IMG/VR virus record: IMGVR_UViG_2529293219_000028 | Reading direction: 5' to 3' (one strand) | DNA from: a virus | Taxonomy: Duplodnaviria; Heunggongvirae; Uroviricota; Caudoviricetes | Length of the DNA stretch: 38,658 nt | Shown here: piece after piece, positions 1 through 38,658 of the stretch | Layout of the letters: each line of letters opens with the position of its first letter | How positions within the stretch are numbered: position 1 is the first letter of the stretch | The notes under the pieces: generated by a model | Seen by the model: only the letters and a program-made list of their open reading frames with translations | What the model was told of the DNA's origin: nothing | Database searches by the model: none | Program-made: the position numbers and the translations under genes

Positions 1-141
1 ATGGCAACTTTGTTACAACTTCATTTTGCTTTTAATGGCCCATTTGGCGACGCAATGGCTGAGCAGCTTAAACCACTTGCAGAGTCGATTAATCAGGAAC
101 CTGGTTTTCTGTGGAAGGTATGGACAGAAAGTGAAAAGAAT
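1..141 (+). pseudogene. ydhR: 5' fragment of a host ORF (YdhR-like putative monooxygenase) interrupted by the prophage end; the frame runs into phage DNA and stops at 160-162
   Basis: ATG at 1; translation [47 protein letters not shown] followed by NIARRFF and stop; under 60 aa so absent from the ORF track; YdhR identity is recalled from memory, not searched. Confidence 0.5.
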
Positions 142-158
142 ATAGCGCGGCGATTTTT

Positions 159-223
159 TTGATACCGATTTGCATTTCATTTGATACCGCTGAAAAACGC
201 CGATACGCAACTTATTTGATACT
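159..223. repeat. Three copies of TTGATAC(C/T) (159-166, 181-188, 216-223) in the about 125 bp between the host fragment and the mom stop; candidate transposase-binding repeats of the prophage right end
   Basis: Direct reading of the sequence; position matches where Mu carries its R1-R3 sites; the exact terminus could not be pinned (somewhere in 132-162). Confidence 0.4.
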
Positions 224-268
224 AAATCGGCGCTTTTCTTTTGAGTTTTAGAATGAGTTTTTAAGCGC

Positions 269-1006
269 TCATTCACTCTCTTTCAAACCAGTTTTAACTG
301 TTTGTGGTTTTGGGTAAGGCTGGACTTTGAATAGCTTTGTGTTGAGGCGTTTTCTGGCCCTCTTGTTCAGAAACCGGATGTAACGAAACTGTCGGAACTT
401 ATGAACACTGGCTCTGTCAATATTAGCCCTCAGATGTTCACCTCGTTGTCCGCCTCGTTTAATGGCATTCCTGCAAATCTCGTGATACCACTCGCCATCA
501 AGTTCATAGAATATTGATTCATGGCTGCCTACATAATCAAAATTGCTTGCCTGATACACGACACCAAGACAGCCACAACGCTCATCTGCAAACGACTGAA
601 CCCACTGTACCTGCGGATAAAGCTGCCTGATTAGCTTGAGCGCGTAACTGATTGCCCTTGATTCGGAGTTTCTCGGCATACAGTCATGCAGCCATAGCCG
701 GTTAAGCTCCATATATTCTCGGTTCTGCGTACCCGTTACGACGCGTGCACCACTGTTTGGGTTAAGGGCGTAACCCCATTGCATTACGCCAACAAGTTCC
801 CGTTCTGAAAATATGCCCAGATGAAGGTAGGAGTTATTTACGAAACGGTGGCTGTAATGTTTATTGACGATGACCAGTCTGGCCAGCCAGCAACTTATTG
901 TCTCAACCCGCAACTCACGGGAGCCATAACCAACGATATTGTCGTTATAGCGAATAAGTTCAGGCGTGCTGATGATTCGGGATGTGACTTGCTTTCTGTT
1001 CCCCAC
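269..1006 (-). CDS. mom: Mom-like DNA modification protein (true start may be internal)
   Basis: 245 aa ORF at the prophage right end, its 5' end overlapping the 3' end of a Com-like zinc finger ORF, as in Mu com-mom; identity rests on synteny rather than on recognised Mom sequence. Confidence 0.6.
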
Positions 1007-1160
1007 GACAGGATTTCCTTGTGTATGTGGGGTGCTCTGTGGCGCTCGGAGATGTGATTTGATTGAGGGTTTTACAGCGCGGACATTTTACTTCCAGATA
1101 ACTGAAACTGGCCCGTGCCAGTAGCTTATTGCAGTGTCGGCACCGTATGTTTCGATACAT
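960..1160 (-). CDS. com: Com-like zinc-finger translational activator of mom
   Basis: [30 protein letters not shown]... has the C-x2-C-x16-C-x2-C spacing and IRC..C NKLL / CPRC motifs of Mu Com; AGGAGG lies about 9 nt upstream of the ATG at 1160; track ORF 960..1205 trimmed to this Met. Confidence 0.75.
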
Positions 1161-1274
1161 GACCGCATAACCTCCTGCTTTGTTGTTGATGCCTTTCTCA
1201 TGCAATCGATCGACAAAAACGATCGATTCGATTTGTTTAATTGATACAACAAATAGATTGAAAAGTCATCAACA
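1161..1274 (-). promoter_or_regulatory. com-mom upstream region with two GATC sites inside TCGATCGA palindromes
   Basis: GATC at about 1208-1211 and 1221-1224, 13 bp apart, in an AT-rich leader upstream of com. Confidence 0.45.
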
Positions 1275-1739
1275 ATGATTCAGGGAGGTGATTATTTACT
1301 TAAAGAAAACGAAGAGTTAGGTGGTGAAAACGATCATAAAATGATCATTTTATTGACTTTTTATACAGTGAAGGTAGGATCACGCGTATATGTAGTATGT
1401 TTCAAATCAACAGGATACTACATAAAAGTGAAACCCAGCATAGCTGGAACTATGCTGGGTCAATCTGTAAAAACTTGCATCAATGCTTTACTTCGAGCTC
1501 GTGGCGTATCCTATGATATTCCCCGGTCTCCTGTAAAGCAGAGATGCATAAAAAGGAGATCTTTATCATGGATGAAAGAGCCTGTTTGCCCTGCCTGTAA
1601 GACTCCCTTACAGCTCATCTATCGCCGTTCTCGATCTCAAAATGGCAAGACATACAAACCCAAAAATGCTTCCTGTTTCAGGATGCTGATATGTCCTGCC
1701 TGTTCTCCCAGGAGGGAAAATACACAAAACGTGCATTAA
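1275..1739 (+). CDS. Hypothetical protein with C-terminal CPAC...CPAC zinc-ribbon-like motif; start uncertain (Met at 1275 or 1341)
   Basis: Only ORF of 60 aa or more in an AT-rich stretch; two CPAC motifs about 35 residues apart; weak RBS. Confidence 0.35.
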   Translation: MIQGGDYLLKENEELGGENDHKMIILLTFYTVKVGSRVYVVCFKSTGYYIKVKPSIAGTMLGQSVKTCINALLRARGVSYDIPRSPVKQRCIKRRSLSWMKEPVCPACKTPLQLIYRRSRSQNGKTYKPKNASCFRMLICPACSPRRENTQNVH

Positions 1740-1777
1740 CAAACTCACCCGGCAGGGAAACCTGCCGGTCGGTATTG

Positions 1778-2023
1778 TTACATCATAGTACCGTCAGTTC
1801 CGGGCTGAACCGGCTCTGGTTGCTCTACGGGTTGAGGATCATTTTCCGTGCTGTTTTCAGCCGGAGAACGGCCAACCATTCGGGCCAGCACTTCATCAAC
1901 ATATGCGTCGATTTGTGCCTCAAAATCCTTGCGAACCTGCGCCTTCAGCACGCGGTTCACTTCTTCAGAATAAAGTGCCTGTTTGACAAGCTCTTCAGTA
2001 ACCGTGCCTTTAATCTCTGGCAT
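1778..2023 (-). CDS. Hypothetical small acidic protein
   Basis: 81 aa ORF with AAGGAGA RBS 7 nt upstream; co-oriented with the esterase gene. Confidence 0.6.
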   Translation of the reverse strand: MPEIKGTVTEELVKQALYSEEVNRVLKAQVRKDFEAQIDAYVDEVLARMVGRSPAENSTENDPQPVEQPEPVQPGTDGTMM

Positions 2024-2058
2024 GAATATTCTCCTTTTGCAGGTATATTGCCCCGTTA

Positions 2059-2241
2059 TCAGAGCGGGGTCGGGTCGTTTGGGGATGACGGTGCCTGTGC
2101 TGTTTTACTGAGTTTTTCAGCTGCCGCATCATCAATTTTACGGCGAATATAATTTCTGATGACCTTATAACCACCGCTCACCAGATATAACGCACTGACC
2201 ACAGCGCAGAAATAAAGCAGCATTGTATGAACGAATGTCAT
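2059..2241 (-). CDS. Hypothetical small membrane protein (one N-terminal TM helix)
   Basis: 60 aa ORF; hydrophobic stretch LLYFCAVVSALYLVSGG; AAGGTAAGG RBS upstream. Confidence 0.6.
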   Translation of the reverse strand: MTFVHTMLLYFCAVVSALYLVSGGYKVIRNYIRRKIDDAAAEKLSKTAQAPSSPNDPTPL

Positions 2242-2387
2242 ATAACCTTACCTTTGATATTGACTACATAATTCGTTATCGGGTAAAAACATCGAAGCGA
2301 CTGATAACCACTCCTTCGGGAGTATTTTTATTTTCCTTTATGGGTTAGGTAGCTCCCGCCAGCCATATCATGACCGGCGGGATTTTT

Positions 2388-4427
2388 TTATTCTGTTACC
2401 GCTTTTTTCACTTCCACCACAATGCTGTCAATCAGCACCGGGTAAGTTGCATTTTTTGTGATATCCGTTACGCGGAGTTTGTCCACCGGGAAAGTTCCTA
2501 CTGGTGACTGCGTCAGGGTAAACGCGGCACCATCCTGACCATCAATAACCGGAATAACCTGAAGGCTGTTATTTCCTGCAAAACGGAAGGCCAGCGTATG
2601 CCATTCATTATCAAATGCACCAAAGGTTCCCAGTTTCTGGTTATTTGTTGCCACTTTTGCATTGTGGTACATCACATTCAGGTCTTTTGCGTCTGTCTGG
2701 ATGTAGAACGATGCCAGCAGATTATTCCCTGCATCCCCTGTCAGGGTGACACCCTGCGGCAGAGAGGAAACCGGCCAGTAAAGCCCCATGACATACTGGT
2801 TTGCCACCAGGTCGCCAGGTACTTTAAAACGACAACTGATTAAACCACCATTTTTCAGCAGTTCAGCACCAGTACCGGCATCATGATCCAGATACCAGGA
2901 TGATTTACCTGTTTCCTTGGTCAGTTTCATTGCCTTACCACCTGTGCCTCCTGCATCACTGATAATTTCAGCTTTACCGCCAGCCGGCTCCCAGCCCTGG
3001 GCTTTCAGATTTCCTTCTGACTCACTGACACGATAAGACAGCAGTGTTGTGGTTACTGCTTCAGTTTCTGAAGGTGACGGCACTGGTGCTTCAGTTTCAG
3101 AAGATGGAACATCGGCTTTTACTGTGGTTCGCCCCGCATGAGTCAGAACTGCCGTGGCCAGACGGTCGGAAATAATCCCACGACGTGCCCATGAACTGAA
3201 ATGGCTGGCCCGGTCCGCAGATGTCCAGGTGGCGGCACTGTTACGCCACGTTGAGCCGTAATAACCAATGGATTCAATATCCGGGTCTTCTGCCGGATTG
3301 TTGGTGGGTACATTCGCGTCATTTTCATCTGTCATTAATGGAACGAAATGAATGTTTTTATCTGTTTTGTTTTTGTAGCCGCCATAGATTGCCTGGTATG
3401 CCGGTTCATTTTTCTGTTTCCAGAAATACGTGGTATCGCCACAAATCCACGGAACGCCAGCAGCACTGCCACCGGTACACTGTTCCGCCTGTTCAGCCAG
3501 GTCTGCGCGGAATTTTTCCACCATCGCCAGAAACAGCGCGGAATGCTCCGTCGGCTTCGCATCAATATCAAACTCGCCCTGCATCCACACCACAGCAAGC
3601 AGGCGGTTTTTCGGGTTCTTCGCCAGTGCCGCTTTTGTCCGGCTGATTAAGTCCTTATACAGCGGCTTATCCACACCCCAGCGGGCTGAGTCCTCTGAAG
3701 CACCCGTGCTGTCACTGTACGTGCCGTCAGCACCCGCCGTGAATGCAGAACCACCACGGCAGCAGGGAACCAGCAGAATCCCCGCATCTGCCGGAATAAA
3801 CGGCAGCAGTTTTTTGGCAATGTGAAGCCCCTGACCCACGGTGCCATATTGCCCTTTAGCCACATCCGCTTTCGGGTGATTTTTTCCACTCATATCCTGC
3901 ACATCATGCAGACAGTGGTCGGCCAGAATGATGTCGTTATACTGACAGGCTTTACCTCCCGGCGTGACTGTACTGCGACGGGCTAACTGCATAATACGCG
4001 GTTCGGGGCGGTCATATGTCTCCGGCAGTGGCAGACCTTCACCGTAAGCCATACCGTTTGACTGACCAGCAAGAACCACCACGTAATACCAGGAAGGGGA
4101 GCTGGAAGCAGTTTCATTTCCTGACGGACGGGTATGTGTTTCAGCATTATCCCAGTCTGACGGTTCAGCAGTACCGGCAACATCAGCACTTAACGGAATG
4201 ACCGCACCAATACCCGCTCCGGTAATTTCCACACTCGGATCACCGGATACTGGCCTTACCCACAGGCAATCCCGTGTATTAAAACTGATGAGACAGTCAG
4301 CAAATGTCATTCCTCCTTTTGTTTCGGCCGGAGGAAAGGGAGCCTCAAGAAATGCCGCTGTACCACCGGAAACTTTAACAGTAAAGTTTCCGGGCATTGA
4401 TGATAGTTGAACCCATTTGGACGTCAT
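2388..4427 (-). CDS. Large cargo protein with a SASA/SGNH-type carbohydrate O-acetylesterase domain and a C-terminal lectin-like domain (NanS-p-like)
   Basis: 679 aa; VVVLAGQSNGMAYGEG motif at residues about 117-130; short tandem PSSETEA / PSPSETEA linker; beta-rich C-terminal third; sits between gin and com-mom. Confidence 0.6.
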   Translation of the reverse strand: MTSKWVQLSSMPGNFTVKVSGGTAAFLEAPFPPAETKGGMTFADCLISFNTRDCLWVRPVSGDPSVEITGAGIGAVIPLSADVAGTAEPSDWDNAETHTRPSGNETASSSPSWYYVVVLAGQSNGMAYGEGLPLPETYDRPEPRIMQLARRSTVTPGGKACQYNDIILADHCLHDVQDMSGKNHPKADVAKGQYGTVGQGLHIAKKLLPFIPADAGILLVPCCRGGSAFTAGADGTYSDSTGASEDSARWGVDKPLYKDLISRTKAALAKNPKNRLLAVVWMQGEFDIDAKPTEHSALFLAMVEKFRADLAEQAEQCTGGSAAGVPWICGDTTYFWKQKNEPAYQAIYGGYKNKTDKNIHFVPLMTDENDANVPTNNPAEDPDIESIGYYGSTWRNSAATWTSADRASHFSSWARRGIISDRLATAVLTHAGRTTVKADVPSSETEAPVPSPSETEAVTTTLLSYRVSESEGNLKAQGWEPAGGKAEIISDAGGTGGKAMKLTKETGKSSWYLDHDAGTGAELLKNGGLISCRFKVPGDLVANQYVMGLYWPVSSLPQGVTLTGDAGNNLLASFYIQTDAKDLNVMYHNAKVATNNQKLGTFGAFDNEWHTLAFRFAGNNSLQVIPVIDGQDGAAFTLTQSPVGTFPVDKLRVTDITKNATYPVLIDSIVVEVKKAVTE

Positions 4428-4526
4428 AATAATCAGCCTGTTCCTGAATAAACTGAATTATCATATCCACAGACCGATAAACGCCATTTTGCGTTAATTC
4501 AGTAAAGGCCCAACAAAGAGAGCGTC

Positions 4527-5087
4527 TTATTTTTCCGAAACGCTCGCAGGATAATAACGATAAAGGGTTGAAAGGCCGATATCAAAAATAAGTGCCACCT
4601 GTCTTCGACTGACACCCCCGGCCAGTAAACGCCCGACCTGCTCGTATTGTTCCTGCGTGAGACGACGGGGTCTGCCGCCGGTTCGTCCCCTTTCACGGGC
4701 AGCTGCAAGACCAGCCCGTGTCCGTTCGACAATTAATTCACGCTCCATTTCTGCCAGCGCACCCATTATGTGAAAAAAGAAGCGCCCCATGGGGGTTGAC
4801 GTATCAATGTTGTCAGTAAGACTACGAAAATTTATCCCCTGTTGCTGTAATTCATCTGTCAGCGCAACAAGGTGGCGCATACTGCGCCCCAGCCTGTCCA
4901 GTTTCCAGACCATCAGTGTGTCACCGGGTTTTAGTTTCTTCAGTGCCCGCTTCAGTCCCGGCCGCTGTGTCGTTTTACCACTCATTTTATCTTCAAAAAT
5001 CTGCTCACATCCTGCACATTCCAGCGCATTTCTTTGTAAACCTGTGTTCTGGTCATTTGTTGATACGCGTATATAGCCAATCAGCAT
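4527..5087 (-). CDS. gin: Gin/Hin/Cin-family serine DNA invertase
   Basis: MLIGYIRVSTNDQNTGLQRNALECAGCEQIFEDK...MGRFFFHIMGALAEMERELIVERT is near-identical in pattern to Mu Gin; lies 56 bp from the left boundary of the invertible segment. Confidence 0.9.
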   Translation of the reverse strand: MLIGYIRVSTNDQNTGLQRNALECAGCEQIFEDKMSGKTTQRPGLKRALKKLKPGDTLMVWKLDRLGRSMRHLVALTDELQQQGINFRSLTDNIDTSTPMGRFFFHIMGALAEMERELIVERTRAGLAAARERGRTGGRPRRLTQEQYEQVGRLLAGGVSRRQVALIFDIGLSTLYRYYPASVSEK

Positions 5088-5141
5088 GTATTTACCTTCC
5101 TTAAAAAGAGGTGGAAAGGCCTTTTAAAGCAGATATACGGC

Positions 5142-5167
5142 ATCCCTGAAACCTTCGGTTTACGGGA
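5142..5167. other. Candidate gix-like crossover site (left); near-palindrome TCCCTGAAACC-TTCG-GTTTACGGGA
   Basis: Palindromic core AAACC..GGTTT exactly where the inverted-repeat homology begins, just upstream of gin. Confidence 0.55.
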
Positions 5168-5335
5168 TACTGTAAACAGGGCCGCGAATGCCCTGCCATC
5201 GAACGGAGCGGCTGTTGCAGCGAATAAACTCGCCACTCCAAGAAATATTAATGGTGTCCCATTTGACGGAACGCAGGATATAAATATTACATCGGGGATG
5301 ACGCAGTCTGTGGCTGACTCACGTTATGTTCAAAG
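5157..5335. repeat. Left inverted repeat of the invertible tail-fibre segment (about 180 bp, roughly 80% identical to the reverse complement of 6351-6529)
   Basis: Manual alignment; both copies start at GGTTTACGGGA and share runs such as CCAAGAAATATTAATGGTGT and TTTGACGGAACGC. Confidence 0.8.
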
Positions 5336-5513
5336 CATTCGAAGAGGTTCAAGGTCAACGATTGGAATGCAATATAATATTTTTGAGGTTCCTGACGGAT
5401 GCGTACTTACAGGGCTTGATGTCGCTGGTGATGGTAATGCAACGGTAACCGCATATTATCGACCTGTTCAGTTTCTGATAGATGGTTCGTGGAAAACAGC
5501 TTCCAGCGCATAA
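5157..5513 (+). CDS. Alternative tail-fibre C-terminal cassette (S'v-like), startless and currently not joined to the fibre gene
   Basis: Frame is open from 5064 with no in-frame start; encodes ...GLRDTVNRAANALPSNGAAVAANKLATPRNINGVPFDGTQDINITSGMTQS..., paralogous to residues about 205-260 of the minus-strand fibre, then diverges (ORF-track 5298..5513). Confidence 0.7.
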   Translation, partial: GLRDTVNRAANALPSNGAAVAANKLATPRNINGVPFDGTQDINITSGMTQSVADSRYVQSIRRGSRSTIGMQYNIFEVPDGCVLTGLDVAGDGNATVTAYYRPVQFLIDGSWKTASSA

Positions 5514-5592
5514 AAGTGCAGTAGTTCAAAAAACAGATTATCTGAATAAATATATGATGATTTTGTCTTTTCAACAAAAACAAGGTGAAATA

Positions 5593-6114
5593 ATGGAGCT
5601 TATTAACGTAAAACGATATTACCCGGAACACAAACCCTATGGTGAGGATGTTCAGTATTTCCAGAGTGAGGACGGAAGGGATTTTTATGAATCTATCCCG
5701 CTTTTCACAAAGAAATACAAACTCTGTATTTCGCCTGTAACGGGTATTATCTGCTCTGTTGCTGAAGATGTCTCTGCTTTATATCCGGCAGGTTTTACTG
5801 TTGTTGAAGTGGACGAACTGCCGGAAGGTGTGAATATTGACGGTAACTGGCAGTTTTCTGATGGCCTGATATCAAAGGTGCCGGTAAACTGGAAGACGGT
5901 TGCTGAAAAGCGCCGCTCATCGCTGCTCCAGGAAGCCAACGAAACTGTGGATGACTGGAAAACGGAATTAAAACTGGACATGATTAGCGATGAAAATAAA
6001 TTACAGCTGACGCGCTGGATGGCGTATATCCGACAGCTTAAAGAAATGCACTTTAATGATATTGCCAGTGAGGGGCATTACCAGGCGATTCCCTGGCCGG
6101 AAAAACCGGAATAA
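5593..6114 (+). CDS. Tail fibre assembly (chaperone) protein, Mu U/U'-like
   Basis: MELINVKRYYPEHKPYGEDV... with the AAGGTG RBS before the ATG at 5593 chosen as start; ORF-track frame 5482..6114; identity called from position and general Tfa-like character, not a recognised motif. Confidence 0.7.
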   Translation: MELINVKRYYPEHKPYGEDVQYFQSEDGRDFYESIPLFTKKYKLCISPVTGIICSVAEDVSALYPAGFTVVEVDELPEGVNIDGNWQFSDGLISKVPVNWKTVAEKRRSSLLQEANETVDDWKTELKLDMISDENKLQLTRWMAYIRQLKEMHFNDIASEGHYQAIPWPEKPE

Positions 6115-6120
6115 TTCAGA

Positions 6121-6146
6121 GGGTGCATTCAGCACCCTTTTCTGTG
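6121..6146. terminator. Bidirectional hairpin between the convergent fibre and chaperone genes
   Basis: GGGTGC-ATTCA-GCACCC stem-loop followed by TTTTCT. Confidence 0.5.
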
Positions 6147-6148
6147 GT

Positions 6149-7060
6149 TTACACTGAACTTACCGTTCTCCAGGCATTATTAATATAAATCTGAACCGGG
6201 CGATAATAGACCCCACCGATATTGTCCGCAGACCGGGAGCCGGTTTCCTGCACGTTAATTCCGGAAAGCATACAACCGGAAGGTGCGCTGTAATTCCATG
6301 ACATTTCATTGCCTCCGGGTGAATGATAGCTCTGTGCTCCAAGCTGAACATTCTGTACATACCGGCCATCTGCGGTTGACTGCGTCATTCCTGACGTGAT
6401 GTTGATATCCAGCGTTCCGTCAAAAGGAACACCATTAATATTTCTTGGGGTGGCGAGTCTGTTTGCTGCCACGGCGGTTCCACCCGATGGCAGGGCATCA
6501 GCAGCCTTATTTACCGTTTCCCGTAAACCAACGTTATCGATAAAAGCGCCTTTATCCGGAATGTCTGCGCCGTTCTGCTCCCTGCGCAGGTAACGGTTAT
6601 CACCTTCGCTTTTGCTGTAAACATCCAGATTATTACGGGCGGTTCCCGCATTCTCCAGGTCGGCAAGGTTCTGATCCTTCGCCAGAGCATTAACGTCACC
6701 GGGACCAAGACTGTTTTTTGTGGCAAGCGCCCCAAGACCAAGATAACCACGGGCAAGACGCTGGGCTTCCGCACCGGCATCAGCAATTTCTTTCAGGTTG
6801 TTTTTCCGGGAAAAGGCATTCGCAGCGATAATGGCTTTAATGGACAGCGTAAGCTGGTTTAACTGCGCCTTATCCGGCTGAATACTGGCTTCAGCCAGAA
6901 TATTCAGCAGTTCGGCCTGGAGAATATTCAGCCAGTCCTGACCAATCCAGCTGATACCTTTTTGTCCGTCACCTTCGGTAAACCAGGTGGTGGTATTACT
7001 CTGCGCCGGTGCCAGCGCAGGCATATTCGCCACGCCGGAATTATTATCAACATGGAACAT
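6149..7060 (-). CDS. Tail fibre protein (constant part plus the currently expressed variable tip)
   Basis: Start placed at the internal Met at 7060, whose ATG overlaps the upstream gene's stop by 1 nt (track start 7114 would overlap by 55 nt); C-terminal part runs through the right inverted repeat. Confidence 0.8.
   Translation of the reverse strand: MFHVDNNSGVANMPALAPAQSNTTTWFTEGDGQKGISWIGQDWLNILQAELLNILAEASIQPDKAQLNQLTLSIKAIIAANAFSRKNNLKEIADAGAEAQRLARGYLGLGALATKNSLGPGDVNALAKDQNLADLENAGTARNNLDVYSKSEGDNRYLRREQNGADIPDKGAFIDNVGLRETVNKAADALPSGGTAVAANRLATPRNINGVPFDGTLDINITSGMTQSTADGRYVQNVQLGAQSYHSPGGNEMSWNYSAPSGCMLSGINVQETGSRSADNIGGVYYRPVQIYINNAWRTVSSV
6351..6529. repeat. Right inverted repeat of the invertible segment, inside the tail fibre gene
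   Basis: Reverse complement aligns with 5157-5335. Confidence 0.8.
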
Positions 7061-7620
7061 TAAATATTCTCCTCTTCGTGACTGTTTGCATATACGTAAA
7101 TAAACGTCTGCCATGCAGGCTTATAACGGTTCAGAATACATTCCAGCGCACCGCCTTCATAAATACGCAGCGGCGTGAGAATATCATCCAGCACATTCAT
7201 ATTCCGGTAGCCGGTTTCACTGTTAATCGTGACAATACTGACCCACTGTGAATCCGGTGATGGCTGAATATCTATTTCATAACCAAACTCTGCCGCAAAC
7301 CGGATATAAAATTCACGGTTAAGAGAGGGTTTCATCCGGTATTTATTCCCGGCATAACGCTGACGCTCCTGAATGGTTGCGCCGGTCATATCACATTCCG
7401 GTAACCCCAGATAACGCTCCCAGTCTTCCAGCAGCAGACGGGATGAATCAGGAAAACGTTCTGCCAGCATCTGGTTACCGGTCCAGGAAACACGCTCCGT
7501 GGAATGACTGAGGCCCAGGCACAAAGCCGCAAGAACGGATGACGGCCGCTTATCCCATGCCAGCCCGTCAGGCAGCAACTGCAACAGGGCGCGCTGATGC
7601 GGGGTCAGGGTTACAGCCAT
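7060..7620 (-). CDS. Tail/baseplate protein (Mu gp48-like)
   Basis: 186 aa; position between the baseplate J-like gene and the fibre gene. Confidence 0.7.
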   Translation of the reverse strand: MAVTLTPHQRALLQLLPDGLAWDKRPSSVLAALCLGLSHSTERVSWTGNQMLAERFPDSSRLLLEDWERYLGLPECDMTGATIQERQRYAGNKYRMKPSLNREFYIRFAAEFGYEIDIQPSPDSQWVSIVTINSETGYRNMNVLDDILTPLRIYEGGALECILNRYKPAWQTFIYVYANSHEEENI

Positions 7621-8696
7621 GTGATTTCCCCCACGGTCAGCAACTCTGTATCTCCGGCCATCACGGACTTCAGCGGGCTGCGAACTTCAAAATCCTCCAG
7701 TCCTTTCACCCCTGCAACAGCCCGCCAGAATGATGAAGGCAATACAAGTCCACCCGGCCGCGATTCGTTATAAAGCAGGTCTGTTAATGCCTGTTTTACG
7801 GCAGCCTGATTTTCCGGCGTTTTGGGTACAATCCTGATCTCAAACGCCACCGGCTTATTGGTCAGCTTAAACACGCTGATTGTCGGCCCAAGTGGCTGAC
7901 CAACGGGCTGGCCCGTCGCCGGATCATCATGACTGCGGATATAATCCGCCACCCGCTTCACATCACCTTCTCCGGGGAAAATGTCAGGGTTATTATCCTG
8001 AACAAAAGTCACACCAACACTACCCGCCTCAGGCCATTCAGGCTTACACCATGCCCGCGTCACGCCCGGTACTTCCCGTGCCCAGCGTTCAAAATCATAC
8101 TGTGTTCCCCCTGATGGCGGGTTCTGTACCCGGAATACCAGCCTGGACAGCAACTCCGGCACCGTTTCCACATCCGCACCACCGGTGAGTCCCGTGCCGG
8201 TGACCGTGGCTGTCTGGTTGATGCCCGCCTGTGGCGTGATAAAGGACAGGCGGGTTCCGGTCGGGGTATTTCCAGCGCGCCCCGCACTTTCCGCCTCCAC
8301 ATTAACATTCAGTGTTCCGGCTTTTCCGGTCGCAGAGCCGGTGATGCGGTACACAACCCCATCGCTTCGCTGAAGGAGTACGCCTTCCGTGATCCCTGCA
8401 TCCGTGGTCAGCATCAGTTGTACCGGTCCGTCAGCGCGGGAAGCCGGTTTACGGATGACACCCCAGAATGCGCAGTGTTTCAGGAGTTCGGCTTCATCAG
8501 CTTCTGTCGGAATTATCTGCCGGGAGATCCAGGCCAGATGTTCATGCTCCTGTGCTGACAGACCCGCCAGTGCATACGCAATGGCATTCAGGGTGGTTTC
8601 ATTCACGCCCGGCTGCGAACCGGGCAGGCGCTGGCTGATATCCTGTTGTGTCTGTGTGATCAGTTGCGCCAGTGGTAAGGGCTGATAAGGCATCAT
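7611..8696 (-). CDS. Baseplate J-like protein (Mu gp47-like)
   Basis: 361 aa; synteny. Confidence 0.75.
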   Translation of the reverse strand: MMPYQPLPLAQLITQTQQDISQRLPGSQPGVNETTLNAIAYALAGLSAQEHEHLAWISRQIIPTEADEAELLKHCAFWGVIRKPASRADGPVQLMLTTDAGITEGVLLQRSDGVVYRITGSATGKAGTLNVNVEAESAGRAGNTPTGTRLSFITPQAGINQTATVTGTGLTGGADVETVPELLSRLVFRVQNPPSGGTQYDFERWAREVPGVTRAWCKPEWPEAGSVGVTFVQDNNPDIFPGEGDVKRVADYIRSHDDPATGQPVGQPLGPTISVFKLTNKPVAFEIRIVPKTPENQAAVKQALTDLLYNESRPGGLVLPSSFWRAVAGVKGLEDFEVRSPLKSVMAGDTELLTVGEITWL

Positions 8697-9130
8697 TCCC
8701 CCTTCATATCAGCATAAAAAATCATCGGATGTCTGCTTCCGTCCGGCAGGGTGATTTTCACGGAAAGCGAAAGGCGAGCATGCCCCACACGCATGGCATG
8801 ACATACCACGGATGTGGCAGCACCGCTTTTATGCAGCCACGCCAGCGCTTCATCAGCATAGGCCTGTGCACGGCTGACCACGGAGGACAGCGTCTTTTCA
8901 CGGCTTAACAGCCAGAGACGGGAGCCAACGGGGCGCTCCCGGAAACTGTCTCCCCACCATCCCCGACGGTCACGGGTGCCGTCAGGGATTTCATCGGAAT
9001 CCAGCGCCCGCCTGTCCGTAAACAGTGAAATAATGACCGCAGTCAGCAGGCTGTTATCCGTCAGAAGATCTGCGCCGTTCAGTTGCAGGGAACCGCAACC
9101 CTGATCCCAGACGACAGCAATATCAGCCAT
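8693..9130 (-). CDS. Baseplate protein of the phage GP46 family
   Basis: Start moved to the internal Met (MADIAVVWDQG...) at 9130, adjacent to the stop of the upstream gene; ORF-track 8693..9343 would overlap that gene by about 220 nt. Confidence 0.7.
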   Translation of the reverse strand: MADIAVVWDQGCGSLQLNGADLLTDNSLLTAVIISLFTDRRALDSDEIPDGTRDRRGWWGDSFRERPVGSRLWLLSREKTLSSVVSRAQAYADEALAWLHKSGAATSVVCHAMRVGHARLSLSVKITLPDGSRHPMIFYADMKGE

Positions 9131-9737
9131 TCTCTGGTCCTCCCGTTTTGCTGCCTTCACCGTTATCGTGATGCACATGACCTGAATAGGTGATCCCGGC
9201 AATAACCGCTTCGGACATCGTGAACGTCCCCTGTGATCTTCCGGTGCCGTCAATGGACACATTGCCTTTGACATGCAGGTTCTTATCCACTGTGACATTA
9301 CCGGTAAAGTGAGCCTCCGGTGTATCCACCTGAACACCTTCATCGGCGTAAATCTCCAGCGTCTTACAGGTCACAATGATCCGGCCGTTCTTTGTCAGAC
9401 GTATACGGTGCCCCTCATGGTGATACACGCCGGTATCTCCGGCGGTAAGTCCGGTCGGGCGACTGCGGCGGTCTTCCACCACAAGCACCACGGCCTGATC
9501 CCGTTGTCCGCCAGCACAGGCCAGAAAAACTTCCGCACCAGGCAGGGGGACGCTGATTTGCCCGTACTGCTGGGGGCGTTCAACGTCATCAAAGGTTTCA
9601 CCATCCATACCGGTGATTTGCACATTCTGGATTTTCAGCGTGTCCGTTGTGCCGGTCAGTACACCACGCCCGAACAGCAGACGAACACCCCGCATCACGG
9701 GGGCCAGAAGGCGGCTGATGACTTCGTCATTCATCAT
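9123..9737 (-). CDS. Baseplate assembly protein V / central spike (Mu gp45-like)
   Basis: 204 aa; C-terminal repetitive GNVTVDKNLHVKGNVSIDG motif. Confidence 0.75.
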   Translation of the reverse strand: MMNDEVISRLLAPVMRGVRLLFGRGVLTGTTDTLKIQNVQITGMDGETFDDVERPQQYGQISVPLPGAEVFLACAGGQRDQAVVLVVEDRRSRPTGLTAGDTGVYHHEGHRIRLTKNGRIIVTCKTLEIYADEGVQVDTPEAHFTGNVTVDKNLHVKGNVSIDGTGRSQGTFTMSEAVIAGITYSGHVHHDNGEGSKTGGPENG

Positions 9738-10851
9738 TGAATTTAATCCCCTGTTTTTTCATCTGTGCCCGCACGAAGGCGTCCACGTCACCCGCATTTC
9801 CGCTTCCGCTGTTTCCCGGCTCTGCCGGAACAATAAAGCCGTCACGGGGTGCCAGAATCAGACGGGTGGTTTCGCCGTGATTTGCATCCAGCGAAAACTC
9901 CACCTGACAGACAAGAAGATCACGCTCTTCCACTCCGGTGCGGGGAGCCGTGACAGCCGTCAGCAGGTTGATATCCCACAACTGGCCGTTCTCCCGAAAC
10001 CAGTGCCGCACGGTGGCTGTCAGGCGCACAGAGCGGGCAACCGCCCGGCGCATTTCCCGGACAGCCCTCTGGCGTGCACCGTCTGCATCAACAGCATGAT
10101 CCGCCAGCACAATTTTCGGTCTGTAACGGTGGATGGCACTGTCTGTCACCGTACCAACGGGTGCGGCCAGCGTTCCGGCTGTCAGTGCATCCCCGGCATG
10201 ACCACCACCACGCCCGTGCCCCCGTACACGGTATTCACTGTGGCGCAGACGGTGATCCACGTTGTGATCCAAATCCAGCAGATTTTCGCCCAGCGTCAGC
10301 GTGTCGCCACGCTGACTGCCGGCCTGAGTGAAAACCAGTTCACCGGCGGCATTACTGGTTACCAGGACGCCTCTGTGTCTCGCGGCCCGTGTCAGCGCAT
10401 CTGCCACGGTTTCTGAGTTTTCCAGTGTGAAGGTGGAAAAGGGCCGGGCTGCCGTTGCATCATTTACCTGCCAGCGCACCGTGACCCCGAACGGAGCACA
10501 CAAATCTGAAGCAATGTGCTCCAGCGTGCGGTTCCTCCACTGGCTGCCCGGATGAATGGCTGAACAGTCCACCAGGTCACCGGTTTTATCCCGTCCGCTG
10601 AGCGTGATCTGAAAACGCGTGGCGCTGATGCGCTGCCGGACCTGATCCAGCCAGCCAGTGATCACAGGCTGACCGTCAATGCGCAATTCCAGAGACTGAC
10701 CGGCACGGACGGATGACGGAAGGCGTACACCGGGCATCATTACCCCCAGTTCAAAGGAGCCCGCCAGATGTTCAAGAGAGCGACGAACACTCACCGTCAG
10801 CCAGCCGGAAAAAATCTCACCGCCCAGATACAGTTCAACCCTGCTGCTCAC
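9727..10851 (-). CDS. Tail protein P (Mu gp44-like)
   Basis: 374 aa; synteny. Confidence 0.7.
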   Translation of the reverse strand: MSSRVELYLGGEIFSGWLTVSVRRSLEHLAGSFELGVMMPGVRLPSSVRAGQSLELRIDGQPVITGWLDQVRQRISATRFQITLSGRDKTGDLVDCSAIHPGSQWRNRTLEHIASDLCAPFGVTVRWQVNDATAARPFSTFTLENSETVADALTRAARHRGVLVTSNAAGELVFTQAGSQRGDTLTLGENLLDLDHNVDHRLRHSEYRVRGHGRGGGHAGDALTAGTLAAPVGTVTDSAIHRYRPKIVLADHAVDADGARQRAVREMRRAVARSVRLTATVRHWFRENGQLWDINLLTAVTAPRTGVEERDLLVCQVEFSLDANHGETTRLILAPRDGFIVPAEPGNSGSGNAGDVDAFVRAQMKKQGIKFNDE

Positions 10852-12184
10852 TAATCACCTCCACTGAATGGCCTCCGGGAATGAACAGCGGATCAACAAT
10901 ACCGTTACGGCGCACAAAACGTTGCCAGCCGGTACTGTTCCCGGTGGCACGGTACAGGGTCACCAGTGCAGGCTCGGTGGTACGTACAGTCACTACTGTT
11001 GCACCGGGTAGCTGAACTCCCCGTGTATTCAGATCCTCTGTCAGTGCCAGTCTGGCATCACGAAGCGTCAGCGCCGTGGCGGTATACCCCTGCCCGGACA
11101 GTGTCATCACCTGCCGTTCGAGCGCTTCGCTTAAGTCACGGTTAATGCGCTGAAGATCAACTGAACTTTCCAGCCAGACAGGCCAGGTACGGTGGGCTGC
11201 GTCACTGTCCGGCAGGGTTTCCTGACTGAGAACCTGATCCAGCAGTTTTCCCACGGTCTGTGCCTGGGCCACCACGGCAGCACTCTGCATTACCGCCCGT
11301 ATCAGACGAATATTCTTTTGTGCTGCCGGTGTCAGACCGATGAGAGTCTGCGGATTATCCTGCTCATCCAGCACGTAACGCAGGGAAGATAATGTCCTGT
11401 ACAGTTGCGGCATTCCCTGAGAGAAGGCGGATGTCGTCCGGCCGATACTGCCACCGGGCCGGGTATTCAGGCCTCCTGAAGACAGTGACGGCAGCGATGG
11501 CAGGGTGATCAGGGCACTGAAAAGCCCCGCAAAAGATGAGGCCATGCGGGAAGGTGCTGTCAGTAATGCCGTGGCATTCCCTTTCAGCGCCGTGAACGTG
11601 GCAGTAAAGGCACTGATATCCTGTACAATCCCCATGCCGGAAACGGCATTTTCCAGGGCGGACACCTTATCGCTGATGGTTTCGGTCATTGCCTGGACAT
11701 CGTGCATTCCGTCAGAAATCACCGTCCAGCCCGCTTCCAGGGTTTCAAAAACCTTCCCGAGCGCGGTGGTACTCTTCTGCTCCAGAATGGCGGCCGTGTC
11801 CTGTGTGACAGCAGGTGCGGTATCATCACTTACCGGCGTGACATTAATGGTGAACTCAACCACGCCCTGTTCAGCAGCGTTATAACGACTTTCAAAGCTG
11901 TTTATCAGCACATTTAACGTGCCGTAATCCGGGTGAAGCAGCTCCCCGGCACCGGGAGCACGAAGGGCATCACGCAGACGATTTCGCTGTGTCTGAACAT
12001 CATCCCCCATCACAAGTACACTGAACGTAAATTCAGCCAGTTTAGGTCCCAGATCGTCTGCACCACCGGTTTCCCGTAACGGATATTCCCGACGGACAAT
12101 GTTTCGCCCGCCACGTTCGCGCTGCTCACGCCAGACGAGGAACGGCACACCACGGAACGCACCACGACCGTCACCAGAGGCCAT
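10835..12184 (-). CDS. Mu N-like tail protein (DNA circularisation protein homologue)
   Basis: Start placed at MASGDGRG (Met 8 of ORF-track 10835..12205); position directly after the tape measure gene. Confidence 0.7.
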   Translation of the reverse strand: MASGDGRGAFRGVPFLVWREQRERGGRNIVRREYPLRETGGADDLGPKLAEFTFSVLVMGDDVQTQRNRLRDALRAPGAGELLHPDYGTLNVLINSFESRYNAAEQGVVEFTINVTPVSDDTAPAVTQDTAAILEQKSTTALGKVFETLEAGWTVISDGMHDVQAMTETISDKVSALENAVSGMGIVQDISAFTATFTALKGNATALLTAPSRMASSFAGLFSALITLPSLPSLSSGGLNTRPGGSIGRTTSAFSQGMPQLYRTLSSLRYVLDEQDNPQTLIGLTPAAQKNIRLIRAVMQSAAVVAQAQTVGKLLDQVLSQETLPDSDAAHRTWPVWLESSVDLQRINRDLSEALERQVMTLSGQGYTATALTLRDARLALTEDLNTRGVQLPGATVVTVRTTEPALVTLYRATGNSTGWQRFVRRNGIVDPLFIPGGHSVEVISEQQG

Positions 12185-14246
12185 AATTCCCTCCGTTCCA
12201 GACATTCACATCCAGTCCGTGACCGGACGTGTCATCAATATCAATACTGCGAGCCTGCCACCCTTCCGGGGCAACCAGCTCCACACGGGCAGAGGCTTTT
12301 TGTACCGCCTGTCCACTGCTTTCATCATCACTGCCCCGTAATTTCTGCCAGGCTTCAGTCAGCCATCCCCCCAGATAGTTACCGAGATAGCTGCCCACCG
12401 TAGAACCAATGGCAATCCCCACAGGTCCGGCTGCCGCCCCCAGCGCACCACCGGCAATACTGCCTGCAAGAGAGCCGACCGCTTCTCCCTTGTCTGTGGC
12501 ACTGGCGCTGCCATCCAGCAGAACCGGGGCTGCCATCGCGCCAGCCCACAGGGCACCTCCACCCAGCCGGCCGGCCAGTCCACCGGCACTGCGGAAAAAG
12601 CCGGAGAAACGCCCCAGCCCCATGCGGCTACCGACAGACGAAAGTAACCCACCGGCGCGCCCCATCATGCGCCCCCAGAACCCTGCCCCACCAGAAGAGG
12701 GAGACGGTGGCACTGGGGACGGTGGCAGGGGAGGCGTGACCGGTCTTCCGCGCCCCGGTCCGCGTTTCCTGCGGCCCCGCCCCTGACGTCCGCCTGAGGA
12801 TGTATCGGTCGCGCCGGTGCCGGACAGTCCTCCTGTGGGCCAGTTTGTTACAAGTACTGGCTGAACGGCTGCCGGATTTACCCCGGTAAGAAAGTTTATA
12901 AAACGTTGCCCTCGTCCCTGATATGTGCCTGGTGGTGTTCCGGCCGGAGGAGAGCGCCGGAAAGGTGAGGTCAGGAAGGCCGCCGCTGATAATCCGTATC
13001 CCAGCAATGCAGCACCCGGACGTATAATCCCCGTTCCGACAGCCCGCGCCATTTTCAGGGCACGGGTGGCGAGATACATGTACAGCAGGTATTTCGCGGC
13101 GGTCTGTGCCCCCTGACCAATGCGATCCAGCGCATCACCATAGCCCGCATCCCGCAGAGCCTGAAGCGTGTCGCGTACCTTTCTGATCGCCTGATAAAAC
13201 CCAGTCACTGCATCACGGGCATACTCAAAGCCCTGGTTCATGGCTGATGCCGTGCTTTCCGCCAGGGAATGGTAACTGCCATCAGATTTGGCACTGTCAA
13301 CCCATGAAAGAAATCCCCTGAGATTACCCTTCAGTTTTTCAAATGGCCCACTGTCCATCACATCCCGGGCAAACTGGTCCCAGACGTCACCCATCATGGC
13401 CGTCAGGCCACTCCAGGAATTCATTGCGTCCTTTTGTGCTCCCCTGGCCTGTTCCGCCAGCGTCTGAAATAACAGGCGAATACTGTCCGGCCCAAGCAGC
13501 CCTTTTTCACCAAGTTTTCTGACCACTTTCTGGTCCACACCCAGACGATCAGCCAGCACGCGGTAGGCATTAATGCCGTAGGTGGCAAGAATATTTGCAT
13601 CCGCCGCCTGAATACTGCCTCTTGCATACATCTGTTTCAGTTGCAGGGATGCCCCCTGTGCATCGGACAGTGACCAGCCGCCCACGGCACCCTGATCCTG
13701 AAGCATGGTGACAAAATTTCGGGCCTCCCTGTCACTCATACCAAAGCCCAGACTGGACGTATATTCCTGCATGACGCCAGCCAGCCCCCAGGTGGTTTCC
13801 TTCGCATTCTGTATTGCCCACCTGCGGACATCATCAGTTTTCGCCCGATCCCCTTTGTAAAGGGAGTTCAGGCGAATCATATAGGTTTCCATCTCCGCTG
13901 CCGGGCGAATAAATCCCCGGTTAAAGCCATATACAGCAGCACCACCGGCCAGCATTCCGTAAAGATTGCTGATCCGCCCGATGGTGCCGGTAATACTGCC
14001 CTGAAGACGGTCAAAATCAGAAGTGACATGGCGGATACTGCCCCGCACCCCGGCCAGCGTGCGCTGCATCCTGCTTCCGAGTACATCTGTTTCCTGCCCG
14101 GCACGGCGGGCAGCATTTCCCAGGCCACCCAGCCCCGCCTGGCCGGAGCGTGAGAATGCCCCCAGCTCCTGTGACCACTGGCGGGATTTGGCTGAGATAT
14201 TGCCGAGCAAATCAACTATCAGAGATGCTCTGAGATTTCGGGCCAT
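12171..14246 (-). CDS. Tail tape measure protein
   Basis: 691 aa; long alpha-helical N-terminal part, Gly/Pro-rich low-complexity C-terminal part; lies after the chaperone gene. Confidence 0.85.
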   Translation of the reverse strand: MARNLRASLIVDLLGNISAKSRQWSQELGAFSRSGQAGLGGLGNAARRAGQETDVLGSRMQRTLAGVRGSIRHVTSDFDRLQGSITGTIGRISNLYGMLAGGAAVYGFNRGFIRPAAEMETYMIRLNSLYKGDRAKTDDVRRWAIQNAKETTWGLAGVMQEYTSSLGFGMSDREARNFVTMLQDQGAVGGWSLSDAQGASLQLKQMYARGSIQAADANILATYGINAYRVLADRLGVDQKVVRKLGEKGLLGPDSIRLLFQTLAEQARGAQKDAMNSWSGLTAMMGDVWDQFARDVMDSGPFEKLKGNLRGFLSWVDSAKSDGSYHSLAESTASAMNQGFEYARDAVTGFYQAIRKVRDTLQALRDAGYGDALDRIGQGAQTAAKYLLYMYLATRALKMARAVGTGIIRPGAALLGYGLSAAAFLTSPFRRSPPAGTPPGTYQGRGQRFINFLTGVNPAAVQPVLVTNWPTGGLSGTGATDTSSGGRQGRGRRKRGPGRGRPVTPPLPPSPVPPSPSSGGAGFWGRMMGRAGGLLSSVGSRMGLGRFSGFFRSAGGLAGRLGGGALWAGAMAAPVLLDGSASATDKGEAVGSLAGSIAGGALGAAAGPVGIAIGSTVGSYLGNYLGGWLTEAWQKLRGSDDESSGQAVQKASARVELVAPEGWQARSIDIDDTSGHGLDVNVWNGGNYGLW

Positions 14247-14248
14247 AC

Positions 14249-14431
14249 TTACTGCTTCGTTCTGATGATTTTTTCTGTCTGTCGGCAGTGCCGGTAAAGT
14301 TGCGACAGGGGGAGGTTAAGCGCCCATTCCGGACCGCTTTTTGTCACCATCCCCAGGATAATTGCCGCTTCTTCAATCTGATCCCGACACTGCGCCTGAT
14401 CGCCCCCGGTCAGCTGCCAGCTTTCCGGCAA
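14249..14431 (-). CDS. Overlapping out-of-frame ORF between the tail chaperone and the tape measure gene; candidate frameshift extension
   Basis: 60 aa ORF overlapping the last 19 codons of the chaperone gene in another frame, ending 2 nt before the tape measure start; a G-run (CCGGGGGC) lies in the overlap. Confidence 0.3.
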   Translation of the reverse strand: MPESWQLTGGDQAQCRDQIEEAAIILGMVTKSGPEWALNLPLSQLYRHCRQTEKIIRTKQ

Positions 14432-14867
14432 GCGCGGTATCCAGCAGGCTGACCGCTGCCATCAGGCGGGAGAGATCGCGCTCGCTTAACTGTCCAATCT
14501 GACGGGGTGACAACGGACCTTCAATGTCTCCCACTGCGGCAATCTGACGGCGCAGCAGTGCAACACCGCGTAACGACGGAGACGCTATCAGCATCGGGCC
14601 ATTGTTTGTCTCCACCACGCGCTCGGCTTCTGCTTCTGCGTCAATACTGTCTTTCGCTGTCAGTTCCCGGAACGTGACACGATATTCACGGGTCTCACCA
14701 AACGGCAGACCATCAAGCAGATCCACATATCCCTTTGCCAGTTGCTCTGTCAGCCCGGCAGTGCGTGGATCAGCCCCCTCAAGTGCTTCCCGGATTGCCT
14801 CCATCACGGCTGCCTCGGAAACTGCCGTTTTTTTCTTACGTGTGGTCATTTTATTTTTCCTGATCAC
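14373..14867 (-). CDS. Tail assembly chaperone (Mu gp41-like)
   Basis: 164 aa acidic protein between the tube and tape measure genes. Confidence 0.7.
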   Translation of the reverse strand: MIRKNKMTTRKKKTAVSEAAVMEAIREALEGADPRTAGLTEQLAKGYVDLLDGLPFGETREYRVTFRELTAKDSIDAEAEAERVVETNNGPMLIASPSLRGVALLRRQIAAVGDIEGPLSPRQIGQLSERDLSRLMAAVSLLDTALAGKLAADRGRSGAVSGSD

Positions 14868-15229
14868 TGAACACGGGTACTGGAGGCGCTGGCGAACTTC
14901 ACGGAGATCTCCCCGCCACCGTCAAGCGAGGCCGGTTCACTGCTCCAGGCCTTCGTCATCATGTGGACTTCGCCGGTATCCGCCACAAACTCGATAGTGA
15001 CCGCAGTCCAGTTGTTGATTTCATCGGCGGCTGGTGAACCTTCTCCGCCTGCCGGAAATTTGCAGTCCAGCGTCGCTTCACGTGGTTTCTGGCGGTAACC
15101 ATAGACTTTCGCGCCTTTCACCACTTCACGTTCAAAACCAGACGGAGAAAATGTAGCCCCCTCAAGCGTCTCGTATTCCTGACCGTTCACACGGATAGTG
15201 GCCGTACCCTGATACTGTTTTCCGCTCAT
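14864..15229 (-). CDS. Tail tube protein (Mu M-like)
   Basis: 121 aa immediately downstream of the sheath gene. Confidence 0.8.
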   Translation of the reverse strand: MSGKQYQGTATIRVNGQEYETLEGATFSPSGFEREVVKGAKVYGYRQKPREATLDCKFPAGGEGSPAADEINNWTAVTIEFVADTGEVHMMTKAWSSEPASLDGGGEISVKFASASSTRVQ

Positions 15230-15237
15230 GCCTTACC

Positions 15238-16740
15238 TCACAAAATGAAACGGATCTGTGCTGCCAGGAAGCGGAACTGGTTAACCAGATCCGGCGTGCA
15301 TAACACGTCAAGACGGTTTCGATCTGACGCATTACGCTCCACAAGCAGATTCTTTTTAAAGGTGTCCAGATTTTCGACCAGCCCGAGTTCCACCCACTCT
15401 TCACCCAGCGAAATTAACTGAAGCTTCATGATCTCCGGCGTCACGATATTCTGACCGGCACGAACGGGCGTCCCGTCATCAGCCAGTTTATGGCGCGGAA
15501 AACGTTGTGTGATAAAAGTACGCAGGGAATAACGCAGCCAGGAGAGGGTGTAGATGGTTTCCACATCCAGATAGCTGGGATCACTTTCGCCGTACACGTT
15601 CTGGCGATACATGGTCACCTGACGTTCGATCTGAACCACATCACCGGCAGCCACACTGACCGTGGCAATCCCTCCCCACAGCAGACTGTTACGCTCTTCA
15701 CGCGTCAGACGATCGGCCGGAGCCGGGGCCATGCGTGACGGAAGCGCCAGCGTCTGAAGCGGACGCGCAGGATCTGCTCCCAGAGAGGGTGCACAGGTGG
15801 CACAGACCGCCGCTGCCCAGAGGTAATCCGGTTCAGGGGCTTTGGGAATGGATGTGCAGGTCGCCAGAAAATCATTGCGTTTTGCCCCGAATGCCTGCAC
15901 CTCACCAAACGTGCCGGTATGTGCCAGCCACAGCACGCCGTCAGACATTTTGGCCGGTCCCCAGCGTTTCAGAAGCTCATCACTGATGATTTTCAGGTTT
16001 GCATCATCCTTATAGGGCATGACGACATAGTTGTACTGGCGATCGCCCATACCCGCCACGCTTCGGGTGATATCCGGGTTAGCCGCTTTTTGTTTCGGAT
16101 AGGCTATAGCGACCTGTATTCCTTCCGGGGTTGCTTCCCCGTCGTGATAGTTCAGGCGCACATCATGAACGGAGCATTCACCGGTAAAGCGGGCGGTGAT
16201 CCCCAGAGACCCTTTCAGACCTGCGCCATTATCACCACTTCCTGCACCAGAGGAGGCCGTGAAGGGCGCGTCAGGATCGGCATTGATCAGCGCGGCCAGC
16301 TCGTCGGTCAGTTCTTTGCCTTTCTTACCTTTTGGTGCCGGGAGTGTATAACGCCGCCCCCCCACGCAGGCATAAACAATCCCGTCACGGGTGACCGTTC
16401 CGGTCAGATTCATGGCCGCAGCCGTTGCCTGTCCGGTGCCGTTCCCCTGAGCAATGGCATACAGTTCAGCATCAGGATTGATGGCGATAAATTCCGCCAC
16501 CATCAGGGCAATCATGGAGCCGCGCCCCCAGAGTTCTGTTGCCTGAGACGCACGGGTGATCCTGACCGGAACATCCAGAACACCGGCACCGTCCACGGCA
16601 TTCTCTTTCATTCTCGCCTGACCAAACAGCAGCACACACTGACGCTGTGCCGGAGTGCCGGTGACAGCCATGGAGTTATTAAACTCAACCTCAATCAGCG
16701 GTATACGGCGGTCATTACCGATCCCGTCAAAATTAATCAT
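15238..16740 (-). CDS. Contractile tail sheath protein (Mu L-like)
   Basis: 500 aa; synteny. Confidence 0.85.
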   Translation of the reverse strand: MINFDGIGNDRRIPLIEVEFNNSMAVTGTPAQRQCVLLFGQARMKENAVDGAGVLDVPVRITRASQATELWGRGSMIALMVAEFIAINPDAELYAIAQGNGTGQATAAAMNLTGTVTRDGIVYACVGGRRYTLPAPKGKKGKELTDELAALINADPDAPFTASSGAGSGDNGAGLKGSLGITARFTGECSVHDVRLNYHDGEATPEGIQVAIAYPKQKAANPDITRSVAGMGDRQYNYVVMPYKDDANLKIISDELLKRWGPAKMSDGVLWLAHTGTFGEVQAFGAKRNDFLATCTSIPKAPEPDYLWAAAVCATCAPSLGADPARPLQTLALPSRMAPAPADRLTREERNSLLWGGIATVSVAAGDVVQIERQVTMYRQNVYGESDPSYLDVETIYTLSWLRYSLRTFITQRFPRHKLADDGTPVRAGQNIVTPEIMKLQLISLGEEWVELGLVENLDTFKKNLLVERNASDRNRLDVLCTPDLVNQFRFLAAQIRFIL

Positions 16741-16982
16741 TGCGGTTTCTCCTTATCGGATGCCGGTTGGGCGACCGGTTTTTCTGTCGCAGTCGTTGCA
16801 TCCGCAGATACAGCCGGAGCCTCTTCAGCGGCTTTTTCAGCCTGAATGACATCGCCGTCATCAAGACGCCGACACCAGAACGGCGTAAAGGGCTTTTCCT
16901 CCCCCTCCTGTGCCAGCGGGCGCATTGTGTCGGGATCACGAATCAGGCGTCCCGGCGCGGGTTTGATAAAGATGGTTTTCAT
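16737..16982 (-). CDS. Mu gp38-like small protein
   Basis: 81 aa with acidic Ala/Glu-rich tail; synteny. Confidence 0.6.
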   Translation of the reverse strand: MKTIFIKPAPGRLIRDPDTMRPLAQEGEEKPFTPFWCRRLDDGDVIQAEKAAEEAPAVSADATTATEKPVAQPASDKEKPQ

Positions 16983-17543
16983 TTACAGTTCCTCCGGCGG
17001 TTCGACCGCCGTTGTCGTGTTCCCCGGCAAATCAATATGTGCCTCAAACGGCGGCGTACCGGGCGGCTCCACAAAGGTTTCGTAATGACGCAGGAAGTCG
17101 TCCAGCGAGCTGGTATCGGTCAGCGGTGCGATCATTTCCTCGCAGGAGAAATAAAGCGCATACATCACCGCACCACTGTCCGCCTGGGTTTCGGTGTAAC
17201 CGTTGACCGCCTTTTCAAAGTAAAGCGGTGAGGTTTTTTCTGTTCTGAAGCCGTTAAGCACGGCAATCAGCCGGGCCACAATCTGATACAGTCCGGGACG
17301 GCTGGCCTCACGCCCGTTGAGCATGTCGCCGATGACGTAGAACACCCAGTGACTGACCAGGCGACCACGGGTACGGCCTTCACCGGCACCCAGCCAGGCA
17401 ACGTAGATCGCCGGGGCGTTAATCAGCATGGTGCGCAGTACGCTGTCGCTCCAGTCGCCGGGATGCGTGTCAACAGACACCAGTTCATTCCCGAAATACT
17501 CACGGATACGGGCGATGTATGCCTGTTCGGTTTCCGTAATCAT
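16983..17543 (-). CDS. Mu gp37-like head-tail joining protein
   Basis: 186 aa; synteny. Confidence 0.65.
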   Translation of the reverse strand: MITETEQAYIARIREYFGNELVSVDTHPGDWSDSVLRTMLINAPAIYVAWLGAGEGRTRGRLVSHWVFYVIGDMLNGREASRPGLYQIVARLIAVLNGFRTEKTSPLYFEKAVNGYTETQADSGAVMYALYFSCEEMIAPLTDTSSLDDFLRHYETFVEPPGTPPFEAHIDLPGNTTTAVEPPEEL

Positions 17544-17959
17544 ATGAAGCCCTTCTGGTTGCGCCCGAATACCGCTGCATCAGACTGAACCTGTGGTAAA
17601 TCCCCGGATTCAGGGGCCGCACCGTTCGTATCCACACCGACCGGCACATTGCCGTTCATGACATCTTTCAGCCAGGCCAGCGCTTCACGGTAACGGTCAC
17701 GCGCCTGATCGGAGGCTCGCTGATCGCACAGGTAATAAAAGGCAATCGCGCAACAGTGCTGAACAAGAACGGCCGGAATAACCTCCAGCGGCAACGTGTA
17801 ACGGGCGGACAGATAGCTGTCGATAAGGGCTGACGCATCTGTCAGCGCCCGGTTCAGCTTGCGCGTGTCCGGCTCATCCGAACGGGGCACAGCCAGTAAC
17901 GGCCTGAGCAAATCCTCGCGGTAACGCGCCCGCATATCGGTTTCAGTGGCGTAATTCAT
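17540..17959 (-). CDS. Mu gp36-like head-tail joining protein
   Basis: 139 aa; synteny. Confidence 0.65.
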   Translation of the reverse strand: MNYATETDMRARYREDLLRPLLAVPRSDEPDTRKLNRALTDASALIDSYLSARYTLPLEVIPAVLVQHCCAIAFYYLCDQRASDQARDRYREALAWLKDVMNGNVPVGVDTNGAAPESGDLPQVQSDAAVFGRNQKGFI

Positions 17960-18354
17960 GCACGGGCCTGTTCCGCTTTGTTACCGGTCTTTTTCCGGGG
18001 AGCATCCTGTCCGGCTTCGGCTTCGGCTTCGGCTTCGGCTTCGGCTTCGGCTTCGGCTTCGGCTTCGGCTTCGGCTAAATCTGTACCGGCCACTGCATGA
18101 ACCACACCCGCCACGCTCCCCGCATCATCAGCAGACGTCTGTAGTATTCGCACAGTGAGGCATGGCTCCTCCTCCAGTCGGGCAAGCTGCTCCGGGGTGA
18201 CCTCAACCTGCTGACGTCCACGCGTGAACAGGAACCCCGCACGACGAAACGCCGAACGACTGCAACGCACTTCTGCCAGCACCGTGACAGAATTGTCACC
18301 ACTGACCTGAAGACCTGAATCATCTGTTGCTGCCACAGTGTGATGTTCATTCAT
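17956..18354 (-). CDS. Hypothetical head-region protein with an internal (Glu-Ala)n tract
   Basis: 132 aa ORF directly downstream of the major head gene; contains about 11 EA dipeptides encoded by the hexanucleotide repeat. Confidence 0.6.
   Translation of the reverse strand: MNEHHTVAATDDSGLQVSGDNSVTVLAEVRCSRSAFRRAGFLFTRGRQQVEVTPEQLARLEEEPCLTVRILQTSADDAGSVAGVVHAVAGTDLAEAEAEAEAEAEAEAEAEAEAGQDAPRKKTGNKAEQARA
18013..18076. repeat. Perfect tandem hexanucleotide repeat (GGCTTC)10 plus a partial unit
   Basis: Direct reading: ggcttc repeated from 18013 to 18072, then ggct. Confidence 0.95.
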
Positions 18355-18397
18355 ATTTGCCCTCCGCAGGGGCCGGGCCGTAAGCCCGGCTCACCGT

Positions 18398-19345
18398 TTA
18401 CAGATAATCCGCGACAACCAGCTCCAGCTTACCCTTCATCTCGTTAGAGACGGTTGCGTTTCCGTCTGCGAACAGTTCACGCTCCAGCAGCTGCACCGCC
18501 TGTTTTTCCAGCGAGGTGGGGACAACAATATGGGTGGGTTTAATGCCGAGTTTGCGGCCACCGTCAGCGGTAAATTCGCGCATGGCTGACCAGCCGTGCC
18601 ACAGTGCATCCAGCGTCAGCGGTGACTGCATCATGTAGGCCATCTGCCAGAAGCCGTAGCCCACATTGCGACGGGCGGATGCACCAAACACAAATTCGTT
18701 ATCGGTGAATGCGCGACCTTCATCGACTTTGGTCTGGGCAACCAGTTCAGCCTTACGGCGATCCTGATAAATCAGCGGTTTTACCGCGCGGGAGCAGTCA
18801 AGCAGATACCAGGCCGGACCGCTGTAATCAGCCTGTGCGCCGACAGAGCCGGTTTTTGCCACAAACATATTGCTGACCATCTGCGCATCCCCGGAGCCAT
18901 CCACTTTGGGGTAAACCGGATGTTCGGTATCAAAGAAGTTCTGACCGTCATAGCAGGCCGCACTGATCCCGTCACGCAGGGCAGCAAAGACCAGCTCATC
19001 CGGTTGTACCGCCGCAGCGCGCCCCATCTCCTGGAACAACGGGGAATAAATACCGAGGTTGTCGTCTTCGAAGTCATCGCGGCTAATGGCGACAGTGCCT
19101 TCAAAAGTTTTGTTCACGATGGCATAGCCATAGGCTTTCATCTTCTCGATGACGCGGGAGCCGATCCACTCACGGAACTGCGGGAACTGCCCCAGCCAGC
19201 CGTAGGTGTTGGATTTCGATGTGGAGGGCACGGTCATCGCAATTTTTTTATACTGCGACGGGGCCATGGACATCCCGGCCTGAAAATCAGAACGGTAGCC
19301 CGTCATCAGGGCTGTGATCATCGCCGGTGTAATCGGGGTAGGCAT
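18398..19345 (-). CDS. Major head (capsid) protein, Mu T-like
   Basis: 315 aa directly downstream of the protease/scaffold gene. Confidence 0.85.
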   Translation of the reverse strand: MPTPITPAMITALMTGYRSDFQAGMSMAPSQYKKIAMTVPSTSKSNTYGWLGQFPQFREWIGSRVIEKMKAYGYAIVNKTFEGTVAISRDDFEDDNLGIYSPLFQEMGRAAAVQPDELVFAALRDGISAACYDGQNFFDTEHPVYPKVDGSGDAQMVSNMFVAKTGSVGAQADYSGPAWYLLDCSRAVKPLIYQDRRKAELVAQTKVDEGRAFTDNEFVFGASARRNVGYGFWQMAYMMQSPLTLDALWHGWSAMREFTADGGRKLGIKPTHIVVPTSLEKQAVQLLERELFADGNATVSNEMKGKLELVVADYL

Positions 19346-20469
19346 TATTGCATTTCCTCTTTCATTTTCAGGAACTCGGCTTCGGTTTTACCCAGCAGTT
19401 TGGCGGCCGCGATATCTTCAGCCGACAGCGCAGCGGTGGCAGTCTTTTTATCCGGCACGGTCACGGTGTCGGTCTGAAGAGAGGTCAGGGCCGCAACCGG
19501 CTGGCGGGCGTCAAGCTGTGCAGAAAGTGCCGCAACGCCAATCTGCCCGCCCAGTTGTTCCAGATAGCCGCGTTCGCTTTTGAAGATGCGCCCTTCGGAT
19601 TCAGCCTTGTCCAGCACCTGCTCCAGCGTGGTGCTGCCGTGCTGCGCCGACAGCGCAACGTATTCGGTACGCAGGGCGTTATACGTTTCAACGGGCACGT
19701 ATTTCGTCAGATCAATAATGCCGCCAGCCGGTGTGCCTTTTGCGGTTTCCAGCTCTGCCGACAGACTGGCGACCTGTGTTTTCAGGTTGTCGTGTGCATC
19801 CGCACGGGTTTTGATCCCGGTGAGGGCAGACAGCGCCGCCGTGCCCAGCTCCGGCGTAAATTCGTCACCGTCAGCCACGGTCAGACCGAGCGCCGTCAGC
19901 AACTGGCGTAATTGCTCATTCATGGAGGTATCCTTTAAAGGAGGGTTTAAGGCGTTATAAAGGTCATCCGCCGACAGTGCGGCGACAGGATTCATGCCGG
20001 TCAGACCGGGGTCACCGGTAATAGCCAGCATCCGAAGTTCGACAGGTTCGCCGGTGCTCTCGTCATAGCCAATCACCGGTGAAAACCAGGGGAATTCGTT
20101 ATTACGCAGATGTTCAAGGGCCGGAGGGTTCCACTTCGGGCGCACCTCGAAACCTCGCTCTTCACTGAAGCGAAAATTCTCCGGTGAGGCCATCACAAAA
20201 CCGGCAGCCGGTGCCGGATGTCCCTCAATCAGGGTCTGGTGGTTGTAGTCAATTTTCACCGGCTGATTGAGCGCCACAACACGGGAGACCATGCGCTCAA
20301 CGGCTGCATGGTTGATCAGCCAGCCTTCCGCCGGTTTTTCCGGGCGACCGTCACGGGCCTTTACCCGACCGGCTGGCATGATCTGACACCAGTCACCGTC
20401 CCCGTCTGCGGACAGGCTGATGGCATTCAGAATGGCATAAGCAAGTTTGGGCGTGTTTTTCGTCTTCAT
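19345..20469 (-). CDS. Head maturation protease / scaffold protein, Mu I-like
   Basis: 374 aa; synteny; in-frame internal ATG at 19923 preceded by AAGGA. Confidence 0.8.
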   Translation of the reverse strand: MKTKNTPKLAYAILNAISLSADGDGDWCQIMPAGRVKARDGRPEKPAEGWLINHAAVERMVSRVVALNQPVKIDYNHQTLIEGHPAPAAGFVMASPENFRFSEERGFEVRPKWNPPALEHLRNNEFPWFSPVIGYDESTGEPVELRMLAITGDPGLTGMNPVAALSADDLYNALNPPLKDTSMNEQLRQLLTALGLTVADGDEFTPELGTAALSALTGIKTRADAHDNLKTQVASLSAELETAKGTPAGGIIDLTKYVPVETYNALRTEYVALSAQHGSTTLEQVLDKAESEGRIFKSERGYLEQLGGQIGVAALSAQLDARQPVAALTSLQTDTVTVPDKKTATAALSAEDIAAAKLLGKTEAEFLKMKEEMQ

Positions 20470-20645
20470 TCCGGCAGCATAGGCCGGGAATTTTCAGGGC
20501 GGGTTTTGCGGGATTTCAGGAAGTGCTTCCAGGGGAAAAATACAAAGGCGCTTCACGCAGATTTTAAAGCCCGTTAAATACAGGTTAGAAAATCACGACA
20601 CGCGCCTGAAGGGGGTAAGGTAATGCATTTGCATACCTTAAACAA

Positions 20646-21119
20646 TTAAGGCGTTTCTGTGGCCTTTTTAAAGCGTTTTCTGATTTCGTCCATGATCTCC
20701 TGCTCTGCCACCTGATCAAAACCCATATACGGACGTGCACCAATGGCCGCCGGTCCAGGCGGCATACCTGGCAGGCCACCCCACTGATGAATGGCCGCAT
20801 AAGGCTCATTTGATCCAATCAGCGCCCAGGTATCGCCATAATCCGTGGTCAGGCGTCGGGCCAGATCGCCGTTCAGCGTCAGGATTTTGCCGGGCATGTT
20901 TCCCTTACGGGTACGCCACTTGCGGTAAGGATCTGACCAGTCATGCCAGCGTTCGCCGTCCGGCTCTTTTTCCTGTTCAAACGCCATTTCTGACGATGAC
21001 AGAAGGCTGGACGCCACACTGCGGGCCAGGTCTTTTCCACCACCCACAAACTGAAGCCGGGCAAAGACCCGCTGGAGACGCGCAACGTCCACCACCACGG
21101 CTGCATCGATGGATGACAT
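20646..21119 (-). CDS. Virion morphogenesis protein, Mu G-like
   Basis: 157 aa; AAGGAGG RBS; synteny between the F and I genes. Confidence 0.7.
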   Translation of the reverse strand: MSSIDAAVVVDVARLQRVFARLQFVGGGKDLARSVASSLLSSSEMAFEQEKEPDGERWHDWSDPYRKWRTRKGNMPGKILTLNGDLARRLTTDYGDTWALIGSNEPYAAIHQWGGLPGMPPGPAAIGARPYMGFDQVAEQEIMDEIRKRFKKATETP

Positions 21120-21237
21120 GTTGCCTCCTTAAAACTATCTGATTAAAATAAATACAGGCCGGTGTACTCTTAACTGGTAAAGCGGCATAAACCCTCAGGG
21201 GTCATATGTTTATGCGGGTTCGACCCCCGTCACCGGC

Positions 21238-22563
21238 TTACAATTTACCTTCCAGTAGTTCCAGCTTTCCGCCCTCTATTGCTTTTTCAATATCAAATTT
21301 ATTTACCCGGTAAGCATTAATTACCACATCCAGCTTATCCGGCTGGCGCTTCACACCATAAGGCGCATTGACGGCAATCTTTGCCGTTCCGTCACGGGTT
21401 TCAGTGATGTAAAGCAGGTTCTGATGGACATGATCCCACAGCACGGCATCGGGGGCAGCCAGCATGGCGGGAAGCTGCGCGAAATCCTCCGGCGTCAGGG
21501 CGATACCGTCATTCTGATGTTTCACACTGTCCGCATGGAGCACATTTTTACCGCTCATCGCCAGCAGGCGGGCCGGTGGCGTTCCTGTCCGGCTTTCCAC
21601 TGCCTGCGCAATACTTTCGGTCATAAAGCCCAGCGTGCGGATATCGTGACCACCGCGCCGGGTTTTCATGATATTTTTTGCCCAGATGCGGAACGCCAGC
21701 TGCCGCTCCGGGCTGTTGTTCATCTCCTGAACCACCATTTCCCGTAACGCCGGGCTTTTCACCTCGATCAGTTTACGGATCAGCGCCTGGTCTGTGCCGA
21801 ACGCCGCCGAACCGGGGTTATATGACCAGCCCACATCCGGTGTCATGGTTCTGGTGCCATCTGAATATGTGGTCACCGGCATTTCTCTGACTTCTCCGGT
21901 CTGTTTATCCACGCCAGCCTCAACATTGCGGGTGGAGAGATGATCCTCACCGGATGAAACGGATAACCCCATTGCATCCAGACGGGCCTGAGACAATGGC
22001 CGCACACGGCAGCGGCAGTTCCAGCCATTGGGTGGGTAGTGTGTTTTCCAGAACGGATCATCATAGCGGAATACCAGACCGTTAAGGGTGGAATGCGACG
22101 GGCGGGTACGGCTGTCCATGACCGCCACATACTGCCAGAACGGATGCGTGTCCGTGTTGTTCATCATCTGCGTGTAACGCCCGGCATTGTAAGCCACGCG
22201 GGTGTTCACGTTGTAAATCAGCGCCAGACGGCGGGGACTGCCCAGCTGTACTTCTTCTGCGTTACCGGCGCTGTCCACCACAATCTGCTTCCCCCACCAT
22301 CCCAGCTTTTGCAGGCGGGGTGTCAGTGTGCGGATAAATGCTTTCTGTGAAATCCCCTCATCAATGGCCCGTTGCACTTCCGCCTGTAGTGTGGTCAGTA
22401 CGTCCAGGCGTGCCGCTTTTGCCGCCGTGAACGATCGGGCATGAACATCTGCGTCTGTTTCGAACCAGTTCCAGCTGATATGCGCCCCTTTGGCGCGGAA
22501 GTATGCCACCGCCTCTTTTGAGGGAAGGGTGGCGGCATAACCTAAATCAATCCCCTGTGCCAT
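21238..22563 (-). CDS. Head morphogenesis protein, Mu F (gp30)-like
   Basis: 441 aa with RTRPSH...NGWNCRCR motif typical of the Mu F family. Confidence 0.8.
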   Translation of the reverse strand: MAQGIDLGYAATLPSKEAVAYFRAKGAHISWNWFETDADVHARSFTAAKAARLDVLTTLQAEVQRAIDEGISQKAFIRTLTPRLQKLGWWGKQIVVDSAGNAEEVQLGSPRRLALIYNVNTRVAYNAGRYTQMMNNTDTHPFWQYVAVMDSRTRPSHSTLNGLVFRYDDPFWKTHYPPNGWNCRCRVRPLSQARLDAMGLSVSSGEDHLSTRNVEAGVDKQTGEVREMPVTTYSDGTRTMTPDVGWSYNPGSAAFGTDQALIRKLIEVKSPALREMVVQEMNNSPERQLAFRIWAKNIMKTRRGGHDIRTLGFMTESIAQAVESRTGTPPARLLAMSGKNVLHADSVKHQNDGIALTPEDFAQLPAMLAAPDAVLWDHVHQNLLYITETRDGTAKIAVNAPYGVKRQPDKLDVVINAYRVNKFDIEKAIEGGKLELLEGKL

Positions 22564-24145
22564 CCAGCATCCCCTTCATTTCCGCAGCAAACATGGCATC
22601 ACTGAGCAGCGTCATCAGGCGGGAATCATCCATTTCACGGTAAAGGGCAGGCAGGTCTGCCAGCGCATCCGCCAGCCCCCGCGTTCTGATGGCATCAATG
22701 ACCGGCTCCAGCAGCGGGTCGATAGCGTCCTGTAACCGGCGGGCAGGCACCGCATCCCCCATATCGTCCAGTTCATCACGGGGGCTGCTTTTCGCTTCCG
22801 GCAGTCGGGCTGACAGCGCCGTCTGCTCTGTCTTCTCCTGTTTTTCCGGTGGCATCTCTTTGTCTGTCTGAGCAGGTTCATTGCCACTCTGACGGACACG
22901 GAAGATGGCTTCACCGGGGGCAGGCTGTGGAATACCGGTCTGGTCCCGTACCCAGGGATCAGGAATATCCATCCCCGTACTGAGCTGCATCACCGCACTG
23001 GTGATTTTGGTGATATCCCCCGGCTCTTTTGTCTGGAAACAGATACGCGGCAGGCGACGGATATCTATGGCGTGGGCGGTGTTCAGGGCATACAGCGGAT
23101 ACACCAGATCGCGGTTCAGCGTGGCGGCCAGCTGACGTAAATCAGAATCCCTGATTTCCCGGCGCACCTCGTTATGCACCTCACCCAGTGAGCGCGCGCC
23201 TTTGTCTCCGGCTTCCGTGGTCAGCGTGCCGCCGAGGATAGCTTTGGAGATGGAACGCTCCCCCCACGAAATCATGGTTTCAAACGGATCGGCCTGACCG
23301 TTCGCGGCTACCTGAAACTCCAGCGACATCCCGGCCGGGATGATCCCGCCTGTACGTCGCCCGATATCCATCACCGCCCGCATCAGGGCGCTTTTCTGCT
23401 CCGATGTTGCCCCGGACGGGTATTTACCGACCTTCATCGGCAGGCCGTACACCTCCAGAAATTCAGCCAGATCGCGCACGGAATAGTTTTTGAAAATGAA
23501 CGGCCAGATAAGCGTTCTGACAAGCCCCGTCGCACCACCGTAACCGGTGCGTGAACGTGACTGATGCACTACCCAGCCAAAGGGCTGAAACGCCACCCCG
23601 GCATGGCTGCCGTCACGCAGCCGCAGTTCGCTCAAATCATCCGGGTTAAGGCAGAAATGCCCGCTGTCACGCCAGCGGATGGCGCGGATGATGTGCATTT
23701 TACCGAGCATCCCGTGCTCAATCTCCATGCAGGAATAGCCCTTCAGGATGGCATCCGTGGCGTCAAACAGCATGGCATCAAACCAGTCGGCGGAATGCAG
23801 ATATTCGTCGAGCATTTCCGCGTCCTTTTTCTCATTCGCGCTGGCGTTCGGTGGCGGCTCAATACTCCAGGGCACGCTCTGAATGGCAAGACGTCGCTTG
23901 CCCAGCTCTGCAAAAAGGTGGGTATCCTTTTCTTCAATGTCAGCCGCCAGATCGGACTGGGCAATCAGATCGCCACGTTCAGCCCCGCGAAGGCACTGCG
24001 CCGCCCGGTTCGGGGTGATACCCGAGGCCGGATGTTCAATATAACGGCTGGCAATCTGCGGAATATCCAGCACGGCACTCTGCATCTCCGGGTCAAAGGA
24101 GAAAGGTTTTCCGTCAAGATCAATTATGCGTCCCACTACCAGCAC
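22547..24145 (-). CDS. Portal protein (Mu gp29-like)
   Basis: 532 aa between the large terminase and F genes. Confidence 0.8.
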   Translation of the reverse strand: MLVVGRIIDLDGKPFSFDPEMQSAVLDIPQIASRYIEHPASGITPNRAAQCLRGAERGDLIAQSDLAADIEEKDTHLFAELGKRRLAIQSVPWSIEPPPNASANEKKDAEMLDEYLHSADWFDAMLFDATDAILKGYSCMEIEHGMLGKMHIIRAIRWRDSGHFCLNPDDLSELRLRDGSHAGVAFQPFGWVVHQSRSRTGYGGATGLVRTLIWPFIFKNYSVRDLAEFLEVYGLPMKVGKYPSGATSEQKSALMRAVMDIGRRTGGIIPAGMSLEFQVAANGQADPFETMISWGERSISKAILGGTLTTEAGDKGARSLGEVHNEVRREIRDSDLRQLAATLNRDLVYPLYALNTAHAIDIRRLPRICFQTKEPGDITKITSAVMQLSTGMDIPDPWVRDQTGIPQPAPGEAIFRVRQSGNEPAQTDKEMPPEKQEKTEQTALSARLPEAKSSPRDELDDMGDAVPARRLQDAIDPLLEPVIDAIRTRGLADALADLPALYREMDDSRLMTLLSDAMFAAEMKGMLDGTGD

Positions 24146-25800
24146 CCCCGATCAAATTCATGATATGCCTCATCGTCATCACGATAACCGCCCTCCATTG
24201 CCCGCGACCGCTCCGGCAGCGCCTGACAGGCTGATTCATCCAGGATGAAGCCCTCCATGTATGACGCCCGGTTTGCCATACAGAGCGCCACGGCAAAATC
24301 ACCATGGCGGCGGGCGTTCACAGCCGTTGCGTTCTGGTCCTTCGTACGCCCCTTGTCGATTTGCGGGATACCGTTCACCACCTTCACATGGCGCAAATCA
24401 TCAAGCGTGGTCTGATGGCGGGCGACGAGGATATTCTGATCCTCAAACTCGGCCTTCAGTTTTGGCATCCACTCACCGTACCACTTCGGCGATAACATCA
24501 CGCAGTCGATGATGTCCGGGCCAAAGGCCAGCAGCGCGGCTTCGGCCAGATAGCCGCCGTTACCGGTGGCGTCGAACGCCGCACCGACCAGCGCCGGAAC
24601 GCGGGTCAGGATGTACATCATCACCTGCTCCTGCTGGGCATACGGCAGGTTGCGCAGCTCCACGCGAAACACCTCGCGTTTTGCCAGGGATTCAGTGATT
24701 TCCAGCAGCACAAAGCAGGACAGGTCACCGGTGCGGGCAAAGTCTTCCCCGAAGCTGAAGCGGGAACGGGGATTTAACGCCTCTAAAAGCGGTTTTAAAT
24801 GTTCTTCACACCAGGTTAAAACTTCCGATTCACGCAGCCATGCGGCACGGCTGATGAAGTCGTCCGGGGCTTCAAACGTCAGAATCGGGATGTCGCGGAG
24901 CATCGCCATTTCAATAAGCGCGTGAGGAATATAGGCACCGCCGGATTTTTTCGGGATACAGCCGTATTCCTCGTCGGCATCCTCACGGGTCGGGGCGTTT
25001 TTGTAGAGATCATCACGCCACTTCTGCTCGCTTTCCGGTGACCATTCGCGGCCGGTGACATAACAGATACGACGGTACAGCCCGTCCGCAATGGCATCAT
25101 CCAGGGTAATGCGGTGGACGCTGTAATCCTTGCGCCCTTCGCGGGCTTCCTGAATGTACTGATTAAACAGATTATCGACGCCGTTATGCGTGGAGATAAT
25201 ACGCACGCGCGCGCCCCACATGGTAAGCGCCATTGCCGCCTTGAGAAGCTCATCCAGTGACTCGTGGAACGCGGCTTCATCAATCACCACATCCCCCTGA
25301 AGGCCGCGCAGGTTTGACGGACGGGAAGACAGTGCCTGAATTTTGAATCCACTGTTCGGAAAGCGGATCATGTAGGTCAGAATTTCTTCTTTTTTATCCC
25401 GATCCCAGAAGGTCTGCTCATACACATCAGCATCTGCCAGCTGGTTAAAGGCACGGGAGAACAGTGCACAGGCAGAAATATATTCCAGCGCCATCTCCTG
25501 CTTTGACCCCACATAAAACACATTGCGGCCACCACGCCGCTTCGGTTTTGCAGCGGTAATGACGTTACGCCCGGCTTCCGCCCAGGTAAGCCCGGTGCGG
25601 CGGGATTTTTCCGCGATGCAGACCTCGCTTTCATCCTCAAACCAGCGGGCCTGATAATCCAGAAACACCGGCATATCACCGGGCAAATCAAGGCTGTCCG
25701 GCACATCCACGCCCAGCAGGGCTTTTTCACCGGCCAGATCAATTTTGCGGGTGGAGACGGTATTCGTCAGTAAGGGTGAGAGTTCTTCGGCGTTATTCAT
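24136..25800 (-). CDS. Terminase large subunit (Mu gp28-like)
   Basis: 554 aa; position upstream of the portal gene. Confidence 0.8.
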   Translation of the reverse strand: MNNAEELSPLLTNTVSTRKIDLAGEKALLGVDVPDSLDLPGDMPVFLDYQARWFEDESEVCIAEKSRRTGLTWAEAGRNVITAAKPKRRGGRNVFYVGSKQEMALEYISACALFSRAFNQLADADVYEQTFWDRDKKEEILTYMIRFPNSGFKIQALSSRPSNLRGLQGDVVIDEAAFHESLDELLKAAMALTMWGARVRIISTHNGVDNLFNQYIQEAREGRKDYSVHRITLDDAIADGLYRRICYVTGREWSPESEQKWRDDLYKNAPTREDADEEYGCIPKKSGGAYIPHALIEMAMLRDIPILTFEAPDDFISRAAWLRESEVLTWCEEHLKPLLEALNPRSRFSFGEDFARTGDLSCFVLLEITESLAKREVFRVELRNLPYAQQEQVMMYILTRVPALVGAAFDATGNGGYLAEAALLAFGPDIIDCVMLSPKWYGEWMPKLKAEFEDQNILVARHQTTLDDLRHVKVVNGIPQIDKGRTKDQNATAVNARRHGDFAVALCMANRASYMEGFILDESACQALPERSRAMEGGYRDDDEAYHEFDRGCW

Positions 25801-26381
25801 CAGGCTTTACCCAACAGAATCCCCTTAATACGGGACTCAAGCTGTTCACTCATCCCGTCCACGCCGCGCAGCTCGTCGGTGACCGCGTTTGCCATCTCTT
25901 CAGCAAATGCGGCCCGGATTTCTTTTTCACGCTTAATGCTGCGCTCGGCGGCACTTTCCGCACGCTGTGCTGACAGGAGGATGTCTTTGATGAGGCGCAT
26001 ATCCACGTCGCTGTCGCTGTTCAGAGATTCGGTCGCGGCACGCAGGCGGCGGTACATCAGGGCGCGGGACATTTCCAGAATCAGCGCTGTGGTTTCACCG
26101 GTCGGCTTGTCCCCCAGTTCGGCCATCATGGCTTTTGTCTGCTCGCGTAAATCACGCAGGTTACGGGCAATCAGCTCATTACGGGAGGCTTCCCGGCTGA
26201 TGGCCGCCGGTGAAAGCTGCTGCTCTTCCGGCAGGCCCGCCTCACGGATCAGACGGTTGATTTCCTCACGGATCTGGACCTGCGTCAGACGTTTTTCACG
26301 CAGCATTTCCAGCAGCGGCTTACGGATGCTGTCGGGGAGCAAATCCACCTTGCGTACACGACCACGCGTCGGCTTGTCCAT
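25800..26381 (-). CDS. Mu gp27-like protein, putative small terminase subunit
   Basis: 193 aa, helical and charged, directly upstream of the large terminase gene. Confidence 0.65.
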   Translation of the reverse strand: MDKPTRGRVRKVDLLPDSIRKPLLEMLREKRLTQVQIREEINRLIREAGLPEEQQLSPAAISREASRNELIARNLRDLREQTKAMMAELGDKPTGETTALILEMSRALMYRRLRAATESLNSDSDVDMRLIKDILLSAQRAESAAERSIKREKEIRAAFAEEMANAVTDELRGVDGMSEQLESRIKGILLGKA

Positions 26382-26383
26382 CG

Positions 26384-26674
26384 TTACCCCCTTGCGCGTG
26401 GTTTCTTCACACCCGGAACGCAGACCCGGCCTTCCGCCACATCCTGCCCACGACCGGTCAGTTCCGCGATGAAATAACCGTTAATCAGAACGCGTTTGCG
26501 CACCAGTCCCTGCTCGGCAAGCCAGGCAATGTGGGTGTGAACGGTGTCGCGGGACACGCGGTGGCCGTAATCATCCAGACAGTCCTGGAGCACGGATTCA
26601 CCCAGTTCACCGTTGTAATCTGCCAGCGACCGCAGAATGACCAGACGCTGATCTTCAGTAATGAAATCACTCAT
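26384..26674 (-). CDS. Hypothetical winged-helix-like protein (Mu gp26 position)
   Basis: 96 aa; synteny. Confidence 0.55.
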   Translation of the reverse strand: MSDFITEDQRLVILRSLADYNGELGESVLQDCLDDYGHRVSRDTVHTHIAWLAEQGLVRKRVLINGYFIAELTGRGQDVAEGRVCVPGVKKPRARG

Positions 26675-26979
26675 TGCGTTTTTTTCCTTACAGCCTGCTC
26701 CAGCAGCAGTTCGTTCTGATAGGAGACAGAGCGGAGCGTGGCGTTCGTGGTTTTCAGTTCACCCCGCAGGGTCACGATTTCCACATTCAGACGGTTGACC
26801 TCGGCTTCTGTCGGCAGTGACGACAGGCGGGTTTCCACCTTCTCAACGCGGTCGGAGAGTTTTTCAAAGGCCTCGCGGGGGACAAACGTTTTGCGCATCA
26901 GCGCCATGAATATCCCGCCAGCGGTTGCCGTCGCCGAAAGGATCGGCACAACATAATCTTTAACGATGCTGACCCACAT
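26671..26979 (-). CDS. Small membrane protein with coiled-coil tail, possible lysis accessory protein (Mu gp25-like)
   Basis: 102 aa; N-terminal TM helix VVPILSATATAGGIFMALM followed by a helical region. Confidence 0.5.
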   Translation of the reverse strand: MWVSIVKDYVVPILSATATAGGIFMALMRKTFVPREAFEKLSDRVEKVETRLSSLPTEAEVNRLNVEIVTLRGELKTTNATLRSVSYQNELLLEQAVRKKTQ

Positions 26980-27187
26980 GACGGGCCTCCATGATGTTCT
27001 GGCAGTTCACACAACGGATGGCATCCGGCACAGCAACAAGACGTGCGGCGGGGATCTCTCCGCCACAGTCCGCGCAGACACGTCTGCCCGGCGTATCCAC
27101 TGCCTGGCGCTTACGTGTCAGCCGGTTACAAAGGGCGCGTTCTGATCCCCGCTCCATCACAGCCTGAGCACGATCTGAATCATCCAT
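26960..27187 (-). CDS. TraR/DksA-family C4 zinc-finger protein
   Basis: 75 aa with CADCGGEI...CVNC (C-x2-C-x17-C-x2-C) motif. Confidence 0.75.
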   Translation of the reverse strand: MDDSDRAQAVMERGSERALCNRLTRKRQAVDTPGRRVCADCGGEIPAARLVAVPDAIRCVNCQNIMEARHVGQHR

Positions 27188-27196
27188 ACCTTTTCC

Positions 27197-27568
27197 TTAC
27201 TTCGTTTTTCCTGCCGGAACAGCAGGCGTTCCGGCCATATCAGTAAATTCATGTTGTCGCCGCGTCTCCAGACGACGAATACTGGCCTTGTCCACGTTGC
27301 AGTTCTTGATCACCGCCAGCAGTTGCAGGTTGTAAGTGACCGATGCCCCAAACGTGAACGGCTCCGGCGCAGGAGGGACCAGGCAGTCAGCCAGCCATTC
27401 AGCGGGGATCGGCACCGGCTTCACAGGCACGTATTTCACAGACGGCCCGGCGCACCCGATCAGCCACATCATCAGGAACAGGGGCAGAGGCCGCAGGCAC
27501 TGCTGCCAGCGACCGGCGGACAACGCTCTGCTGCCCCTCGCTGTGCTGAATGTTCTGTTGTTTTTCAT
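27197..27568 (-). CDS. Putative o-spanin (outer-membrane lipoprotein), overlapping the i-spanin gene
   Basis: Internal Met of ORF-track 27197..27763; signal peptide ending in lipobox LIGC, then a Pro-rich mature part; start uncertain. Confidence 0.45.
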   Translation of the reverse strand: MKNNRTFSTARGSRALSAGRWQQCLRPLPLFLMMWLIGCAGPSVKYVPVKPVPIPAEWLADCLVPPAPEPFTFGASVTYNLQLLAVIKNCNVDKASIRRLETRRQHEFTDMAGTPAVPAGKTK

Positions 27569-27749
27569 TCGTGGCCGCCTCACTGATTTGTGAAATGAGT
27601 TGCAGGGTGTGCTGCTGATTTGCCAGCACCTGACGCGCCTCATCCCGCTCACGCACAAGCACCTGATTATTGTCTTCAAGGCGCTGCGTCTTCTGGTGCA
27701 TTCCCCATATAGCGGCAACCAGTACAGCGATAATCCCCAGCGCCGCCAT
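27399..27749 (-). CDS. Putative i-spanin (Rz-like); start may instead be at 27899 or 27920
   Basis: TM helix ALGIIAVLVAAIW followed by a Gln/Glu-rich helical periplasmic region; directly downstream of the endolysin gene. Confidence 0.5.
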   Translation of the reverse strand: MAALGIIAVLVAAIWGMHQKTQRLEDNNQVLVRERDEARQVLANQQHTLQLISQISEAATNEKQQNIQHSEGQQSVVRRSLAAVPAASAPVPDDVADRVRRAVCEIRACEAGADPR

Positions 27750-27861
27750 GCACGCCCCGGCAATCAGGGCCGGTAAGGCATTATTCACCGCAGCCACAGG
27801 ACACCCCGTAACAGCAGTACCGCACACAGCAGCGCTATCATGAGCGGTCGCCAGAAGCGGT

Positions 27862-28362
27862 TCAGACTTTCGGCAAGTCGTAGCGACATAACCATTCATC
27901 CGCCGAACGGCGGGCCTCAAGGCCGGGGAGTTTCACCCCCTTTGAATAAATCCAGCGGATATACTGCTTACAGGACGCGGGCATCTGCCCGGCATTGATC
28001 AGGCGCAGAAGCGTGGAGTTGCGAAAGTTCGTTTCACCGGCCCAGAAGATCCACGAAGCCAGCGCCACCGTCTGACCACGGGTAAGCGGCACCTGAACAC
28101 GCCGATCAATGGCCGCAAAGGCCCATTTCATGTCCTTTTCCAGTAGTTCCAGGCATTCTTCATCTGTCAGGGTCATACCCGGTTTCACATCCGGGCCGGT
28201 ATGGCCGTAACAGATGGTGGGTGTACCGGTGGGATCGATATACGTGGAGTTTTCTTTCCCTTCCCAGTAACCGGTGTAATGCGTGGCAATCGTGAACGTC
28301 CCGGCACCGGCCAGAACAAGGGCAATCAGCTTTTTACGCAGTGGTGCGGGGAGTTTTGGCAT
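27862..28362 (-). CDS. Endolysin (phage lysozyme) with N-terminal signal-anchor-release-like hydrophobic segment
   Basis: 166 aa; N-terminal LIALVLAGAGTFTIA followed by lysozyme-like YTGYWEGKENSTYIDPTGTPTICYGHTG. Confidence 0.8.
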   Translation of the reverse strand: MPKLPAPLRKKLIALVLAGAGTFTIATHYTGYWEGKENSTYIDPTGTPTICYGHTGPDVKPGMTLTDEECLELLEKDMKWAFAAIDRRVQVPLTRGQTVALASWIFWAGETNFRNSTLLRLINAGQMPASCKQYIRWIYSKGVKLPGLEARRSADEWLCRYDLPKV

Positions 28363-28433
28363 TGTTACGCTGTCTCATGATGTTCTCTGAGTCAGCGTAA
28401 CGGTGAAGGAGAGGCGGCAGGCTTTGCGGAATA

Positions 28434-28859
28434 TCAGAAAAGTGGCGGTTGCGTTCTTGCCAGATGCAGACGGCGCTGTTCGCGTATGACGGTATAAATC
28501 TGGGTTTCTGACATCCGGTAATGGCGGCGAAGGGATTCAATTTTCTCGCCCCGGTCCCAGCGCGAAAATATCTCATTGTTTCGCAGCTCGGCAAAGAGAG
28601 ATTCCCCGACCGGCAGGTAATAACCCCGTCCGCCCATATAGGCTGCCTGAGCCGCAGCCACCTTGCGTGCCAGTTTACCGGCCAGTACCGGCTCAATCCC
28701 CTGACGCTGAAGTTCTGCGCCGGTGACTTCAACCAGTTCTGACAGGGTCCGCGGCCAGTTCTTTTTGAGAACATCATCAGGGATGTCATCAAGGCGGTCG
28801 ATAAGGGCGTGCAGTTGCTCACTGTCACCACCAAACATGCTCATCTGAGTTTCTGCCAT
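28434..28859 (-). CDS. Mor/C-family transcriptional activator
   Basis: 141 aa; C-terminal region aligns by eye with Mu Mor; sits between the GemA-like gene and the endolysin gene. Confidence 0.75.
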   Translation of the reverse strand: MAETQMSMFGGDSEQLHALIDRLDDIPDDVLKKNWPRTLSELVEVTGAELQRQGIEPVLAGKLARKVAAAQAAYMGGRGYYLPVGESLFAELRNNEIFSRWDRGEKIESLRRHYRMSETQIYTVIREQRRLHLARTQPPLF

Positions 28860-28928
28860 ATCAGCCTCCGGTTCTCGCGTTCCCGGTAAGTTTAAAATAA
28901 AAATCCCGCGTTGTGGCGGGATTTGGGG

Positions 28929-29438
28929 TTAACGGGGAAGTGATTTTTCATACTGCCTGCAAACGGCGTCATACCCCATCAGCGTGCGTTCGGGCATTCC
29001 CATCGCGGCCAGCATTTTGCGGCGGTGCCATCGCTTGAGACGCTCCAGCACATCTGAGGCCAGGGCGGGGTGTTGCTCCAGCCACTGCCAGTTTGCCACA
29101 CCTTCGCCGCCGTTCTGCGCGGCCGTCTGCGATTTCACCCAGCGGTTAAGGGCGGTTTCCGCACCATCGGTGATAAAGCCCTGCCGGTGCATCACCTTCC
29201 AGATGGCGCGAATTTTGGCGGTCACCGTACCCGGTTTTAAGGCCCGGTTAACCGGGTTCTGACGCACTTTAAAACCGCGTTTTTTGAAAACATCCAGCAC
29301 GCGGGATAACTCATCCGGTGACATATCCCGGCAGCTGGTTTTGCCGGTGGCTGCCAGCAGCGCGGATGTATAAGTCTCATCATCCAGGGCAAGCTCGCGC
29401 TTTGCCACATGAATGGCGGATATCAGTTTTCCTCTCAT
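28929..29438 (-). CDS. GemA-like (Mu gp16) regulatory protein
   Basis: 169 aa immediately upstream of the Mor/C gene; synteny. Confidence 0.6.
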   Translation of the reverse strand: MRGKLISAIHVAKRELALDDETYTSALLAATGKTSCRDMSPDELSRVLDVFKKRGFKVRQNPVNRALKPGTVTAKIRAIWKVMHRQGFITDGAETALNRWVKSQTAAQNGGEGVANWQWLEQHPALASDVLERLKRWHRRKMLAAMGMPERTLMGYDAVCRQYEKSLPR

Positions 29439-29731
29439 ACCGTATTTACCTTTTTACGGACATGGAAAGCCTTTTCTGCCTCATCCCACCGGGCATGGTG
29501 TGTTGGTGGAATAATCATTATGTGCCAGCCATCTCTGGTTGTTATCCGGCAGAAAAACTCACCGCTATATAACACAATGGCCTGCTGAATGAGCGCATCA
29601 GCCGCCCGTTCAACCGGATGTCTTTTATCAAAAAAGCAGATGATTTTTCGACATAACCACCGGGTAATAACAAATGCGCCGAAAAAGGATGTGATATATA
29701 AGCACCAGAACAACAGAGAACTATTGTCCAT
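29435..29731 (-). CDS. Hypothetical membrane protein
   Basis: 98 aa; N-terminal hydrophobic segment; AT-rich gene. Confidence 0.5.
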   Translation of the reverse strand: MDNSSLLFWCLYITSFFGAFVITRWLCRKIICFFDKRHPVERAADALIQQAIVLYSGEFFCRITTRDGWHIMIIPPTHHARWDEAEKAFHVRKKVNTV

Positions 29732-29918
29732 TATCTTTCTCCTTATTCACTCTTCTGCGGCATTCGGCACAGTCATCAGGGCTTTCAAATGTATCCGGCT
29801 CGCGATTATGAGCCAGATATAACCACCGTCCACATATACTGATATTTTCGCCTGTTTTAAAAAAATGATGCTTCCTGGCCATTAGTGGCCGCGCCCATCC
29901 AGCGGGTAGACTATTCAT
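29721..29918 (-). CDS. Hypothetical small protein
   Basis: 65 aa ORF in an operon-like array. Confidence 0.4.
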   Translation of the reverse strand: MNSLPAGWARPLMARKHHFFKTGENISICGRWLYLAHNREPDTFESPDDCAECRRRVNKEKDNGQ

Positions 29919-30285
29919 TTGCTTTATCCTCCATGCTGGACAGAATCATATGTATTAATGTCGGGCGTGGAGATATACGCATTTCATTAAGCGTCTGAAG
30001 GGCAGCAACAGCTGCCTGTTTATCGGTGCCTTTGGCAATTTCAGCAAGAGAATGCACAATCCATAACGGACTTAACGCCACGGCTGAATCCAGAATCATG
30101 TCATCCATAATAATTTCTGGCATATCCCGTTTGTCACATTCTTTATCCATAAAAGAAACGATTTTTTCTGCATCTTCCGGTTTCATGCCTCCGGCGATGA
30201 GAATTTTACGATATTCATAAGACGATCTTAATTCAATACTCATATTCATCTCCTGTAACTCTGACAAGGTCGTGATTTTTCTCAT
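29911..30285 (-). CDS. Hypothetical protein
   Basis: 124 aa; overlapping stop/start with neighbours. Confidence 0.55.
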   Translation of the reverse strand: MRKITTLSELQEMNMSIELRSSYEYRKILIAGGMKPEDAEKIVSFMDKECDKRDMPEIIMDDMILDSAVALSPLWIVHSLAEIAKGTDKQAAVAALQTLNEMRISPRPTLIHMILSSMEDKANE

Positions 30286-30467
30286 TTATGTTTTCCAGTA
30301 ATACGGATATATATGTCGATAAGAAGATTCATAATAAACAGGAAGAGCGACATCCTGATAAAGAACCATATATCCGGCATCATGGACAGATTTCCTGTAA
30401 CCGCAAATATAAAACCAACCCCCCACACAGGAACGATAATTGCGAAAAAAACAAGTCTCCTTATCAT
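30282..30467 (-). CDS. Hypothetical small two-TM membrane protein
   Basis: 61 aa with two hydrophobic helices. Confidence 0.5.
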   Translation of the reverse strand: MIRRLVFFAIIVPVWGVGFIFAVTGNLSMMPDIWFFIRMSLFLFIMNLLIDIYIRITGKHK

Positions 30468-31015
30468 GTCGTTAACTCCCGTAATACAACATCTTCGGCA
30501 GTCCGACGACGGTGATAAATAAAACTCACCGTGCCCTCGGATAATTCAAATTTCTCGCCGATTTCCCTAAAGGTAAGACGCCGTGGTGATTCAGCATCCC
30601 GTAATTCACGAATAAGATGAACATCATCGTCAGGTATGCGGGTAAAAGGCAGTAATTCTCCGTATTTTTTCATGCTTACGCCAATATATCGCGCCCGATT
30701 GTGGACAGAATCCCGGTCTCGCCCCAGATATTCTCCTATTTGCTTACCGGTCATCGTCCTGGCATTTTTTCGGATAAATTTATCTTCATCAGGTTTAAAT
30801 CTGAGGCGTTTGCATTTGAGCAACTCCGGGTAAGTACCGCGTAATAAAACAATCCGGTTATGTACACCCCAGAAACTTCTTTTTATCCTGACAGCAATAT
30901 CCTTAACCGGGGTGGATGGATAAAGCGCAATCAGCAGCGCATCTTCTTCAGGTGTCCATGCGCGAACATGAGCGGGTGCACGGCCTTTTCTCCCCATGGG
31001 TTGTAATTTCATCAT
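30464..31015 (-). CDS. DNA-binding protein with three tandem Myb/SANT-like helix-turn-helix repeats
   Basis: 183 aa; three repeats of about 45 aa each starting W/F-x-P-(E/D)-(E/D)-D and ending in a basic helix (WTPEEDALL..., FKPDEDKFI..., IPDDDVHLI...). Confidence 0.6.
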   Translation of the reverse strand: MMKLQPMGRKGRAPAHVRAWTPEEDALLIALYPSTPVKDIAVRIKRSFWGVHNRIVLLRGTYPELLKCKRLRFKPDEDKFIRKNARTMTGKQIGEYLGRDRDSVHNRARYIGVSMKKYGELLPFTRIPDDDVHLIRELRDAESPRRLTFREIGEKFELSEGTVSFIYHRRRTAEDVVLRELTT

Positions 31016-31018
31016 GCA

Positions 31019-31534
31019 TCACCCCCCGACTCGCTTTTCGGCAGCATAAAACTCATCAGACAGAATTTCGGTCATTTTCCGTTTTGCGGAATCATCTTCG
31101 CACTGAAGGTAAATAACATCGTCAACGCAGAACCACTTCACGGGACCATGCAATATTGCTGAGATGTCAATACCCAGCCAGAACAACAGTGCATCGGTTC
31201 TGGCATACGTGACGGGCGAATATTCACGCCACAGACTGTTAAGTTCGTCAGAGGCAACGCGCAGGGCTTTGGGAATACGTGATGTGCGCGGTGTGCAGCT
31301 CCAGCCATTCGACGCAGTCGGTTTTCGCCATAAGTCGCGATGAAAAGGATATTTGTCATCCATAAAGCGCAGCCCTTTAAAACAAAAGCCACTGATACCG
31401 GATACAAATACCGACCGGCACGCAACATTCAGCACGGCCTCAAGGCGTTTTGCCTCATCCTTAACTTTCTGGCAGTCCTGCTGATATTTTTGCCACGCGG
31501 CCAGCGCGGAAGGGTTTGATGTTTTAAAGAACAT
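31019..31534 (-). CDS. Hypothetical early protein
   Basis: 171 aa; stop/start abutting neighbours. Confidence 0.55.
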   Translation of the reverse strand: MFFKTSNPSALAAWQKYQQDCQKVKDEAKRLEAVLNVACRSVFVSGISGFCFKGLRFMDDKYPFHRDLWRKPTASNGWSCTPRTSRIPKALRVASDELNSLWREYSPVTYARTDALLFWLGIDISAILHGPVKWFCVDDVIYLQCEDDSAKRKMTEILSDEFYAAEKRVGG

Positions 31535-32067
31535 TACGCCACCTCCGCAGATATCCCGGCAGGTGCAGCCGTCCGGTCAACAATCAGGTAACGCAGAACA
31601 TGTTCGGTGATATTCCAGCCGCTTAAACCGCAGATAATGACACCCAGGCGAATGTCGATATACGCCATCACAAACTGGGGCACGCCTTCTTTCATGGCCT
31701 GCTCATCAACTTCAACCACCACATAAACGGTTTCGCAGGTCAGTACGCCCTGAGCAAATTCCCACGCCATCGACGGAATATCATGCCCCTCAATCCACGG
31801 CAGGGATTTTCTGAAGCTGCACCACTGAACATCATCAGCCGCACCTTCCTGGCTGCATTTGCGACGAACCGGCTGCACCGGGCGGGGACGCGGAATATCA
31901 TAAAAACCGTTACATTCCGTCAGCACCCCGGCATCGACCGCATCACGCAAAAAATAAACCATCGAGGATGGCGGCATATTCATTTTTTCAGCCAGAATGC
32001 CGCAGGTCAGACGCCCGTAAATACTCAGCCAGTTTTTAACCCCTTCAAGCACTTTTGCATCAATCAT
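31534..32067 (-). CDS. Hypothetical early protein with N-terminal winged-helix-like segment
   Basis: 177 aa. Confidence 0.55.
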   Translation of the reverse strand: MIDAKVLEGVKNWLSIYGRLTCGILAEKMNMPPSSMVYFLRDAVDAGVLTECNGFYDIPRPRPVQPVRRKCSQEGAADDVQWCSFRKSLPWIEGHDIPSMAWEFAQGVLTCETVYVVVEVDEQAMKEGVPQFVMAYIDIRLGVIICGLSGWNITEHVLRYLIVDRTAAPAGISAEVA

Positions 32068-32070
32068 GAA

Positions 32071-32613
32071 TTATTCCTCCGTCAGCGCCACATATTCAGA
32101 ATGTTTAATTTCCTGGCATTCTTCAGGAATACACCCTTTTATTTCCCTGCCATAAGCGCCTACTTTAAACACCACGCACAGGGCATCACGGGAGAGCGAC
32201 GGGGTCCACCAGGAGTCCGTGTTAAACATGGAGGGGATTCTCATTACCCCCAGCTTTTCACAGAGCCAGACAAGGAAATCAGGACGCTTTCTTAACTCAC
32301 GTTCAGCGGTTTCAATCATTGCGGCAATCGCCGGACCTTCAGGGCATGACTCATCAGGTCTGGCAATAAAGCACGGTCCGTCCCCGATAAAAGCCACATC
32401 ATCGCGCTTACGCCAGCCCGCAGGCAGAGCACCAGAAAAATAAAACTCACTGATTACGTCCATGGCAAACGGCTTTAAGCGCAATCCGGCAGCGCCTGTA
32501 TTTTTCAGTAATGCCCGAAGAATACTGTTGCGTAGCGGTAAAACAGTCTGTTGATATTTGGTGAAATATTTATTTGTCTGCACACGGTCTAATTTGAAAT
32601 AAAAATATGCCAT
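32071..32613 (-). CDS. Hypothetical early protein
   Basis: 180 aa. Confidence 0.55.
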   Translation of the reverse strand: MAYFYFKLDRVQTNKYFTKYQQTVLPLRNSILRALLKNTGAAGLRLKPFAMDVISEFYFSGALPAGWRKRDDVAFIGDGPCFIARPDESCPEGPAIAAMIETAERELRKRPDFLVWLCEKLGVMRIPSMFNTDSWWTPSLSRDALCVVFKVGAYGREIKGCIPEECQEIKHSEYVALTEE

Positions 32614-32710
32614 ATATCCTGTTCCTTATTTTCAGTTTACAGGCGCAGGCAGTCCCCTGACGCGAGCGCCATAATTAAAACGAAGTGATATTTAATTGAT
32701 TAATGCGGTG

Positions 32711-33241
32711 TTATTTATTCAGTCCGGCGTCCTGTTCAAAAGGCTCGACATAAAAACTTTCAGCGCCTTTATTCACCTTAATACCGGCAATCCCTTTCAC
32801 CGCATCCGGCTCCGCCAGGACCGCTTCCTTGTTCACTTCCTCTTTCGTGCGGATAAAACGCTCAAGGCCCATACGGCGCAGCATTTCAATCACACCTTCC
32901 ACATCACGACTGACGCTGCATGATGGATTCCCCAGTCGCCATGACACCGTTCCGGTGGTCAGATTGGCAGTTTTGGTTTTGCCGCCGTTCGTCAGCTCAT
33001 CACGGTTGGTTTTGCACCAGTCCTGAATCCCCTTAAAAAGCACTTTGATTTCTTTTTTAAGGTTTTCAATCTGCGGCGTATAACGGGCGGTGATTTCTGC
33101 CACTTCATCATTCATCGCTGTTTCCAGGCGCAGCGCCTCTCGCTGAATATCGCCCAGGGTGCGGATATCGCGGCTGACCTCTTCACGGGTCTGCGGTGCC
33201 GCCTCTGCTGCGGCCTTTAATTTTGTAACGCGTTTTGCCAT
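32711..33241 (-). CDS. gam: Host-nuclease inhibitor Gam (Ku-like DNA end-binding protein)
   Basis: 176 aa; MAKRVTKLKAAAEAA...DELTNGGKTKTANLTTGTVSWR...FIRTKEEVNKEAV... closely matches Mu Gam as recalled. Confidence 0.85.
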   Translation of the reverse strand: MAKRVTKLKAAAEAAPQTREEVSRDIRTLGDIQREALRLETAMNDEVAEITARYTPQIENLKKEIKVLFKGIQDWCKTNRDELTNGGKTKTANLTTGTVSWRLGNPSCSVSRDVEGVIEMLRRMGLERFIRTKEEVNKEAVLAEPDAVKGIAGIKVNKGAESFYVEPFEQDAGLNK

Positions 33242-33252
33242 TTTGTTTTTCC

Positions 33253-33546
33253 TTATTGCAGTGTGCCTGATGCTTTATGCACGCGGTGGCGTTTAATGAT
33301 GGCATCCGCCCCAAAAGCCTGTACAGATGCCTGAAATTCCGCTGAGAGAAACTGAATAATTTCAGGGCTGTGATACTGGAGAATACTTGCATAAACGTCA
33401 CAGAGTGACGTCGGCCTGTTATTCGTATCACGTTCTGTTTTTACATCCACACCAATCTTTTCATGCACTTCAACACAGTCATTGCCTGCCGGTTTTTCGT
33501 CATGCGAAACATGCTTAAATTCAAAAATAACGCGTACTTTGCTCAT
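33253..33546 (-). CDS. Hypothetical small protein, paralogue of the adjacent gene
   Basis: Starts MSKVRVIFEFKHV... (internal Met of track ORF 33253..33573); resembles the neighbour's MSKVVRIIFEYKEHV... Confidence 0.55.
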   Translation of the reverse strand: MSKVRVIFEFKHVSHDEKPAGNDCVEVHEKIGVDVKTERDTNNRPTSLCDVYASILQYHSPEIIQFLSAEFQASVQAFGADAIIKRHRVHKASGTLQ

Positions 33547-33550
33547 GGAA

Positions 33551-33823
33551 TTACCCCTGCTGATTAAATTCATTACCTTTAATAACCCCGGAACGCATGC
33601 TCATATCTTTCATGAGCGCACTGGCTTTCATTGCCACAAGTTCAGCAAAGTCTCTGCTTTCCGCGAGCATAACCACCCCAAAAATCATGGCGGGTCCATC
33701 ACCTTTCTGCTTTATCCCGGTTGAACGTATGTCCAGACTTACCCCCATGCGCACTGTTCCATCAGCGTTTTTATGGATAACGTGCTCCTTGTATTCGAAA
33801 ATAATGCGTACGACTTTACTCAC
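33551..33823 (-). CDS. Hypothetical small protein, paralogue of the adjacent gene
   Basis: 90 aa; shared N-terminal motif with 33253..33546. Confidence 0.55.
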   Translation of the reverse strand: MSKVVRIIFEYKEHVIHKNADGTVRMGVSLDIRSTGIKQKGDGPAMIFGVVMLAESRDFAELVAMKASALMKDMSMRSGVIKGNEFNQQG

Positions 33824-34101
33824 CCTCTGGTCCTCGTTCTGTTTGGATAACTGACCCGGCGTCTGACCTCACGGCAGAACCGAATCATGGCATTAAAGGC
33901 TTCTTCCTCCGTCACCGCTTCCGGTATCCCCGGAACCAGTAACTGCTCCTGTTCATCACGTCCATGACGCGCCATAACCTCAATCACATGCCGTACCGTG
34001 GCAGGCTTTCCGGCAACTATCGGCAATGCACCTTCCGGCAGGACGTAACCAAACTCAATAAGACCACTCGACCACGCCCATGCAATGAGATTTTTTTTCA
34101 C
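33820..34101 (-). CDS. Hypothetical early protein
   Basis: 93 aa. Confidence 0.5.
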   Translation of the reverse strand: MKKNLIAWAWSSGLIEFGYVLPEGALPIVAGKPATVRHVIEVMARHGRDEQEQLLVPGIPEAVTEEEAFNAMIRFCREVRRRVSYPNRTRTRG

Positions 34102-34102
34102 C

Positions 34103-34369
34103 TCACACCTCCCAGTAAACCGTGCAGCCGCTGATGCGGGTGGCCTTCACACGGCGGCGCAGGCCGTTGGTCTGTATGGTGATTTCAATTTCACCGGTTC
34201 CCTGCACGTTGCCTACCGGCGGCGTGGTTTTCAGTGCAAAACGTTGTGGGTAGCGCTTACTGCGTTCCAGTACCGCACCGGCAAGTTCGGTCAGACGGCG
34301 CGCGCTGTTCAGGGAGTCGAATAAATTCATTTTGTTACCGCAGGATTGCATATTCATATAACACCTCAT
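34103..34369 (-). CDS. Hypothetical early protein
   Basis: 88 aa, basic. Confidence 0.45.
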   Translation of the reverse strand: MRCYMNMQSCGNKMNLFDSLNSARRLTELAGAVLERSKRYPQRFALKTTPPVGNVQGTGEIEITIQTNGLRRRVKATRISGCTVYWEV

Positions 34370-34597
34370 TTAGCTGACTTGTTTCGCACCAACAGAACGG
34401 CATATTCCGCTGTAAACGTCTGTCGCACCTTCGCGATCAAGTCCGGCAGATATCACCATTCGTGTGCGGTCATTAAATTCAAAAAGTAAATCGCCACATT
34501 CTTTATTTTCGGCCAGTGAAATCACCTTCACGTTATCGAAATTAACCAGGTAAAAGCGTCCGTAAATATCAGGAATATAAAATACCGCCATAATCAC
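34370..34597 (-). CDS. Small early protein in the position of Mu kil
   Basis: 75 aa ORF directly downstream of the B-like gene; assignment by position and size only. Confidence 0.45.
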   Translation of the reverse strand: MIMAVFYIPDIYGRFYLVNFDNVKVISLAENKECGDLLFEFNDRTRMVISAGLDREGATDVYSGICRSVGAKQVS

Positions 34598-35526
34598 ACC
34601 TGTGAGAGTAATTCAGGGTTGGTATAAACCTCTTTAAAGGCCGCATTAATATGTTTTTCTGTCAGCGCCGCACCTTCACCGCTGGCGGTGAGCCACGCCT
34701 GGTTAAGCGTATGTGTCAGAACGCGTAACGCTCCCGGCTTTTCAGCGATAGCCTGCATGACGGCCAGCTCGGCCTCACCACTGATACCCCATGCCCTGGC
34801 AATGGCCAGCACATCCGCCTTTTTGGCCTTGCGAAGTTGTTTTGTACGGGCAAGACGGCTGAACAGGCGCGATAAATCATCAAAGGCGCGGCGTCCACCT
34901 TTAAACAATCCGCGCGGGTTACCAATAAGCACCATCCCGATCCCCGTGGCGTCCTGAATTGCCCGGAGTTGCTCCAGACCGTCAATACCAAGATGATCCG
35001 CCTCATCCACAATCACCAGTCCACGCGTTCCCATCAGGCGACGGCGGATGGCGCGGGATAATGCCCCTTTGTTCGCGCGGGTGTAATCAATCCCCAGCGC
35101 ATCGGCCAGCTCCAGCAGACACTCCGTGACGCTGGAGTGCGCGGGTGACAGGGTGATCATCCAGGTGTTTGGTTGCTCCTGGCAGTAATTACGGGCGGTG
35201 GCCGTTTTACCTACCCCCGGCACGCCCACAATGACGTTAATACAGCCCATCAGGCGAACCGCCTGAAACAGTGCGCGCAGCTCCTGAACTGTCTGCGTTT
35301 CCACAAACTGCGGCGGTTCCGGCAGTGCGCTTTGTTTATTCCAGTTCTCATACCAGGAACGCAGGGAAGCAGCCACAGCGGCGTTATCGCCTTTATATTT
35401 CCCCTTGCGGAAAGCCGATAATGTGCCGTCGGAAATTCCCGCCTCTCTGGCGATGGCATACTGCGTCAGTACGCCGCCATCAATAAGTTCATCAATGGTC
35501 TTGATTACATCGTTAATATCAGTCAT
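34594..35526 (-). CDS. Transposition ATPase, Mu B-like (AAA+)
   Basis: 310 aa; Walker A VGVPGVGKTATARNY; directly downstream of the transposase gene. Confidence 0.85.
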   Translation of the reverse strand: MTDINDVIKTIDELIDGGVLTQYAIAREAGISDGTLSAFRKGKYKGDNAAVAASLRSWYENWNKQSALPEPPQFVETQTVQELRALFQAVRLMGCINVIVGVPGVGKTATARNYCQEQPNTWMITLSPAHSSVTECLLELADALGIDYTRANKGALSRAIRRRLMGTRGLVIVDEADHLGIDGLEQLRAIQDATGIGMVLIGNPRGLFKGGRRAFDDLSRLFSRLARTKQLRKAKKADVLAIARAWGISGEAELAVMQAIAEKPGALRVLTHTLNQAWLTASGEGAALTEKHINAAFKEVYTNPELLSQV

Positions 35527-35596
35527 ATTATTAACCTCTCATTTGATACCTTGTTTAATCAAATAACCTGAGTCGCCGCTCGGGTTATTTTTTATT

Positions 35597-37687
35597 TCAG
35601 GCCAGCGGGTCATTTTCTTTTAATTTCGCTTCGAGCAACTGCAATCCCCGCTGGAAATTGCGCTCGTATTCTTCATCAGGCTCATCATCAATGGCAGGTT
35701 GCTGAACGGCCACCGTATTACCTACCGGGCGATAGATGTTTTCCAGCCAGGGCTCCTGCGGCTTGTGCTCCAGCACGTTGACAACCTCATCCTCGGCATC
35801 ACGGATTTTTTCCTCTGCGCGTTTACGCATGCCTTTAAGGCGTTGCTGCTGTTTGTAGTATTCCGCGCTAACCGGGAAGGCTTCGCGTTTATTACCGTCC
35901 CATACCGCCTCGCAAATCACGCTGCCATCCAGGCGACGTACGGTAATTCGTTCGGCATCATGAATGTCATAGCTGATAAGCACCTTGCGGCCATGCTCAT
36001 CACGCAGCTCGGGCGCGTAGTAAATATTATTCAGCCAGCGTATTTCACAGCGTCTTACAGGGCGTTCCACCATCGGCCGGAACATGTCCCGCAATTCCAC
36101 ATCGGACAGCCATTCAATTTCCGTGTCCTCTTCCGCCAGGCGTTTTTTTCTGAACTCCGCCGGGCTGTAATGCTTGCCGTTCGGCTTCACCGGTAATTCA
36201 TCGTGCGGCCGGTTGTTGTACCACTCAACACCATCACGAATGGCATCAATCAGTTCAGACCAGGACGGTAAATCACGCATCGCTGACTGCTGCCGGGCGT
36301 TCAGCCGTTTGCCCTGTTGCAGGGCAGTAAATGCCGAGCGTAAATCGCGGTTGGTTTTGCGTAACGTCTCGCGATCTGCACCTTTCCCGAAATAGGTGCG
36401 GTATTTACGGGCTATGCGCATCGGTAATGTGCGGTTAAGCCGTTCGATAATGCCTCGTCCCTGCGGATTACCGGCAATCCCGGTCGGGTGATTAATCCCC
36501 AGTCGCGGCAGTATCCCCACAACCTCCTTATCCAGGATGTCGGCGGTTTCCCCGGAGCCGTTATCCGAGTAATACAGAAACGGTTTGCCGTGATGGCGAA
36601 TGCCGTGCTGTATGGCACCGGCTACGGCGAAAACATTTTCAGCCAGGTCAAGGCTCCAGCCCACCACAAAGCGCGTGCCACCGTCGATAACAAAGGTCAC
36701 TTCCGGTGCAAATGGCCGACCGTGAACCGGGTGTGCGCATTTCAGCTTCATGCCGTGACCGTCACCAATCCAGACATAATTCACCGGCATTCTGGACCAG
36801 TCGCGGCGCGTGAATCCCTCAAGCTGGCGGTATTCACTGCCGGTCACCCGGCCTTTTTGTTTCACCACTTCCGGCAGTTTCTTCATTGCGCGGCGAATGG
36901 TGTCATAAGACGGCATGATATCGAGCATATAAGGCTCATCAGCGTGCCGGTGCTGCCATTCAGCGACAAAATCCTCGTAAGCCTCGGTCATTGGTCGGCC
37001 GTTTGACTGGCGATACTGCGCCAGAAATTCGGGCAGCCAGTTAATATCTTCGGCTTTTATTTCCTGGCGTTTACCCGGTGCCAGTAAAAGCAGGCGTTCA
37101 GCGGCGTTCTGTGCCTTGTTAAAGGCCGCAATCCATCGCTTCAGCGTGATTTCACTCAACGCACGGCTGTTTCCCTTTTTGGCGTTCGCCGTCTCAACCA
37201 TTGCCACAATGCGCTCGTCCAGCTGTGAACGTGCCAGGTTGTCAACGATAAACCGGATAGCCTTCGCGCAGCTGAAACCGGGTTGTTGCGCGACTTTCAT
37301 CACTTCGCTGACGATCGCGATTCGTGCATCAGCCACCTGGCGCTGGTTTTCAGTCAGGGCATTGAGGCGTTCGACCATCAGTTGTGGTGATCCGCGATAT
37401 GCCTCCACCGCATCAACCACGTCAGATGAGCGTCTGGCCTTTGTCACCACCGGAGCCGGTGATTCATCGGCTTTTTGCGTCATCAGTTGCAGGGCATAAC
37501 GTTCACGTAATGCCTGCTGCGTCACTTCAGGTAAACAGTCGATGCTGTATTCAGTTGCTTTAGAGCCTGAGCGACGACGGGAACAACAGCTTTTCCCTTG
37601 TACGTAACGTTGTAATGCCTGGCGAATACCTTTTGTTGTAGCAGGCATTCCGGGCGCGCCAATCAGTTCTTTTGCAATGACATACAT
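35597..37687 (-). CDS. DDE transposase, Mu A-like
   Basis: 696 aa; catalytic-core motifs WIGDGHGMKLKCAHPVHGRPF and LYYSDNGSGE; follows ner with start/stop overlap. Confidence 0.9.
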   Translation of the reverse strand: MYVIAKELIGAPGMPATTKGIRQALQRYVQGKSCCSRRRSGSKATEYSIDCLPEVTQQALRERYALQLMTQKADESPAPVVTKARRSSDVVDAVEAYRGSPQLMVERLNALTENQRQVADARIAIVSEVMKVAQQPGFSCAKAIRFIVDNLARSQLDERIVAMVETANAKKGNSRALSEITLKRWIAAFNKAQNAAERLLLLAPGKRQEIKAEDINWLPEFLAQYRQSNGRPMTEAYEDFVAEWQHRHADEPYMLDIMPSYDTIRRAMKKLPEVVKQKGRVTGSEYRQLEGFTRRDWSRMPVNYVWIGDGHGMKLKCAHPVHGRPFAPEVTFVIDGGTRFVVGWSLDLAENVFAVAGAIQHGIRHHGKPFLYYSDNGSGETADILDKEVVGILPRLGINHPTGIAGNPQGRGIIERLNRTLPMRIARKYRTYFGKGADRETLRKTNRDLRSAFTALQQGKRLNARQQSAMRDLPSWSELIDAIRDGVEWYNNRPHDELPVKPNGKHYSPAEFRKKRLAEEDTEIEWLSDVELRDMFRPMVERPVRRCEIRWLNNIYYAPELRDEHGRKVLISYDIHDAERITVRRLDGSVICEAVWDGNKREAFPVSAEYYKQQQRLKGMRKRAEEKIRDAEDEVVNVLEHKPQEPWLENIYRPVGNTVAVQQPAIDDEPDEEYERNFQRGLQLLEAKLKENDPLA

Positions 37688-37688
37688 A

Positions 37689-37937
37689 TCATGACGCCTT
37701 TCTCATATAGCTCTTAACCTGGTATCTACTGGGCCAGATTTCTTCAGGCGATACCCCAAGAGCATCAGCAATTATTTGCTGATACGGTCGGCAAGGAGTA
37801 CGTAATACGCTTTTCAGCGAATCCCTGCTGTAACCAGCCTTTAAAGATAAAGAGCGCAGTGATAAGCCAGCCATGTGTAAGCGCGCCTTGATGATTTCAG
37901 GCGGCCAATCGTGATCTGAAACTTCTCTTCTACTCAT
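37689..37937 (-). CDS. ner: Ner-like DNA-binding regulator
   Basis: 82 aa; ...QQIIADALGVSPEEIWPSRY resembles Mu Ner; divergent from the repressor gene. Confidence 0.8.
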   Translation of the reverse strand: MSRREVSDHDWPPEIIKARLHMAGLSLRSLSLKAGYSRDSLKSVLRTPCRPYQQIIADALGVSPEEIWPSRYQVKSYMRKAS

Positions 37938-38127
37938 ACTTCCTCTATTCTAAAAAGTTACCCGCGCGGATATTCGTGCGGATATCTGCACGGGTAAATA
38001 ATGCATCACCAAAAATACCAAATCAAGGTATTTTTGGTATTTTGGCTAATTTTTGCTTTTATCCTTATTTTTCAATTGGATAAATAGAAAGAAACCTTTC
38101 CTTAGAAAAGCACCAAGAGGTATCTTT
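37938..38127. promoter_or_regulatory. Divergent early/repressor control region (candidate operators and promoters)
   Basis: 190 bp AT-rich; 12 bp inverted repeat ACCAAAAATACC / GGTATTTTTGGT at about 38018-38048; direct repeats GCGGATAT x2 at about 37966-37990. Confidence 0.5.
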
Positions 38128-38658
38128 ATGTCGCAGGGAAAAGAACCTGTTATTGAACGTATTGGAATGCTTACAAAGCGCTACCCTTCAAGAAGTGCAG
38201 CTGCCAGAGCGTGGGGAATCAATATCAACACATTAAACAGCTATTTCAAGGGAGGACAAACACAACCAGCCCCCAGAGAAAGTATCCTTATACGAATTTC
38301 TGAAAGTGAAGGAGTTAGTCTTGAGTGGCTTAAAGAGGGCAAGGGTGAATCACCAAACGATGTTGGTATTTGTGGTAATTTTGGTTGTTCTGGTGATAAG
38401 GGAGATCAACTTACACAGATGCTTTCATTCCTTACGAAAGACGAACGAGAACAGTTAACCAATCTCCTTGCTCGCAAAGGTGTAGAGACGGTTCTGACAC
38501 TGCTGGATAAAGAAAACCAGGATTTATTACAACTAGAAGGCAGGAAGCGCCTGGCTGCGTTGATGATTGTAGATATGCCAGACGATTGCGTCAGAGAGAT
38601 TTTGGAAAAAACCGAGACAAGTAGGCAATCAAATCCGGTAGAATCTAAAGCGGGTTAG
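38128..38658 (+). CDS. Mu c-like repressor
   Basis: Start at MSQGKEPV (Met 26 of ORF-track 38053..38658) with AAGAGG RBS; called by position, divergent from ner at the prophage left arm; stop codon is the last 3 nt of the window. Confidence 0.75.
   Translation: MSQGKEPVIERIGMLTKRYPSRSAAARAWGININTLNSYFKGGQTQPAPRESILIRISESEGVSLEWLKEGKGESPNDVGICGNFGCSGDKGDQLTQMLSFLTKDEREQLTNLLARKGVETVLTLLDKENQDLLQLEGRKRLAALMIVDMPDDCVREILEKTETSRQSNPVESKAG

Follow-up and report, generated by a model that had tools for sequence, protein, structure and literature searches.

The ydhR gene of an Escherichia coli O157:H7 strain is split by the right end of an Sp18-type Mu-like prophage flanked by a 4-bp target duplication

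The window analysed here, the whole stretch of 38,658 nucleotides, opens with a reading frame that begins as a host protein and ends as something else. This raises the questions of where exactly host DNA gives way to phage DNA, by what kind of event the phage came to lie there, and what role can be assigned to the repeated motifs that follow the junction. The frame occupies positions 1–162 on the plus strand and encodes 53 amino acids, of which the first 47 are identical to residues 1–47 of E. coli YdhR and the last six (IARRFF) are encoded by the phage, with the stop codon at 160–162. It matches the Pfam profile for ydhR (PF08803) with E=1.4e-16 over profile positions 1–44 of 96 only; the full-length domain of about 96 positions is absent from this frame, and residues 48–101 are encoded 38.8 kb away. 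The original prediction had read the frame as 47 YdhR-like residues running into unrelated sequence, and the list of open reading frames, the alignment with intact YdhR, and the Pfam profile all bear this out. At the nucleotide level, window positions 1–140 (plus strand; codons 1–46 and two nucleotides of codon 47) are identical to nucleotides 1–140 of the intact ydhR of strain 2017C-4109. Mismatches begin at 141, and 26 of them fall within 141–170 when this segment is set against the continuation of the intact gene, which thus stops matching at the phage end. Codon 47 is completed by the phage base T141 as AAT where the host has AAC, both encoding Asn. Aligning the window with the uninterrupted locus therefore places the junction at 140/141, inside the interval 132–162 that had been left unresolved by eye. 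The proposed match of positions 1–141 to a host gene holds, exactly so for 1–140, and the intact gene does not run on into 142–268.

The same alignment locates the missing 3′ part of ydhR (from nucleotide 136 or 137 to 306) directly against the other, left, end of the prophage, approximately 38.8 kb off and just outside the window. Host DNA restarts about 250 nt beyond the window end, where ...CACCTGGTTAC is followed by AAGAACCACG..., the latter being ydhR from nucleotide 136 onward. The PGAP annotation carries two ydhR pseudogene fragments, one at window 1–141, labelled as a YdhR family protein that is incomplete and missing its C-terminus, and one past the far prophage end, next to ydhS. The latter, C-terminal fragment (NZ_CP038302.1, 2429579–2429788) intrudes about 40 nt into the left end of the phage. 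Position 1 is preceded by two tRNA-Val genes and ydhQ, the normal neighbourhood of ydhR. Across 5,426 complete E. coli genomes, a search with window positions 1–400 returned a full-length match in one alone, that of E. coli O157:H7 SS TX 313-1 (NZ_CP038302.1), and at a single place in it; over all 38,658 nt, the sole difference from that genome is one extra hexanucleotide repeat unit in the window. With 140 nt of its 5′ part on one side and the 3′ remainder separated from it by 38.8 kb, ydhR would be inactivated. Intact YdhR is a single-domain protein of 101 amino acids (PDB 1WD6, 2ASY, and 2HIQ, with structures over 101 residues), and from its truncation it can safely be inferred that YdhR function would be lost in the strain carrying this insertion. 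The host genome is public, both ydhR fragments in it were already flagged as pseudogenes, and a prophage–host junction of this kind is in itself ordinary.

The element that interrupts ydhR is an Sp18-type Mu-like transposable prophage and not a site-specific one. The last gene before its right end is mom, for DNA adenine modification (269–1006, minus strand; Pfam Mom, E=4e-77; “protein mom” in PGAP), whose stop codon at 269–271 bounds the stretch of about 100 bp as had been proposed. It is accompanied by com, the translational activator of mom (960–1160, minus strand; Pfam Zn_ribbon_Com, E=1.9e-12; Com family in PGAP). Toward the other end of the window, all on the minus strand, are a MuB-like AAA+ target-DNA activator (34594–35526; Pfam Phage-MuB_C, E=2.5e-25, and AAA_22), a transposase of 696 amino acids (35597–37687; Pfam Mu-transpos_C, E=1.5e-17, and HTH_Tnp_Mu_1, E=1.9e-6), and a Ner-like HTH regulator (37689–37937; Pfam HTH_35, E=2.5e-19). 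The last gene in the window, at 38128–38658 on the plus strand, is both a listed open reading frame and a PGAP CDS; it has no significant Pfam match and is a putative repressor, c-like by position, on the strength of synteny with Mu. The transposase is a distant member of the MuA family. It is 22% identical to MuA (E=5e-11), its residues 363–426 form an integrase-like DDE core, and against the MuA chains of the PDB it reaches only E=0.03–0.1, with retroviral integrase cores matching about equally well by sequence. Membership holds at the level of the family (Pfam Mu-transpos_C), whereas a close relationship to MuA was not found. It is predicted to be the protein that would be expected to bind the repeats at the prophage ends.

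Across the whole prophage, PGAP lists a complete complement of head and tail genes of the Mu-like type. At approximately 4500–7500, an invertase-type “recombinase family protein” gene, encoding the sole recombinase of the element besides the transposition genes, lies beside oppositely oriented tail-fibre and tail-fibre-assembly genes, and the one small open reading frame that PGAP records as frameshifted in the ydhR copy is found there. This part of the window would be an invertible segment for host range, served by a recombinase of the Gin/Hin type, as has been noted for Sp18 (PMC2669165). At 18012–18076, a minus-strand gene for an “HI1506-related protein” contains a perfect tandem repeat of a hexanucleotide (CGGCTT × 10.8). 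The length of this gene ranges from 354 to 435 nt in the prophage copies of other strains, and the repeat has the appearance of an in-frame, hypervariable tract. A “tRNA-OTHER” feature is placed by PGAP at about 21158–21238 (NZ_CP038302.1, 2447419–2447499), in the interval that separates the genes for head morphogenesis and virion morphogenesis, and is also annotated in several other copies; ARAGORN and Rfam (at gathering thresholds), run on the whole window, gave no tRNA or Rfam match.

Where the phage ends can be read from its other insertions. We compared copies in complete E. coli genomes, IMG/VR contigs, two Stx-phage records (LC727881.1 and LC727895.1), and Sp18 of E. coli Sakai. Across 232 genomes there are 284 places with this right end. 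The genes concerned are unrelated, and the end is seen even within other prophages. All 22 different right flanks diverge exactly upstream of TATAGCG; every one of the E. coli matches listed, from the 232 genomes, begins at 141; and similarity to the ends of related Yersinia phages likewise begins at that base. No right-end variants were found among the copies scanned. On the left, all 17 flanks from an exact-match scan carry the final A of ...GGTTACA, and a looser left-end pattern added four copies ending in TTATA, such that the base following GGTTAC, or GGTTAT in those four, is A in 21 of 21 junctions whatever the host sequence. The four are IMG/VR copies whose left terminus reads ...GGTTATA, a natural CA/TA polymorphism at an end whose right-hand counterpart is always TA: the terminal dinucleotide on the right is TA in all 22 copies and the Yersinia relatives, and on the left CA in 17 and TA in four. 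When both junctions of an insertion could be paired, a perfect 4-bp repeat was found in all 12 independent cases, the ydhR locus included (AGAA). A fifth base agrees in three of the 12, about chance level, and the host base following the left-side copy is never T, the base with which the right end begins. The IMG/VR flanks, paired by genome identifier, contributed two same-genome pairs and one cross-genome pair with related identifiers; other same-genome combinations of IMG/VR flanks went unmatched, presumably because there are several prophages per genome. Given the invariant A at the left junctions and the 4-bp repeat throughout, the termini are TATAGCG...GGTTACA. In canonical Mu orientation, the same sequence comparison defines the element as 5′-TGTAACC...CGCTATA-3′. 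Its first base is window position 141 and its last lies 250 nt past the window end, at the window equivalent of 38908. The right end (attR) is thus the non-coding stretch 141–268 (plus strand), with T141 as the terminal base and the transferred strand ending ...CGCTATA-3′ on the minus strand.

The ydhR locus alone would not have led to this reading. It shows a 5-bp overlap, AAGAA (136–140), which is formally ambiguous between a duplication of 4 bp (AGAA) and one of 5 bp (AAGAA), and 4 bp was chosen only because of the comparison with other insertions. The right copy of AGAA lies at 137–140; the second is outside the window, directly after the left terminus, at NZ_CP038302.1 2429748–2429745. 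By this comparison of sequences, the extra A of AAGAA is the phage's own left-terminal base. A 5-bp duplication, which the original prediction had expected and which was also our initial reading of the junction, was dropped on comparing other insertions: in Sp18-type phages the duplication is 4 bp in 12 of 12 pairs, and the fifth matching base at ydhR is the terminal A of the phage. The depositors of LC727881.1 and LC727895.1 annotate the same boundaries and a 4-bp repeat_region, described as a duplication due to insertion of Mu. As a control, a true Mu prophage in E. coli W, read by the same method, gave TG...CA termini and a 5-bp GCCGC repeat; it counts as one independent junction pair, as the Mu prophages of E. 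coli W and B-766 share the same insertion. A target consensus, NGAA, in the first six insertions was a selection artefact, these being the best megablast hits to a query that included the ydhR locus's own flank, and the unbiased IMG/VR flanks show no NGAA-like consensus.

Just inside the right end, three copies of TTGATAC(C/T) had been predicted at spacings of 22 and 35, and their coordinates are confirmed: TTGATACC at 159–166 and 181–188, and TTGATACT at 216–223, all on the plus strand. Slightly extended, the cores are R1 (TTTGATACC, 158–166), R2 (TTTGATACC, 180–188, 22 nt after R1), and R3 (TTTGATACT, 215–223, 35 nt after R2 and in the same orientation), all putative transposase-binding sites of the type TTTGATAC(C/T). 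On both strands of the window, TTGATACY is matched five times against 1.58 expected, and three of the five matches fall within 65 nt; for the 128 nt of 141–268, about 0.005 would be expected from the window-wide rate. The left end holds three cores as well, within 155 nt and all facing inward, a number reached in none of 200 shuffles. Measured from the termini, the cores lie at offsets 18, 40, and 75 on the right and 18, 113, and 165 on the left; with the terminal A counted, the first TTTGATAC core is 18 nt from both termini. The repeats sit where sites for a Mu-type transposase had been anticipated, and the arrangement is mirrored at the left end. Between the two ends, a k-mer comparison also picked out a shared 13-nt sequence, ATGAGCGCTTAAA, at 260–272 on the minus strand and at left-end offset 95–107, in the opposite orientation relative to the terminus. 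Chance alone would give about 0.002 such matches between two stretches of 260 nt. The right-end copy shares bases with the mom stop codon and with a hairpin at 251–274, the only feature to rise above shuffles in a promoter and terminator scan of positions 1–1400; the right-end variant of LC727881 does not conserve this 13-nt sequence.

More distant relatives show which parts of the ends are kept. The Yersinia phages vB_YpM_5/6 and vB_YpM_Tongde (Muvirus in GenBank taxonomy) have transposases that are 79% and 56% identical, respectively, to the one in the window. From the terminal TA onward, their right ends can be aligned gap-free across the three cores; R1 is invariant, R2 and its spacing are kept in Tongde and vB_YpM_5, R3 is conserved, and the 22/35 spacing is the same, whereas the spacers diverge. 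The left end of these phages has three cores as well, L1 keeping its offset; the L1–L2–L3 distances, however, are 104/42 nt versus 95/52 nt, with indels between the cores, and the left terminus appears to be TA. This is the pattern of conservation expected for protein-binding sites, and the TTGATAC(C/T) copies are very probably sites bound by the transposase. The Tongde record (MT591577.1) contains about 520 nt of DNA from the Yersinia glyS region at its right end and IS-type genes (approximately 1.5–2 kb) beyond its left end. As one flank belongs to the glyS region and the other to an IS-type gene, with no relationship between them, the “complete genome” includes packaged or mis-assembled host DNA in addition to phage sequence, and it is uninformative on the length of the duplication.

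Three other readings of the locus deserve to be weighed. That ydhR, beside two tRNA-Val genes, might be the dedicated attachment site of an integrase-type prophage is suggested by the insertion lying approximately 100–260 nt downstream of those genes, tRNA genes being common attachment sites for integrating elements. The phage occupies ydhR in a single genome of 5,426, whereas its end recurs at 284 places, and the diversity of insertion sites together with the uniqueness of the ydhR insertion excludes site-specific integration for practical purposes; moreover, the insertions share no att core, the sole recombinase is of the invertase type and near the tail-fibre genes, and a MuA/MuB pair is present. 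A classical Mu geometry, with ends TATAGCG...GGTTAC and a 5-bp duplication AAGAA, is suggested by AAGAA flanking the prophage on both sides at ydhR, by the stagger of 5 bp in target cleavage by Mu (PMC3562280), and by the Sakai genome record, which draws the boundaries of Sp18 as for a 5-bp repeat. We nevertheless regard it as very improbable. The A that it would assign to the host is present at every left junction irrespective of host sequence, the host base opposite that A is not A in nine of the 12 pairs, the two termini are equidistant from their first TTTGATAC core only when it is included, and the depositors of LC727881 and LC727895 mark 4 bp.

The remaining alternative leaves the 4-bp geometry in place and concerns the repeats, which might be chance AT-rich repeats, part of a mom terminator, sites for a host factor such as IHF, or sites for the repressor or Ner. 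It draws on the fact that binding to the cores is deduced from sequence, that the region follows the mom stop with its hairpin at 251–274, and that the cores look unlike the consensus used here for MuA sites. That consensus, applied as a regular expression, is imperfect, finding in Mu itself only L2, L3, and the inverted R3; on the right end studied here, it matches R2 only, with five mismatches, and there is no nucleotide similarity to the ends of Mu. Chance is difficult to reconcile with three matches where some 0.005 are expected, and a function tied to mom with a left end that has no mom and still holds three inward cores, the first at the identical offset. The cores and their spacing are invariant across transposases of 56–79% identity while adjacent bases change, and the closeness of the R sites, with L1 far from L2–L3, parallels the non-equivalent ends of Mu (PMC3562280). 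We therefore consider it improbable, if somewhat less so than a 5-bp duplication, that the repeats serve something other than the transposase.

The preferred reading, which we hold with high confidence as a full explanation including the putative transposase sites and the 4-bp stagger, is that a 38.8-kb Sp18-type Mu-like transposable prophage was inserted into codon 47 of ydhR by DDE transposition, and that its right end, the one next to mom, begins at window position 141. By analogy with Mu, the MuA-family transposase (35597–37687), aided by the MuB-like ATPase, would most likely bind R1–R3 at offsets 18, 40, and 75, and likewise the three matching, inward-facing sites of the TTTGATAC(C/T) type at the left end (offsets 18, 113, and 165). 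Its protomers would synapse both prophage ends and expose the 3′-OH of a terminal A at each, ...CGCTATA-3′ on the right and ...GGTTACA-3′ on the left. These ends would then be joined to target phosphates staggered by 4 bp, and gap repair by the host would leave AGAA duplicated at 137–140 and after the left end. The transposase being only 22% identical to MuA, the analogy with Mu is weaker as a guide to mechanism than the name “Mu-like” suggests, and with so distant a transposase it would not be surprising for site sequence, terminal dinucleotide, and stagger to differ from those of Mu. Literature searches found no binding or transposition experiment on the ends of Sp18-type phages.

The comparison with Mu itself shows both the resemblance and its limits. 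Each end of Mu holds three MuA sites, non-equivalent in spacing and orientation, and in vitro Mu needs no more of its right end for transposition than a 50-bp piece that contains R1 and R2 (PMC3562280, PMC3362531). The ydhR prophage is similar in having mom and com as the genes nearest the right end, with those for the repressor, Ner, A, and B at the left; in three repeated sites per end, tight on the right and with L1 distant from L2/L3, R1 and R2 falling within the first 50 bp; and in near-random target choice with a short duplication. The unequal layout of three sites per end that characterizes Mu sensu stricto is thus found here too, in a comparison of arrangement alone. The site sequence, with its TTTGATAC core, is unrelated to that of Mu, however, and the right-hand cores all point in the same direction, whereas in the right end of Mu, as read with this consensus, the third site is inverted. 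For Mu and HIV alike, CA is described as the conserved terminus (PMC3562280). The 5′-TG...CA-3′ termini of Mu sensu stricto are not found at the ydhR prophage, where the right end is ...CGCTATA-3′ and the left ends in CA; the right terminus is TA instead of CA and the duplication 4 bp instead of 5, in addition to the low identity of the transposase to MuA. It is likely, in our judgement, that the MuA-family clade comprising Sp18 and the Yersinia YpM phages departs from Mu in two linked respects, using a 4-bp stagger and accepting TA as well as CA at a terminus.

The Sp18 phage family is itself well known (PMC2669165, PMC7430833, PMC10132054). Sp18 of E. coli O157:H7 Sakai, a Mu-like prophage inserted in sorM (PMC7430833), was reported as predicted to be intact and as efficiently packaged (PMC2669165). 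Its right end is 100% identical to window 141–400 (NC_002695.2), and it shares with the ydhR prophage the termini TGTAACC...CGCTATA, a 4-bp duplication (TAAA in Sakai), the gene order, and the size (38,755 versus 38,768 bp). They differ in the gene that received them, sorM versus ydhR, and in small internal features such as the length of the hexanucleotide repeat. The Sakai record delimits “prophage Sp18” at 5040971–5079729, omitting the terminal T on the left and adding five host bases on the right; from the termini given above, we place it at 5040970–5079724. Mu-like phages within Stx phages of CC119 STEC (LC727881.1 and LC727895.1; PMC10132054) have an annotated start TATAGCG, an annotated end GGTTACA, 4-bp flanks, and a transposase that is 99% identical. 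Unlike the ydhR copy, they sit in other prophages and not in a chromosomal gene, and identity in their right non-coding region is 93% for the first 101 nt, after which the sequences are unrelated. Literature searches returned nothing on the duplication length or end sites of Sp18-type phages, one paper on Sp18 and sRNA being irrelevant to the ends, and no published statement of a 4-bp stagger, a TA terminus, or TTTGATAC end sites for these phages. GenBank features already carry both the exact ends and the 4-bp duplication, and what is added here consists otherwise of minor refinements of a known kind of element.

For the strain in question, the analysis fixes the prophage boundaries in the genome NZ_CP038302.1, with little import beyond correct annotation, and identifies ydhR as a casualty of transposition and not an attachment site. 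For Sp18-type prophages, it provides a delimiting rule, TATAGCG...GGTTA(C/T)A with 4-bp flanks, which locates the ends more accurately than the Sakai reference and the ydhR pseudogene fragment of PGAP do. To specialists in transposition, a stagger of 4 bp and a TA terminus are of modest curiosity value. The six putative TTTGATAC sites define minimal ends from which a mini-Sp18 element could be built, and if the features described here hold biochemically, the clade of Sp18 and the Yersinia YpM phages would be a natural system, close to Mu, for the study of stagger length and terminal-base specificity in DDE transpososomes.

Follow-up and report, generated by a model that had tools for sequence, protein, structure and literature searches.

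The window, by which we mean the whole stretch of 38,658 nucleotides analysed here, carries at positions 2388-4427 of its minus strand a 679-aa ORF, which according to the ORF list starts with ATG and ends with a stop codon at 2388-2390. The encoded protein is identical to the RefSeq CDS WP_010917876.1, found in identical prophages, and matches PHROG 143 with E = 0. The GQSN motif, the PSSETEA/PSPSETEA linker and the beta-rich C-terminus that a sequence-only reading had described for this protein are all present. The protein, its parts and its neighbours are arranged as follows:

2388..4427, minus strand: 679-aa putative NanS-p-type esterase, complete CDS (ORF list; Pfam SASA and DUF6645; PHROG 143; PDB 3pt5 and 6yp6; WP_010917876.1)
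4167..4427, minus strand: head module, aa 1-87, predicted all-beta domain in place of DUF1737 (AF2; homologue searches; pN/pS)
4098..4166, minus strand: linker 1, aa 88-110, AEPSDWDNAETHTRPSGNETASSS, low-complexity and poorly conserved
3129..4097, minus strand: SASA / SGNH type II catalytic domain, aa 111-433 (58% identity to NanS 3pt5; catalytic residues; dN/dS 0.10-0.12)
3054..3128, minus strand: linker 2, aa 434-458, TTVKADVPSSETEAPVPSPSETEAV, imperfect PSSETEA/PSPSETEA duplication
2391..3053, minus strand: C-terminal jelly-roll lectin-like domain (DUF6645), aa 459-679 (PF20350, E = 2.4e-69; 6yp6)
4527..5087, minus strand: gin-type serine DNA invertase, upstream neighbour, Mu-like backbone (PF00239 and PF02796; PHROG 125)
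2059..2241, minus strand: DUF1378 small protein, 60 aa, with an N-terminal hydrophobic helix, downstream (PF07125, E = 1.2e-38; hydropathy)
1778..2023, minus strand: DUF826 small protein, 81 aa, final cassette gene (PF05696, E = 2.8e-15)
1275-1739, opposite to the esterase: reverse-oriented 154-aa ORF, downstream
960-1205, minus strand: com, downstream neighbour, Mu-like backbone (PF10122; PHROGs)
269-1006, minus strand: mom, downstream neighbour, Mu-like backbone (PF25680; PHROGs)

Gin, the esterase gene, the DUF1378 and DUF826 genes, com and mom lie on the same strand as the tail genes, in agreement with the earlier claim that the esterase is co-oriented with the late genes, and the 154-aa ORF is the only exception. 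In Mu, the end of gin at 35673 and the start of com at 35768 leave a gap of 94 nt without an insert; the earlier statement that Mu has only gin followed by com-mom at this end is thus correct. The esterase gene does lie between these genes as described, but not as the single additional gene: the insert between gin and com is a block of about 3.3 kb comprising four ORFs. A defence role of these cargo ORFs was rejected, as PADLOC returned zero matches. Transposase A/B, Mor, the gpT head protein, sheath, baseplate, gin, com and mom surround the esterase gene, so that it is clearly prophage-encoded, and the element is a Sp18-type Mu-like prophage of Shiga-toxigenic E. coli (STEC). The gene does not occupy the lambdoid late-operon position 3' of stx/Q and 5' of the lysis genes (compare phage 1717), but is found between gin and com-mom.

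Residues 104-428 correspond to the crystal structure of E. coli NanS (3pt5) with 58% identity over 320 aligned residues (phmmer, E = 2e-118), and PF03629 (SASA) is matched with E = 6.5e-12 and 46 bits, compared to a curated cutoff of 24.8. Both results bear out the proposed SASA-type carbohydrate esterase. The protein contains VVVLAGQSNGMAYGEG, whose GQSN is encoded at window positions 4056-4067 (aa 121-124), with Ser123 (4059-4061) as putative nucleophile and Gln122 as putative oxyanion residue, and the RASH block follows at 3201-3212 (aa 406-409), with His409 at 3201-3203. RASH is the SGNH block also described for NanS-p (PMC10462455). Ser123, His409 and Gln122 align with Ser19, His301 and Gln18 of NanS and are invariant in our alignment A1. 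Since NanS operates with Ser19/His301 and Gln18 and without a catalytic Asp (PMC9063846), the Ser-His-Asp arrangement by which the sequence-only reading had proposed to judge the fold is the wrong yardstick, while the Ser123/His409 pair is conserved. The dN/dS of the SASA domain is 0.10-0.12, and for both known domains together the values form a range of 0.10-0.24. The full-length AF2 model, built on a shallow alignment of 12 sequences, is poor (pLDDT 54.5 overall and 25-50 in the catalytic domain). Consequently, we did not take the active-site geometry from it, and infer instead from the 58% identity to the crystal structure that aa 111-433 would adopt a SASA fold with a Ser-His pair. NanS (YjhS) resembles the protein described here over the whole catalytic domain, including the Ser/His pair, the Gln/Gly oxyanion hole and the SGNH type II fold. 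However, NanS is a single-domain protein of about 326 aa which belongs to the nan regulon, is not phage-borne and lacks both a head and a lectin-like domain.

[quoted passage not shown] The aromatic residues Y510, Y515, Y540 and F611 of vb_24B_21 were proposed to be carbohydrate-binding (PMC10462455), and the alignment identifies Y545, Y550, Y575 and F646 as their conserved counterparts. The domains are connected by two flexible linkers of Pro, Ser, Thr and Glu. Linker 1 is only 12-18% identical to its clade 2 counterparts, has a pLDDT <50 and is unchanged in the body-swapped allele L017 as far as '...SSPSWYYV'. Linker 2 indeed holds the tandem PSSETEA/PSPSETEA duplication that had been noticed before, but the repeat is short, imperfect and confined to the peptide level, and Tandem Repeats Finder reported no DNA-level tandem repeat in this linker. 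It is also polymorphic in length: in a common allele of 669 aa, exactly 10 residues are missing from it.

A role in the feeding of EHEC and other STEC on the O-acetylated sialic acids of gut mucin is attributed to NanS-p esterases. Judging from sequence, we assign a probability of roughly 0.85 to the reading of the gene as cargo at the right end of the Sp18-type Mu-like prophage, with a functional sialate O-acetylesterase of the NanS-p type as its product. By analogy with NanS and with NanS-p of 933W, EDL933 and O104:H4, the enzyme would deacetylate Neu5,9Ac2 and mucin O-glycans, removing 9-O-acetyl as well as other O-acetyl groups. No signal-peptide-like hydrophobic stretch was found in the 679-aa protein. 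As its homologues suggest, it would reside in the cytoplasm and meet its substrate upon phage lysis of the cell; the released enzyme would make sialic acid usable for the surviving lysogen population, and the C-terminal domain would keep it on glycans. NanS-p enzymes are active Neu5,9Ac2 esterases; they allow growth and also cleave the O-acetylated glycans of mucin (PMC8065619). A review raised the possibility that NanS-p might modify receptors (PMC8065619), in which case the esterase would deacetylate O-acetylated LPS O-antigen or capsule to expose a receptor, like esterase tailspikes, and not act on host sialoglycans. The position of the gene directly after the tail-fibre/invertase region is in line with this idea, as is a weak match of residues 210-311 to the PHROG 'tail protein' family phrog_25867 (E = 4.4e-05). 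However, this match likely reflects generic SGNH similarity, no tailspike-type trimerisation or baseplate-attachment domain was detected with Pfam and PHROGs, and the catalytic domain shares 58% identity with a biochemically defined 9-O-acetyl-Neu5Ac esterase, with Neu5,9Ac2 and mucin being the substrates of close NanS-p homologues. We consider receptor modification highly improbable and retain a sialate O-acetylesterase as the preferred reading.

The closest known relatives are the NanS-p proteins of lambdoid/Stx prophages (933W L0105/z1466; phi24B vb_24B_21, which is gp84), with about 80% identity in the SASA domain and 77-82% in DUF6645. They share the linker-separated modular layout, the downstream DUF1378 gene, in some phages followed by DUF826, and the lack of a signal peptide. 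The NanS-p-like architecture proposed before therefore holds for the SASA domain, for DUF6645 with its 6yp6 match and for the DUF1378 neighbour, but the N-terminal DUF1737 is replaced. While lambdoid NanS-p starts with this domain (an alpha helix and three strands, about 55 aa), the protein described here begins with a predicted all-beta module of about 87 aa and a longer linker; PF08410 (DUF1737), present in the lambdoid homologues, gave no match at E <= 0.1. The N-terminus is only 13-19% identical to lambdoid NanS-p and thus unrelated in sequence, which applies to the first ~110 residues, comprising the head and linker 1. The genomic setting differs as well: lambdoid nanS-p, under Q antitermination, has stx on one side and the lysis genes on the other, whereas the gene described here is flanked by gin and com-mom in a transposable Mu-like myophage.

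The same head occurs in two further groups of esterases with the same three-part architecture, namely those of clade 2 (P0083/P0085/P0087; head identity about 60%) and of Salmonella (P0128; 29%). Their genes are likewise found at the right end after the tail fibre/gin, in clade 2 also followed by DUF1378/DUF826. However, their bodies are only 70-74% identical to the body described here and thus more distant than the lambdoid alleles, and in some of the prophages a C5 DNA methylase stands in for mom, or gin is missing. Beyond these groups the head could not be traced: an exhaustive phmmer search of 1.84e9 representatives retrieved only the protein itself and the clade-2 and Salmonella copies, and tblastn against 50,697 phage records found only 2 Mu-inserted records. 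Nothing beyond the same three esterase lineages emerged when 185,579 species genomes were scanned with a pattern, or from word-indexed searches with the single sequence and with a profile. One candidate homologue, the 1,445-aa repeat protein P0125, matches aa 53-103 with 35% identity, which we took for a compositional/beta-repeat match. In 35 of 35 loci, esterases with this head stand in a Mu-like context, and among the sequences examined never in a lambdoid one; the prophages concerned are those of E. coli, Shigella and Salmonella.

AF2 models residues 11-70 of the head with pLDDT ~85-90 and six strands, and the head is thus predicted to be a compact all-beta domain. Pfam and structure searches revealed neither a significant fold match nor any sequence or significant fold similarity to DUF1737 or known decoration proteins. 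Its weak structural neighbours in a viral library are stand-alone phage proteins of about 90 aa. An enzymatic role of the cupin type was rejected, given that residues 1-87 contain no His.

One might object that the head has no function at all, being either a scar of the fusion or a 5' extension called in error, with the real start further downstream or a useless N-terminus that is tolerated. No Pfam family matches the head, the searches above found no homologue outside these fusions, and its persistence through body swaps would be explained by the mechanics of recombination alone. However, the identity of residues 1-87 to clade 2 and Salmonella is retained while synonymous sites are saturated (pN 0.24, pS 0.79), and the head is under purifying selection. 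Conservation starts right at residue 1-5 (M, W5), and residues 1-10 are conserved in clade 2. A downstream start is at odds with the distribution of Met codons as well: after Met40 the next in-frame Met is Met126, inside GQSNGMAYGEG, none is close to the SASA start, and RefSeq calls the full ORF. Together with the compact and confident beta domain given by AF2, these observations make a non-functional head highly improbable. The enzyme itself is ordinary, its architecture represents a new variant, and the head module is the part that is undescribed.

Comparison of otherwise ~100% identical prophages showed that the body behind the head is exchanged as a unit:

2000..4088, minus strand: exchange unit comprising SASA, the C-terminal domain, DUF1378 and the start of DUF826 (sliding nucleotide identity against L017)

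Within this segment divergent alleles replace each other, so that in L016-L019 an identical head is followed by another body. The upstream breakpoint at ~4088 coincides with the onset of homology to lambdoid nanS-p (window 4082-4089 / aa 102), and the right breakpoint is the 5' end of DUF826; past the esterase gene, homology to the lambdoid phages exists at the protein level only (DUF1378). A DUF1378 homologue lies directly 3' of nanS-p in the Stx2 phage 1717 (53% identity) as well as in all Mu-like loci, and DUF1378/DUF826 genes are known to accompany nanS-p in Stx phages (PMC10462455). That lambdoid alleles recombine with the esterase described here is seen in P0068, in which a lambdoid allele and the present one are cleanly recombined, with a crossover near aa 250. 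Thus, the catalytic body and DUF1378 form a cassette which recombines with nanS-p genes of co-resident lambdoid prophages, while the first ~110 residues belong to the Mu-like backbone. Since lambdoid phages share no sequence 5' of the SASA domain, homologous recombination alone suffices to explain why the head is kept through body swaps.

What the head might do is suggested by phi24B gp84, whose N-terminal DUF1737 forms a hexameric capsid-decoration domain and which is found in virions (preprint 10.64898/2026.04.10.717836). By analogy, the head could dock the enzyme on the Mu-type capsid or on another virion surface, so that the esterase and lectin domains would be displayed on the particle and work on the mucus or the acetylated bacterial surface glycans around it, possibly with later release by cleavage of the linker, as proposed for gp84. 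Several observations fit: the capsid-binding DUF1737 occupies the same position as the head, the head tracks the phage type and is under purifying selection, and a flexible linker with an SSP motif like that at the phi24B cleavage site comes after it. Furthermore, the stand-alone nature of its weak structural neighbours parallels DUF1737, which is mostly a single-domain protein (preprint 10.64898/2026.04.10.717836). The layout of a small N-terminal module, a flexible linker and outward glycan-interacting domains also recalls the decoration proteins T4 Hoc and phi24B gp84. However, the likeness to these decoration proteins is one of layout, without sequence or significant structural similarity. 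The whole argument is one of analogy to a result that is itself a preprint, the gene is not part of the head and tail gene clusters and adjoins gin and mom, and the Mu capsid has no accessory proteins, neither decoration nor cement proteins (PMC11915804). We consider virion display possible, but put it forward tentatively. With similar reserve, one could envision that NanS-p is virion-displayed in two unrelated morphotypes, where each phage supplies its own adaptor (DUF1737 in lambdoid phages, the 87-aa head in the Mu type) and the catalytic-lectin body shuttles between them by recombination.

If so, the head would represent the first accessory (decoration) domain of a Mu-type virion, and the selected trait would be display of the esterase on the particle, not merely its release into the lysate. 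Two outcomes could be envisioned: should the head dock on Mu-type particles, virion display of the esterase would be conserved and under selection; otherwise the head would have another role and capsid binding would be specific for lambdoid phages. Either way, a NanS-p body that recombines with lambdoid copies has been captured by a different, transposable phage type widespread in STEC (O157, O26, O103, O111), where it is fused to a phage-type-specific head. Consequently, counts or typing of nanS-p based on DUF1737 or on stx linkage miss the Mu-like copy.

The protein itself is already known in databases, where the exact sequence is present on at least 999 contigs under the name 'sialate O-acetylesterase'. 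We found no paper naming this allele, while Rangel/Vimr 2016 and Saile 2016 might mention a Mu-like one. The Mu-like esterase is carried by ~205 of 5,426 complete E. coli genomes and is established in at least three Mu-like lineages, so that its occurrence in a Mu-like prophage, previously regarded as unusual, is unusual in a relative sense only.

Sp18 is intact and packaged after spontaneous induction, while mitomycin C does not induce it (PMC2669165), and in this respect the host prophage differs from the SOS/mitomycin-inducible lambdoid/Stx prophages of NanS-p. Thus, expression of the esterase may differ from that of lambdoid nanS-p. Because Sp18-type prophages are induced spontaneously and not by the SOS response, the Mu-like copy may also supply the esterase when the Stx-phage copies are silent. 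In a consensus promoter scan, promoter-like sites were no commoner than in shuffled sequence. Between the esterase and DUF1378 genes lie two hairpins, which are terminator-like for the opposite strand only.

The sialate O-acetylesterase of this Mu-like prophage is in itself an ordinary enzyme; the point of interest is rather the swap of a putative adaptor and the exchange of a cassette between two unrelated phage types. Its gene, an ORF of 679 aa with an ATG start at 2388..4427 (-), had been correctly recognised in the sequence-only reading, and RefSeq annotates an identical CDS (WP_010917876.1, named 'DUF6645 domain-containing protein') in identical prophages. The GQSN motif (window 4056-4067) and the PSSETEA/PSPSETEA linker (TTVKADVPSSETEAPVPSPSETEAV, window 3054-3128) claimed there are likewise present. 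What was called a 'tandem' linker proves to be a short duplication, imperfect and at the peptide level, which Tandem Repeats Finder did not pick up at the DNA level, and a frequent allele of 669 aa lacks exactly 10 residues in it. A consensus scan for promoters gave no excess of sites over shuffled sequence. Phage Mu has, as had been presumed, gin followed by com-mom, with 94 nt between the end of gin and com. Extra to Mu, the window holds a block of about 3.3 kb with four ORFs between these genes, arranged as follows:

4527-5087: gin, upstream of the esterase
2388-4427 (-): esterase
2059-2241 (-): DUF1378 protein, downstream of the esterase, 60 aa with one N-terminal hydrophobic helix
1778-2023 (-): DUF826 protein, downstream of the esterase, 81 aa, acidic
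1275-1739 (+): ORF of 154 aa on the reverse strand, between DUF826 and com
960-1205: com, downstream of the esterase
269-1006: mom, downstream of the esterase

Pfam places a SASA domain at aa 116-312 (E 6.5e-12) and DUF6645 at aa 524-642 (E 2.4e-69), both above cutoff. Residues 104-428 match the structure of the chromosomal E. coli enzyme NanS/YjhS (3pt5; E 2e-118, 58% identity), and residues 459-674 that of the phi24B NanS-p C-terminal domain (6yp6; E 1e-111, 79% identity). NanS employs Ser19 and His301, with an oxyanion hole formed by Gln18 and a Gly, and has no catalytic Asp (PMC9063846). Consequently, the Ser-His-Asp triad, by which the sequence-only reading wanted the fold to be judged, is the wrong measure for this family. 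Ser19, His301 and Gln18 correspond to Ser123, His409 and Gln122, which are invariant in 12 of 12 aligned family members. Taking Pfam and structure matches together with the catalytic residues, the enzyme assignment is, at the level of sequence comparison, secure. The ratio dN/dS is 0.10-0.12 in the SASA domain and 0.12-0.24 in the C-terminal domain (CTD), and the 679-aa protein contains no hydrophobic stretch resembling a signal peptide. The annotation is not new: proteins identical to it are encoded on 999 contigs or more, and both NCBI and UniRef already call it 'sialate O-acetylesterase'.

While the window protein thus shares its catalytic and C-terminal features with the NanS-p family, it differs in its N-terminus and its location. 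Lambdoid NanS-p proteins start with DUF1737 (PF08410), for which a Pfam search of the window protein gave no match, and the described family resides at stx-Q-S, which is not the site of the window gene. Homology to lambdoid nanS-p, in DNA and protein, begins only at window 4082-4089 (residue ~102); in place of DUF1737 stand a segment of 87 residues, the head module, and a low-complexity linker of 23 residues. The head segment matched only itself among 50,697 phage records, nothing among 185,579 species-representative genomes and, in a set of 1.84 billion representatives, no more than five proteins. The real matches are pieces of this very protein, a second clade from E. coli and Shigella sonnei (clade 2) that is 60% identical in the module, and, as a third lineage, a Salmonella enterica protein that is 29% identical and runs on into a SASA domain. 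Conservation from the very first residues supports Met1 as the start, and when the two E. coli clades are compared, pN is 0.24 while pS is saturated at 0.79, which indicates that the head is a selected coding domain. Its neighbours are of Mu type in 35 of 35 loci, none of which shows a lambdoid context: upstream lie baseplate gp47/gp48, the tail fibre and usually gin, downstream DUF1378, DUF826 and com-mom, in some with a C5 methylase instead of mom.

The body behind this head resembles lambdoid alleles (SASA ~81%, CTD ~78%) more than it does those of the other Mu-like clade (70-74%), although the head is common to Mu-like copies only. One homologue, P0068, is cleanly recombinant: until roughly residue 250 its sequence is that of a lambdoid allele, and from there on that of the window protein. 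In the related Mu-like loci L016-L019, gin, the intergenic region, head and first linker are 98-100% identical to the window, whereas SASA (~67%), CTD (38-45%) and DUF1378 (~58%) diverge, before identity returns to 95-99% in DUF826. By sliding nucleotide identity, the breakpoints fall near window 4088, where homology to lambdoid nanS-p sets in, and near 2000. Bodies swapped behind a constant head, together with these breakpoints, assign head and linker to the Mu-like backbone; SASA-CTD-DUF1378 is, judged by these alignments, an exchangeable cassette common to Mu-like and lambdoid prophages.

DUF1378 and DUF826 accompany nanS-p in both phage types, and DUF1378 is swapped along with the esterase body. 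It directly follows nanS-p in Stx2 phage 1717, and in Stx phages DUF826/DUF1378 genes are reported to lie between nanS-p and S (PMC10462455). That the linkage is conserved points to a functional tie to the esterase, perhaps in release or membrane targeting.

In phi24B, DUF1737 decorates the capsid as a hexameric domain, and the esterase is a virion protein (preprint 10.64898/2026.04.10.717836). By analogy only, the head might serve to dock the enzyme on Mu-type particles, as it is a phage-type-specific replacement at DUF1737's position with a flexible linker behind it. However, structural similarity lends this no support, the Mu capsid is T=7 and undecorated (PMC11915804), and homologous recombination would preserve the head through body swaps in any case. 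We regard virion docking as possible but rather unlikely. The intact NanS-type active site, intact lectin-like domain, missing export signal and active prophage are observed. As in characterised homologues (PMC8065619), the esterase would strip Neu5,9Ac2 and mucin O-glycans of O-acetyl groups after being set free by phage lysis of a fraction of the population, and surviving lysogens could thereby use sialic acid. In the literature covered, which is incomplete, we found no description of a Mu-like nanS-p or of this head module.

As a whole, the window is a Mu-like prophage of Sp18 type. It carries Mu transposase A, B ATPase, Gam, Mor and lysis genes, a gpT-family major head protein, sheath, tube, baseplate gp45-48 and tail fibre, as well as gin with an invertible segment, com and mom. 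Sp18 of O157 Sakai is described as intact and as induced spontaneously but not by mitomycin, with efficient packaging of its DNA (PMC2669165; PMC7430833). Since Sp18 is not SOS-inducible, this esterase gene is probably expressed under another regime than stx-linked nanS-p. The left window edge (1-162) is the 5' part of host ydhR, which the prophage end interrupts at about 132-137. Among 5,426 complete E. coli genomes, only that of O157:H7 strain SS TX 313-1 has this junction; other strains carry the same prophage at ureC, sorM, prpD-prpE, phnM and other sites. The 4-kb cargo region is 100% identical across many O157:H7, O26 and O103 genomes at differing chromosomal positions, as expected for a transposing phage. 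About 205 of the 5,426 genomes contain the esterase gene, with up to four copies each, and it is common in STEC. LC727881.1 and LC727895.1, deposited as Stx-converting phages (Stx2c and Stx1a), each represent an Stx prophage into which a copy of this Mu-like phage has transposed, a target duplication of 4 bp being annotated. A composite of this kind would carry two nanS-p-type genes.

Beside gin, inverted repeats at 5148-5332 and 6354-6538 (185 nt, 77% complementary, spacing 1,021 nt) bracket the tail-fibre C-terminus, the gene for tail-fibre assembly (5482-6114, +) and a fragment of an alternative fibre C-terminus (5298-5513, +). This segment is a G-segment-like invertible host-range switch, captured in an orientation that sets its single assembly-chaperone gene antisense to the complete fibre gene (6149-7114, -). 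In the clade-2 prophages L003 and L005, com is followed by a C5 cytosine DNA methyltransferase (350 aa, PF00145; about 13.8-14.8 kb in L003) and mom is absent; the enzyme fills the com-controlled slot of mom with a different anti-restriction modification module.

The 154-aa ORF lies in a low-GC patch (37-41% GC) and encodes two CxxC pairs, zinc-ribbon-like, with a weak Trm112p match. Its sole PHROG match is 26524, of unknown function, and a PADLOC search gave none. Mu-like prophages that are otherwise alike may have it whole, truncated or not at all, and it resembles an accessory 'moron' in its own right. Two GC-rich hairpins, CCCGCCGG...CTGGCGGG and ACTCCCGAAGGAGT, occupy window 2290-2385, between the stop codon of the esterase and DUF1378; on the coding strand, an A-run stands before each. 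They thus read as intrinsic terminators for the (+) strand, not for the esterase transcript, and may block antisense transcription arriving from the reverse ORF.

Follow-up and report, generated by a model that had tools for sequence, protein, structure and literature searches.

A compact invertible tail fibre segment, a probable counterpart of the Mu G segment, in an Sp18-type Mu-like prophage of enterohaemorrhagic Escherichia coli

The window, the whole stretch of 38,658 nucleotides of tailed-phage DNA that was analysed, contains a gin-like gene next to a pair of diverged inverted repeats, one of which lies within a tail fibre gene. The locus raises the question of whether the DNA bounded by these repeats is a host-range switch like that of phage Mu, and whether the copy present here can still be flipped. 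Positions 5142–6543 are very probably the invertible host-range segment, equivalent to the Mu G segment, of an Sp18-type Mu-like prophage of enterohaemorrhagic E. coli. In the Sakai prophage Sp18, this region was reported to be invertible as early as 2009 (PMC2669165). Added here are the pattern of 12-2-12 crossover sites with matched cores, an allele with an extra C at position 5156 that was flipped in none of 36 records, and the identification of the cores as the varying positions. A Gin-type switch is of a textbook kind, and the main yield is that it can be recognised from sequence alone.

The segment measures 1,373 bp, adjoins the Gin homologue and has a gix-like site at both ends (Table 1), each site forming the outer edge of one arm of a diverged inverted repeat. 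An earlier, sequence-only reading had proposed repeats of about 180 bp and roughly 80% identity, and these turned out to be real. A repeat search returned a single long inverted repeat with arms of 185 nt (5148–5332 and 6354–6538), 77% complementary and spaced 1021 nt, while BLASTN of positions 5100–5600 against the reverse complement of 6100–6600 aligned 152 nt at 82.2% identity (E = 2.5e-41). Counted without gaps inwards from GGTTTACGGGA, 24, 22, 26, 27 and 24 bases per 30 are identical over the first 150 nt, with background values beyond. Both copies begin, as had been stated, with GGTTTACGGGA (5157–5167 on the plus strand, 6519–6529 on the minus strand). The palindromic AAACC..GGTTT core reported next to each of them is also present, except that the left spacer is 3 bp long (TTC) instead of the 2 bp found at every related site. 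The repeats of about 180 bp are the homologous first 50 or so codons of two alternative fibre ends and not recombination sites; the latter are the 26-bp gix-like sequences at the outer edges of the arms.

Table 1. Features of the invertible segment and its surroundings (positions in the window)
Feature	Position	Strand	Details
gin-like serine DNA invertase, 186 aa	4527–5087	-	Pfam Resolvase, 1.4e-51; HTH_7, 1.7e-14
gin-proximal crossover site, gix-like	5142–5168		ATCCCTGAAACC TTC GGTTTACGGGAT; 3-bp spacer, extra C at 5156
Left repeat arm	5157–5335	+	codes for the conserved start (~50 residues) of tip B, which is silent; translation GLRDTVNRAANALPSNGAAVAANKLATPRNINGVPFDGTQDINITSGMTQS; ~80% identical to right arm
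Tip B, silent startless fibre end, 118 codons and stop	5157–5513	+	frame open from the crossover
tfa, tail fibre assembly protein, 173 aa, only one in the segment, paired with tip B	5593–6114	+	Pfam Caudo_TAP, 1.9e-18; phrog_136, 1.1e-57
Terminator-like hairpin followed by T run, downstream of tfa	6118–6140	+	consensus scan, 9-bp stem
Tip A, expressed variable fibre end, 126 aa, without tfa behind	6149–6529	-	frame translation
Right repeat arm	6351–6529	-	within fibre gene; repeat search and arm identity counts
Fibre-side crossover site	6518–6543		TTCCCGTAAACC AA CGTTATCGATAA, 12-2-12
Tail fibre constant N-terminus, 177 aa (whole gene 6149–7060, 303 aa)	6530–7060	-	RefSeq 'tail fiber protein', WP_000469162.1; phrog_1833, 5.5e-166

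The assignment of the bordering gene to the Gin family, made before any database search, is correct. The protein has an amino-terminal resolvase catalytic domain containing Ser9, the nucleophile (PMC3575834), and a carboxy-terminal HTH domain. Its best match among solved structures is Mu Gin (PDB entry 3UJ3, E = 2.3e-91), to which it is identical in 136 of 186 residues (73%). RefSeq labels it 'recombinase family protein' (WP_000904930.1), and the identical protein is encoded by flipped and unflipped genomes. In systems of the Gin and Hin type, the enhancer is bound by Fis and located about 100 bp from one of the sites, within the invertase gene and towards its 5' end (PMC3798978). Here, the core is around 68 bp from the start of gin, and an enhancer 100 bp away would fall in the first gin codons. 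Scanning the first 330 nt from the core with a degenerate and weak 15-mer motif detected no Fis or enhancer site in the window, against a single weak one in Mu.

The constant amino-terminal part of the fibre is encoded outside the segment and two opposed, alternative carboxy-terminal ends inside it, as in Mu-type G segments. The right repeat arm had been placed inside the fibre gene and the left one at the head of an open frame without a start, encoding an alternative tip; both descriptions are accurate, the frame being open for all of its 118 codons and lacking a start codon. A swap of the last 75 residues of the fibre for a tip of 68 residues had also been predicted. The exchange of ends stands, with sizes of 126 and 118 residues when counted from the crossover, the smaller figures corresponding roughly to the part beyond the repeat, where tips A and B are strongly different. 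Tip A is found in every related locus, and both tips have stayed open reading frames in all of the loci; RefSeq calls the silent parts fragments or pseudogenes. The single tfa gene accompanies either tip B or a third tip, C, and in none of the loci examined is there a tfa gene behind tip A, whereas Mu has a chaperone gene behind each fibre end (U and U'). The segment is compact because its tips are short and it has just one tfa gene. As the T run of the hairpin downstream of tfa is on the plus strand only, this hairpin would end the late operon in the flipped orientation only. A promoter scan of positions 4300–7300 gave eight promoter-like sites, against 4.5 ± 2.3 in shuffled sequences, none of them positioned to drive tfa in the present orientation. 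The fibre matches no Pfam model, and PHROGs label it just 'tail fiber protein'. A scan of genome contigs for the fibre returned amino-terminal relatives in Citrobacter braakii and Edwardsiella and a short repeat motif in unrelated phyla, nothing of which bears on the switch.

Both orientations of the segment exist, and the breakpoints are at the cores. A model of the flipped junction, with tip B fused to the constant part, gave a contiguous match of 700 nt in 15 complete E. coli genomes, two of them at 100%, in agreement with the proposed invertible segment of about 1.37 kb. When the segment of Sakai Sp18 was inverted in silico exactly between the 2-bp cores and compared with strain 2014C-3050 (locus L002), three differences remained in 6,239 columns, as opposed to 818 without inversion. 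Four flipped loci were fetched. Their flanking genes are the same, tfa is on the late strand, and the fusion fibre of 295 amino acids (177 constant residues plus tip B) is intact and in frame; tfa is on the strand of the late operon in flipped genomes only. Flipped copies are also present in IMG/VR and metagenome contigs, and they are known with both core types, and with tip C as well.

The gin-side crossover site precedes gin by about 55 bp, and its partner lies inside the fibre gene. In all 18 related loci that contain both sites, both are 12-2-12, the gin-side site consisting of ATCCCTGAAACC, TT or TC, and GGTTTACGGGA(A/T), and the two cores match (TT/AA in four loci, TC/GA in 14). Strand exchange by serine recombinases needs such matching (PMC11607074). 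The fibre-side site of the window, which is similar to Mu gix (TTCCTGTAAACC GA GGTTTTGGATAA), has the family pattern of 26 bp and 12-2-12, whereas the gin-side site is 12-3-12. There, a TT core matches only with the inner half-site displaced by 1 bp, the other register being mismatched (TC versus TT). Among prophages that are near-identical over 7–14 kb, variation falls on the cores. Strain FRIK2533, which also has the 3-bp-spacer allele, differs from the window over 12.3 kb solely at core base 6530 (A6530G, changing AA to GA), while locus L008 differs at both cores and in three other places.

The following sequence of events would account for these observations. Gin dimers would bind the two inverted 26-bp sites and cut both at the central 2-bp core, after which subunit rotation would exchange the ends and flip the 1,373 bp. 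In the present orientation, the late operon would produce a fibre of 303 amino acids, made up of 177 constant residues and the 126 residues of tip A and not followed by a chaperone gene. In the flipped orientation, a fibre of 295 amino acids (the constant part and the 118 residues of tip B) would be followed by the sole tfa and then by the terminator-like hairpin. Catalysis would presumably be by the Gin encoded in the window and depend on Fis and an enhancer, and each tip would be expected to have its own receptor specificity. The absence of a tfa gene behind tip A, unlike the situation in Mu, P1 and e14, counts against this best explanation, as it leaves the folding of that fibre to be accounted for. 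The latter has two tfa genes.

Whether the copy in the window is locked depends on the extra C at 5156. This base makes the gin-side site 12-3-12, and the chances are about even that flipping is thereby strongly slowed or blocked, leaving the phage in the tip-A state. The exact site with the 3-bp spacer occurs in 36 genome records, while it is absent from all 18 IMG/VR and metagenome loci. Strains E2865 (NZ_AP018808), 10153 (NZ_AP027191) and 12E115 (NZ_AP024921) combine it with an AA core (TTC/AA), and FRIK2533 (NZ_CP015842) with a GA core. Copies of it fetched at four different insertion sites are all four in the tip-A orientation. Comparing no flipped copies in 36 with 15 in about 150 gives a Fisher p of 0.04–0.08, which is weak, the genomes not being independent. 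A phage locked in a tip-A, tfa-less state would nevertheless be present in several serotypes and at four or more insertion sites. It is unlikely, if a real contender, that the switch of the window is instead fully active, with the extra C tolerated, Gin cutting AAACC-TT-CGGTTT or AAACCT-TC-GGTTT, and the single orientation due to recent clonal spread. The gin product is intact and the same as in flipped genomes, the count of none in 36 is statistically weak, and the only base changed in FRIK2533 turns its other core into GA, fitting the TC register of the aberrant site. This change looks like a trace of recombination and speaks for residual activity. Full activity is difficult to reconcile with the strict 12-2-12 spacing in all 18 other loci and with the modelled flipped junction carrying the 3-bp spacer, which, with the extra base on either side, was found in none of the genome records searched. 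Cutting in the TT register would, moreover, cause a frameshift in the fibre gene, which would receive the extra base, while the TC register mismatches the cores of the window, and mismatched cores lead to trace recombinants only (PMC11607074).

Tentatively, the invertase itself may make the cores hot spots of mutation, with the TTC spacer as a natural intermediate, or phase-lock, between core alleles (TT/AA to TTC/AA to TTC/GA to TC/GA), although the odds are somewhat against it.

It is highly improbable that the segment is flipped by RecA homologous recombination between the 180-bp arms and not by Gin. The arms of some relatives (loci L011, L013 and L003) are homogenised or mosaic, and thus exchange sequence by homologous processes. 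In the flipped genomes, however, the arms are swapped whole. Locus L002 has no chimeric arms relative to Sakai, and the breakpoints fall outermost, in the run of 11 identical bases that adjoins the core. Arms of only about 80% identity are also a poor substrate, and homologous recombination does not need the core dinucleotides to co-vary at both ends, as they do in 18 of 18 loci; RecA-mediated flipping was rejected. The annotation of the silent parts as fragments or pseudogenes might suggest that there is no biological switch, the database orientations being assembly errors across the repeat or the left copy a decayed duplicate, but this has a negligible probability, given junctions precise to a single base in 15 independent complete genomes and in metagenome and IMG/VR contigs, a repeat too short and too diverged to mislead assemblers, both tips open in all loci and an intact fusion fibre in four of the four flipped loci examined. 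A multi-site system, Min- or shufflon-like, is ruled out by a scan of the whole window, which contains two gix-like sites only.

Annotation pipelines either overlook the flipped fibre or label it 'hypothetical', and they list the silent parts as pseudogenes. In comparisons of EHEC prophages, the two orientations should therefore be counted as a single allele. The crossover-core alleles form a natural series, one member being a 12-3-12 site, in a phage that is inducible and forms particles, and offer material on how serine invertase sites evolve with matched ends. The locus also provides a fibre switch with a chaperone gene in only one of its two states.

The closest well-known system is the G segment of Mu. 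The prophage is Mu-like and shares with Mu the gene order gp47, gp48, fibre, invertible segment, gin, com, mom, and the Mu sites are likewise 26 bp and 12-2-12. The inner half of the gin-side site (GGTTTACGGGAA here, GGTTTACAGGAA in Mu gix) is nearly identical, with one base different, and the Mu core, TC, is the commonest core among the related loci. In both phages the crossover is in the same fibre motif, GL(R/Q)ETVN. Fibre residues 1–198 are 46% identical to residues 1–191 of Mu S, and the last 70 or so residues of tip A 41% identical to residues 437–503; the tfa product is 28% identical to Mu U. The layout is smaller, as had been pointed out (1.37 kb compared to about 3 kb), to which the presence of one tfa gene instead of two can be added. 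The fibre has 303 residues instead of 504, lacking roughly residues 191–436 of Mu S, diverged homology extends over about 180 bp inside the sites, whereas Mu has 34-bp repeats, and extra genes are located between gin and com/mom, including one for a protein of 679 amino acids with an esterase domain. At the DNA level, likeness to Mu is limited to gin (71.5% identity, 18% of the query). In a comparison with a phage collection, gin alone resembled Mu, D108, SfMu and P2-like phages, and the only matches of the segment were two Stx phages carrying an inserted Mu-like phage.

The C segment of P1, inverted by Cin, follows the same principle as the arms described here: its inverted repeats are long, about 0.6 kb, and the cix crossover sites are located at the outer end of each. 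It is much larger (about 4.2 kb), has two chaperone genes and its arms are near-identical. For Cin, 'localized conversion' of crossover dinucleotides has been described.

The P segment of e14 in E. coli K-12 is another fibre segment that is compact, at 1,797 bp, and is inverted by Pin, an invertase of the Gin/Hin family, at short sites inside two opposed fibre genes (PMC12529663). It is also a substrate, in trans, for Pin-type enzymes of other prophages (PMC12529663). Its context is that of a lambdoid-type side fibre, and its arms are not long diverged repeats.

Sakai prophage Sp18 is the same element as that of the window, equal over the 7 kb compared save for C5156, which is absent in Sakai, where the gin-side site is 12-2-12 and the cores are TT/AA. 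Its 'invertible host-specificity region' was called invertible, with genes that differ from those of Mu, in one sentence of the main text of Asadulghani et al. (2009), without sites, orientations or a test (PMC2669165). Sp18 is spontaneously released as phage particles (PMC2669165). In the G segment of Shigella phage SfMu, another Mu-type switch, a change of 1 bp beside the central crossover bases of one repeat has been proposed to weaken inversion or to prevent it altogether (PMC4406740). It sets a precedent for the natural impairment of a site, by substitution in a full-size Mu-like G segment there and by a spacer-lengthening insertion here.

Sequence after inversion was modelled between positions 5156/5157 and 6529/6530, and the new fibre-side junction was searched for in all complete E. 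coli genomes. It is present as a single 700-nucleotide match in 15 genomes, with 100% identity in two. The four flipped loci that were fetched have unchanged flanks: Gin, identical in protein sequence, and the DUF6645 gene lie on one side, gp48 and the baseplate genes on the other. In all four the tail fibre assembly gene (tfa) is on the late-operon strand and an intact 295-residue fusion fibre is encoded. When the Sakai locus is inverted in silico exactly between the cores, it differs from that of the flipped strain 2014C-3050 at 3 of 6,239 columns, compared with 818 differences when it is left uninverted. The repeat arms are swapped whole and the breakpoints are located within 11 identical bases adjoining the core, which points to site-specific and not homologous recombination. 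Flipped copies were likewise seen in contigs from IMG/VR and metagenomes, some of them in relatives with a third tip, C.

The fusion fibre (3044-3931 in the flipped loci L002-L005) is labelled "hypothetical protein" by RefSeq in two genomes, while in two others merely a 67-residue fragment of it is annotated. In unflipped genomes, RefSeq names the silent tip "tail fiber protein" and the open reading frame spanning the gin-side site is flagged "frameshifted". Silent tip A of flipped 2014C-3050 (about 2030-2410 of its locus L002) contains two single-base deletions relative to Sakai, reflecting either decay of an unexpressed copy or assembly errors.

Features of the invertible region in the window and sequences of the crossover sites
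Feature	Coordinates	Strand	Remarks
Serine recombinase gene, 186 residues	4527-5087	-	
Startless open frame, 118 codons	5157-5513	+	
Tail fibre assembly gene (tfa), 173 residues	5593-6114	+	Caudo_TAP
Hairpin	6118-6140		T run on + strand only
Tail fibre gene, 303 residues	6149-7060	-	comes after Mu-type baseplate genes gp48 and gp47
Gin-side site, relatives			ATCCCTGAAACC-NN-GGTTTACGGGA(A/T)
Fibre-side site, relatives, same reading sense			TTATCGATAACG-NN-GGTTTACGGGAA
Mu gix			TTATCCAAAACC-TC-GGTTTACAGGAA

The inverted repeat noticed in the sequence-only reading is correct: a repeat search returns a single long inverted repeat (5148-5332 versus 6354-6538, 185 nucleotides, 77% complementary), BLASTN aligns the two arms over 152 nucleotides with 82% identity (E = 2.5e-41), and arm identity is high for about 150-175 nucleotides inward from GGTTTACGGGA, falling to background level beyond. 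The repeats, put at about 180 bp in that reading, are real but are not themselves the recombination sites; they are the conserved first 50 or so codons of the alternative fibre ends. In some relatives (L011, L013 and L003) the arms are identical or mosaic in coding sequence, both arms of L011 beginning with GLRETVNKAADALPSGGTAVAANKLATPVNINGV, which indicates gene conversion between arms in addition to site-specific inversion. A short arm motif, AANRLATPRNINGVPFDGT..DINIT (window 6380-6480, fibre residues about 194-235), was also found by genome scan in distant taxa (L023-L056), Bacteroidota and Clostridia among them, where it lies in putative fibre genes.

The constant fibre part of 177 residues is joined to tip A (126 residues) in the window orientation and to tip B (118 residues) once flipped. 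Overall identity between the two fibres is 82%, with divergence beginning after GMTQS. The amino-terminal 198 residues are 46% identical to residues 1-191 of Mu S and the last 70 or so are 41% identical to residues 437-503, so the fibre is a Mu S without its central 245 or so residues. There is a single tfa, 28% identical to Mu U, and its partner is always tip B or C and never tip A in every locus examined; this asymmetry and the short tips explain the small segment size. As the T run of the hairpin 3' of tfa is on one strand only, it would act as a late-operon terminator in the flipped orientation only.

All 18 related loci with both sites available have two 12-bp half-sites around a 2-bp core (12-2-12), with matching cores, TT/AA in four and TC/GA in 14 (gin side/fibre side). 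Such covariation is what a need for base-pairing of the exchanged ends would produce; when 2-bp overlaps are mismatched, only trace recombinants arise (PMC11607074). As in Mu, the crossover falls within the GL(R/Q)ETVN motif of the fibre, and the whole window contains no gix-like sites beyond the two.

In the window, the gin-side site is AAACC TTC GGTTT, with a 3-bp spacer (12-3-12). The extra base, C5156, is absent in Sakai and is the sole difference between the two in 7 kb. This site is found unaltered in 36 genome records; the 95-99% identity band comprises 122 records, and those listed are one base shorter. None of the 18 loci from IMG/VR and metagenomes has it, and a flipped junction with the extra base was searched for and found in no genome. 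In four strains (L001, L018, L019 and L020) the allele occupies four different chromosomal positions, near yeaR/IS609, within dcuC, within the portal gene of another prophage and beside tauB, and its orientation is tip A each time. The phage that carries the allele must therefore be mobile, as expected of a transposing Mu-like phage; host flank makes up the first 137 or so bases of the window.

A 12-3-12 spacing should put one Gin subunit out of place relative to the scissile bonds, and comparable reasoning has been applied to a 1-bp change in SfMu (PMC4406740). Flipping may thus be slowed or blocked in this copy, although the orientation contrast is weak (Fisher's p 0.04-0.08, the genomes not being independent). 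A single observation speaks against this: FRIK2533, which has the TTC site, shows one difference from the window over 12.3 kb, 6530 A to G, making the fibre-side core GA, in agreement with the TC register of the aberrant gin-side site. A lone substitution would fall on any of the four core bases with a chance of about 3e-4.

Compared with the window over 13.9 kb, locus L008 (TC/GA) differs only at both cores, by two substitutions and by one 12-bp repeat indel; the latter, two CGGCTT units at 18012-18023, is in the window and missing from L008. Copies that otherwise match fully or almost fully over 7-14 kb differ at the cores (window 5154-5156 and 6530-6531; loci L016, L018, L008 and L010): C5156 is missing in Sakai, FRIK2533 carries G in place of A at 6530, and both cores are changed in L008 and L006. 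The cores look like the fastest-changing positions of the prophage, and the changes at these crossover dinucleotides look recombinase-associated. Such a pattern would fit rare exchange, mediated by the recombinase, between cores that are not identical, with subsequent segregation, and suggests a hypothetical allele series TT/AA, TTC/AA, TTC/GA, TC/GA.

The window is a Mu-like prophage of the Sp18 type from enterohaemorrhagic E. coli, one base different from Sakai Sp18 over the 7 kb compared. In 182 complete genomes (O157:H7, O26, O103, O145 and others), at least 80% of the 2.9-kb region is covered. Asadulghani et al. (2009) called the Sp18 region invertible and showed packaging of Sp18 DNA and production of Mu-like particles (PMC2669165), so the core of the finding is already published, in the searched main text as one sentence only. 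The finding is correct yet already known, and only the series of core alleles and the asymmetry of tfa merit follow-up.

Between gin and com/mom, a gene without counterpart in Mu (2388-4427, - strand) encodes a 679-residue protein with a sialate O-acetylesterase-type (SASA) domain (residues 116-312) and DUF6645 (residues 524-642; phrog_143, unknown function). A role as a virion-associated enzyme that modifies receptors is possible.

The element works like the Mu G segment and is a member of the Gin/Hin/Cin/Pin class. Compared with the G segment, it is smaller, has a single chaperone gene and carries diverged homology inside the sites. In P1, long repeats have the sites at their outer ends. Compact segments are known already, such as the 1,797-bp P segment of e14 (PMC12529663). 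From the strict Gin/Hin/Cin/Pin site definition, the departure is limited to the spacer of the window copy.

What the first reader, a model, noticed from the sequence alone, without database searches (positions are those of the whole stretch)
5593..6149. Only one of the two alternative fibre tips has a co-oriented chaperone gene
In Mu and P1 each orientation supplies a fibre tip plus its own assembly chaperone (Sv-U and S'v-U'). Here the segment holds a single Tfa-like gene (5593-6114, + strand), co-oriented only with the silent S'v cassette. The currently expressed fibre ends at 6149 at a bidirectional hairpin (6121-6146), with no chaperone downstream. Either this tip folds without a chaperone, the chaperone is made from its own promoter in both orientations, or this orientation yields poorly assembled fibres.
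Basis: inference. Interest (0 to 1): 0.5.

Follow-up and report, generated by a model that had tools for sequence, protein, structure and literature searches.

The report
One shared chaperone for two fibre tips
A Mu-like prophage of Shiga-toxin E. coli switches between two tail-fibre tips by DNA inversion but carries only one fibre-assembly chaperone gene, which most likely serves both tips and has its own promoter; this is a modest variant of the classic phage Mu host-range switch.

Summary
The window is an Sp18-type Mu-like prophage of STEC. Its 1.4-kb invertible segment holds two homologous fibre tips and a single Tfa gene (5593-6114). That gene lies in tandem with the silent tip and converges on the expressed fibre gene (6149-7060). 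There is no hidden second chaperone.

The layout is conserved, not a one-off loss. It recurs across diverged alleles, in both orientations, and in Citrobacter. Deletion derivatives that lost the invertase still keep an intact convergent tfa.

Tip A belongs to a tip class that is followed by a co-oriented tfa in the non-invertible phages whose coordinates I compared. The nearest outside relative of this Tfa partners an A-like tip. In O157 Sakai, which has the same orientation, a published oligo-array series shows the silent cassette and tfa rising together about 4-fold at stationary phase while the fibre gene stays flat. That implies an independent promoter.

Best reading (about 0.6): one generalist Tfa, transcribed in either orientation. 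A chaperone-free tip A is less likely, and defective fibres are unlikely.

This copy also has a 3-bp instead of 2-bp crossover spacer, so it is probably locked. About a third of Gin-type segments sampled carry only one tfa.

The parts
6149..7060 (-). Tail fibre gene as currently assembled. It joins a constant part homologous to Mu S Sc (about 6530-7060) to tip cassette A (6149-6529).
   Evidence: Residues 2-199 match Mu S residues 1-191 (PDB 5yvq_A, E 4e-49), and the last ~75 aa match the Mu S tip, residues 435-503. PHROG 1833 tail fibre, 5e-166. PGAP annotation.
6518..6543 (-). Fibre-side crossover site, gix-like: TTATCGATAACG TT GGTTTACGGGAA, with a 2-bp core at 6530-6531.
   Evidence: Junction comparison of window-orientation and flipped genomes places the exchange here.
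6118..6140 (+). GC-rich hairpin between the convergent stop codons. It acts as a terminator for tfa, because the U-tract is on the + strand only.
   Evidence: Terminator scan. Folding gives -17.9 kcal/mol, z = -3.0. A hairpin is kept at this position in non-homologous alleles.
5593..6114 (+). The single tail-fibre assembly (Tfa) gene. It is in tandem with tip B and convergent with the expressed fibre gene.
   Evidence: Caudo_TAP at 67.3 bits. Mu U in 5yvq_B at 2e-15. Intact in all 33 related loci examined. dN/dS 0.10-0.23.
5157..5513 (+). Silent alternative tip cassette B. It is promoterless for translation as a fibre, and its distal part is 42% identical to tip A.
   Evidence: In-frame translation. 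It is fused to the constant part as a 295-aa fibre in flipped genomes. Identity matrix.
5142..5168 (+). Invertase-side crossover site with an abnormal 3-bp spacer: ATCCCTGAAACC TTC GGTTTACGGGAT, spacer at 5154-5156.
   Evidence: Every other copy whose crossover site I read has a 2-bp core, TT or TC. No flipped genome has the 3-bp spacer.
4527..5087 (-). Serine DNA invertase of the Gin/Pin/Hin/Cin family.
   Evidence: Pfam Resolvase 1.4e-51 plus HTH_7 1.7e-14. 74-75% identical to Mu Gin.
7060..7620 (-). Mu gp48-like baseplate wedge gene directly upstream of the fibre gene (late-operon context).
   Evidence: Pfam Phage_Mu_Gp48, 2e-22.

Best explanation
This is the host-range switch of an Sp18-type Mu-like prophage. 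A Gin-family serine invertase flips a ~1.4-kb segment between two gix-like sites. The flip joins the constant N-terminal two thirds of the fibre protein to either tip A or tip B. This step is shown by sequence and by natural flipped copies.

The two tips are homologous small domains of the Mu S tip type. One Tfa gene sits between them. I infer that this single Tfa is a generalist chaperone for both tips.

- In orientation B, tfa is the last gene of the late operon.
- In orientation A, the state of this window, tfa is transcribed together with the silent tip B cassette. The promoter is independent of the late operon and lies upstream of or within that cassette. The transcript ends at the hairpin. 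A co-transcript is shown in a lysogen by published array data. Whether it supplies enough Tfa during lytic growth is inferred.

In this particular copy the invertase-side site has a 3-bp spacer, so the segment is probably frozen in orientation A.
For: 1. Conserved architecture. The layout tipX -> <- tfa <- tipY, invertase recurs with tips 42-100% identical, Tfa 61-100% and invertase 81-100%, in both orientations. It also occurs in Citrobacter.

2. Tfa is not specific to one tip allele. Nearly the same Tfa (3 substitutions) sits next to tip B or to tip C, which are 41% identical. Each Tfa allele occurs with at least two alleles of each tip.

3. Tip A is a Tfa-client type.
- Its homologues in Rac-SA53, CR8 and PBES02 are each followed within about 20 nt by a co-oriented tfa.
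- The N-terminal half of the window Tfa is 69% identical to that of Rac-SA53 Tfa. This half is the fibre-binding domain according to North et al. 2019, as summarised in PMC9608196.
- The client tip of Rac-SA53 Tfa is 66% identical to tip A but only 34% identical to tip B.

4. Invertase-less deletion derivatives (L048-52, L057, L064, and 7 complete genomes) fix the convergent arrangement. They still keep intact tfa alleles with dN/dS 0.10-0.23.

5. Sakai oligo-array data. ECs4990 and ECs4991 have near-identical 10-point profiles that rise about 2.1 log2, while ECs4989 and ECs4993 do not.

6. The orientation-A lineage with the 3-bp spacer is 100% identical in O26, O103, O157:H7 and O145:H28 strains at four different insertion sites, with the window in ydhR as a fifth. 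So it has spread in this state. Sp18 packages DNA and makes Mu-like particles.
Against: - No promoter could be located. Consensus and PWM scans give only background-level hits.
- The array data come from an uninduced lysogen and show relative changes, not absolute levels or lytic-phase expression.
- If this Tfa stays bound to the tip stoichiometrically, as Mu U does, a weak promoter might not supply enough.
- Variation among the invertase-less tfa alleles is partly imported by recombination. Their low dN/dS may therefore reflect selection in invertible relatives.
- In P2-like prophages, single-tfa segments exist where the tfa-less tip is a different, probably chaperone-free domain. So a chaperone-free tip is a real possibility in principle.
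- No binding or folding experiment or complex model was available.
Confidence: 0.6

Rival explanations
1. Tip A folds and trimerises without any Tfa. The single tfa serves only the tip it is co-transcribed with (B or C). In orientation A it is simply silent or irrelevant.
For: In orientation A, tfa is antisense to the late operon and no convincing promoter is predicted. In P2-like prophages, single-tfa invertible segments pair a Tfa-linked tip with an unrelated tip (..SSNGFSWRVYYAPV) that has no chaperone gene. So chaperone-free alternative tips do exist.
Against: Tips A and B are homologous to each other and to the Mu S tip that binds U. In the three non-invertible phages compared, the A-type tip has a tfa directly downstream, and in Citrobacter and in L141 the A-like tip is the tfa-linked one. 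The closest outside relative of the window Tfa partners an A-like tip. tfa stays intact in lineages fixed in orientation A by loss of the invertase.
Confidence: 0.22
2. Orientation A gives poorly assembled or non-functional fibres. It would be an 'off' or decayed state, and the prophage would be infectious only in orientation B.
For: There is no co-oriented chaperone. This copy's crossover site looks damaged (3-bp spacer), which could mark a decaying prophage.
Against: About 158 complete genomes are in orientation A against about 34 in orientation B. The 3-bp-spacer lineage is 100% identical across four serotypes at four different insertion sites, which requires recent spread. Invertase-less A-fixed derivatives have diversified by recombination and keep intact fibre and tfa genes. 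Tip A is intact and conservatively substituted wherever it is silent.
Confidence: 0.08
3. Tfa for tip A is supplied in trans by tfa genes of other prophages in the same STEC cell.
For: STEC genomes carry many lambdoid and P2-like prophages with tfa genes. Many genomes show several matches to parts of this region.
Against: The nearest phage Tfa outside the family is only 53% identical. The element also occurs in non-STEC human and mouse strains. This does not explain retention of the resident tfa in A-fixed derivatives. It was not tested directly.
Confidence: 0.05

Closest known systems
Phage Mu G segment (S-U / S'-U', gin, gix)
   Same: It shares the Mu-type baseplate operon (gp47, gp48) and a fibre whose constant N-terminal part is homologous to Mu S. 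The crossover falls at the equivalent point. The invertase is 74-75% identical to Gin. The gix-like sites are 26 bp, and the tip domain is homologous to the Mu S tip.
   Different: It has one tfa instead of two. The variable part is ~120 aa instead of ~330 aa: the region matching Mu S residues ~200-435 is absent. The segment is 1.4 kb rather than 3 kb. In one orientation tfa converges on the expressed fibre gene. An esterase block lies between the invertase and com/mom.
Prophage Sp18 of E. coli O157:H7 Sakai
   Same: It is the same element. The gene order ECs4987-4993 is identical and the orientation is the same. [quoted passage not shown]
   Different: Sakai has normal TT/TT 2-bp cores, while this window has a TTC spacer at the invertase-side site. 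The insertion sites differ: the window is in ydhR. The papers I found do not discuss the single-chaperone layout.
Two-chaperone invertible segments of other phages (the sampled P2-like and Mu-like contigs; from memory also P1 C and e14 P)
   Same: A serine invertase sits next to a short inverted-repeat-flanked segment that exchanges fibre C-termini.
   Different: These segments carry two convergent tfa genes, often overlapping by ~28 nt at their 3' ends (24 of the sampled segments). The assignment of P1 and e14 to this class rests on my own knowledge and was not tested here.
Single-tfa invertible segments of P2-like prophages (L149, L158, L165 types)
   Same: The layout tipX -> <- tfa <- tipY with an adjacent invertase is the same, and both orientations are seen.
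   Different: There the two tips are unrelated folds. The Tfa-linked tip has Collar and S_tail_recep_bd domains, and the other tip has neither. A chaperone-free tip is therefore the natural reading for those loci. Here the two tips are homologous.

Membership tests
Mu G-type invertible host-range switch | A serine invertase of the Gin/Hin/Cin/Pin family lies adjacent to the segment. | tested here: met
   Pfam Resolvase 1.4e-51 and HTH_7 1.7e-14. 74-75% identity to Mu Gin.
Mu G-type invertible host-range switch | Two inverted 26-bp crossover sites with identical 2-bp cores. | tested here: inconclusive
   The family meets this feature: Sakai has TT/TT and others have TC/TC. In this window the fibre-side site is normal, but the invertase-side site has a 3-bp spacer, TTC. 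Whether it still recombines was not testable here. About 35-40 orientation-A genomes have the 3-bp spacer and none of about 34 flipped genomes do.
Mu G-type invertible host-range switch | A constant fibre N-terminus is fused in frame to alternative C-termini, and both orientations occur in nature. | tested here: met
   Flipped genomes encode an intact 295-aa fibre made of the constant part plus tip B. Both orientations occur among IMG/VR loci.
Mu G-type invertible host-range switch | Each orientation brings its own co-oriented chaperone gene (U and U'). | tested here: not met
   There is one Caudo_TAP gene only, and no other ORF has a tail or chaperone hit. Mu has two.
Mu G-type invertible host-range switch | A Fis-dependent recombinational enhancer lies in the 5' part of the invertase gene. 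| not tested
   This feature is known for Gin, Hin and Cin from the literature (my own knowledge). I ran no Fis-site analysis.
Tail fibre assembly protein (Caudo_TAP / Mu U type) | Sequence membership in the family. | tested here: met
   PF02413 at 67.3 bits against a cut-off of 22.1. PHROG 136 at 1e-57. PDB 5yvq_B at 2e-15 over residues 17-147.
Tail fibre assembly protein (Caudo_TAP / Mu U type) | The gene is encoded immediately downstream of, and co-oriented with, the client fibre gene. | tested here: inconclusive
   This is met for tip B and tip C (80-120 nt downstream) but not for tip A in this family. It is met for A-like tips in Rac-SA53, CR8 and PBES02.
Tail fibre assembly protein (Caudo_TAP / Mu U type) | The protein is required for folding and trimerisation of the fibre tip and binds to it. 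| not testable with these tools
   This needs co-expression and binding assays or a multimer structure model.
Mu S-type tail fibre | An N-terminal baseplate-docking part and a C-terminal tip, both homologous to Mu S. | tested here: met
   Residues 2-199 align with Mu S 1-191, and residues 230-303 align with Mu S 435-503. The middle ~235 residues of Mu S have no counterpart.

The most novel reading that the evidence does not exclude
Invertible host-range cassettes with a single chaperone gene may be a distinct and common design: about one third of the Gin-type segments sampled. In the Sp18 family the chaperone would be a generalist whose gene, together with whichever tip cassette precedes it, forms an autonomous transcription unit. 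That unit is active regardless of orientation, and even in lysogens entering stationary phase. The lysogen expression could additionally mean that the silent tip fragment plus Tfa has a host-side role, for example masking a surface receptor against superinfection. This would resemble the fibre chimeras made by PinQ/PinR inversion, which the abstracts of two recent papers report to block T2 adsorption.
Probability: 0.3. Interest if true: 0.6.

Novelty: new variant of a known kind. Interest (0 to 1): 0.4.

Why it matters
Textbook inversion switches (Mu, P1, e14) pair each fibre tip with its own chaperone, and fibre-engineering work assumes cognate tip-chaperone pairs.

A natural system in which one Tfa serves tips only 33-46% identical to each other would define what a Tfa actually recognises. 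Here that Tfa is also expressed independently of the operon that makes the fibre. Such a system would offer a ready-made 'universal' chaperone for swapping tips of this class.

The finding also bears on STEC biology. Sp18-type phages are active, insert into Stx phages and other genes, and their host range is set by this module.

The 3-bp-spacer variant gives a natural locked control for experiments.

Tried and rejected
- Hidden second chaperone. I looked on the minus strand of 5400-6150 and downstream of the invertase. There are no family hits, and the antisense ORF is not conserved. Rejected.
- The 3-bp spacer as the cause of the excess of orientation A. Rejected as a general cause. Most orientation-A genomes, including Sakai, have normal 2-bp cores.
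- Flipped genomes with a 134-nt junction as possible 3-bp spacers. L125 shows that the extra base lies in the outer half-site, not in the core.
- Locating the promoter of the cassette-tfa transcript. The consensus scan and my own PWM scan give only background-level sites, and the outside flank has no conserved motif across alleles. Unresolved.
- The GTDB species-representative scan with the fibre protein gave only two useful relatives. IMG/VR was far more productive.
- North & Davidson 2021 (Tfa binds LPS) could not be read. What I say about it is from memory or from citing papers.
- I did not attempt a single-chain AlphaFold run. It cannot model the 3:3 tip-Tfa complex, and fused constructs would not be accepted.

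Full report
**What the window is**

The region is 100% identical to chromosomal prophages in E. coli O26, O103, O145:H28 and many O157:H7 strains. It has the same gene order as prophage Sp18 of O157:H7 Sakai, the Mu-like phage of that strain. The late operon runs on the minus strand. The genes, in order along that operon, are:

- Baseplate J / gp47, 7611-8696.
- Mu gp48 / YmfQ, 7060-7620.
- A 303-aa tail fibre, 6149-7060.
- The invertible segment.
- A serine invertase, 4527-5087.
- A DUF6645/SASA esterase, 2388-4427.

**Checking the observation**

A single Caudo_TAP gene lies at 5593-6114 on the + strand. It scores 67.3 bits against a cut-off of 22.1, matches PHROG 136 at 1e-57, and matches Mu U in PDB entry 5YVQ chain B at 2e-15.

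Upstream of it, on the same strand, is an in-frame tip cassette without a start of its own, 5157-5513. The expressed fibre gene converges on tfa, and the two stop codons are 34 nt apart.

Between them is a hairpin whose stem spans 6119-6139 (-17.9 kcal/mol, z = -3.0). Its U-tract is on the + strand, so it is chiefly the tfa terminator.

The inverted-repeat arms are 5148-5332 and 6354-6538. Mu itself carries U and U'.

No other ORF in or near the segment resembles a chaperone. The long antisense frame inside tfa is not conserved in other alleles.

**The switch is real**

A synthetic 'flipped' query found about 22 complete genomes carrying the inverted arrangement. In these the constant part is fused in frame to tip B, giving a 295-aa fibre that is followed by tfa.

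Comparing junctions places the exchange in gix-like 26-bp sites:

- Fibre side, 6518-6543: TTATCGATAACG-TT-GGTTTACGGGAA.
- Invertase side, 5142-5168: see below.

Copies elsewhere have matching 2-bp cores, TT/TT (Sakai, L002) or TC/TC (L003, L004). This window has a 3-bp spacer, TTC, at the invertase-side site. About 35-40 other genomes share it, all in the window's orientation. None of about 34 flipped genomes has it.

Gin/Hin-type recombination needs identical 2-bp cores and fixed half-site spacing; that statement rests on established knowledge and was not tested here. This copy is therefore probably locked.

The spacer is not the reason that orientation A predominates. Most orientation-A genomes have normal cores.

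**Is the single tfa an accident?**

It is not. IMG/VR loci related through the fibre protein show the same layout, tipX -> <- tfa <- tipY followed by invertase and esterase. This holds with tips 42-100% identical, Tfa 61-100% and invertase 81-100%, and in both orientations. A Citrobacter braakii prophage has the same layout with different tips and a DUF4376-type Tfa.

Seven IMG/VR loci and seven complete genomes lack the invertase and the second tip. They retain the last ~30 nt of a tip C cassette and ~60 nt of the invertase 3' end, so they are deletion derivatives frozen with tfa convergent to the fibre gene.

Their tfa genes are all intact, with five distinct proteins. Their dN/dS is 0.10-0.23 at dS up to 0.43. 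Part of this variation was imported by recombination.

**Does tip A use a Tfa?**

- The fibre N-terminus matches the constant part of Mu S, and its last ~75 residues match the Mu S tip, residues 435-503. That is the part bound by Mu U according to the work summarised in PMC9608196.
- Tips A, B and C are 41-42% identical to one another and 42-57% identical to the Mu S tip.
- The nearest phage homologues of tip A are each followed within about 20 nt by a co-oriented tfa. The tip and tfa coordinates are:
  - Rac-SA53: tip 47094-47324, tfa 47345-47863.
  - CR8: tip 27679-27879, tfa 27891-28391.
  - PBES02: tip 81846-82046, tfa 82058-82558.
- The N-terminal, fibre-binding half of the window Tfa is 69% identical to that of Rac-SA53 Tfa. 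The client tip of Rac-SA53 Tfa is 66% identical to tip A but only 34% identical to tip B.
- Nearly the same Tfa (3 substitutions) sits next to tip B or tip C. Each Tfa allele is found with several alleles of both tips.

Together these points argue for one generalist Tfa rather than a chaperone-free tip A.

**Can tfa be made in orientation A?**

Sakai has the window's orientation. The study in PMC2241611 used a 70-mer oligo-array growth series.

- ECs4991 (silent tip ORF) and ECs4990 (tfa) show almost superimposable profiles. They run at about -1.0 log2 in exponential phase and reach +1.1 to +1.3 at the stationary transition. Both are listed at +2.1 log2 with p < 1e-7.
- The fibre gene ECs4989 drifts by less than 1 log2. 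The esterase ECs4993 is flat, and ECs4986 falls.

This indicates a cassette-tfa transcript from a promoter independent of the late operon. I could not locate that promoter, because all scans gave background-level hits. The data also say nothing about lytic growth.

**Is orientation A functional?**

Sp18 is described as intact, packages its DNA and yields Mu-like particles. The 3-bp-spacer lineage is 100% identical in four serotypes at four different insertion sites:

- a phage portal gene in the O26 strain,
- yoaF in the O103 strain,
- a urease-cluster amidohydrolase gene in the O157:H7 strain,
- a phage portal gene in the O145:H28 strain.

The window itself is inserted in ydhR, a fifth site. 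Spread in this state argues against defective fibres.

**Wider comparison**

Among 80 IMG/VR loci retrieved with a Gin-family invertase profile, I considered those with an inverted repeat beside the invertase and at least one tfa inside.

- 24 have two convergent tfa genes, the Mu type.
- About 14 have one.

The sample is redundant, and the inverted-repeat calls are automatic.

In the P2-like single-tfa segments the tfa-less tip is unrelated to the tfa-linked one. A chaperone-free tip is plausible there, and this keeps that rival alive in principle.

I found no paper that discusses single-chaperone invertible segments.

**Verdict**

The most likely mechanism is a shared Tfa with orientation-independent transcription (about 0.6). 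A chaperone-free tip A comes second (about 0.2), and defective fibres are unlikely. The element is a new variant of the Mu G-type switch and is of moderate interest.

Noticed in passing
window 5154-5156 (site 5142-5168): The invertase-side crossover site has a 3-bp spacer, TTC, where every other copy whose site I read has TT or TC. About 35-40 complete genomes share it, all in this orientation, and no flipped genome does. It is probably a natural lock of the switch.
   Followed up: yes
L048-L052, L057, L064 (e.g. L048 2427-3554): These relatives lost the invertase and the second tip by one deletion. The scar keeps ~30 nt of a tip C cassette and ~60 nt of the invertase 3' end. That leaves tfa permanently convergent with the fibre gene. 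The tip A region was later exchanged by recombination.
   Followed up: yes
window 5298-6114 (Sakai ECs4991-ECs4990): Published array data show that the silent tip ORF and tfa are induced together about 4-fold at entry into stationary phase in an uninduced lysogen, in the RpoS-like expression cluster. The reason for lysogen expression is unknown.
   Followed up: partly
window 1778-4427: A 679-aa DUF6645/SASA (sialate O-acetylesterase-like) gene plus DUF1378 and DUF826 genes lie between the invertase and com/mom, where Mu has nothing. From memory, the block resembles NanS-p-type esterase genes of Stx phages. Its alleles vary (46-100% identity) independently of the fibre module.
   Followed up: no
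window 1-162 and 269-1205: The window starts with a truncated ydhR (Pfam ydhR, 1.4e-16), so this prophage copy is inserted in ydhR. mom (269-1006) lies at this end; com was located only through the annotation of identical copies. Identical copies elsewhere interrupt phage portal genes, yoaF and a urease-cluster gene.
   Followed up: partly
L149 4061-4321, L170 4906-5166, L193 4013-4273: In P2-like single-tfa segments, a conserved 86-aa ORF overlaps the end of the tfa-less tip and moves with it on inversion. It has no Pfam hit. It could be a remnant of a second tfa or a small helper.
   Followed up: partly
L135 3143-4184, L150 4061-5096 and other two-tfa loci: Where two tfa genes are present, they converge and overlap by about 28 nt at their 3' ends.
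   Followed up: no
L005 8890-9054: The Citrobacter braakii segment contains a third tip-like fragment, 49% identical to the Mu S' tip, between the alternative tip and the invertase. This may be a remnant cassette or a three-way system.
   Followed up: no
window 5593-6114 versus alleles in L048 and L056: Within this family the N-terminal half of Tfa is more conserved (73-74% identity) than the C-terminal half (47-51%). This is the reverse of the general rule that Tfa N-domains vary and C-domains are conserved.
   Followed up: partly

What the first reader, a model, noticed from the sequence alone, without database searches (positions are those of the whole stretch)
18013..18076. Perfect (GGCTTC)10 hexanucleotide repeat inside a head-region gene, encoding a (Glu-Ala)n tract
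Ten perfect tandem copies are unlikely by chance and are prone to slipped-strand expansion or contraction. The unit is 6 nt, so length changes stay in frame and would only vary the length of an EA linker in a small protein encoded between the major head gene and the head-tail joining genes. It may be a variable spacer in a decoration or assembly protein.
Basis: seen in the sequence. Interest (0 to 1): 0.5.

Follow-up and report, generated by a model that had tools for sequence, protein, structure and literature searches.

The report
Variable six-base repeat in prophage gene
A perfect ten-copy six-base repeat inside a small gene of a Mu-like prophage of Shiga-toxin-producing E. coli changes copy number between otherwise identical strains, which only lengthens or shortens a floppy acidic tail of the protein; it is real, but an ordinary kind of hypervariable repeat.

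Summary
The repeat is real: (GGCTTC)10 at 18013-18072, periodic over 18012-18076, 100% perfect, with none expected by chance. It lies on the minus strand in a 132-aa ORF (17956-18354) between the Mu-type major head gene gpT and the gp36 head-tail adaptor. This ORF is the homologue of Mu gp35 / Haemophilus HI1506. The tract reads (GCC GAA)10 GCC GGA, giving A(EA)10G.

It is a hypermutable in-frame VNTR. In complete E. coli genomes the same gene carries every length from 1 to 16 units, plus 20, always with the same two codons. Prophage copies with 0-3 substitutions over 37.8 kb differ by 1, 5 or 10 units.

Distant homologues (Mu, Salmonella, Edwardsiella) have no (AE)n run. They have a low-complexity linker and a C-terminal helical domain that this lineage lacks. 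AlphaFold predicts a confident N-domain and a disordered tail that contains the tract.

No evidence supports a capsid decoration role. The fold matches only HI1506 and YqbF, and cryo-EM of Mu shows no cement proteins and could not resolve gp35.

Most likely the tract is a slippage-driven, largely neutral length polymorphism in a tolerant disordered tail. It is a new member of a known kind and of modest interest, possibly useful as a typing marker. It is also a cause of contig breaks in draft assemblies.

The parts
18012..18076 (-). Perfect hexanucleotide tandem repeat. On the + strand it is C(GGCTTC)10GGCT; in the sense direction it is (GCC GAA)10 GCC G.., encoding A(EA)10G (residues 94-115, net charge -10). 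This is the hypermutable VNTR.
   Evidence: existence, perfection, chance expectation; codons, residues; copy-number polymorphism
17956..18354 (-). ORF of 132 aa, a gp35 / HI1506-family protein ('HI1506-related protein' in RefSeq). It is the positional and sequence homologue of phage Mu gene 35.
   Evidence: ORF; Pfam FluMu_N, 35.1 bits against a cut-off of 25.8; phrog_3622, 1.6e-78, unknown function; PDB 2OUT, E 1.6e-4; Mu gp35, 56% identity over the N-domain core, same map position
18130..18288 (-). Coding region of the folded N-domain (residues ~23-75): beta-hairpin, helix, strand, with a conserved C-x-R-x3-RRAG-x2-F-x2-G motif.
   Evidence: AlphaFold pLDDT ~90 over residues 21-70; invariant C31, R33, R38, G46, L57, L66; Pfam match to residues 36-72
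18076..18129 (-). Pre-tract low-complexity segment (residues 76-93, DDAGSVAGVVHAVAGTDL), predicted disordered. It corresponds to the flexible inter-domain linker of Mu gp35 / HI1506.
   Evidence: pLDDT below 50 from residue 79; alignment with the linkers of Mu, Edwardsiella and others
17959..18009 (-). Short basic C-terminal tail (residues 116-132, QDAPRKKTGNKAEQARA, net +3). It takes the place of the ~50-residue helical C-domain of canonical family members.
   Evidence: C-domain present in Mu, Salmonella, Edwardsiella and environmental homologues, absent here; charge
17956..17959 (-). ATGA overlap of the gp35-like stop codon (TGA) with the start codon of the gp36 adaptor gene. The arrangement suggests translational coupling (not tested). 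It lies 52 nt downstream of the tract and is unaffected by in-frame length changes.
   Evidence: ORF 17540..17959 starts at the ATG at 17957-17959; ORF 17956..18354 ends with TGA at 17956-17958
18360..18365 (-). Shine-Dalgarno-like GGAGGG, 5 nt upstream of the ATG of the gp35-like ORF.
   Evidence: sequence ccctcc at 18360-18365 on the + strand; RNA ...GCGGAGGGCAAAUAUG

Best explanation
The feature is a hypermutable, in-frame hexanucleotide microsatellite (VNTR), (GCC-GAA)n. It lies in the 3' part of the gp35/HI1506-family gene of an Sp18-type Mu-like prophage of E. coli, mostly Shiga-toxin-producing lineages. During DNA replication the nascent and template strands re-pair out of register by whole 6-nt units (slipped-strand mispairing, possibly with occasional unequal recombination). 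Copy number therefore drifts up and down much faster than point mutations accumulate. Because the unit is two codons, every allele stays in frame, and the downstream ATGA-overlapped gp36 gene is untouched. The only product-level effect is a longer or shorter Ala-Glu polyanionic stretch in an intrinsically disordered C-terminal tail. That tail is the remnant of the flexible linker and first C-domain helix of canonical gp35 proteins. The protein tolerates anything from 1 to at least 20 units, so the length variation is most likely neutral or nearly so. It is not a programmed switch and not a decoration-protein spacer.

Shown: existence, polymorphism, whole-unit in-frame changes, codon purity, restriction to one lineage, and location in a region predicted to be disordered. 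Inferred: slippage as the mechanism, neutrality, and the morphogenetic (head/neck-associated) role of the protein itself.
For: (1) Perfect 10.8-copy array, none expected by chance.
(2) In 229 records from 228 complete E. coli genomes the gene is present, and its length differs in steps of 6 nt. An even sample of 54 records shows every length from 1 to 16 units, and a 20-unit allele also exists.
(3) All sequenced alleles use the same codons GCC GAA followed by GCC GGA. This is the signature of DNA-level unit duplication and loss, not of selection for an EA peptide.
(4) Rate contrast. Window vs L002: 2 substitutions in 37.8 kb but 10 vs 20 units. Window vs L003: 3 substitutions, 10 vs 5 units. 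Strains 113 and 131 (same insertion site): 0 substitutions, 14 vs 13 units.
(5) Close homologues also carry derived variant units (AG, VE, SE, TE, AK), as in compound microsatellites. The shortest form, AEAG, resembles the LAEAGG in Mu's linker.
(6) Distant homologues have a 20-35-residue low-complexity linker plus a conserved C-domain and no (AE)n.
(7) AlphaFold gives the N-domain pLDDT ~90, and residues 79-132 below 50 with no secondary structure.
(8) The repeat strands form no stable hairpin (z about +2 against shuffles), so simple misalignment suffices.
(9) Published serial-passage work on 6-bp VNTRs in E. coli O157:H7 reports whole-unit changes at 4.4e-5 to 1.8e-3 per generation, with rates rising in long alleles (PMC3777172).
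(10) Sp18-type prophages are judged intact and transposition-competent. Alleles with 1 to 20 units all sit in prophages with complete late operons.
Against: Neutrality is inferred, not measured. No phenotype data exist for any allele. The broad length distribution could hide weak selection, for example an upper bound near 20 units. Many strains of one lineage share the same allele: 10-11 complete genomes each for 5, 6 and 10 units. The rate is therefore not so high as to randomise lengths within clones, and no per-generation rate was measured for this locus. One-unit differences between long-read assemblies of one clone could in principle include consensus errors. The function of gp35 is unknown, so a length-sensitive role cannot be excluded. 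Slippage and unequal recombination cannot be told apart from sequence alone.
Confidence: 0.75

Rival explanations
1. Tunable functional spacer. The polyanionic (AE)n stretch acts as an adjustable entropic spacer, or as an intramolecular nucleic-acid mimic that folds back on the basic tail or the basic N-domain core. Slippage would then generate a phage population with graded gp35 activity, a form of bet-hedging in head completion or DNA handling.
For: Charge layout: N-domain core rich in Arg (8 K+R), tract -10, tail +3. The tract is retained, at some length, in nearly all close homologues. Long pure arrays persist in apparently intact prophages.
Against: Alleles with a single AE unit are common: 9 of 54 in the even sample, and P0009-type proteins in a 150-member cluster. 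The lengths form a near-continuous spread from 1 to 16 units with no preferred value. Codon purity points to mutation pressure, not selection on the peptide. Distant homologues do without the tract. No experimental datum links tract length to any phenotype.
Confidence: 0.15
2. Surface-exposed decoration protein, whose variable EA stretch changes the virion surface (antigenic or adhesive variation, like Hoc-type proteins).
For: The position immediately after the major capsid gene matches where some phages encode decoration proteins. For example, JBD30 gp39 follows its Mu-like capsid gene gp38.
Confidence: 0.05
3. DNA- or RNA-level element. The repeat would serve as a protein-binding array, a structural DNA element, or an mRNA element that sets translation of the coupled gp36 gene, and its coding capacity would be incidental.
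For: The tract lies 52 nt upstream of the ATGA-coupled gp36 start and near the physical centre of the prophage.
Against: Neither strand has stable secondary structure; both fold worse than shuffles. Length varies 20-fold among intact prophages. The tract is absent from Mu and other relatives that have the same gene order and the same coupling. No other copy of the motif exists in the window.
Confidence: 0.03
4. Assembly or sequencing artefact that inflates or collapses a short repeat.
For: Short-read draft assemblies do break here. Many 'partial' proteins end at or inside the tract. Exact look-ups find only alleles of 5 units or fewer in a collection dominated by draft assemblies.
Against: At least 13 complete genomes match the query over its full length with a 399-bp span (100% identity), i.e. 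the same 10-unit length. Other lengths recur in 10-11 genomes each. All differences are exact multiples of 6 nt with perfect flanks.
Confidence: 0.02

Closest known systems
Hexanucleotide VNTR loci of E. coli O157:H7 used in MLVA typing (e.g. O157-10, O157-3, O157-9)
   Same: 6-bp units, perfect arrays of about 5-20+ copies, and whole-unit gains and losses attributed to slipped-strand mispairing. Differences occur between very closely related isolates, and the rate rises with copy number (PMC3777172; behaviour here).
   Different: This locus lies inside a mobile Mu-like prophage present in only 228 of 5426 complete E. coli genomes, at varying chromosomal sites. It therefore cannot serve as a universal typing locus. 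I found no paper that lists it, but the primary locus catalogues were not available.
Phage Mu gp35 / Haemophilus influenzae FluMu HI1506 (Pfam FluMu_N, PDB 2OUT)
   Same: Homologous N-domain. Same map position between gpT and gp36, and the same overlap with the gp36 start. A flexible low-complexity segment follows the N-domain; Mu's contains LAEAGG where this protein has L(AE)nAG.
   Different: Mu, HI1506 and other relatives carry a conserved ~50-residue helical C-domain and no tandem repeat. The Sp18-type lineage has lost that domain and has (AE)n plus a 17-20-residue basic tail.
Phase-variable simple-sequence-repeat contingency loci (Haemophilus, Neisseria, Campylobacter)
   Same: Localised hypermutation by repeat slippage within a gene.
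   Different: Those repeats switch genes ON and OFF by frameshift or promoter spacing. Here the unit is two codons and every observed allele is in frame, so there is no switch, only length variation.
B. subtilis skin-prophage protein YqbF (PDB 2HJQ)
   Different: The similarity is weak, no sequence homology was shown here, it has no tandem repeat, and its function is equally unknown.

Membership tests
Variable-number tandem repeat / coding microsatellite | Head-to-tail copies of a short unit with high identity | tested here: met
   TRF: period 6, 10.8 copies, 100% matches; 0 expected by chance
Variable-number tandem repeat / coding microsatellite | Copy number differs among closely related genomes, in whole units | tested here: met
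   1-16 and 20 units among complete E. coli genomes; codon-level check of six alleles
Variable-number tandem repeat / coding microsatellite | Mutates much faster than the surrounding DNA | tested here: met
   0-3 substitutions in 37.8 kb of flanks against 1-10 unit differences. An absolute per-generation rate was not measured.
Phase-variable contingency locus | Repeat changes switch expression ON/OFF (unit not a multiple of 3, or located in a promoter) | tested here: not met
   The unit is 6 nt inside the ORF and all alleles keep the frame and the stop codon
Mu gp35 / HI1506 family (Pfam PF17891 FluMu_N) | N-domain match above the curated threshold | tested here: met
   35.1 bits against a cut-off of 25.8, E 1.1e-8; PDB 2OUT E 1.6e-4; tblastn to Mu gene 35
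Mu gp35 / HI1506 family (Pfam PF17891 FluMu_N) | Encoded between the Mu-type major head gene and the gp36 adaptor gene | tested here: met
   window; Mu
Mu gp35 / HI1506 family (Pfam PF17891 FluMu_N) | Two-domain architecture: N-domain, flexible linker, three-helix C-domain | tested here: not met
   The C-domain is absent. After the tract only 17 residues remain, and AlphaFold shows no structure after residue 78. This is a truncated variant of the family.
Capsid decoration / cement proteins (Soc, gpD, Hoc, JBD30 gp39 types) | Fold related to a known decoration protein | tested here: not met
Capsid decoration / cement proteins (Soc, gpD, Hoc, JBD30 gp39 types) | Present on the capsid surface in the virion | not testable with these tools
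   For the homologue in Mu, cryo-EM saw no cement proteins and could not resolve gp35 (PMC11915804). No virion data exist for the Sp18-type phage.
Head-to-tail connector complex proteins (as Mu gene 35 is labelled in AF083977.1) | Located in the neck of the virion, or required for head-tail joining | not testable with these tools
   The annotation cites PMID 29767456, which is not held. The Mu cryo-EM neck was fully modelled with gp29, gp36 and gp37, without gp35.
Published MLVA loci of E. coli O157 | Listed as a typing locus in the literature | tested here: inconclusive
   Full-text searches for the hexamer in all 12 rotations, for VNTR + O157 + Mu-like, and for EH157-12/EHC-1 gave nothing relevant. 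The key catalogue paper I tried (PMC1482962) is not held.

The most novel reading that the evidence does not exclude
The acidic (AE)n stretch is a slippage-tunable intramolecular regulator of a nucleic-acid- or portal-binding morphogenetic protein. Its length would set how strongly the polyanion masks the basic N-domain and tail. One lysogen would then seed progeny phages with graded head-completion or DNA-retention properties. This would be in-frame 'rheostat' variation in a phage structural module, as opposed to the ON/OFF phase variation known in bacteria.
Probability: 0.08. Interest if true: 0.55.

Novelty: new member of a known kind. Interest (0 to 1): 0.25.

Why it matters
Practically, this is a fast-evolving marker inside a mobile Mu-like prophage carried by many STEC lineages (O157:H7, O26, O111). 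It separated prophage copies that were identical over 37.8 kb of flanking DNA. It could therefore add resolution when tracking carriers of this prophage, or transposition and transfer events of the prophage itself. It also explains a recurrent contig break and many truncated 'partial' gene calls in short-read assemblies, and it warns that draft assemblies under-report long alleles. Biologically, it shows that the region after the N-domain of the still-uncharacterised gp35/HI1506 family tolerates a 20-fold change in length and the loss of the C-domain. That constrains ideas about what the family does. It does not reveal a new mechanism.

Tried and rejected
1. Searching the literature for the locus as a known VNTR gave nothing relevant. 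I tried all 12 rotations of the hexamer as whole words, 'VNTR + O157 + Mu-like', 'HI1506' and 'EH157-12/EHC-1/MLVA'. Vogler 2006 (PMC1482962) and Iwasaki 2018 (PMID 29767456) are not held.\n\n2. An exhaustive phmmer search with the 93-residue N-terminal part gave only 14 hits with E up to 1e-3. A profile-seeded word search was swamped by low-complexity candidates and added few relatives. The family picture therefore rests on about 15 diverse sequences.\n\n3. The allele census by exact protein look-up found n=1-5 but not n=6-10, although complete genomes carry those alleles. I rejected it as a census and did not spend the other two look-ups. It did expose the draft-assembly bias.\n\n4. The hairpin-driven slippage idea is rejected: both strands of the tract fold worse than shuffles.\n\n5. 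The decoration-protein idea was tested by fold search and by the literature on Mu and JBD30, and is not supported.\n\n6. The plus-strand ORFs through the tract (RLRL..., ASAS...) were considered. I dismissed them as by-products of the repeat, since the minus-strand frame carries the Pfam/PHROG match and the synteny.\n\n7. An intrinsic terminator between gpT and this ORF is not called by the consensus scan. Only a stable hairpin without a U-run is present.\n\n8. My first count of 11 AE units (note 1) was wrong and was corrected to 10 by script.

Full report
OBSERVATION. The sequence at 18012..18076 is a perfect period-6 array. Tandem Repeats Finder reports 10.8 copies, 100% matches, no indels and score 130, while every other array in the window scores 44 or less. 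Ten full GGCTTC units occupy 18013..18072. A three-unit probe finds matches only inside the tract, against 0.00 expected from shuffles.

GENE CONTEXT. The tract lies in a minus-strand ORF, 17956..18354, 132 aa. The neighbouring minus-strand ORFs match these Pfam families: Mu-like_Pro (19345..20469), Mu-like_gpT major head subunit (18398..19345, E 6.6e-119), Phage_Mu_Gp36 (17540..17959), Phage_Mu_Gp37, DUF2635 and the tail sheath. The ORF itself matches FluMu_N (35.1 bits, cut-off 25.8) and phrog_3622, of unknown function. Its only solved relative is the NMR structure of H. influenzae HI1506, FluMu gp35 (2OUT, E 1.6e-4). tblastn finds Mu, D108 and SfMu gene 35 at the same map position, with 56% identity over the N-domain core. 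The stop codon overlaps the gp36 start (ATGA, 17956..17959), and a GGAGGG lies 5 nt before the ATG. In the sense direction the tract is TTA (GCC GAA)10 GCC GGA, giving L-A(EA)10-G at residues 94-115 with net charge -10. A 17-residue basic tail (net +3) follows.

THE ELEMENT. The window is an Sp18-type Mu-like prophage of E. coli. It is essentially identical (100% over 25 kb) to prophages in O157:H7 genomes and carries the transposase, Gam, Mor, lysis, head, tail, invertible tail-fibre, com and mom genes. The same prophage sits at different chromosomal sites in different strains and even inside Stx-converting phages, as expected for a transposable phage. Published work judges Sp18 intact and calls the Mu-like prophage capable of transposition (PMC2669165, PMC7430833). 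Neither paper mentions the tract.

POLYMORPHISM. Megablast of the 399-bp gene against 5,426 complete E. coli genomes finds it in 228 of them. It is annotated 'HI1506-related protein', and the match spans differ in steps of 6 nt. Converting spans to units, and checking eight loci by sequence, gives a broad spread. An even sample of 54 records contains every length from 1 to 16 units, and strain F1 E4 has 20. Among the 40 best hits, which are 100% identical outside the tract, lengths are 5, 6, 10, 14, 15, 16 and 20 units.

All alleles examined use the same two codons, GCC GAA, ending in GCC GGA. The shortest is GCC GAA GCC GGA. Close protein homologues (E. coli, Shigella, metagenomes) all have the tract. 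Some carry derived units (AG, VE, SE, TE, AK, AA), including expanded AG runs, as in compound microsatellites.

RATE CONTRAST. I compared 17.8 kb to the left and 20 kb to the right of the tract.
- Window vs L002: 2 substitutions, 10 vs 20 units.
- Window vs L003: 3 substitutions, 10 vs 5 units.
- L007 (strain 113) vs L008 (strain 131), same insertion site: 0 substitutions, 14 vs 13 units.
The tract therefore changes much faster than the surrounding DNA. Published serial-passage experiments on 6-bp VNTRs of O157:H7 report whole-unit changes at 4.4e-5 to 1.8e-3 per generation, higher for long alleles (PMC3777172). That is the behaviour expected here, but no rate was measured for this locus. The repeat strands have no stable secondary structure (z about +2 against shuffles), so simple out-of-register re-pairing is enough. 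On the other hand, 10-11 complete genomes share each of the 5-, 6- and 10-unit alleles, so alleles persist within lineages.

PROTEIN CONTEXT. Distant relatives are Mu (136 aa), Salmonella and E. coli Mu-type proteins, Edwardsiella P0085, and environmental P0096, P0106, P0108, P0110, P0112 and P0114. They share an N-domain, a 20-35-residue low-complexity linker and a conserved ~50-residue C-domain (DLNxRIRxAV..NPxHFT..GxPKVxAVSxxLG...QIxAAL). None has an (AE)n run.

The Sp18-type lineage lacks the C-domain. The tract aligns where helix 1 of that domain would begin, and Mu has LAEAGG at the corresponding place. AlphaFold2 with an 18-sequence alignment gives a confident N-domain (pLDDT ~90 for residues ~21-70: beta-hairpin, helix, strand). 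Residues 79-132 have pLDDT below 50 and no secondary structure. The tract is therefore in a region predicted to be disordered, where length changes are easily tolerated.

WHAT THE PROTEIN IS NOT SHOWN TO BE. Fold searches of the model against the PDB return only HI1506 (2OUT) and B. subtilis prophage protein YqbF (2HJQ) at the top, both weakly. No decoration or connector protein scores above noise. Cryo-EM of Mu modelled the capsid from gp34 alone, noted the absence of cement proteins, modelled the neck from gp29, gp36 and gp37, and could not resolve gp35 (PMC11915804). In JBD30, which has a Mu-like head, the gene after the capsid gene does encode a decoration protein, but the paper describes it as a Soc-like beta-tadpole (PMC11445458). 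I did not compare it directly with this protein.

The current GenBank record of Mu labels gene 35 'head-to-tail connector complex protein', citing a paper I could not read. Mu genes I, T, J, K and L carry the letters of classical essential-gene mutants, whereas gene 35 has none. That is weakly consistent with an accessory role. A stable hairpin (-23.6 kcal/mol) lies between the capsid gene and this ORF, where Mu has a predicted terminator. If it attenuates read-through, expression would be lower than the capsid protein's, but I did not test that.

INTERPRETATION. The best-supported reading is a slippage-driven, in-frame hexanucleotide VNTR. It arose from an AEAG seed in the degenerate linker/C-domain remnant of a gp35-family protein. 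Its length drifts because the disordered tail tolerates it. The near-continuous spread of lengths from 1 to 16 units, the frequency of one-unit alleles, the codon purity and the absence from distant homologues all favour mutation pressure over selection for a particular length. A tuning role for the polyanionic stretch, sitting between a basic N-domain core and a basic tail, cannot be excluded, but nothing measured here requires it. Phase variation is excluded because all alleles are in frame.

ARTEFACT QUESTION. The tract is real, but it does disturb short-read assemblies. Many database proteins marked 'partial' end at ...AGTD...TDLA...LAEA or inside the run; one such sequence occurs on 156 contigs. 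An exact-sequence look-up finds alleles of 1-5 units on 1, 22, 159, 265 and 606 contigs, but none of 6-10 units, even though complete genomes carry them. Copy numbers taken from draft assemblies are therefore biased towards short alleles.

NOVELTY AND SCORE. Coding hexanucleotide VNTRs in E. coli O157 are well known and used for MLVA. I rate it a new member of a known kind, interest 0.25. It is a solid, verifiable polymorphism with practical value for typing and assembly. It gives a small constraint on an uncharacterised phage protein family and reveals no new mechanism.

Noticed in passing
window 18363..18404 (minus strand): A GC-rich stem-loop (core GCCGGGC-UUACG-GCCCGGC; -23.6 kcal/mol, z -1.9) spans the gpT stop codon and ends just before the RBS of the gp35-like ORF. 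Mu has a TransTermHP-predicted terminator at the same place. There is no U-run, so the consensus terminator scan does not call it. It may attenuate or stabilise the transcript after the capsid gene.
   Followed up: partly
L002 23263..23343 and L003 23173..23253 (about window 21158..21238, + strand): RefSeq annotates an 81-nt 'tRNA-OTHER' between the virion morphogenesis (G-like) and head morphogenesis (F-like) genes, on the strand opposite the late operon. ARAGORN finds no tRNA anywhere in the window. It is either a false call or a tRNA-like element.
   Followed up: partly
L002, L003, L007-L009 flanks; phage records LC727895.1 and LC727881.1: The same prophage is inserted at different sites: inside another prophage's tail genes, in a transaldolase-family gene next to gldA, and next to a fimbrial operon. 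It is also found inside Stx1a- and Stx2c-converting phages, annotated 'region of the inserted Bacteriophage Mu-like phage'.
   Followed up: partly
protein database entries P0130, P0139, P0140, P0142, P0133, P0001, P0061, P0065: Large numbers of 'partial' gene products end at or inside the tract (P0130 on 156 contigs). Short-read assemblies seem to break contigs at this repeat. Exact look-up finds only alleles of 5 units or fewer, although complete genomes hold up to 20.
   Followed up: yes
summary (E. coli genomes): Some genomes contain up to 6 places matching this gene (RM13322, OkiPb01685 and JNEC-KY176 each have 3), and one place is on a plasmid. Several Mu-like copies in one genome could show whether tract lengths diverge after replicative transposition.
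   Followed up: no
proteins P0109, P0113, P0111, P0105: The family varies in architecture. P0109 and P0113 carry two tandem FluMu_N-like domains. P0111 has the N-domain followed by a coiled-coil-like Lys/Glu-rich tail instead of the C-domain. P0105 (789 aa, six weakly matching stretches) looks like a repetitive, possibly spurious translation.
   Followed up: no
protein P0087 (154 aa): This is a chimera. Its first 41 residues are identical to the gp35-like protein, and the rest matches an unrelated Pfam family (PF10076). That suggests a rearrangement or insertion that truncated the gene in one assembly.
   Followed up: no
window about 4527..7060 (from L002 6572..9105): An invertible-segment-like module: a Gin-type recombinase gene next to oppositely oriented tail-fibre and tail-fibre-assembly genes, with a small ORF annotated as frameshifted in some strains and intact in others.
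   Followed up: no
window 18304..18319: A second, trivial two-copy direct repeat (GACCTGAA x2) lies inside the same ORF. Its period is not a multiple of three and I saw no variation in it among the loci compared.
   Followed up: no

Follow-up and report, generated by a model that had tools for sequence, protein, structure and literature searches.

The window analysed here, a stretch of 38,658 nucleotides, corresponds to the Mu-like prophage Sp18 of E. coli O157:H7 Sakai, as evidenced by sequence identity and annotation. Papers on Sp18 provide information at the level of the whole prophage, which is apparently intact and is not induced by mitomycin C; the locus tags of its islet genes are absent from the searchable literature. 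The islet consists of four small genes located between a gene for an HTH/Myb-like protein and the gene for GemA (Table 1). They overlap one another and the neighboring genes by 4-11 nt. At both outer borders the overlap is of the ATGA stop/start type, joining the stop codon of the HTH gene to the start of ORF61 (RBS GGGAG) and the stop codon of ORF98 (RBS AAGGAG) to the start of GemA.

Table 1. Position and description of the islet genes and their flanking features in the Sp18 window.
Feature	Position	Strand	Description
Terminator-like hairpin	28901-28924	minus	9-bp stem (5 G-C pairs) and T-run; directly 3' of GemA
GemA (gp16 family, ECs_4960)	28929-29438	minus	Pfam GemA, 3e-30; conserved 3' slot boundary
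ORF98 (ECs_4959)	29435-29731	minus	98 aa, predicted single-pass membrane protein
ORF65 (ECs_4958)	29721-29918	minus	65 aa, small soluble protein, phrog_2358
ORF110 (ECs_4957)	29911-30243	minus	110 aa, soluble, predicted alpha-helical; longer 124-aa reading at 29911-30285
ORF61 (ECs_5772)	30282-30467	minus	61 aa, predicted two-TM hairpin inner-membrane protein
HTH/Myb-like DNA-binding gene (ECs_4956)	30464-31015	minus	183 aa; conserved 5' slot boundary

Sliding GC analysis bore out the AT-rich islet described in the initial annotation. Positions 29435-30467 have a GC content of 0.419 compared with a window mean of 0.537 (sd 0.049), which corresponds to the 0.58th percentile among all 1033-nt windows of the stretch; the absolute minimum of 0.414 belongs to the 1033-nt window starting at 29621. 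The drop had been described relative to both flanking genes, and this is clear against GemA (GC3 0.65, compared with 0.36-0.47 for the islet genes); the low-GC zone is wider than described, extending beyond the islet across the upstream Myb-like gene, itself AT-rich (GC 0.458), to about position 31015. A GC dip upstream of GemA as a general Mu-like trait was considered and rejected: none was present in 29 loci from other genera, and in Mu, D108, and SfMu it amounts to just 3-6 points. An Rfam scan of 28300-31600 returned no family at E ≤ 1. All gene contents found at this place in related prophages (see below) are AT-rich as well, with a GC content of 0.41-0.46, and this common feature is not accounted for by reading the interval as a slot for exchangeable cargo.

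As short ORFans in which known domains are absent, and with three of the four families limited to a single genus, the islet ORFs might be regarded as chance ORFs or decaying remnants within AT-rich junk. This is extremely improbable, as dN/dS values of 0.06-0.25 in all four genes, accompanied by many synonymous differences, effectively refute such a reading. Moreover, each gene is preceded by a strong Shine-Dalgarno sequence at the right spacing, the reading frames are unbroken even between alleles only 50% identical in amino acids, and ORF65 displays a confident fold as well as five residues invariant over 148 distant relatives. All four are real coding genes, kept under purifying selection.

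The initial annotation listed four packed ORFs of 98, 65, 124, and 61 aa. All four exist, though the third is most likely 110 aa long, with its true start at 30243 and the 124-aa reading from 30285 being probably an artefact. We prefer the shorter form based on four features: AGGAG is located 7 nt ahead of the ATG at 30243, while the upstream ATG is preceded by a weak GGAAA only; homology to sister prophages starts about 13 nt upstream of 30243; the phrog_1988 profile covers only residues 15-123 when the 124-aa form is aligned; and the RefSeq protein has a length of 110 aa. The ORF110 family is confined to Escherichia/Shigella, plus a relative in SfMu, where gp14 occupies the same interval and shows 34% identity (HMM E 1.5e-13). 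Residues 62-108 match designed helical-repeat proteins (E 1.8e-8), and one variant was named "HEAT repeat domain-containing" by NCBI, though a Pfam HEAT match is absent. The gene shows dN/dS values of 0.06-0.14; conservation is concentrated in the first 70 aa of the protein, and the last 35 aa vary. Judging from these matches, ORF110 could serve as a helical-repeat-like binding scaffold.

ORF65 belongs to phrog_2358, a family with 435 representative clusters (50% identity) at E ≤ 1e-3 and 325 phage records, 283 of them from Pseudomonas, mostly Pbunavirus; its dN/dS is 0.11-0.25. The family carries the signature W...H...C...CxxC. Of 148 representatives, 143-147 have the invariant residues W8, H18, C29, C50, and C53, with the four candidate Cys/His ligands H18, C29, C50, and C53 being found in 146-147. 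Despite an AlphaFold2 model with a pLDDT of 90.4, a Foldseek search against the PDB gave no match (best E 4.5), and the matches in BFVD are solely uncharacterised phage proteins. None of 46 family members matched Pfam, and no zinc-ribbon or zinc-finger family or fold already described was recovered in these searches. The pattern of conserved residues suggests that ORF65 is probably a zinc-binding module for interaction with proteins or nucleic acids. Three other assignments were tried and rejected. A Kunitz/BPTI domain is indicated by a profile E of 0.002 only, and three conserved Cys stand against six, with a Foldseek comparison to TFPI yielding a TM score of 0.24 at E 8. Matches to the multi-repeat proteins P0038 and P0061 are spurious and due to low-complexity repeats. 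Finally, gp12 of phage 14-1, whose early proteins were reportedly once screened for host targets, is an unrelated 310-aa DUF6011 protein, and the first 16 kb of that phage contain no homologue of ORF65.

The claim that the islet encodes one single-TM and one two-TM protein was reproduced by Kyte-Doolittle hydropathy (19-residue windows, threshold > 1.6), which gave ORF98 one segment at about aa 5-24 and ORF61 two at about aa 5-23 and aa 32-52; no membrane segment was called in ORF65, ORF110, or the flanking genes. By the positive-inside rule, ORF98 is predicted to be oriented N-out/C-in, with a cytoplasmic domain of about 65 aa. Its family comprises only seven protein clusters among 5.8 billion proteins, found in Escherichia/Shigella only, and occurs as two deeply diverged alleles (a and b) that share a near-identical anchor at residues 1-35 and diverge strongly thereafter: codons 1-36 display a dN of 0.07-0.085 and a dS of 1.3-1.6, which is close to saturation, whereas dN reaches about 0.6 in codons 37-98. 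The AlphaFold2 model of ORF98 (pLDDT 54.8) is of low confidence and too poor for a fold search. ORF98 may anchor a fast-diverging cytoplasmic domain to the membrane via a sequence-specific TM helix. A constant anchor with a diverged domain is as expected for a membrane-tethered inhibitor that keeps pace with a changing target, of the host or of a rival phage, at the membrane's inner face.

For ORF61, an N-in/C-in topology is predicted by the same rule, with RR at the N-terminus, R/K/K at the C-terminus, and a periplasmic loop of about nine residues, so that the protein would be a hairpin peptide acting within the inner membrane. Its family consists of only 16 protein clusters, every one from Escherichia/Shigella, and shows a dN/dS of 0.13-0.20 with a nearly invariant TM2.

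The HTH gene bordering the islet upstream has weak Pfam matches to Sigma70_r4, AsnC-HTH, and Myb, and matches phrog_323 ("transcriptional regulator, D5-like") at 1e-58. It is 73-99% identical in every Sp18-lineage variant examined and is missing from the corresponding position in Mu, D108, and SfMu. On the other side, GemA, the last gene of the early operon, has 44% identity to Mu GemA and 89-100% across the variants; a search of 5426 complete E. coli genomes returned this GemA type in 231 (~4%), many of them STEC. The hairpin 3' of GemA, a pattern match, probably marks the end of the early transcript bearing the islet. Synteny with Mu is kept by a gp11-like and a gp12-like gene (67% and 52% identity, respectively, to the Mu proteins), both also conserved among the variants, while the genes between them and GemA are unrelated to those of Mu.

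Between these borders, close E. coli relatives with flanks 89-100% identical revealed nine slot architectures of 629-1899 bp. Sp18 itself has the content ORF61, ORF110, ORF65, ORF98, while three of the four genes are missing from one relative, and in a sister prophage with near-identical flanks all four are replaced by homologues of Mu gp13 and gp14. The swaps occur precisely at gene boundaries. All cassettes share the left junction, comprising the HTH gene's last codons, the RBS GGGAG, and the ATGA stop/start; the other junction is a stretch of some 15 nt spanning the ORF110 RBS. ORF61 is optional in this slot: among the 231 genomes with this GemA type, 220 contain any part of the islet and 109 contain ORF61, and in sister prophages genes of 103, 116, and 75 aa replace or join it. 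The slot of sister prophages also holds moron-like genes on the opposite strand, namely a DUF2513 gene and a gene of 79 aa. Furthermore, presence or absence of ORF61 is found in all four combinations with alleles a and b of ORF98, which requires recombination between them.

We consider it likely that the islet represents a fast-changing cargo slot, framed by GemA and the conserved HTH gene, in the part of the Mu-type early ("semi-essential") operon farthest from the promoter, a degree of confidence that applies to the structural and evolutionary reading only. Gene-sized AT-rich cassettes would be exchanged between related prophages by recombination at gene boundaries, and, given the natural variants without them, the four genes are putatively dispensable for the phage backbone. 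What counts against this reading is that ORF110-ORF65-ORF98 are kept in about 95% of this prophage lineage and look more like a lineage-specific semi-core than freely swapped cargo. The unit of four genes proposed in the initial annotation is accordingly modified: the genes exist, but the slot is bounded by the HTH gene and GemA, with ORF61 being optional and the other three forming a steadier sub-block. In 29 Mu-like prophages of other genera, tblastn and profile HMMs detected none of the four families. The islet stands out in composition and is not part of the core of the early operon: Mu lacks it, as do these 29 prophages, and close relatives differ in it. No role in replication or regulation has been assigned to it, and it is not a block conserved with the same composition across Mu-like phages.

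The genes had also been called morons, and in this regard the sequence argues otherwise. A consensus scan, which atypical promoters, such as an internal one active in lysogens, may escape, counted seven promoter-like sites versus 7.0±2.5 in shuffled sequence; terminator-like sites numbered six versus 6.5±2.4, with none bracketing the block. An autonomous unit fits poorly with these signals at shuffled level and with the stop/start overlaps with the neighbors. From the operon structure, with translational coupling on both sides and no separate signals, transcription of the genes would start only at the early promoter, following infection or induction, and the repressed lysogen would presumably not express them. 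They are best described as accessory genes embedded in an operon.

Concerning function, PADLOC, Pfam, and NCBIfam gave no match of the four genes to a known exclusion, defence, or anti-defence family, their PHROG matches are all to families without an assigned function, and PADLOC and NCBIfam yielded nothing for three alternative cassette genes either. As function-bearing homology was found for none of the four proteins, any functional reading is based on context and precedent. From these, the genes are most likely early-lytic host-directed accessory factors, and anti-defence or exclusion, as put forward in the initial annotation, is a reasonable hypothesis. By analogy to Gam and gnarl2/Mup07 of the same operon in Mu, we tentatively favor early-lytic counter-defence or host modulation, which is possible though short of probable, over superinfection exclusion, and leave some probability to roles other than those considered here.

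Superinfection exclusion would mean that the two proteins act from the inner membrane to stop other phages from delivering their DNA or infecting the cell, be it a lysogen or one in which Sp18 grows lytically. The small membrane proteins Imm and Sp of T4, made early in lytic infection, exclude other phages. An early-operon gene with exclusion activity is known from a transposable phage of Pseudomonas (Fc02 gene 10; PMC9936078). ORF61 and ORF98 are both predicted inner-membrane proteins and are optional or allelically diverse, as is usual for conflict genes. We nevertheless regard exclusion as unlikely. Expression in the lysogen is improbable for genes that overlap their early-operon neighbors and have no promoter or terminator of their own; the bulk of ORF98, predicted to be cytoplasmic, fits poorly with a periplasmic blocker of DNA entry; the short loop of ORF61 would expose little where parts of an incoming phage arrive; and independent assortment of ORF61 and ORF98 shows that they are not an obligate pair. 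The missing matches in PADLOC, Pfam, NCBIfam, and annotated PHROG families also count against it. In addition, compact membrane-protein genes are not typical of this position: a small TM ORF within 2 kb upstream of GemA was present in only 5 of 32 other Mu-like loci.

Still less likely is a role in the phage's own life cycle, in transposition or replication, host division, or the timing of lysis, with the genes being lineage equivalents of Mu gp13-gp15 and ORF61 being holin- or antiholin-like. The map position equals that of gp13-gp15, the steadier sub-block is retained under purifying selection, and ORF98 is translationally coupled to GemA. Class II holins have two TM segments in an N-in/C-in layout and a size like that of ORF61, and the predicted segments and terminal charges of ORF61 match this layout. 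However, ORF61 is an early-operon gene that lies outside the lysis cassette, some 2 kb away from the gene for lysozyme, and about half of the prophages lack it; of the sister prophages with near-identical flanks, one does without all four genes and another without three; sequence and profile similarity to Mu gp13, gp14, and gp15 is absent; and these Mu genes are themselves annotated without function.

There is also a small chance that at least one of the ORFans is a new early-lytic conflict effector, with ORF98 being the most suggestive, and, separately, that ORF65 represents a widespread zinc-binding fold outside Pfam and the PDB with a role in host takeover. Accessory regions of phages keep yielding anti-defence, exclusion, and host-takeover factors, and the early operon of Mu has given Gam and gnarl2. 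Here, the slot is delimited precisely in a clinically important prophage lineage, present in about 4% of complete E. coli genomes, and its interchangeable cassettes are catalogued, at least nine small gene families providing a shortlist for expression-and-challenge screens. Two of them stand out, the membrane-anchored ORF98 with its diversifying cytoplasmic domain and the broadly distributed ORF65 with its H-C-C-C residues and no solved relative. The genes were already in the reference genome as hypothetical proteins, and the findings fit the known logic of phage mosaicism.

Compared with known systems, the islet resembles Mu gp13, gp14, and gp15 (E14, E15, and Mu_54) in being made up of small genes between the gp12 homologue and GemA. 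That the genes lack obvious Mu counterparts, as first noted, holds for Mu and D108 by BLASTP, tblastn, profile HMMs, and hhalign, but not for the Muvirus SfMu, whose gp14 is the relative of ORF110 described above. BLASTP between gp13/gp14/gp15 and the four Sp18 genes gave a best E ≥ 0.13, and the profile HMMs found nothing in Mu or D108. Candidate remote pairs were rejected, with hhalign probabilities of 0.2% for ORF110 and Mu gp14 and 0.1% for ORF65 and Mu gp13. The two phages also differ in that in Mu gemA is preceded by an intergenic region containing a semi-early promoter, whereas ORF98 of Sp18 overlaps GemA, and hydropathy predicts no membrane protein among the small genes of the Mu interval. 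ORF110 belongs to the same family as SfMu gp14 (phrog_1988), which is annotated without function and whose alleles diverge in the C-terminal third.

T4 Imm and Sp, HK97 gp15, and Fc02 gene 10 are likewise small, predicted inner-membrane proteins among early phage genes; homology to them was not detected, and the predicted topology of ORF61 and ORF98 leaves almost nothing periplasmic. With lambdoid morons and the nin region, the islet shares extra genes of deviant composition that only some relatives carry, and with nin also the tight packing of short ORFs. Classical morons, however, bring along a promoter and a terminator and are active in the prophage; such signals were not seen in the islet.

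The slot is of a type already well known as a phage "accessory region" or region of genomic plasticity. Precedents are the accessory-region concept and Mu E6/Mup07 (gnarl2), a validated counter-defence gene of the early operon (Silas et al. 2023, bioRxiv 10.1101/2023.04.06.535777), and Mu-like phages of Pseudomonas have regions of genomic plasticity in the left arm with ORFs of 34-100 codons (Cazares et al. 2014, PMC4378225). None of the four Sp18 peptides is present in the supplements of the former study, from whose screen prophages were excluded. What is new here is the slot from the HTH gene to GemA of the E. coli Sp18 lineage together with its gene families, previously undescribed and unscreened. 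Like the known regions, it is a core-flanked hotspot in the left or early arm, with small genes (~40-120 codons) of fast turnover and mostly without an assigned function, whose content differs between near-identical phages; the junctions of the Sp18 cassettes, positioned at ATGA overlaps and RBSs, are unusually precise.

The AT-rich islet lies in Sp18, a Mu-like prophage of E. coli O157:H7 Sakai, to which the 1033-nt region is 100% identical. The genes of Sp18 are ordered right to left within the window, and the four islet genes, all annotated as hypothetical proteins in Sakai, are named here after their length in amino acids: ORF98 (ECs_4959), ORF65 (ECs_4958), ORF110 (ECs_4957), and ORF61 (ECs_5772). 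Sp18 was reported to be apparently intact and is not induced by mitomycin C (PMC2669165). According to the depositors' annotation, two Stx-converting phage records, LC727881.1 (L001) and LC727895.1 (L002), each carry a complete Sp18-type Mu-like phage inside the Stx prophage; thus, the element transposes into other prophages.

Features of the Sp18 early region in window coordinates
Feature	Position	Strand	Remarks
Transposase A	35597-37687		
Transposase B	34594-35526		
Short GC minimum	33350-33650		GC ~0.41-0.42; among small genes upstream of Gam
Gam	32711-33241		
Short GC minimum	32450-32750		GC ~0.41-0.42; near intergenic stretch after Gam
180-aa gene	32071-32613	-	just downstream of Gam
Mu gp11 homologue	31534-32067		67% identity to Mu gp11
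Mu gp12 homologue	31019-31534		52% identity to Mu gp12
183-aa HTH/Myb-like gene	30464-31015	-	phrog_323, 'D5-like transcriptional regulator'
Islet, four small ORFs	29435-30467	-	between HTH gene and GemA
GemA	28929-29438		
Terminator-like hairpin	28924-28901	-	9-bp stem and T-run, directly after GemA
Mor/C-family activator	28434-28859	-	adjoins GemA; lysis and late genes beyond

The tight packing described in the initial annotation was borne out, the coordinates of all four minus-strand ORFs being confirmed, with overlaps of 4-11 nt among themselves and with both neighbours, and a good Shine-Dalgarno sequence ahead of each. Its lengths of 98, 65, and 61 aa stand, while the third gene, given there as 124 aa, should be read as 110 aa from 30243, because an AGGAG precedes the internal ATG, the sister prophages become similar from about 13 nt ahead of this codon, and both RefSeq and the PHROG profile concur. 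Showing dN/dS values of 0.06-0.25 with ample synonymous change between natural alleles (Nei-Gojobori), all four ORFs are real genes. The islet is indeed AT-rich relative to its surroundings, with a GC content of 0.419 versus a window mean of 0.537 (0.58th percentile among 1033-nt windows); the GC-poorest kilobase of the window starts at 29621, and GC3 is 0.36-0.47 in the islet ORFs versus 0.65 in GemA. The dip also spans the HTH gene (GC 0.458), so that the compositional islet comprises five genes and about 1.6 kb, running on to ~31015. Further low-GC stretches (0.43-0.47) occur at 1-2400 and 5000-6000, at the far window end near the tail-fibre/host-specificity end and flank.

This GemA type was found in 231 of 5426 complete E. 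coli genomes, with some part of the islet in 220 and ORF61 in only 109. One or more representatives were fetched per megablast coverage class and compared from the HTH gene to GemA, which unveiled nine architectures; across related prophages, the block is accordingly variable.

Slot contents from the HTH gene to GemA in Sp18 and sister prophage loci (numbers are protein lengths in aa; 98a and 98b, two diverged ORF98 alleles)
Locus	Content
Sp18	61, 110, 65, 98a
L008	61, 110, 65, 98b
L007	103, 116, 110, 65, 98a
L009	103, 116, 110, 65, 98b
L006, L001	61, 75, 103, 116, 110, 65, 98a
L042	103, 116, 110, 62-aa ORF65 variant; ORF98b 3' end present but unannotated
L043	110-aa protein of 103-aa type, then 103-aa ORF98 variant
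L044	109, 116, 102-aa ORF110 variant; DUF2513 gene on opposite strand
L002	110-aa protein of 103-aa type, Mu gp13 and gp14 homologues, opposite-strand 79-aa gene

Presence or absence of ORF61 and the two ORF98 alleles occur in all four combinations, so the parts of the slot recombine freely. The junctions are precise: the left-hand cassettes all start at the ATGA shared by the HTH-gene stop and the start codon of the following gene, the first ~9 nt being common to ORF61 and the 103-aa gene, and similarity sets in again ~15 nt ahead of ORF110, in the vicinity of its RBS. Regardless of content, GC is 0.41-0.46 in all nine versions. None of the four Sp18 genes is present in the L002 slot, whose flanking genes still share 94% identity or more with Sp18. 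Between gp12 and GemA, different small genes occur in Mu, D108, and SfMu, namely gp13 (60 aa, Cys-rich), gp14 (100 aa), and gp15 (55 aa), to which BLASTP, profile HMM, and hhalign revealed no relationship of the Sp18 genes, in agreement with the claim that these lack Mu counterparts. It follows that a single hypervariable slot, located where the early operon ends, is filled alternatively by the Sp18 genes or by gp13-gp15 as in Mu.

The HTH gene, missing at the corresponding position in Mu, D108, and SfMu, is kept across the whole E. coli Sp18 lineage as the fixed left edge of the slot. Opposite-strand genes lie in or beside the slot in L044 (2565-2975, +, DUF2513 protein) and L002 (3713-3952, +, 79-aa phrog_32893 protein), and between GemA and Mor in L043 (2120-2461, +, 113-aa ORFan); in appearance, they come closer to classical morons than the Sp18 genes. 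The 180-aa gene marks a second variable site of the early operon, showing 40% identity to an SfMu DUF5420 protein and only 24% to its L002 version (L002:6297-6866), with flanks >96% identical.

In a pattern scan over 28300-33400, promoter-like and terminator-like matches were no commoner than in shuffled controls, nor do any of them bracket the islet, the one convincing hairpin and T-run being that directly after GemA. Considered along with the stop and start codons that overlap, this result suggests that the four genes are carried on the early transcript, with synthesis shortly after infection or induction and repression in the lysogen. The initial reading as morons thus fits poorly in the strict sense, and "accessory region" suits the expression context better; that reading is supported in part, the islet being AT-rich, variable cargo outside the core gene set that lacks counterparts in Mu. 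Whereas the annotated early terminator of Mu follows mor, the Sp18 hairpin precedes the Mor/C-family gene, and the early transcript may end one gene sooner than that of Mu. In L002 and L044, a hairpin lies in an intergenic stretch ahead of GemA, whose N-terminus differs as well, an arrangement closer to that of Mu. The single Mor/C-family activator of Sp18 shows 38.7% identity to Mu C versus 26.8% to Mu Mor, a lysozyme gene follows it directly, and no annotated Sp18 gene occupies the position of Mu gp18-gp20 (between mor and C), which hints at a regulatory cascade shortened relative to Mu.

Hydropathy agrees with the annotated single-TM and two-TM proteins, predicting a single helix for ORF98 and two for ORF61, while neither ORF65 nor ORF110 has any. 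By the positive-inside rule, ORF98 is predicted to be N-out/C-in with a cytoplasmic domain of ~65 residues, and ORF61 to form a hairpin oriented N-in/C-in, its periplasmic loop being ~9 residues long. Among 5.8 billion proteins, ORF98 forms only seven clusters, which come exclusively from E. coli; residues 1-35 are nearly identical between alleles (dN 0.07-0.085 despite dS 1.3-1.6), the cytoplasmic domain reaching dN ~0.6. Its structure model (pLDDT 54.8) is too poor for use, and a profile search against PDB sequences was empty. ORF61 (16 clusters, Escherichia or Shigella only) has an almost invariant second TM helix and gave nothing significant against PDB sequences. ORF110 forms 13 clusters in E. 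coli, with relatives at 34% identity in SfMu (gp14, at the corresponding interval) and Yersinia Mu-like phages; its C-terminal third differs among alleles, and a resemblance to designed helical-repeat proteins covers residues 62-108 (E 1.8e-8).

In contrast to these three, the ORF65 family comprises 435 representative clusters and has members in 325 phage records (283 from Pseudomonas, mostly PB1-like), several E. coli myoviruses among them. W8, H18, C29, C50, and C53 are each retained by 143-147 of the 148 representatives, suggesting a putative H-C-C-C metal site. The fold is predicted with confidence (pLDDT 90.4). Pfam has no model of the family, Foldseek gave no related solved structure (best E 4.5), and the relatives in BFVD are all uncharacterised. 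In 29 of the 148 representatives, including P0039, P0042, P0070, P0114, and P0160, the H-C-C-C module forms the C-terminal part of proteins that are longer (100-226 aa) and whose N-terminal extensions are unrelated; it appears to act as a portable domain. None of the four families was detected in 29 GemA-anchored Mu-like prophages of other genera, e.g., Photorhabdus, Pectobacterium, Dickeya, Photobacterium, and Pseudomonas (tblastn; profile HMM at E<=1).

As to function, the four genes have no matches in Pfam, NCBIfam, or PADLOC, Rfam yielded no family, and all PHROG matches are families of unknown function. Gam of the Mu early operon acts against RecBCD. Mu E6/Mup07 is gnarl2, which weakens the O-antigen barrier (bioRxiv 10.1101/2023.04.06.535777). 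As these characterised non-essential genes of the same operon act on the host, and as the islet genes read as early-lytic, dispensable, rapidly exchanged, and allelically diversifying, we tentatively favour host-modulation or counter-defence factors.

Exclusion of competing phages, for which an early-operon gene of the Pseudomonas transposable phage Fc02 provides a precedent (PMC9936078), seems unlikely, however: the genes are probably unexpressed in lysogens, the predicted topologies are cytoplasm-facing (ORF98) or membrane-embedded (ORF61), and small TM ORFs are atypical of this position, occurring in just 5 of 32 loci. That the genes tune the phage's own cycle we consider more doubtful still. 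Two leads are worth experiments: ORF98, whose TM anchor stays constant as its cytoplasmic domain diverges, and the ORF65 family, which is widespread and lacks a structural assignment.

While the Sp18 slot is newly and sharply delimited, this type of phage locus is already known and the reference genome already annotated. The four proteins are absent from the gene set that Silas et al. screened, prophages having been left out of their data. In structure, the slot matches both the accessory regions of enterobacterial phages described by these authors and the regions of genomic plasticity known from Mu-like phages of Pseudomonas. The latter contain 0-6 ORFs of 34-100 codons each, lie chiefly in the left arm, and were likened to the lambdoid nin region (PMC4378225).

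Follow-up and report, generated by a model that had tools for sequence, protein, structure and literature searches.

ECs_4956 is an early gene in Sp18, a Mu-like prophage of E. coli O157:H7 Sakai, and encodes a protein of 183 amino acids. In the predicted structure this protein consists of a short basic arm and three tandem helix-turn-helix (HTH) domains, with nothing else, and sequence comparison assigns it to the phage protein family PHROG 323. We consider it probable, at about 70%, that this early-operon protein is a duplex-DNA-binding accessory factor that tunes transcription and/or replication. The PHROG 323 family has already been catalogued, with NCBI names that include 'SANT/Myb domain-containing protein', its fold is a standard one, and with ECs_4956 no novel type of system comes to light. 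What is added here is a dissection of the domains, a correction of the AsnC label, and the links among ECs_4956, its relatives in Mu (gp9) and T5 (gpD5), and the dam-proximal gene of P2-like prophages. A gene labeled as a hypothetical protein of prophage Sp18 in the Sakai RefSeq record, with relatives that are mislabeled in NCBI, now has a structural and a family assignment. Three little-studied early genes are thereby tied to T5 gpD5, the sole family member with genetics, and one set of experiments could explain a family of early proteins that is widespread among phages.

ECs_4956 in the early operon of prophage Sp18

The window, which is the whole stretch of 38,658 nucleotides that was analyzed, corresponds to Sp18 at 99.9% identity. 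Sp18 is regarded as an intact Mu-like prophage (PMC2669165). It lies reversed in the window, and the early operon is therefore found on the - strand, as are all genes listed in this paragraph. The operon starts with ner, followed by A (35597-37687), B (34594-35526) and several small genes. Further along are gam (32711-33241), ECs_4953 (32071-32613) and the homologues of Mu gp11 (31534-32067) and Mu gp12 (31019-31534, with the stop codon TGA at 31019-31021). ECs_4956 comes next, at 30464-31015, with its TGA stop codon at 30464-30466. The preliminary description had placed an open reading frame (ORF) of 183 amino acids at exactly these coordinates, and the ORF list and RefSeq both agree. Four small ORFs lie between ECs_4956 and gemA (28929-29438), and a Mor/C-family gene (28434-28859) follows behind an intrinsic terminator, with the lysis genes next.

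The dN/dS ratio of ECs_4956, calculated by the Nei-Gojobori method against homologues that are 72-97% identical, is 0.18-0.26. This rejects a chance ORF and shows that ECs_4956 is a real gene under purifying selection. On its upstream side (31016-31030, - strand), the sequence contains a G-rich Shine-Dalgarno-like run at 31022-31027 and the gp12 stop codon TGA, which ends 3 nt before the ATG. The junction has an identical arrangement in all Sp18-like loci, where the gene always directly follows the gp12 homologue. On its downstream side, the ECs_4956 stop codon and the start codon of ECs_5772 share an ATGA overlap (30464-30467, - strand), visible in the sequence and in RefSeq. In this arrangement, ECs_4956 is translationally coupled on both sides. 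ECs_5772 itself is a hydrophobic ORF of 61 amino acids (30282-30467, - strand) that is present in only some Sp18-like loci. Over the region 28300-33400, the counts of predicted promoters and terminators equal those expected from shuffled sequence, and a dedicated promoter for ECs_4956 is not indicated.

In a megablast search of 5426 complete E. coli genomes, ECs_4956 was found at 272 places in 231 genomes, which is ~4% of the set and includes many O157, O26 and O103 pathogens. For the adjoining gp11-gp12 segment, the same set gave 275 places, spread over 233 genomes. The near-equal counts indicate that ECs_4956 is a near-constant part of Sp18-type prophages. PADLOC gave no defense-system match for ECs_4956 and seven neighbors, and Rfam gave no RNA family across the whole window.

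Domain structure of ECs_4956

The three repeats of ECs_4956 each start with a cap, WTPEED at residue 20, FKPDED at residue 73 and IPDDD at residue 127, as had been quoted in the preliminary description. The number of repeats given there is borne out by the AlphaFold2 model and by the profiles. Its estimate of the period, ~45 residues, is too short; the caps recur every 53-54 residues, which corresponds to a domain of ~40-45 residues plus a linker. When the repeats were compared by local alignment of the single sequence against shuffles, repeats 1 and 2 were significantly similar (z = 4.1, p = 0.0025), the similarity of repeats 2 and 3 was marginal (p = 0.04), and that of repeats 1 and 3 was not significant. 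The comparison was repeated with hhalign on slices of A1, a family alignment of 27 members that includes homologues 41-98% identical. Repeats 1 and 2 then matched with 98% probability (E 4.6e-14), which rejects chance repeats, repeats 2 and 3 with 68% (E 4.6e-5), and repeats 1 and 3 with 9% only. Judged by these alignments, repeats 1 and 2 are clearly a true duplication. Repeat 3 shares their HTH fold and has diverged further.

The AlphaFold2 model calculated on A1 has a mean pLDDT of 85. It contains three bundles of three helices each, closely similar in helix length, and no strands, and neither the model nor profile searches point to any enzymatic family, in line with the HTH repeats that had been anticipated. 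The pTM is 0.52, which is not surprising when flexible linkers join the domains. The N-terminal basic arm, MMKLQPMGRKGRAPAHVR (residues 1-18; 30962-31015, - strand), has a net charge of +5 and is predicted to be disordered, with a pLDDT of 47-67 over the first 20 residues; Gly-10 and His-15 of the arm are invariant in A1. Repeat 1 (residues 19-68; 30812-30961, - strand) is a Myb-like three-helix HTH domain with the WTPEED cap. Its helices comprise ORF residues 22-31, 37-44 and 48-59 (21-30, 36-43 and 47-58 in the model, where residue numbers equal the ORF numbers minus one). Its duplicate, repeat 2 (residues 69-122; 30650-30811, - strand), carries the FKPDED cap and has helices at residues 75-84, 90-97 and 101-110 (model 74-83, 89-96 and 100-109), after which comes a conserved K-x-G linker. 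Repeat 2 is the most basic domain, with a net charge of +8.

Repeat 3 (residues 123-183; 30467-30649, - strand) is an HTH domain of the sigma-70-region-4/AsnC type, with helices at residues 129-140, 149-156 and 160-169 (model 128-139, 148-155 and 159-168) and a fourth, C-terminal helix at residues 173-181 (model 172-180). It is slightly acidic, with a net charge of -2. Repeat 3 is also the most conserved of the domains; it holds 15 of the 27 invariant columns of A1 and has the lowest dN in distant comparisons. Its conserved residues are situated mainly in helices 1 and 2, and less in the presumed recognition helix.

The assignment of repeats 1 and 2 comes mainly from profile searches. With the single ECs_4956 sequence, a search of the PDB gave nothing below E 0.2. 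With the A1 profile, the top PDB match is c-Myb (E 4.9e-6), where c-Myb residues 60-150 are covered in one stretch by profile positions 18-106, with repeats 1 and 2 in register with Myb R2 and R3. B-Myb, the tandem-HTH protein 2lvs and Trichomonas Myb proteins follow. In Pfam, Myb_DNA-binding (PF00249) matches ECs_4956 with 16.6 bits over residues 19-31 only, below the cut-off of 24.4, and is matched by 20 of the 27 relatives at E<0.01, with a best value of 6.3e-9. The family therefore looks Myb-like, yet the ECs_4956 sequence alone stays below the PF00249 threshold. By fold, repeats 1 and 2 resemble GcrA, SANT and Myb domains. The fold-match figures are 6.3 for the Bdp1 SANT and CDC5L Myb domains and 6.2 for WER R2R3, Reb1, the CoREST SANT domain and the Tc3 transposase, with sigma factors and Lrp/AsnC HTH domains after these. 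As in Myb/SANT proteins, the domains have three helices and ~50 residues, the HTH is formed by helices 2 and 3, and the tandem spacing is like that of Myb R2R3.

There are also clear differences from the known proteins of this class. Compared with eukaryotic Myb, the phage protein lacks the three-tryptophan signature and keeps only its first aromatic (Trp-20 and Phe-73, with tryptophan in some relatives). The second and third tryptophan positions are aliphatic in the c-Myb alignment, and the third domain, which has Ile-127 at the first position, is of another HTH type. Repeats 1 and 2 have the fold of the N-terminal DNA-binding domain of GcrA, but Caulobacter GcrA (PDB code 5yiu) combines one such domain with a sigma-70-interacting domain that is missing from ECs_4956. 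Sulfolobus Cbp1 (PDB code 2lvs) is closer in construction, since it too is small and made of nothing but HTH modules in a row, with short linkers between them. The A1 profile matches Cbp1 over two modules with E 1.6e-4, and in Foldseek it ranks fourth, although not significantly. Cbp1 is archaeal and chromosomal and binds CRISPR repeats, a role that has no counterpart in Sp18.

Repeat 3 is where the preliminary description, which had proposed three Myb/SANT-like repeats, has to be amended. The c-Myb R2R3 match supports that proposal for repeats 1 and 2, whereas the best Pfam match of repeat 3 is Sigma70_r4, with 23.5 bits against a cut-off of 24.1 over residues 145-169. Sigma70_r4 is matched by 20 of the 27 relatives, down to E 8.9e-7. 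Repeat 3 also matches HTH_AsnC-type, with 20.1 bits against a cut-off of 27, as do 20 of the 27 relatives. Repeats 1 and 2 are thus Myb/SANT/GcrA-like and repeat 3 is of the sigma-4/AsnC type, all within one broad HTH fold class.

Neither of the names suggested by repeat 3 fits the whole protein. Regions 2 and 3 of sigma-70 are absent from ECs_4956 by Pfam and TIGR02937 profiles, the latter with 18.6 against a cut-off of 42.9, and only the region-4-like HTH is present; region 2 is the part of a sigma factor that contacts the -10 element and the core polymerase. A whole-chain Foldseek search of the PDB returned nothing significant, as expected for flexibly linked domains; the best E was 0.075, and sigma factors had a TM of ~0.2. 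A sigma-factor identity was rejected on these values. NCBI names relatives 'AsnC family protein', which would make ECs_4956 an AsnC/Lrp-family regulator in keeping with the weak HTH_AsnC-type match. That match is below threshold and lies in the C-terminal domain, however, whereas AsnC/Lrp proteins have their winged HTH at the N terminus, and the α-β ligand-binding (RAM) domain expected at the C terminus is absent, without any match to AsnC_trans_reg. The all-helical model leaves no space for such a domain, since the three HTH bundles fill the whole length. We regard an AsnC identity as practically untenable and reject the label for ECs_4956; the NCBI name is wrong, as the second domain that defines the family is lacking.

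Relatives in T5, Mu and P2-like phages

When ECs_4956 was compared with the PHROG profiles, it matched PHROG 323, 'transcriptional regulator, D5-like', with E 1.1e-58 and 200 bits. Residues 2-182 align to profile positions 80-256 of 319, and on this basis ECs_4956 is a full-length member of PHROG 323. The family owes its name to gene D5 of phage T5, the product of which (T5.118, 255 amino acids) is the type member and matches the profile with E 1.2e-71. In hhalign, A1 and T5 D5 match with 96.6% probability (E 5e-10) over 144 columns at ~27% identity, and the three domains align in order, A1 columns 19-172 to D5 residues 72-232. T5 D5 gives the same weak Pfam series, Myb, then HTH, then Sigma70_r4, and it is likewise an early gene, situated inside the T5 replication module. 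It is longer than ECs_4956 by ~70 N-terminal residues and a C-terminal tail.

In the T5 RefSeq note, and in the passages of PMC12630848 that cite McCorquodale et al. (1979), gpD5 is described as a DNA-binding protein that is needed for T5 replication and late transcription and is involved in early shut-off. T5 is a virulent phage in which D5 is described as required, whereas ECs_4956 belongs to a region that is dispensable in Mu. The kinship with gpD5 is remote at 27% identity, and the function may therefore not transfer to ECs_4956.

A second relative in PHROG 323 is Mu gp9 (E8), a protein of 99 amino acids with two domains. It aligns to repeats 2 and 3 with E 6e-10 and 32% identity in BLASTP, its first domain being homologous to repeat 2, and it has neither the Myb-like repeat 1 nor the basic arm. 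Like ECs_4956, Mu gp9 is encoded by a transposable phage, in the semi-essential part of its early region. Its gene lies immediately upstream of gam (5482-5781 in locus L002), whereas ECs_4956 in Sp18 instead follows gp12. The position equivalent to that of Mu gp9 is taken in Sp18 by a gene of another family, phrog_2230 (33253-33573). In literature searches, no paper was found on ECs_4956, on Mu gp9/E8 or on phage proteins of this Myb-like type.

Homologues that are 41-47% identical are found in the early operons of P2-like prophages. In 19 P2-like prophage loci, a D12-class Dam methyltransferase gene is followed by the homologue, then by zero to two genes, and then by replication gene A. This order holds across Dam identities of 53-100% (loci L046-L065; for example L046, 4476-9146, and L055, 5057-10052). 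A PAPS-reductase-like or other gene is sometimes inserted in these loci. In the early operon of the isolated Citrobacter phage Shae_phiSM (Peduoviridae), a homologue precedes the replication endonuclease gene, without dam. The family thus occurs in tightly packed early/replication modules of three unrelated phage types.

The position directly downstream of Dam, together with the match of some multi-repeat relatives to Pfam GcrA, is what would be expected of a GcrA-like reader of Dam-methylated or hemimethylated DNA that couples early functions to the methylation state. For ECs_4956, however, Pfam GcrA (PF07750) gives no match even at E<=10, and the sigma-70-interacting C-terminal domain of GcrA has no counterpart, the full length being taken up by the three HTH bundles. 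In addition, dam is not beside the gene in Sp18 or in Shae_phiSM, and its adjacency in the P2-like loci may be no more than a gene order inherited within one phage lineage. A role as methylation reader is therefore very unlikely.

The preliminary description held that a triple architecture of this kind is uncommon in phage early regions. This is contradicted by PHROG 323 with T5 gpD5 and Mu gp9, by the early operons of P2-like phages, and by BFVD, which contains many phage multi-HTH proteins of like size, several of them from phage Goslar, as well as endonucleases with such modules. Multi-HTH architectures are common in phages, not rare.

An exhaustive profile search found 13,887 representative proteins at E<=0.001. 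Among these matches, approximately two dozen clusters of ~180 amino acids have the whole architecture. Many longer relatives, mostly metagenomic, contain five to ten tandem copies of the repeat-1/2 unit, and those with names are called SANT/Myb-like, Lrp or CsgD-type. The metagenomic multi-copy proteins of 300-900 amino acids include P0033, P0034 and P0038. One such protein comes from a Propionibacteriaceae metagenome-assembled genome (MAG), and in P0034 the repeats are fused to a ResIII/Helicase_C helicase. Species-representative genomes gave one distant match only, in a Verrucomicrobiae MAG, which says little on host range.

The repeat module was also observed in Mycobacterium phage Bombitas, within gp109 (locus L070, 2004-3431), a gene annotated as a C5 DNA methyltransferase. 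The methylase match of gp109 is confined to the N-terminal half of the profile, and the repeat module comes after it. Sister cluster-J phages have an HNH endonuclease annotated at this place. A fusion of methyltransferase and repeat module was rejected as the explanation, because the HNH annotation in the sister phages and the half-profile methylase match make the DNA-binding module of a homing endonuclease simpler. This suggests that a homing endonuclease was inserted in, or merged with, the cluster-J methylase gene.

Possible roles in the early program

ECs_4956 would be made from the early transcript, and its recognition helices and basic arm would be expected to bind duplex DNA. Three modules separated by linkers of ~10 residues could span roughly two helical turns. 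By analogy with gpD5, the protein may tune transcription and/or the replication of phage DNA during early lytic growth, as an accessory factor that is not essential. Within PHROG 323, binding to duplex DNA that affects replication or late transcription has been reported for T5 gpD5 alone, and for ECs_4956 we infer it from this relative. The basic character of the protein, which by charge count has a pI of 10.1 and a net charge of +13, argues for DNA binding. The semi-essential early region of Mu is dispensable for plaque formation, and any role of ECs_4956 is therefore an accessory one.

No DNA target site for ECs_4956 was found. Mu-like and P2-like phages that infect the same enteric hosts share a near-identical architecture, and for this reason it is our conjecture that ECs_4956 may recognize some feature of the host, or DNA in general, and not a phage-specific operator.

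The acidic charge of repeat 3 and the conservation in its helices 1 and 2 would also fit a protein-contact role. ECs_4956 might act mainly in this way, as a takeover factor in which a SANT-like or sigma-region-4-like domain serves as a decoy on host RNA polymerase, for example at the beta flap, or on another host protein. Binding to proteins is frequent among SANT domains, the Sigma70_r4 scores given above make repeat 3 similar to sigma-70 region 4.2, and the presence of the same gene in unrelated phages of the same hosts favors a host target. The protein overall is nevertheless strongly basic, its relative gpD5 is described as DNA-binding in the T5 sources cited, and both the missing sigma regions 2 and 3 and the whole-chain Foldseek comparison with sigma factors (E at least 0.075) count against sigma mimicry. 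We consider action mainly through protein contacts unlikely, and prefer the accessory DNA-binding factor.

The end of the early operon raises another alternative. In the scan of 28300-33400, one element stands out, a strong intrinsic terminator at 28901-28924 (- strand) formed by a 9-bp stem, AAATCCCGC/GCGGGATTT, and a following TTATTTT. Within the region 28860-28931 (- strand), this terminator lies right after the gemA stop codon and ~40 nt before the ATG of the Mor/C-family gene, so that there is no obvious room for a promoter. The Mor/C-family gene, directly behind the terminator that ends the early operon, is the only one of its kind in Sp18 and in all related loci, and its product is 39% identical to Mu C versus 26% to Mor. 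Sp18-type phages thus do not have the two-step Mor-then-C cascade of Mu. Because almost all Sp18-type prophages have the three-HTH gene, and gpD5 is described as needed for late transcription in the T5 sources, ECs_4956 could replace Mor as the early activator of the single C-like late activator gene. It would then be the missing second transcriptional regulator that the preliminary description had proposed.

Several observations argue against such a replacement. Mu has both Mor and C and yet encodes gp9, which belongs to the family, and the family is also found in P2-like phages, beside replication gene A. Late genes of the P2 type are under the control of Ogr-type factors, and a single Mor/C protein is enough for many transposable phages. 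ECs_4956 itself has no similarity to the Mor family (PF08765) in Pfam, and a shared binding motif was not found. A substitution for Mor therefore seems improbable. There is a similarly small chance that the three-HTH protein is the early factor that switches on the late program, perhaps through its sigma-region-4-like domain or else by reading adenine methylation, as the dam adjacency in P2-like phages hints; if true, the middle step of the Mu cascade would here be solved without Mor. An accessory role in transcription and/or replication remains the reading that we favor.

The segment just downstream of ECs_4956 is mosaic among Sp18-like loci, and the four small genes situated there are present, absent or swapped. 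This segment (29435-30467) and ECs_4953 (32071-32613) behave as replaceable cassettes among Sp18-like prophages that are otherwise 90-100% identical. In several of these loci, the ECs_4953 slot is filled by a protein that is only 23-31% identical.
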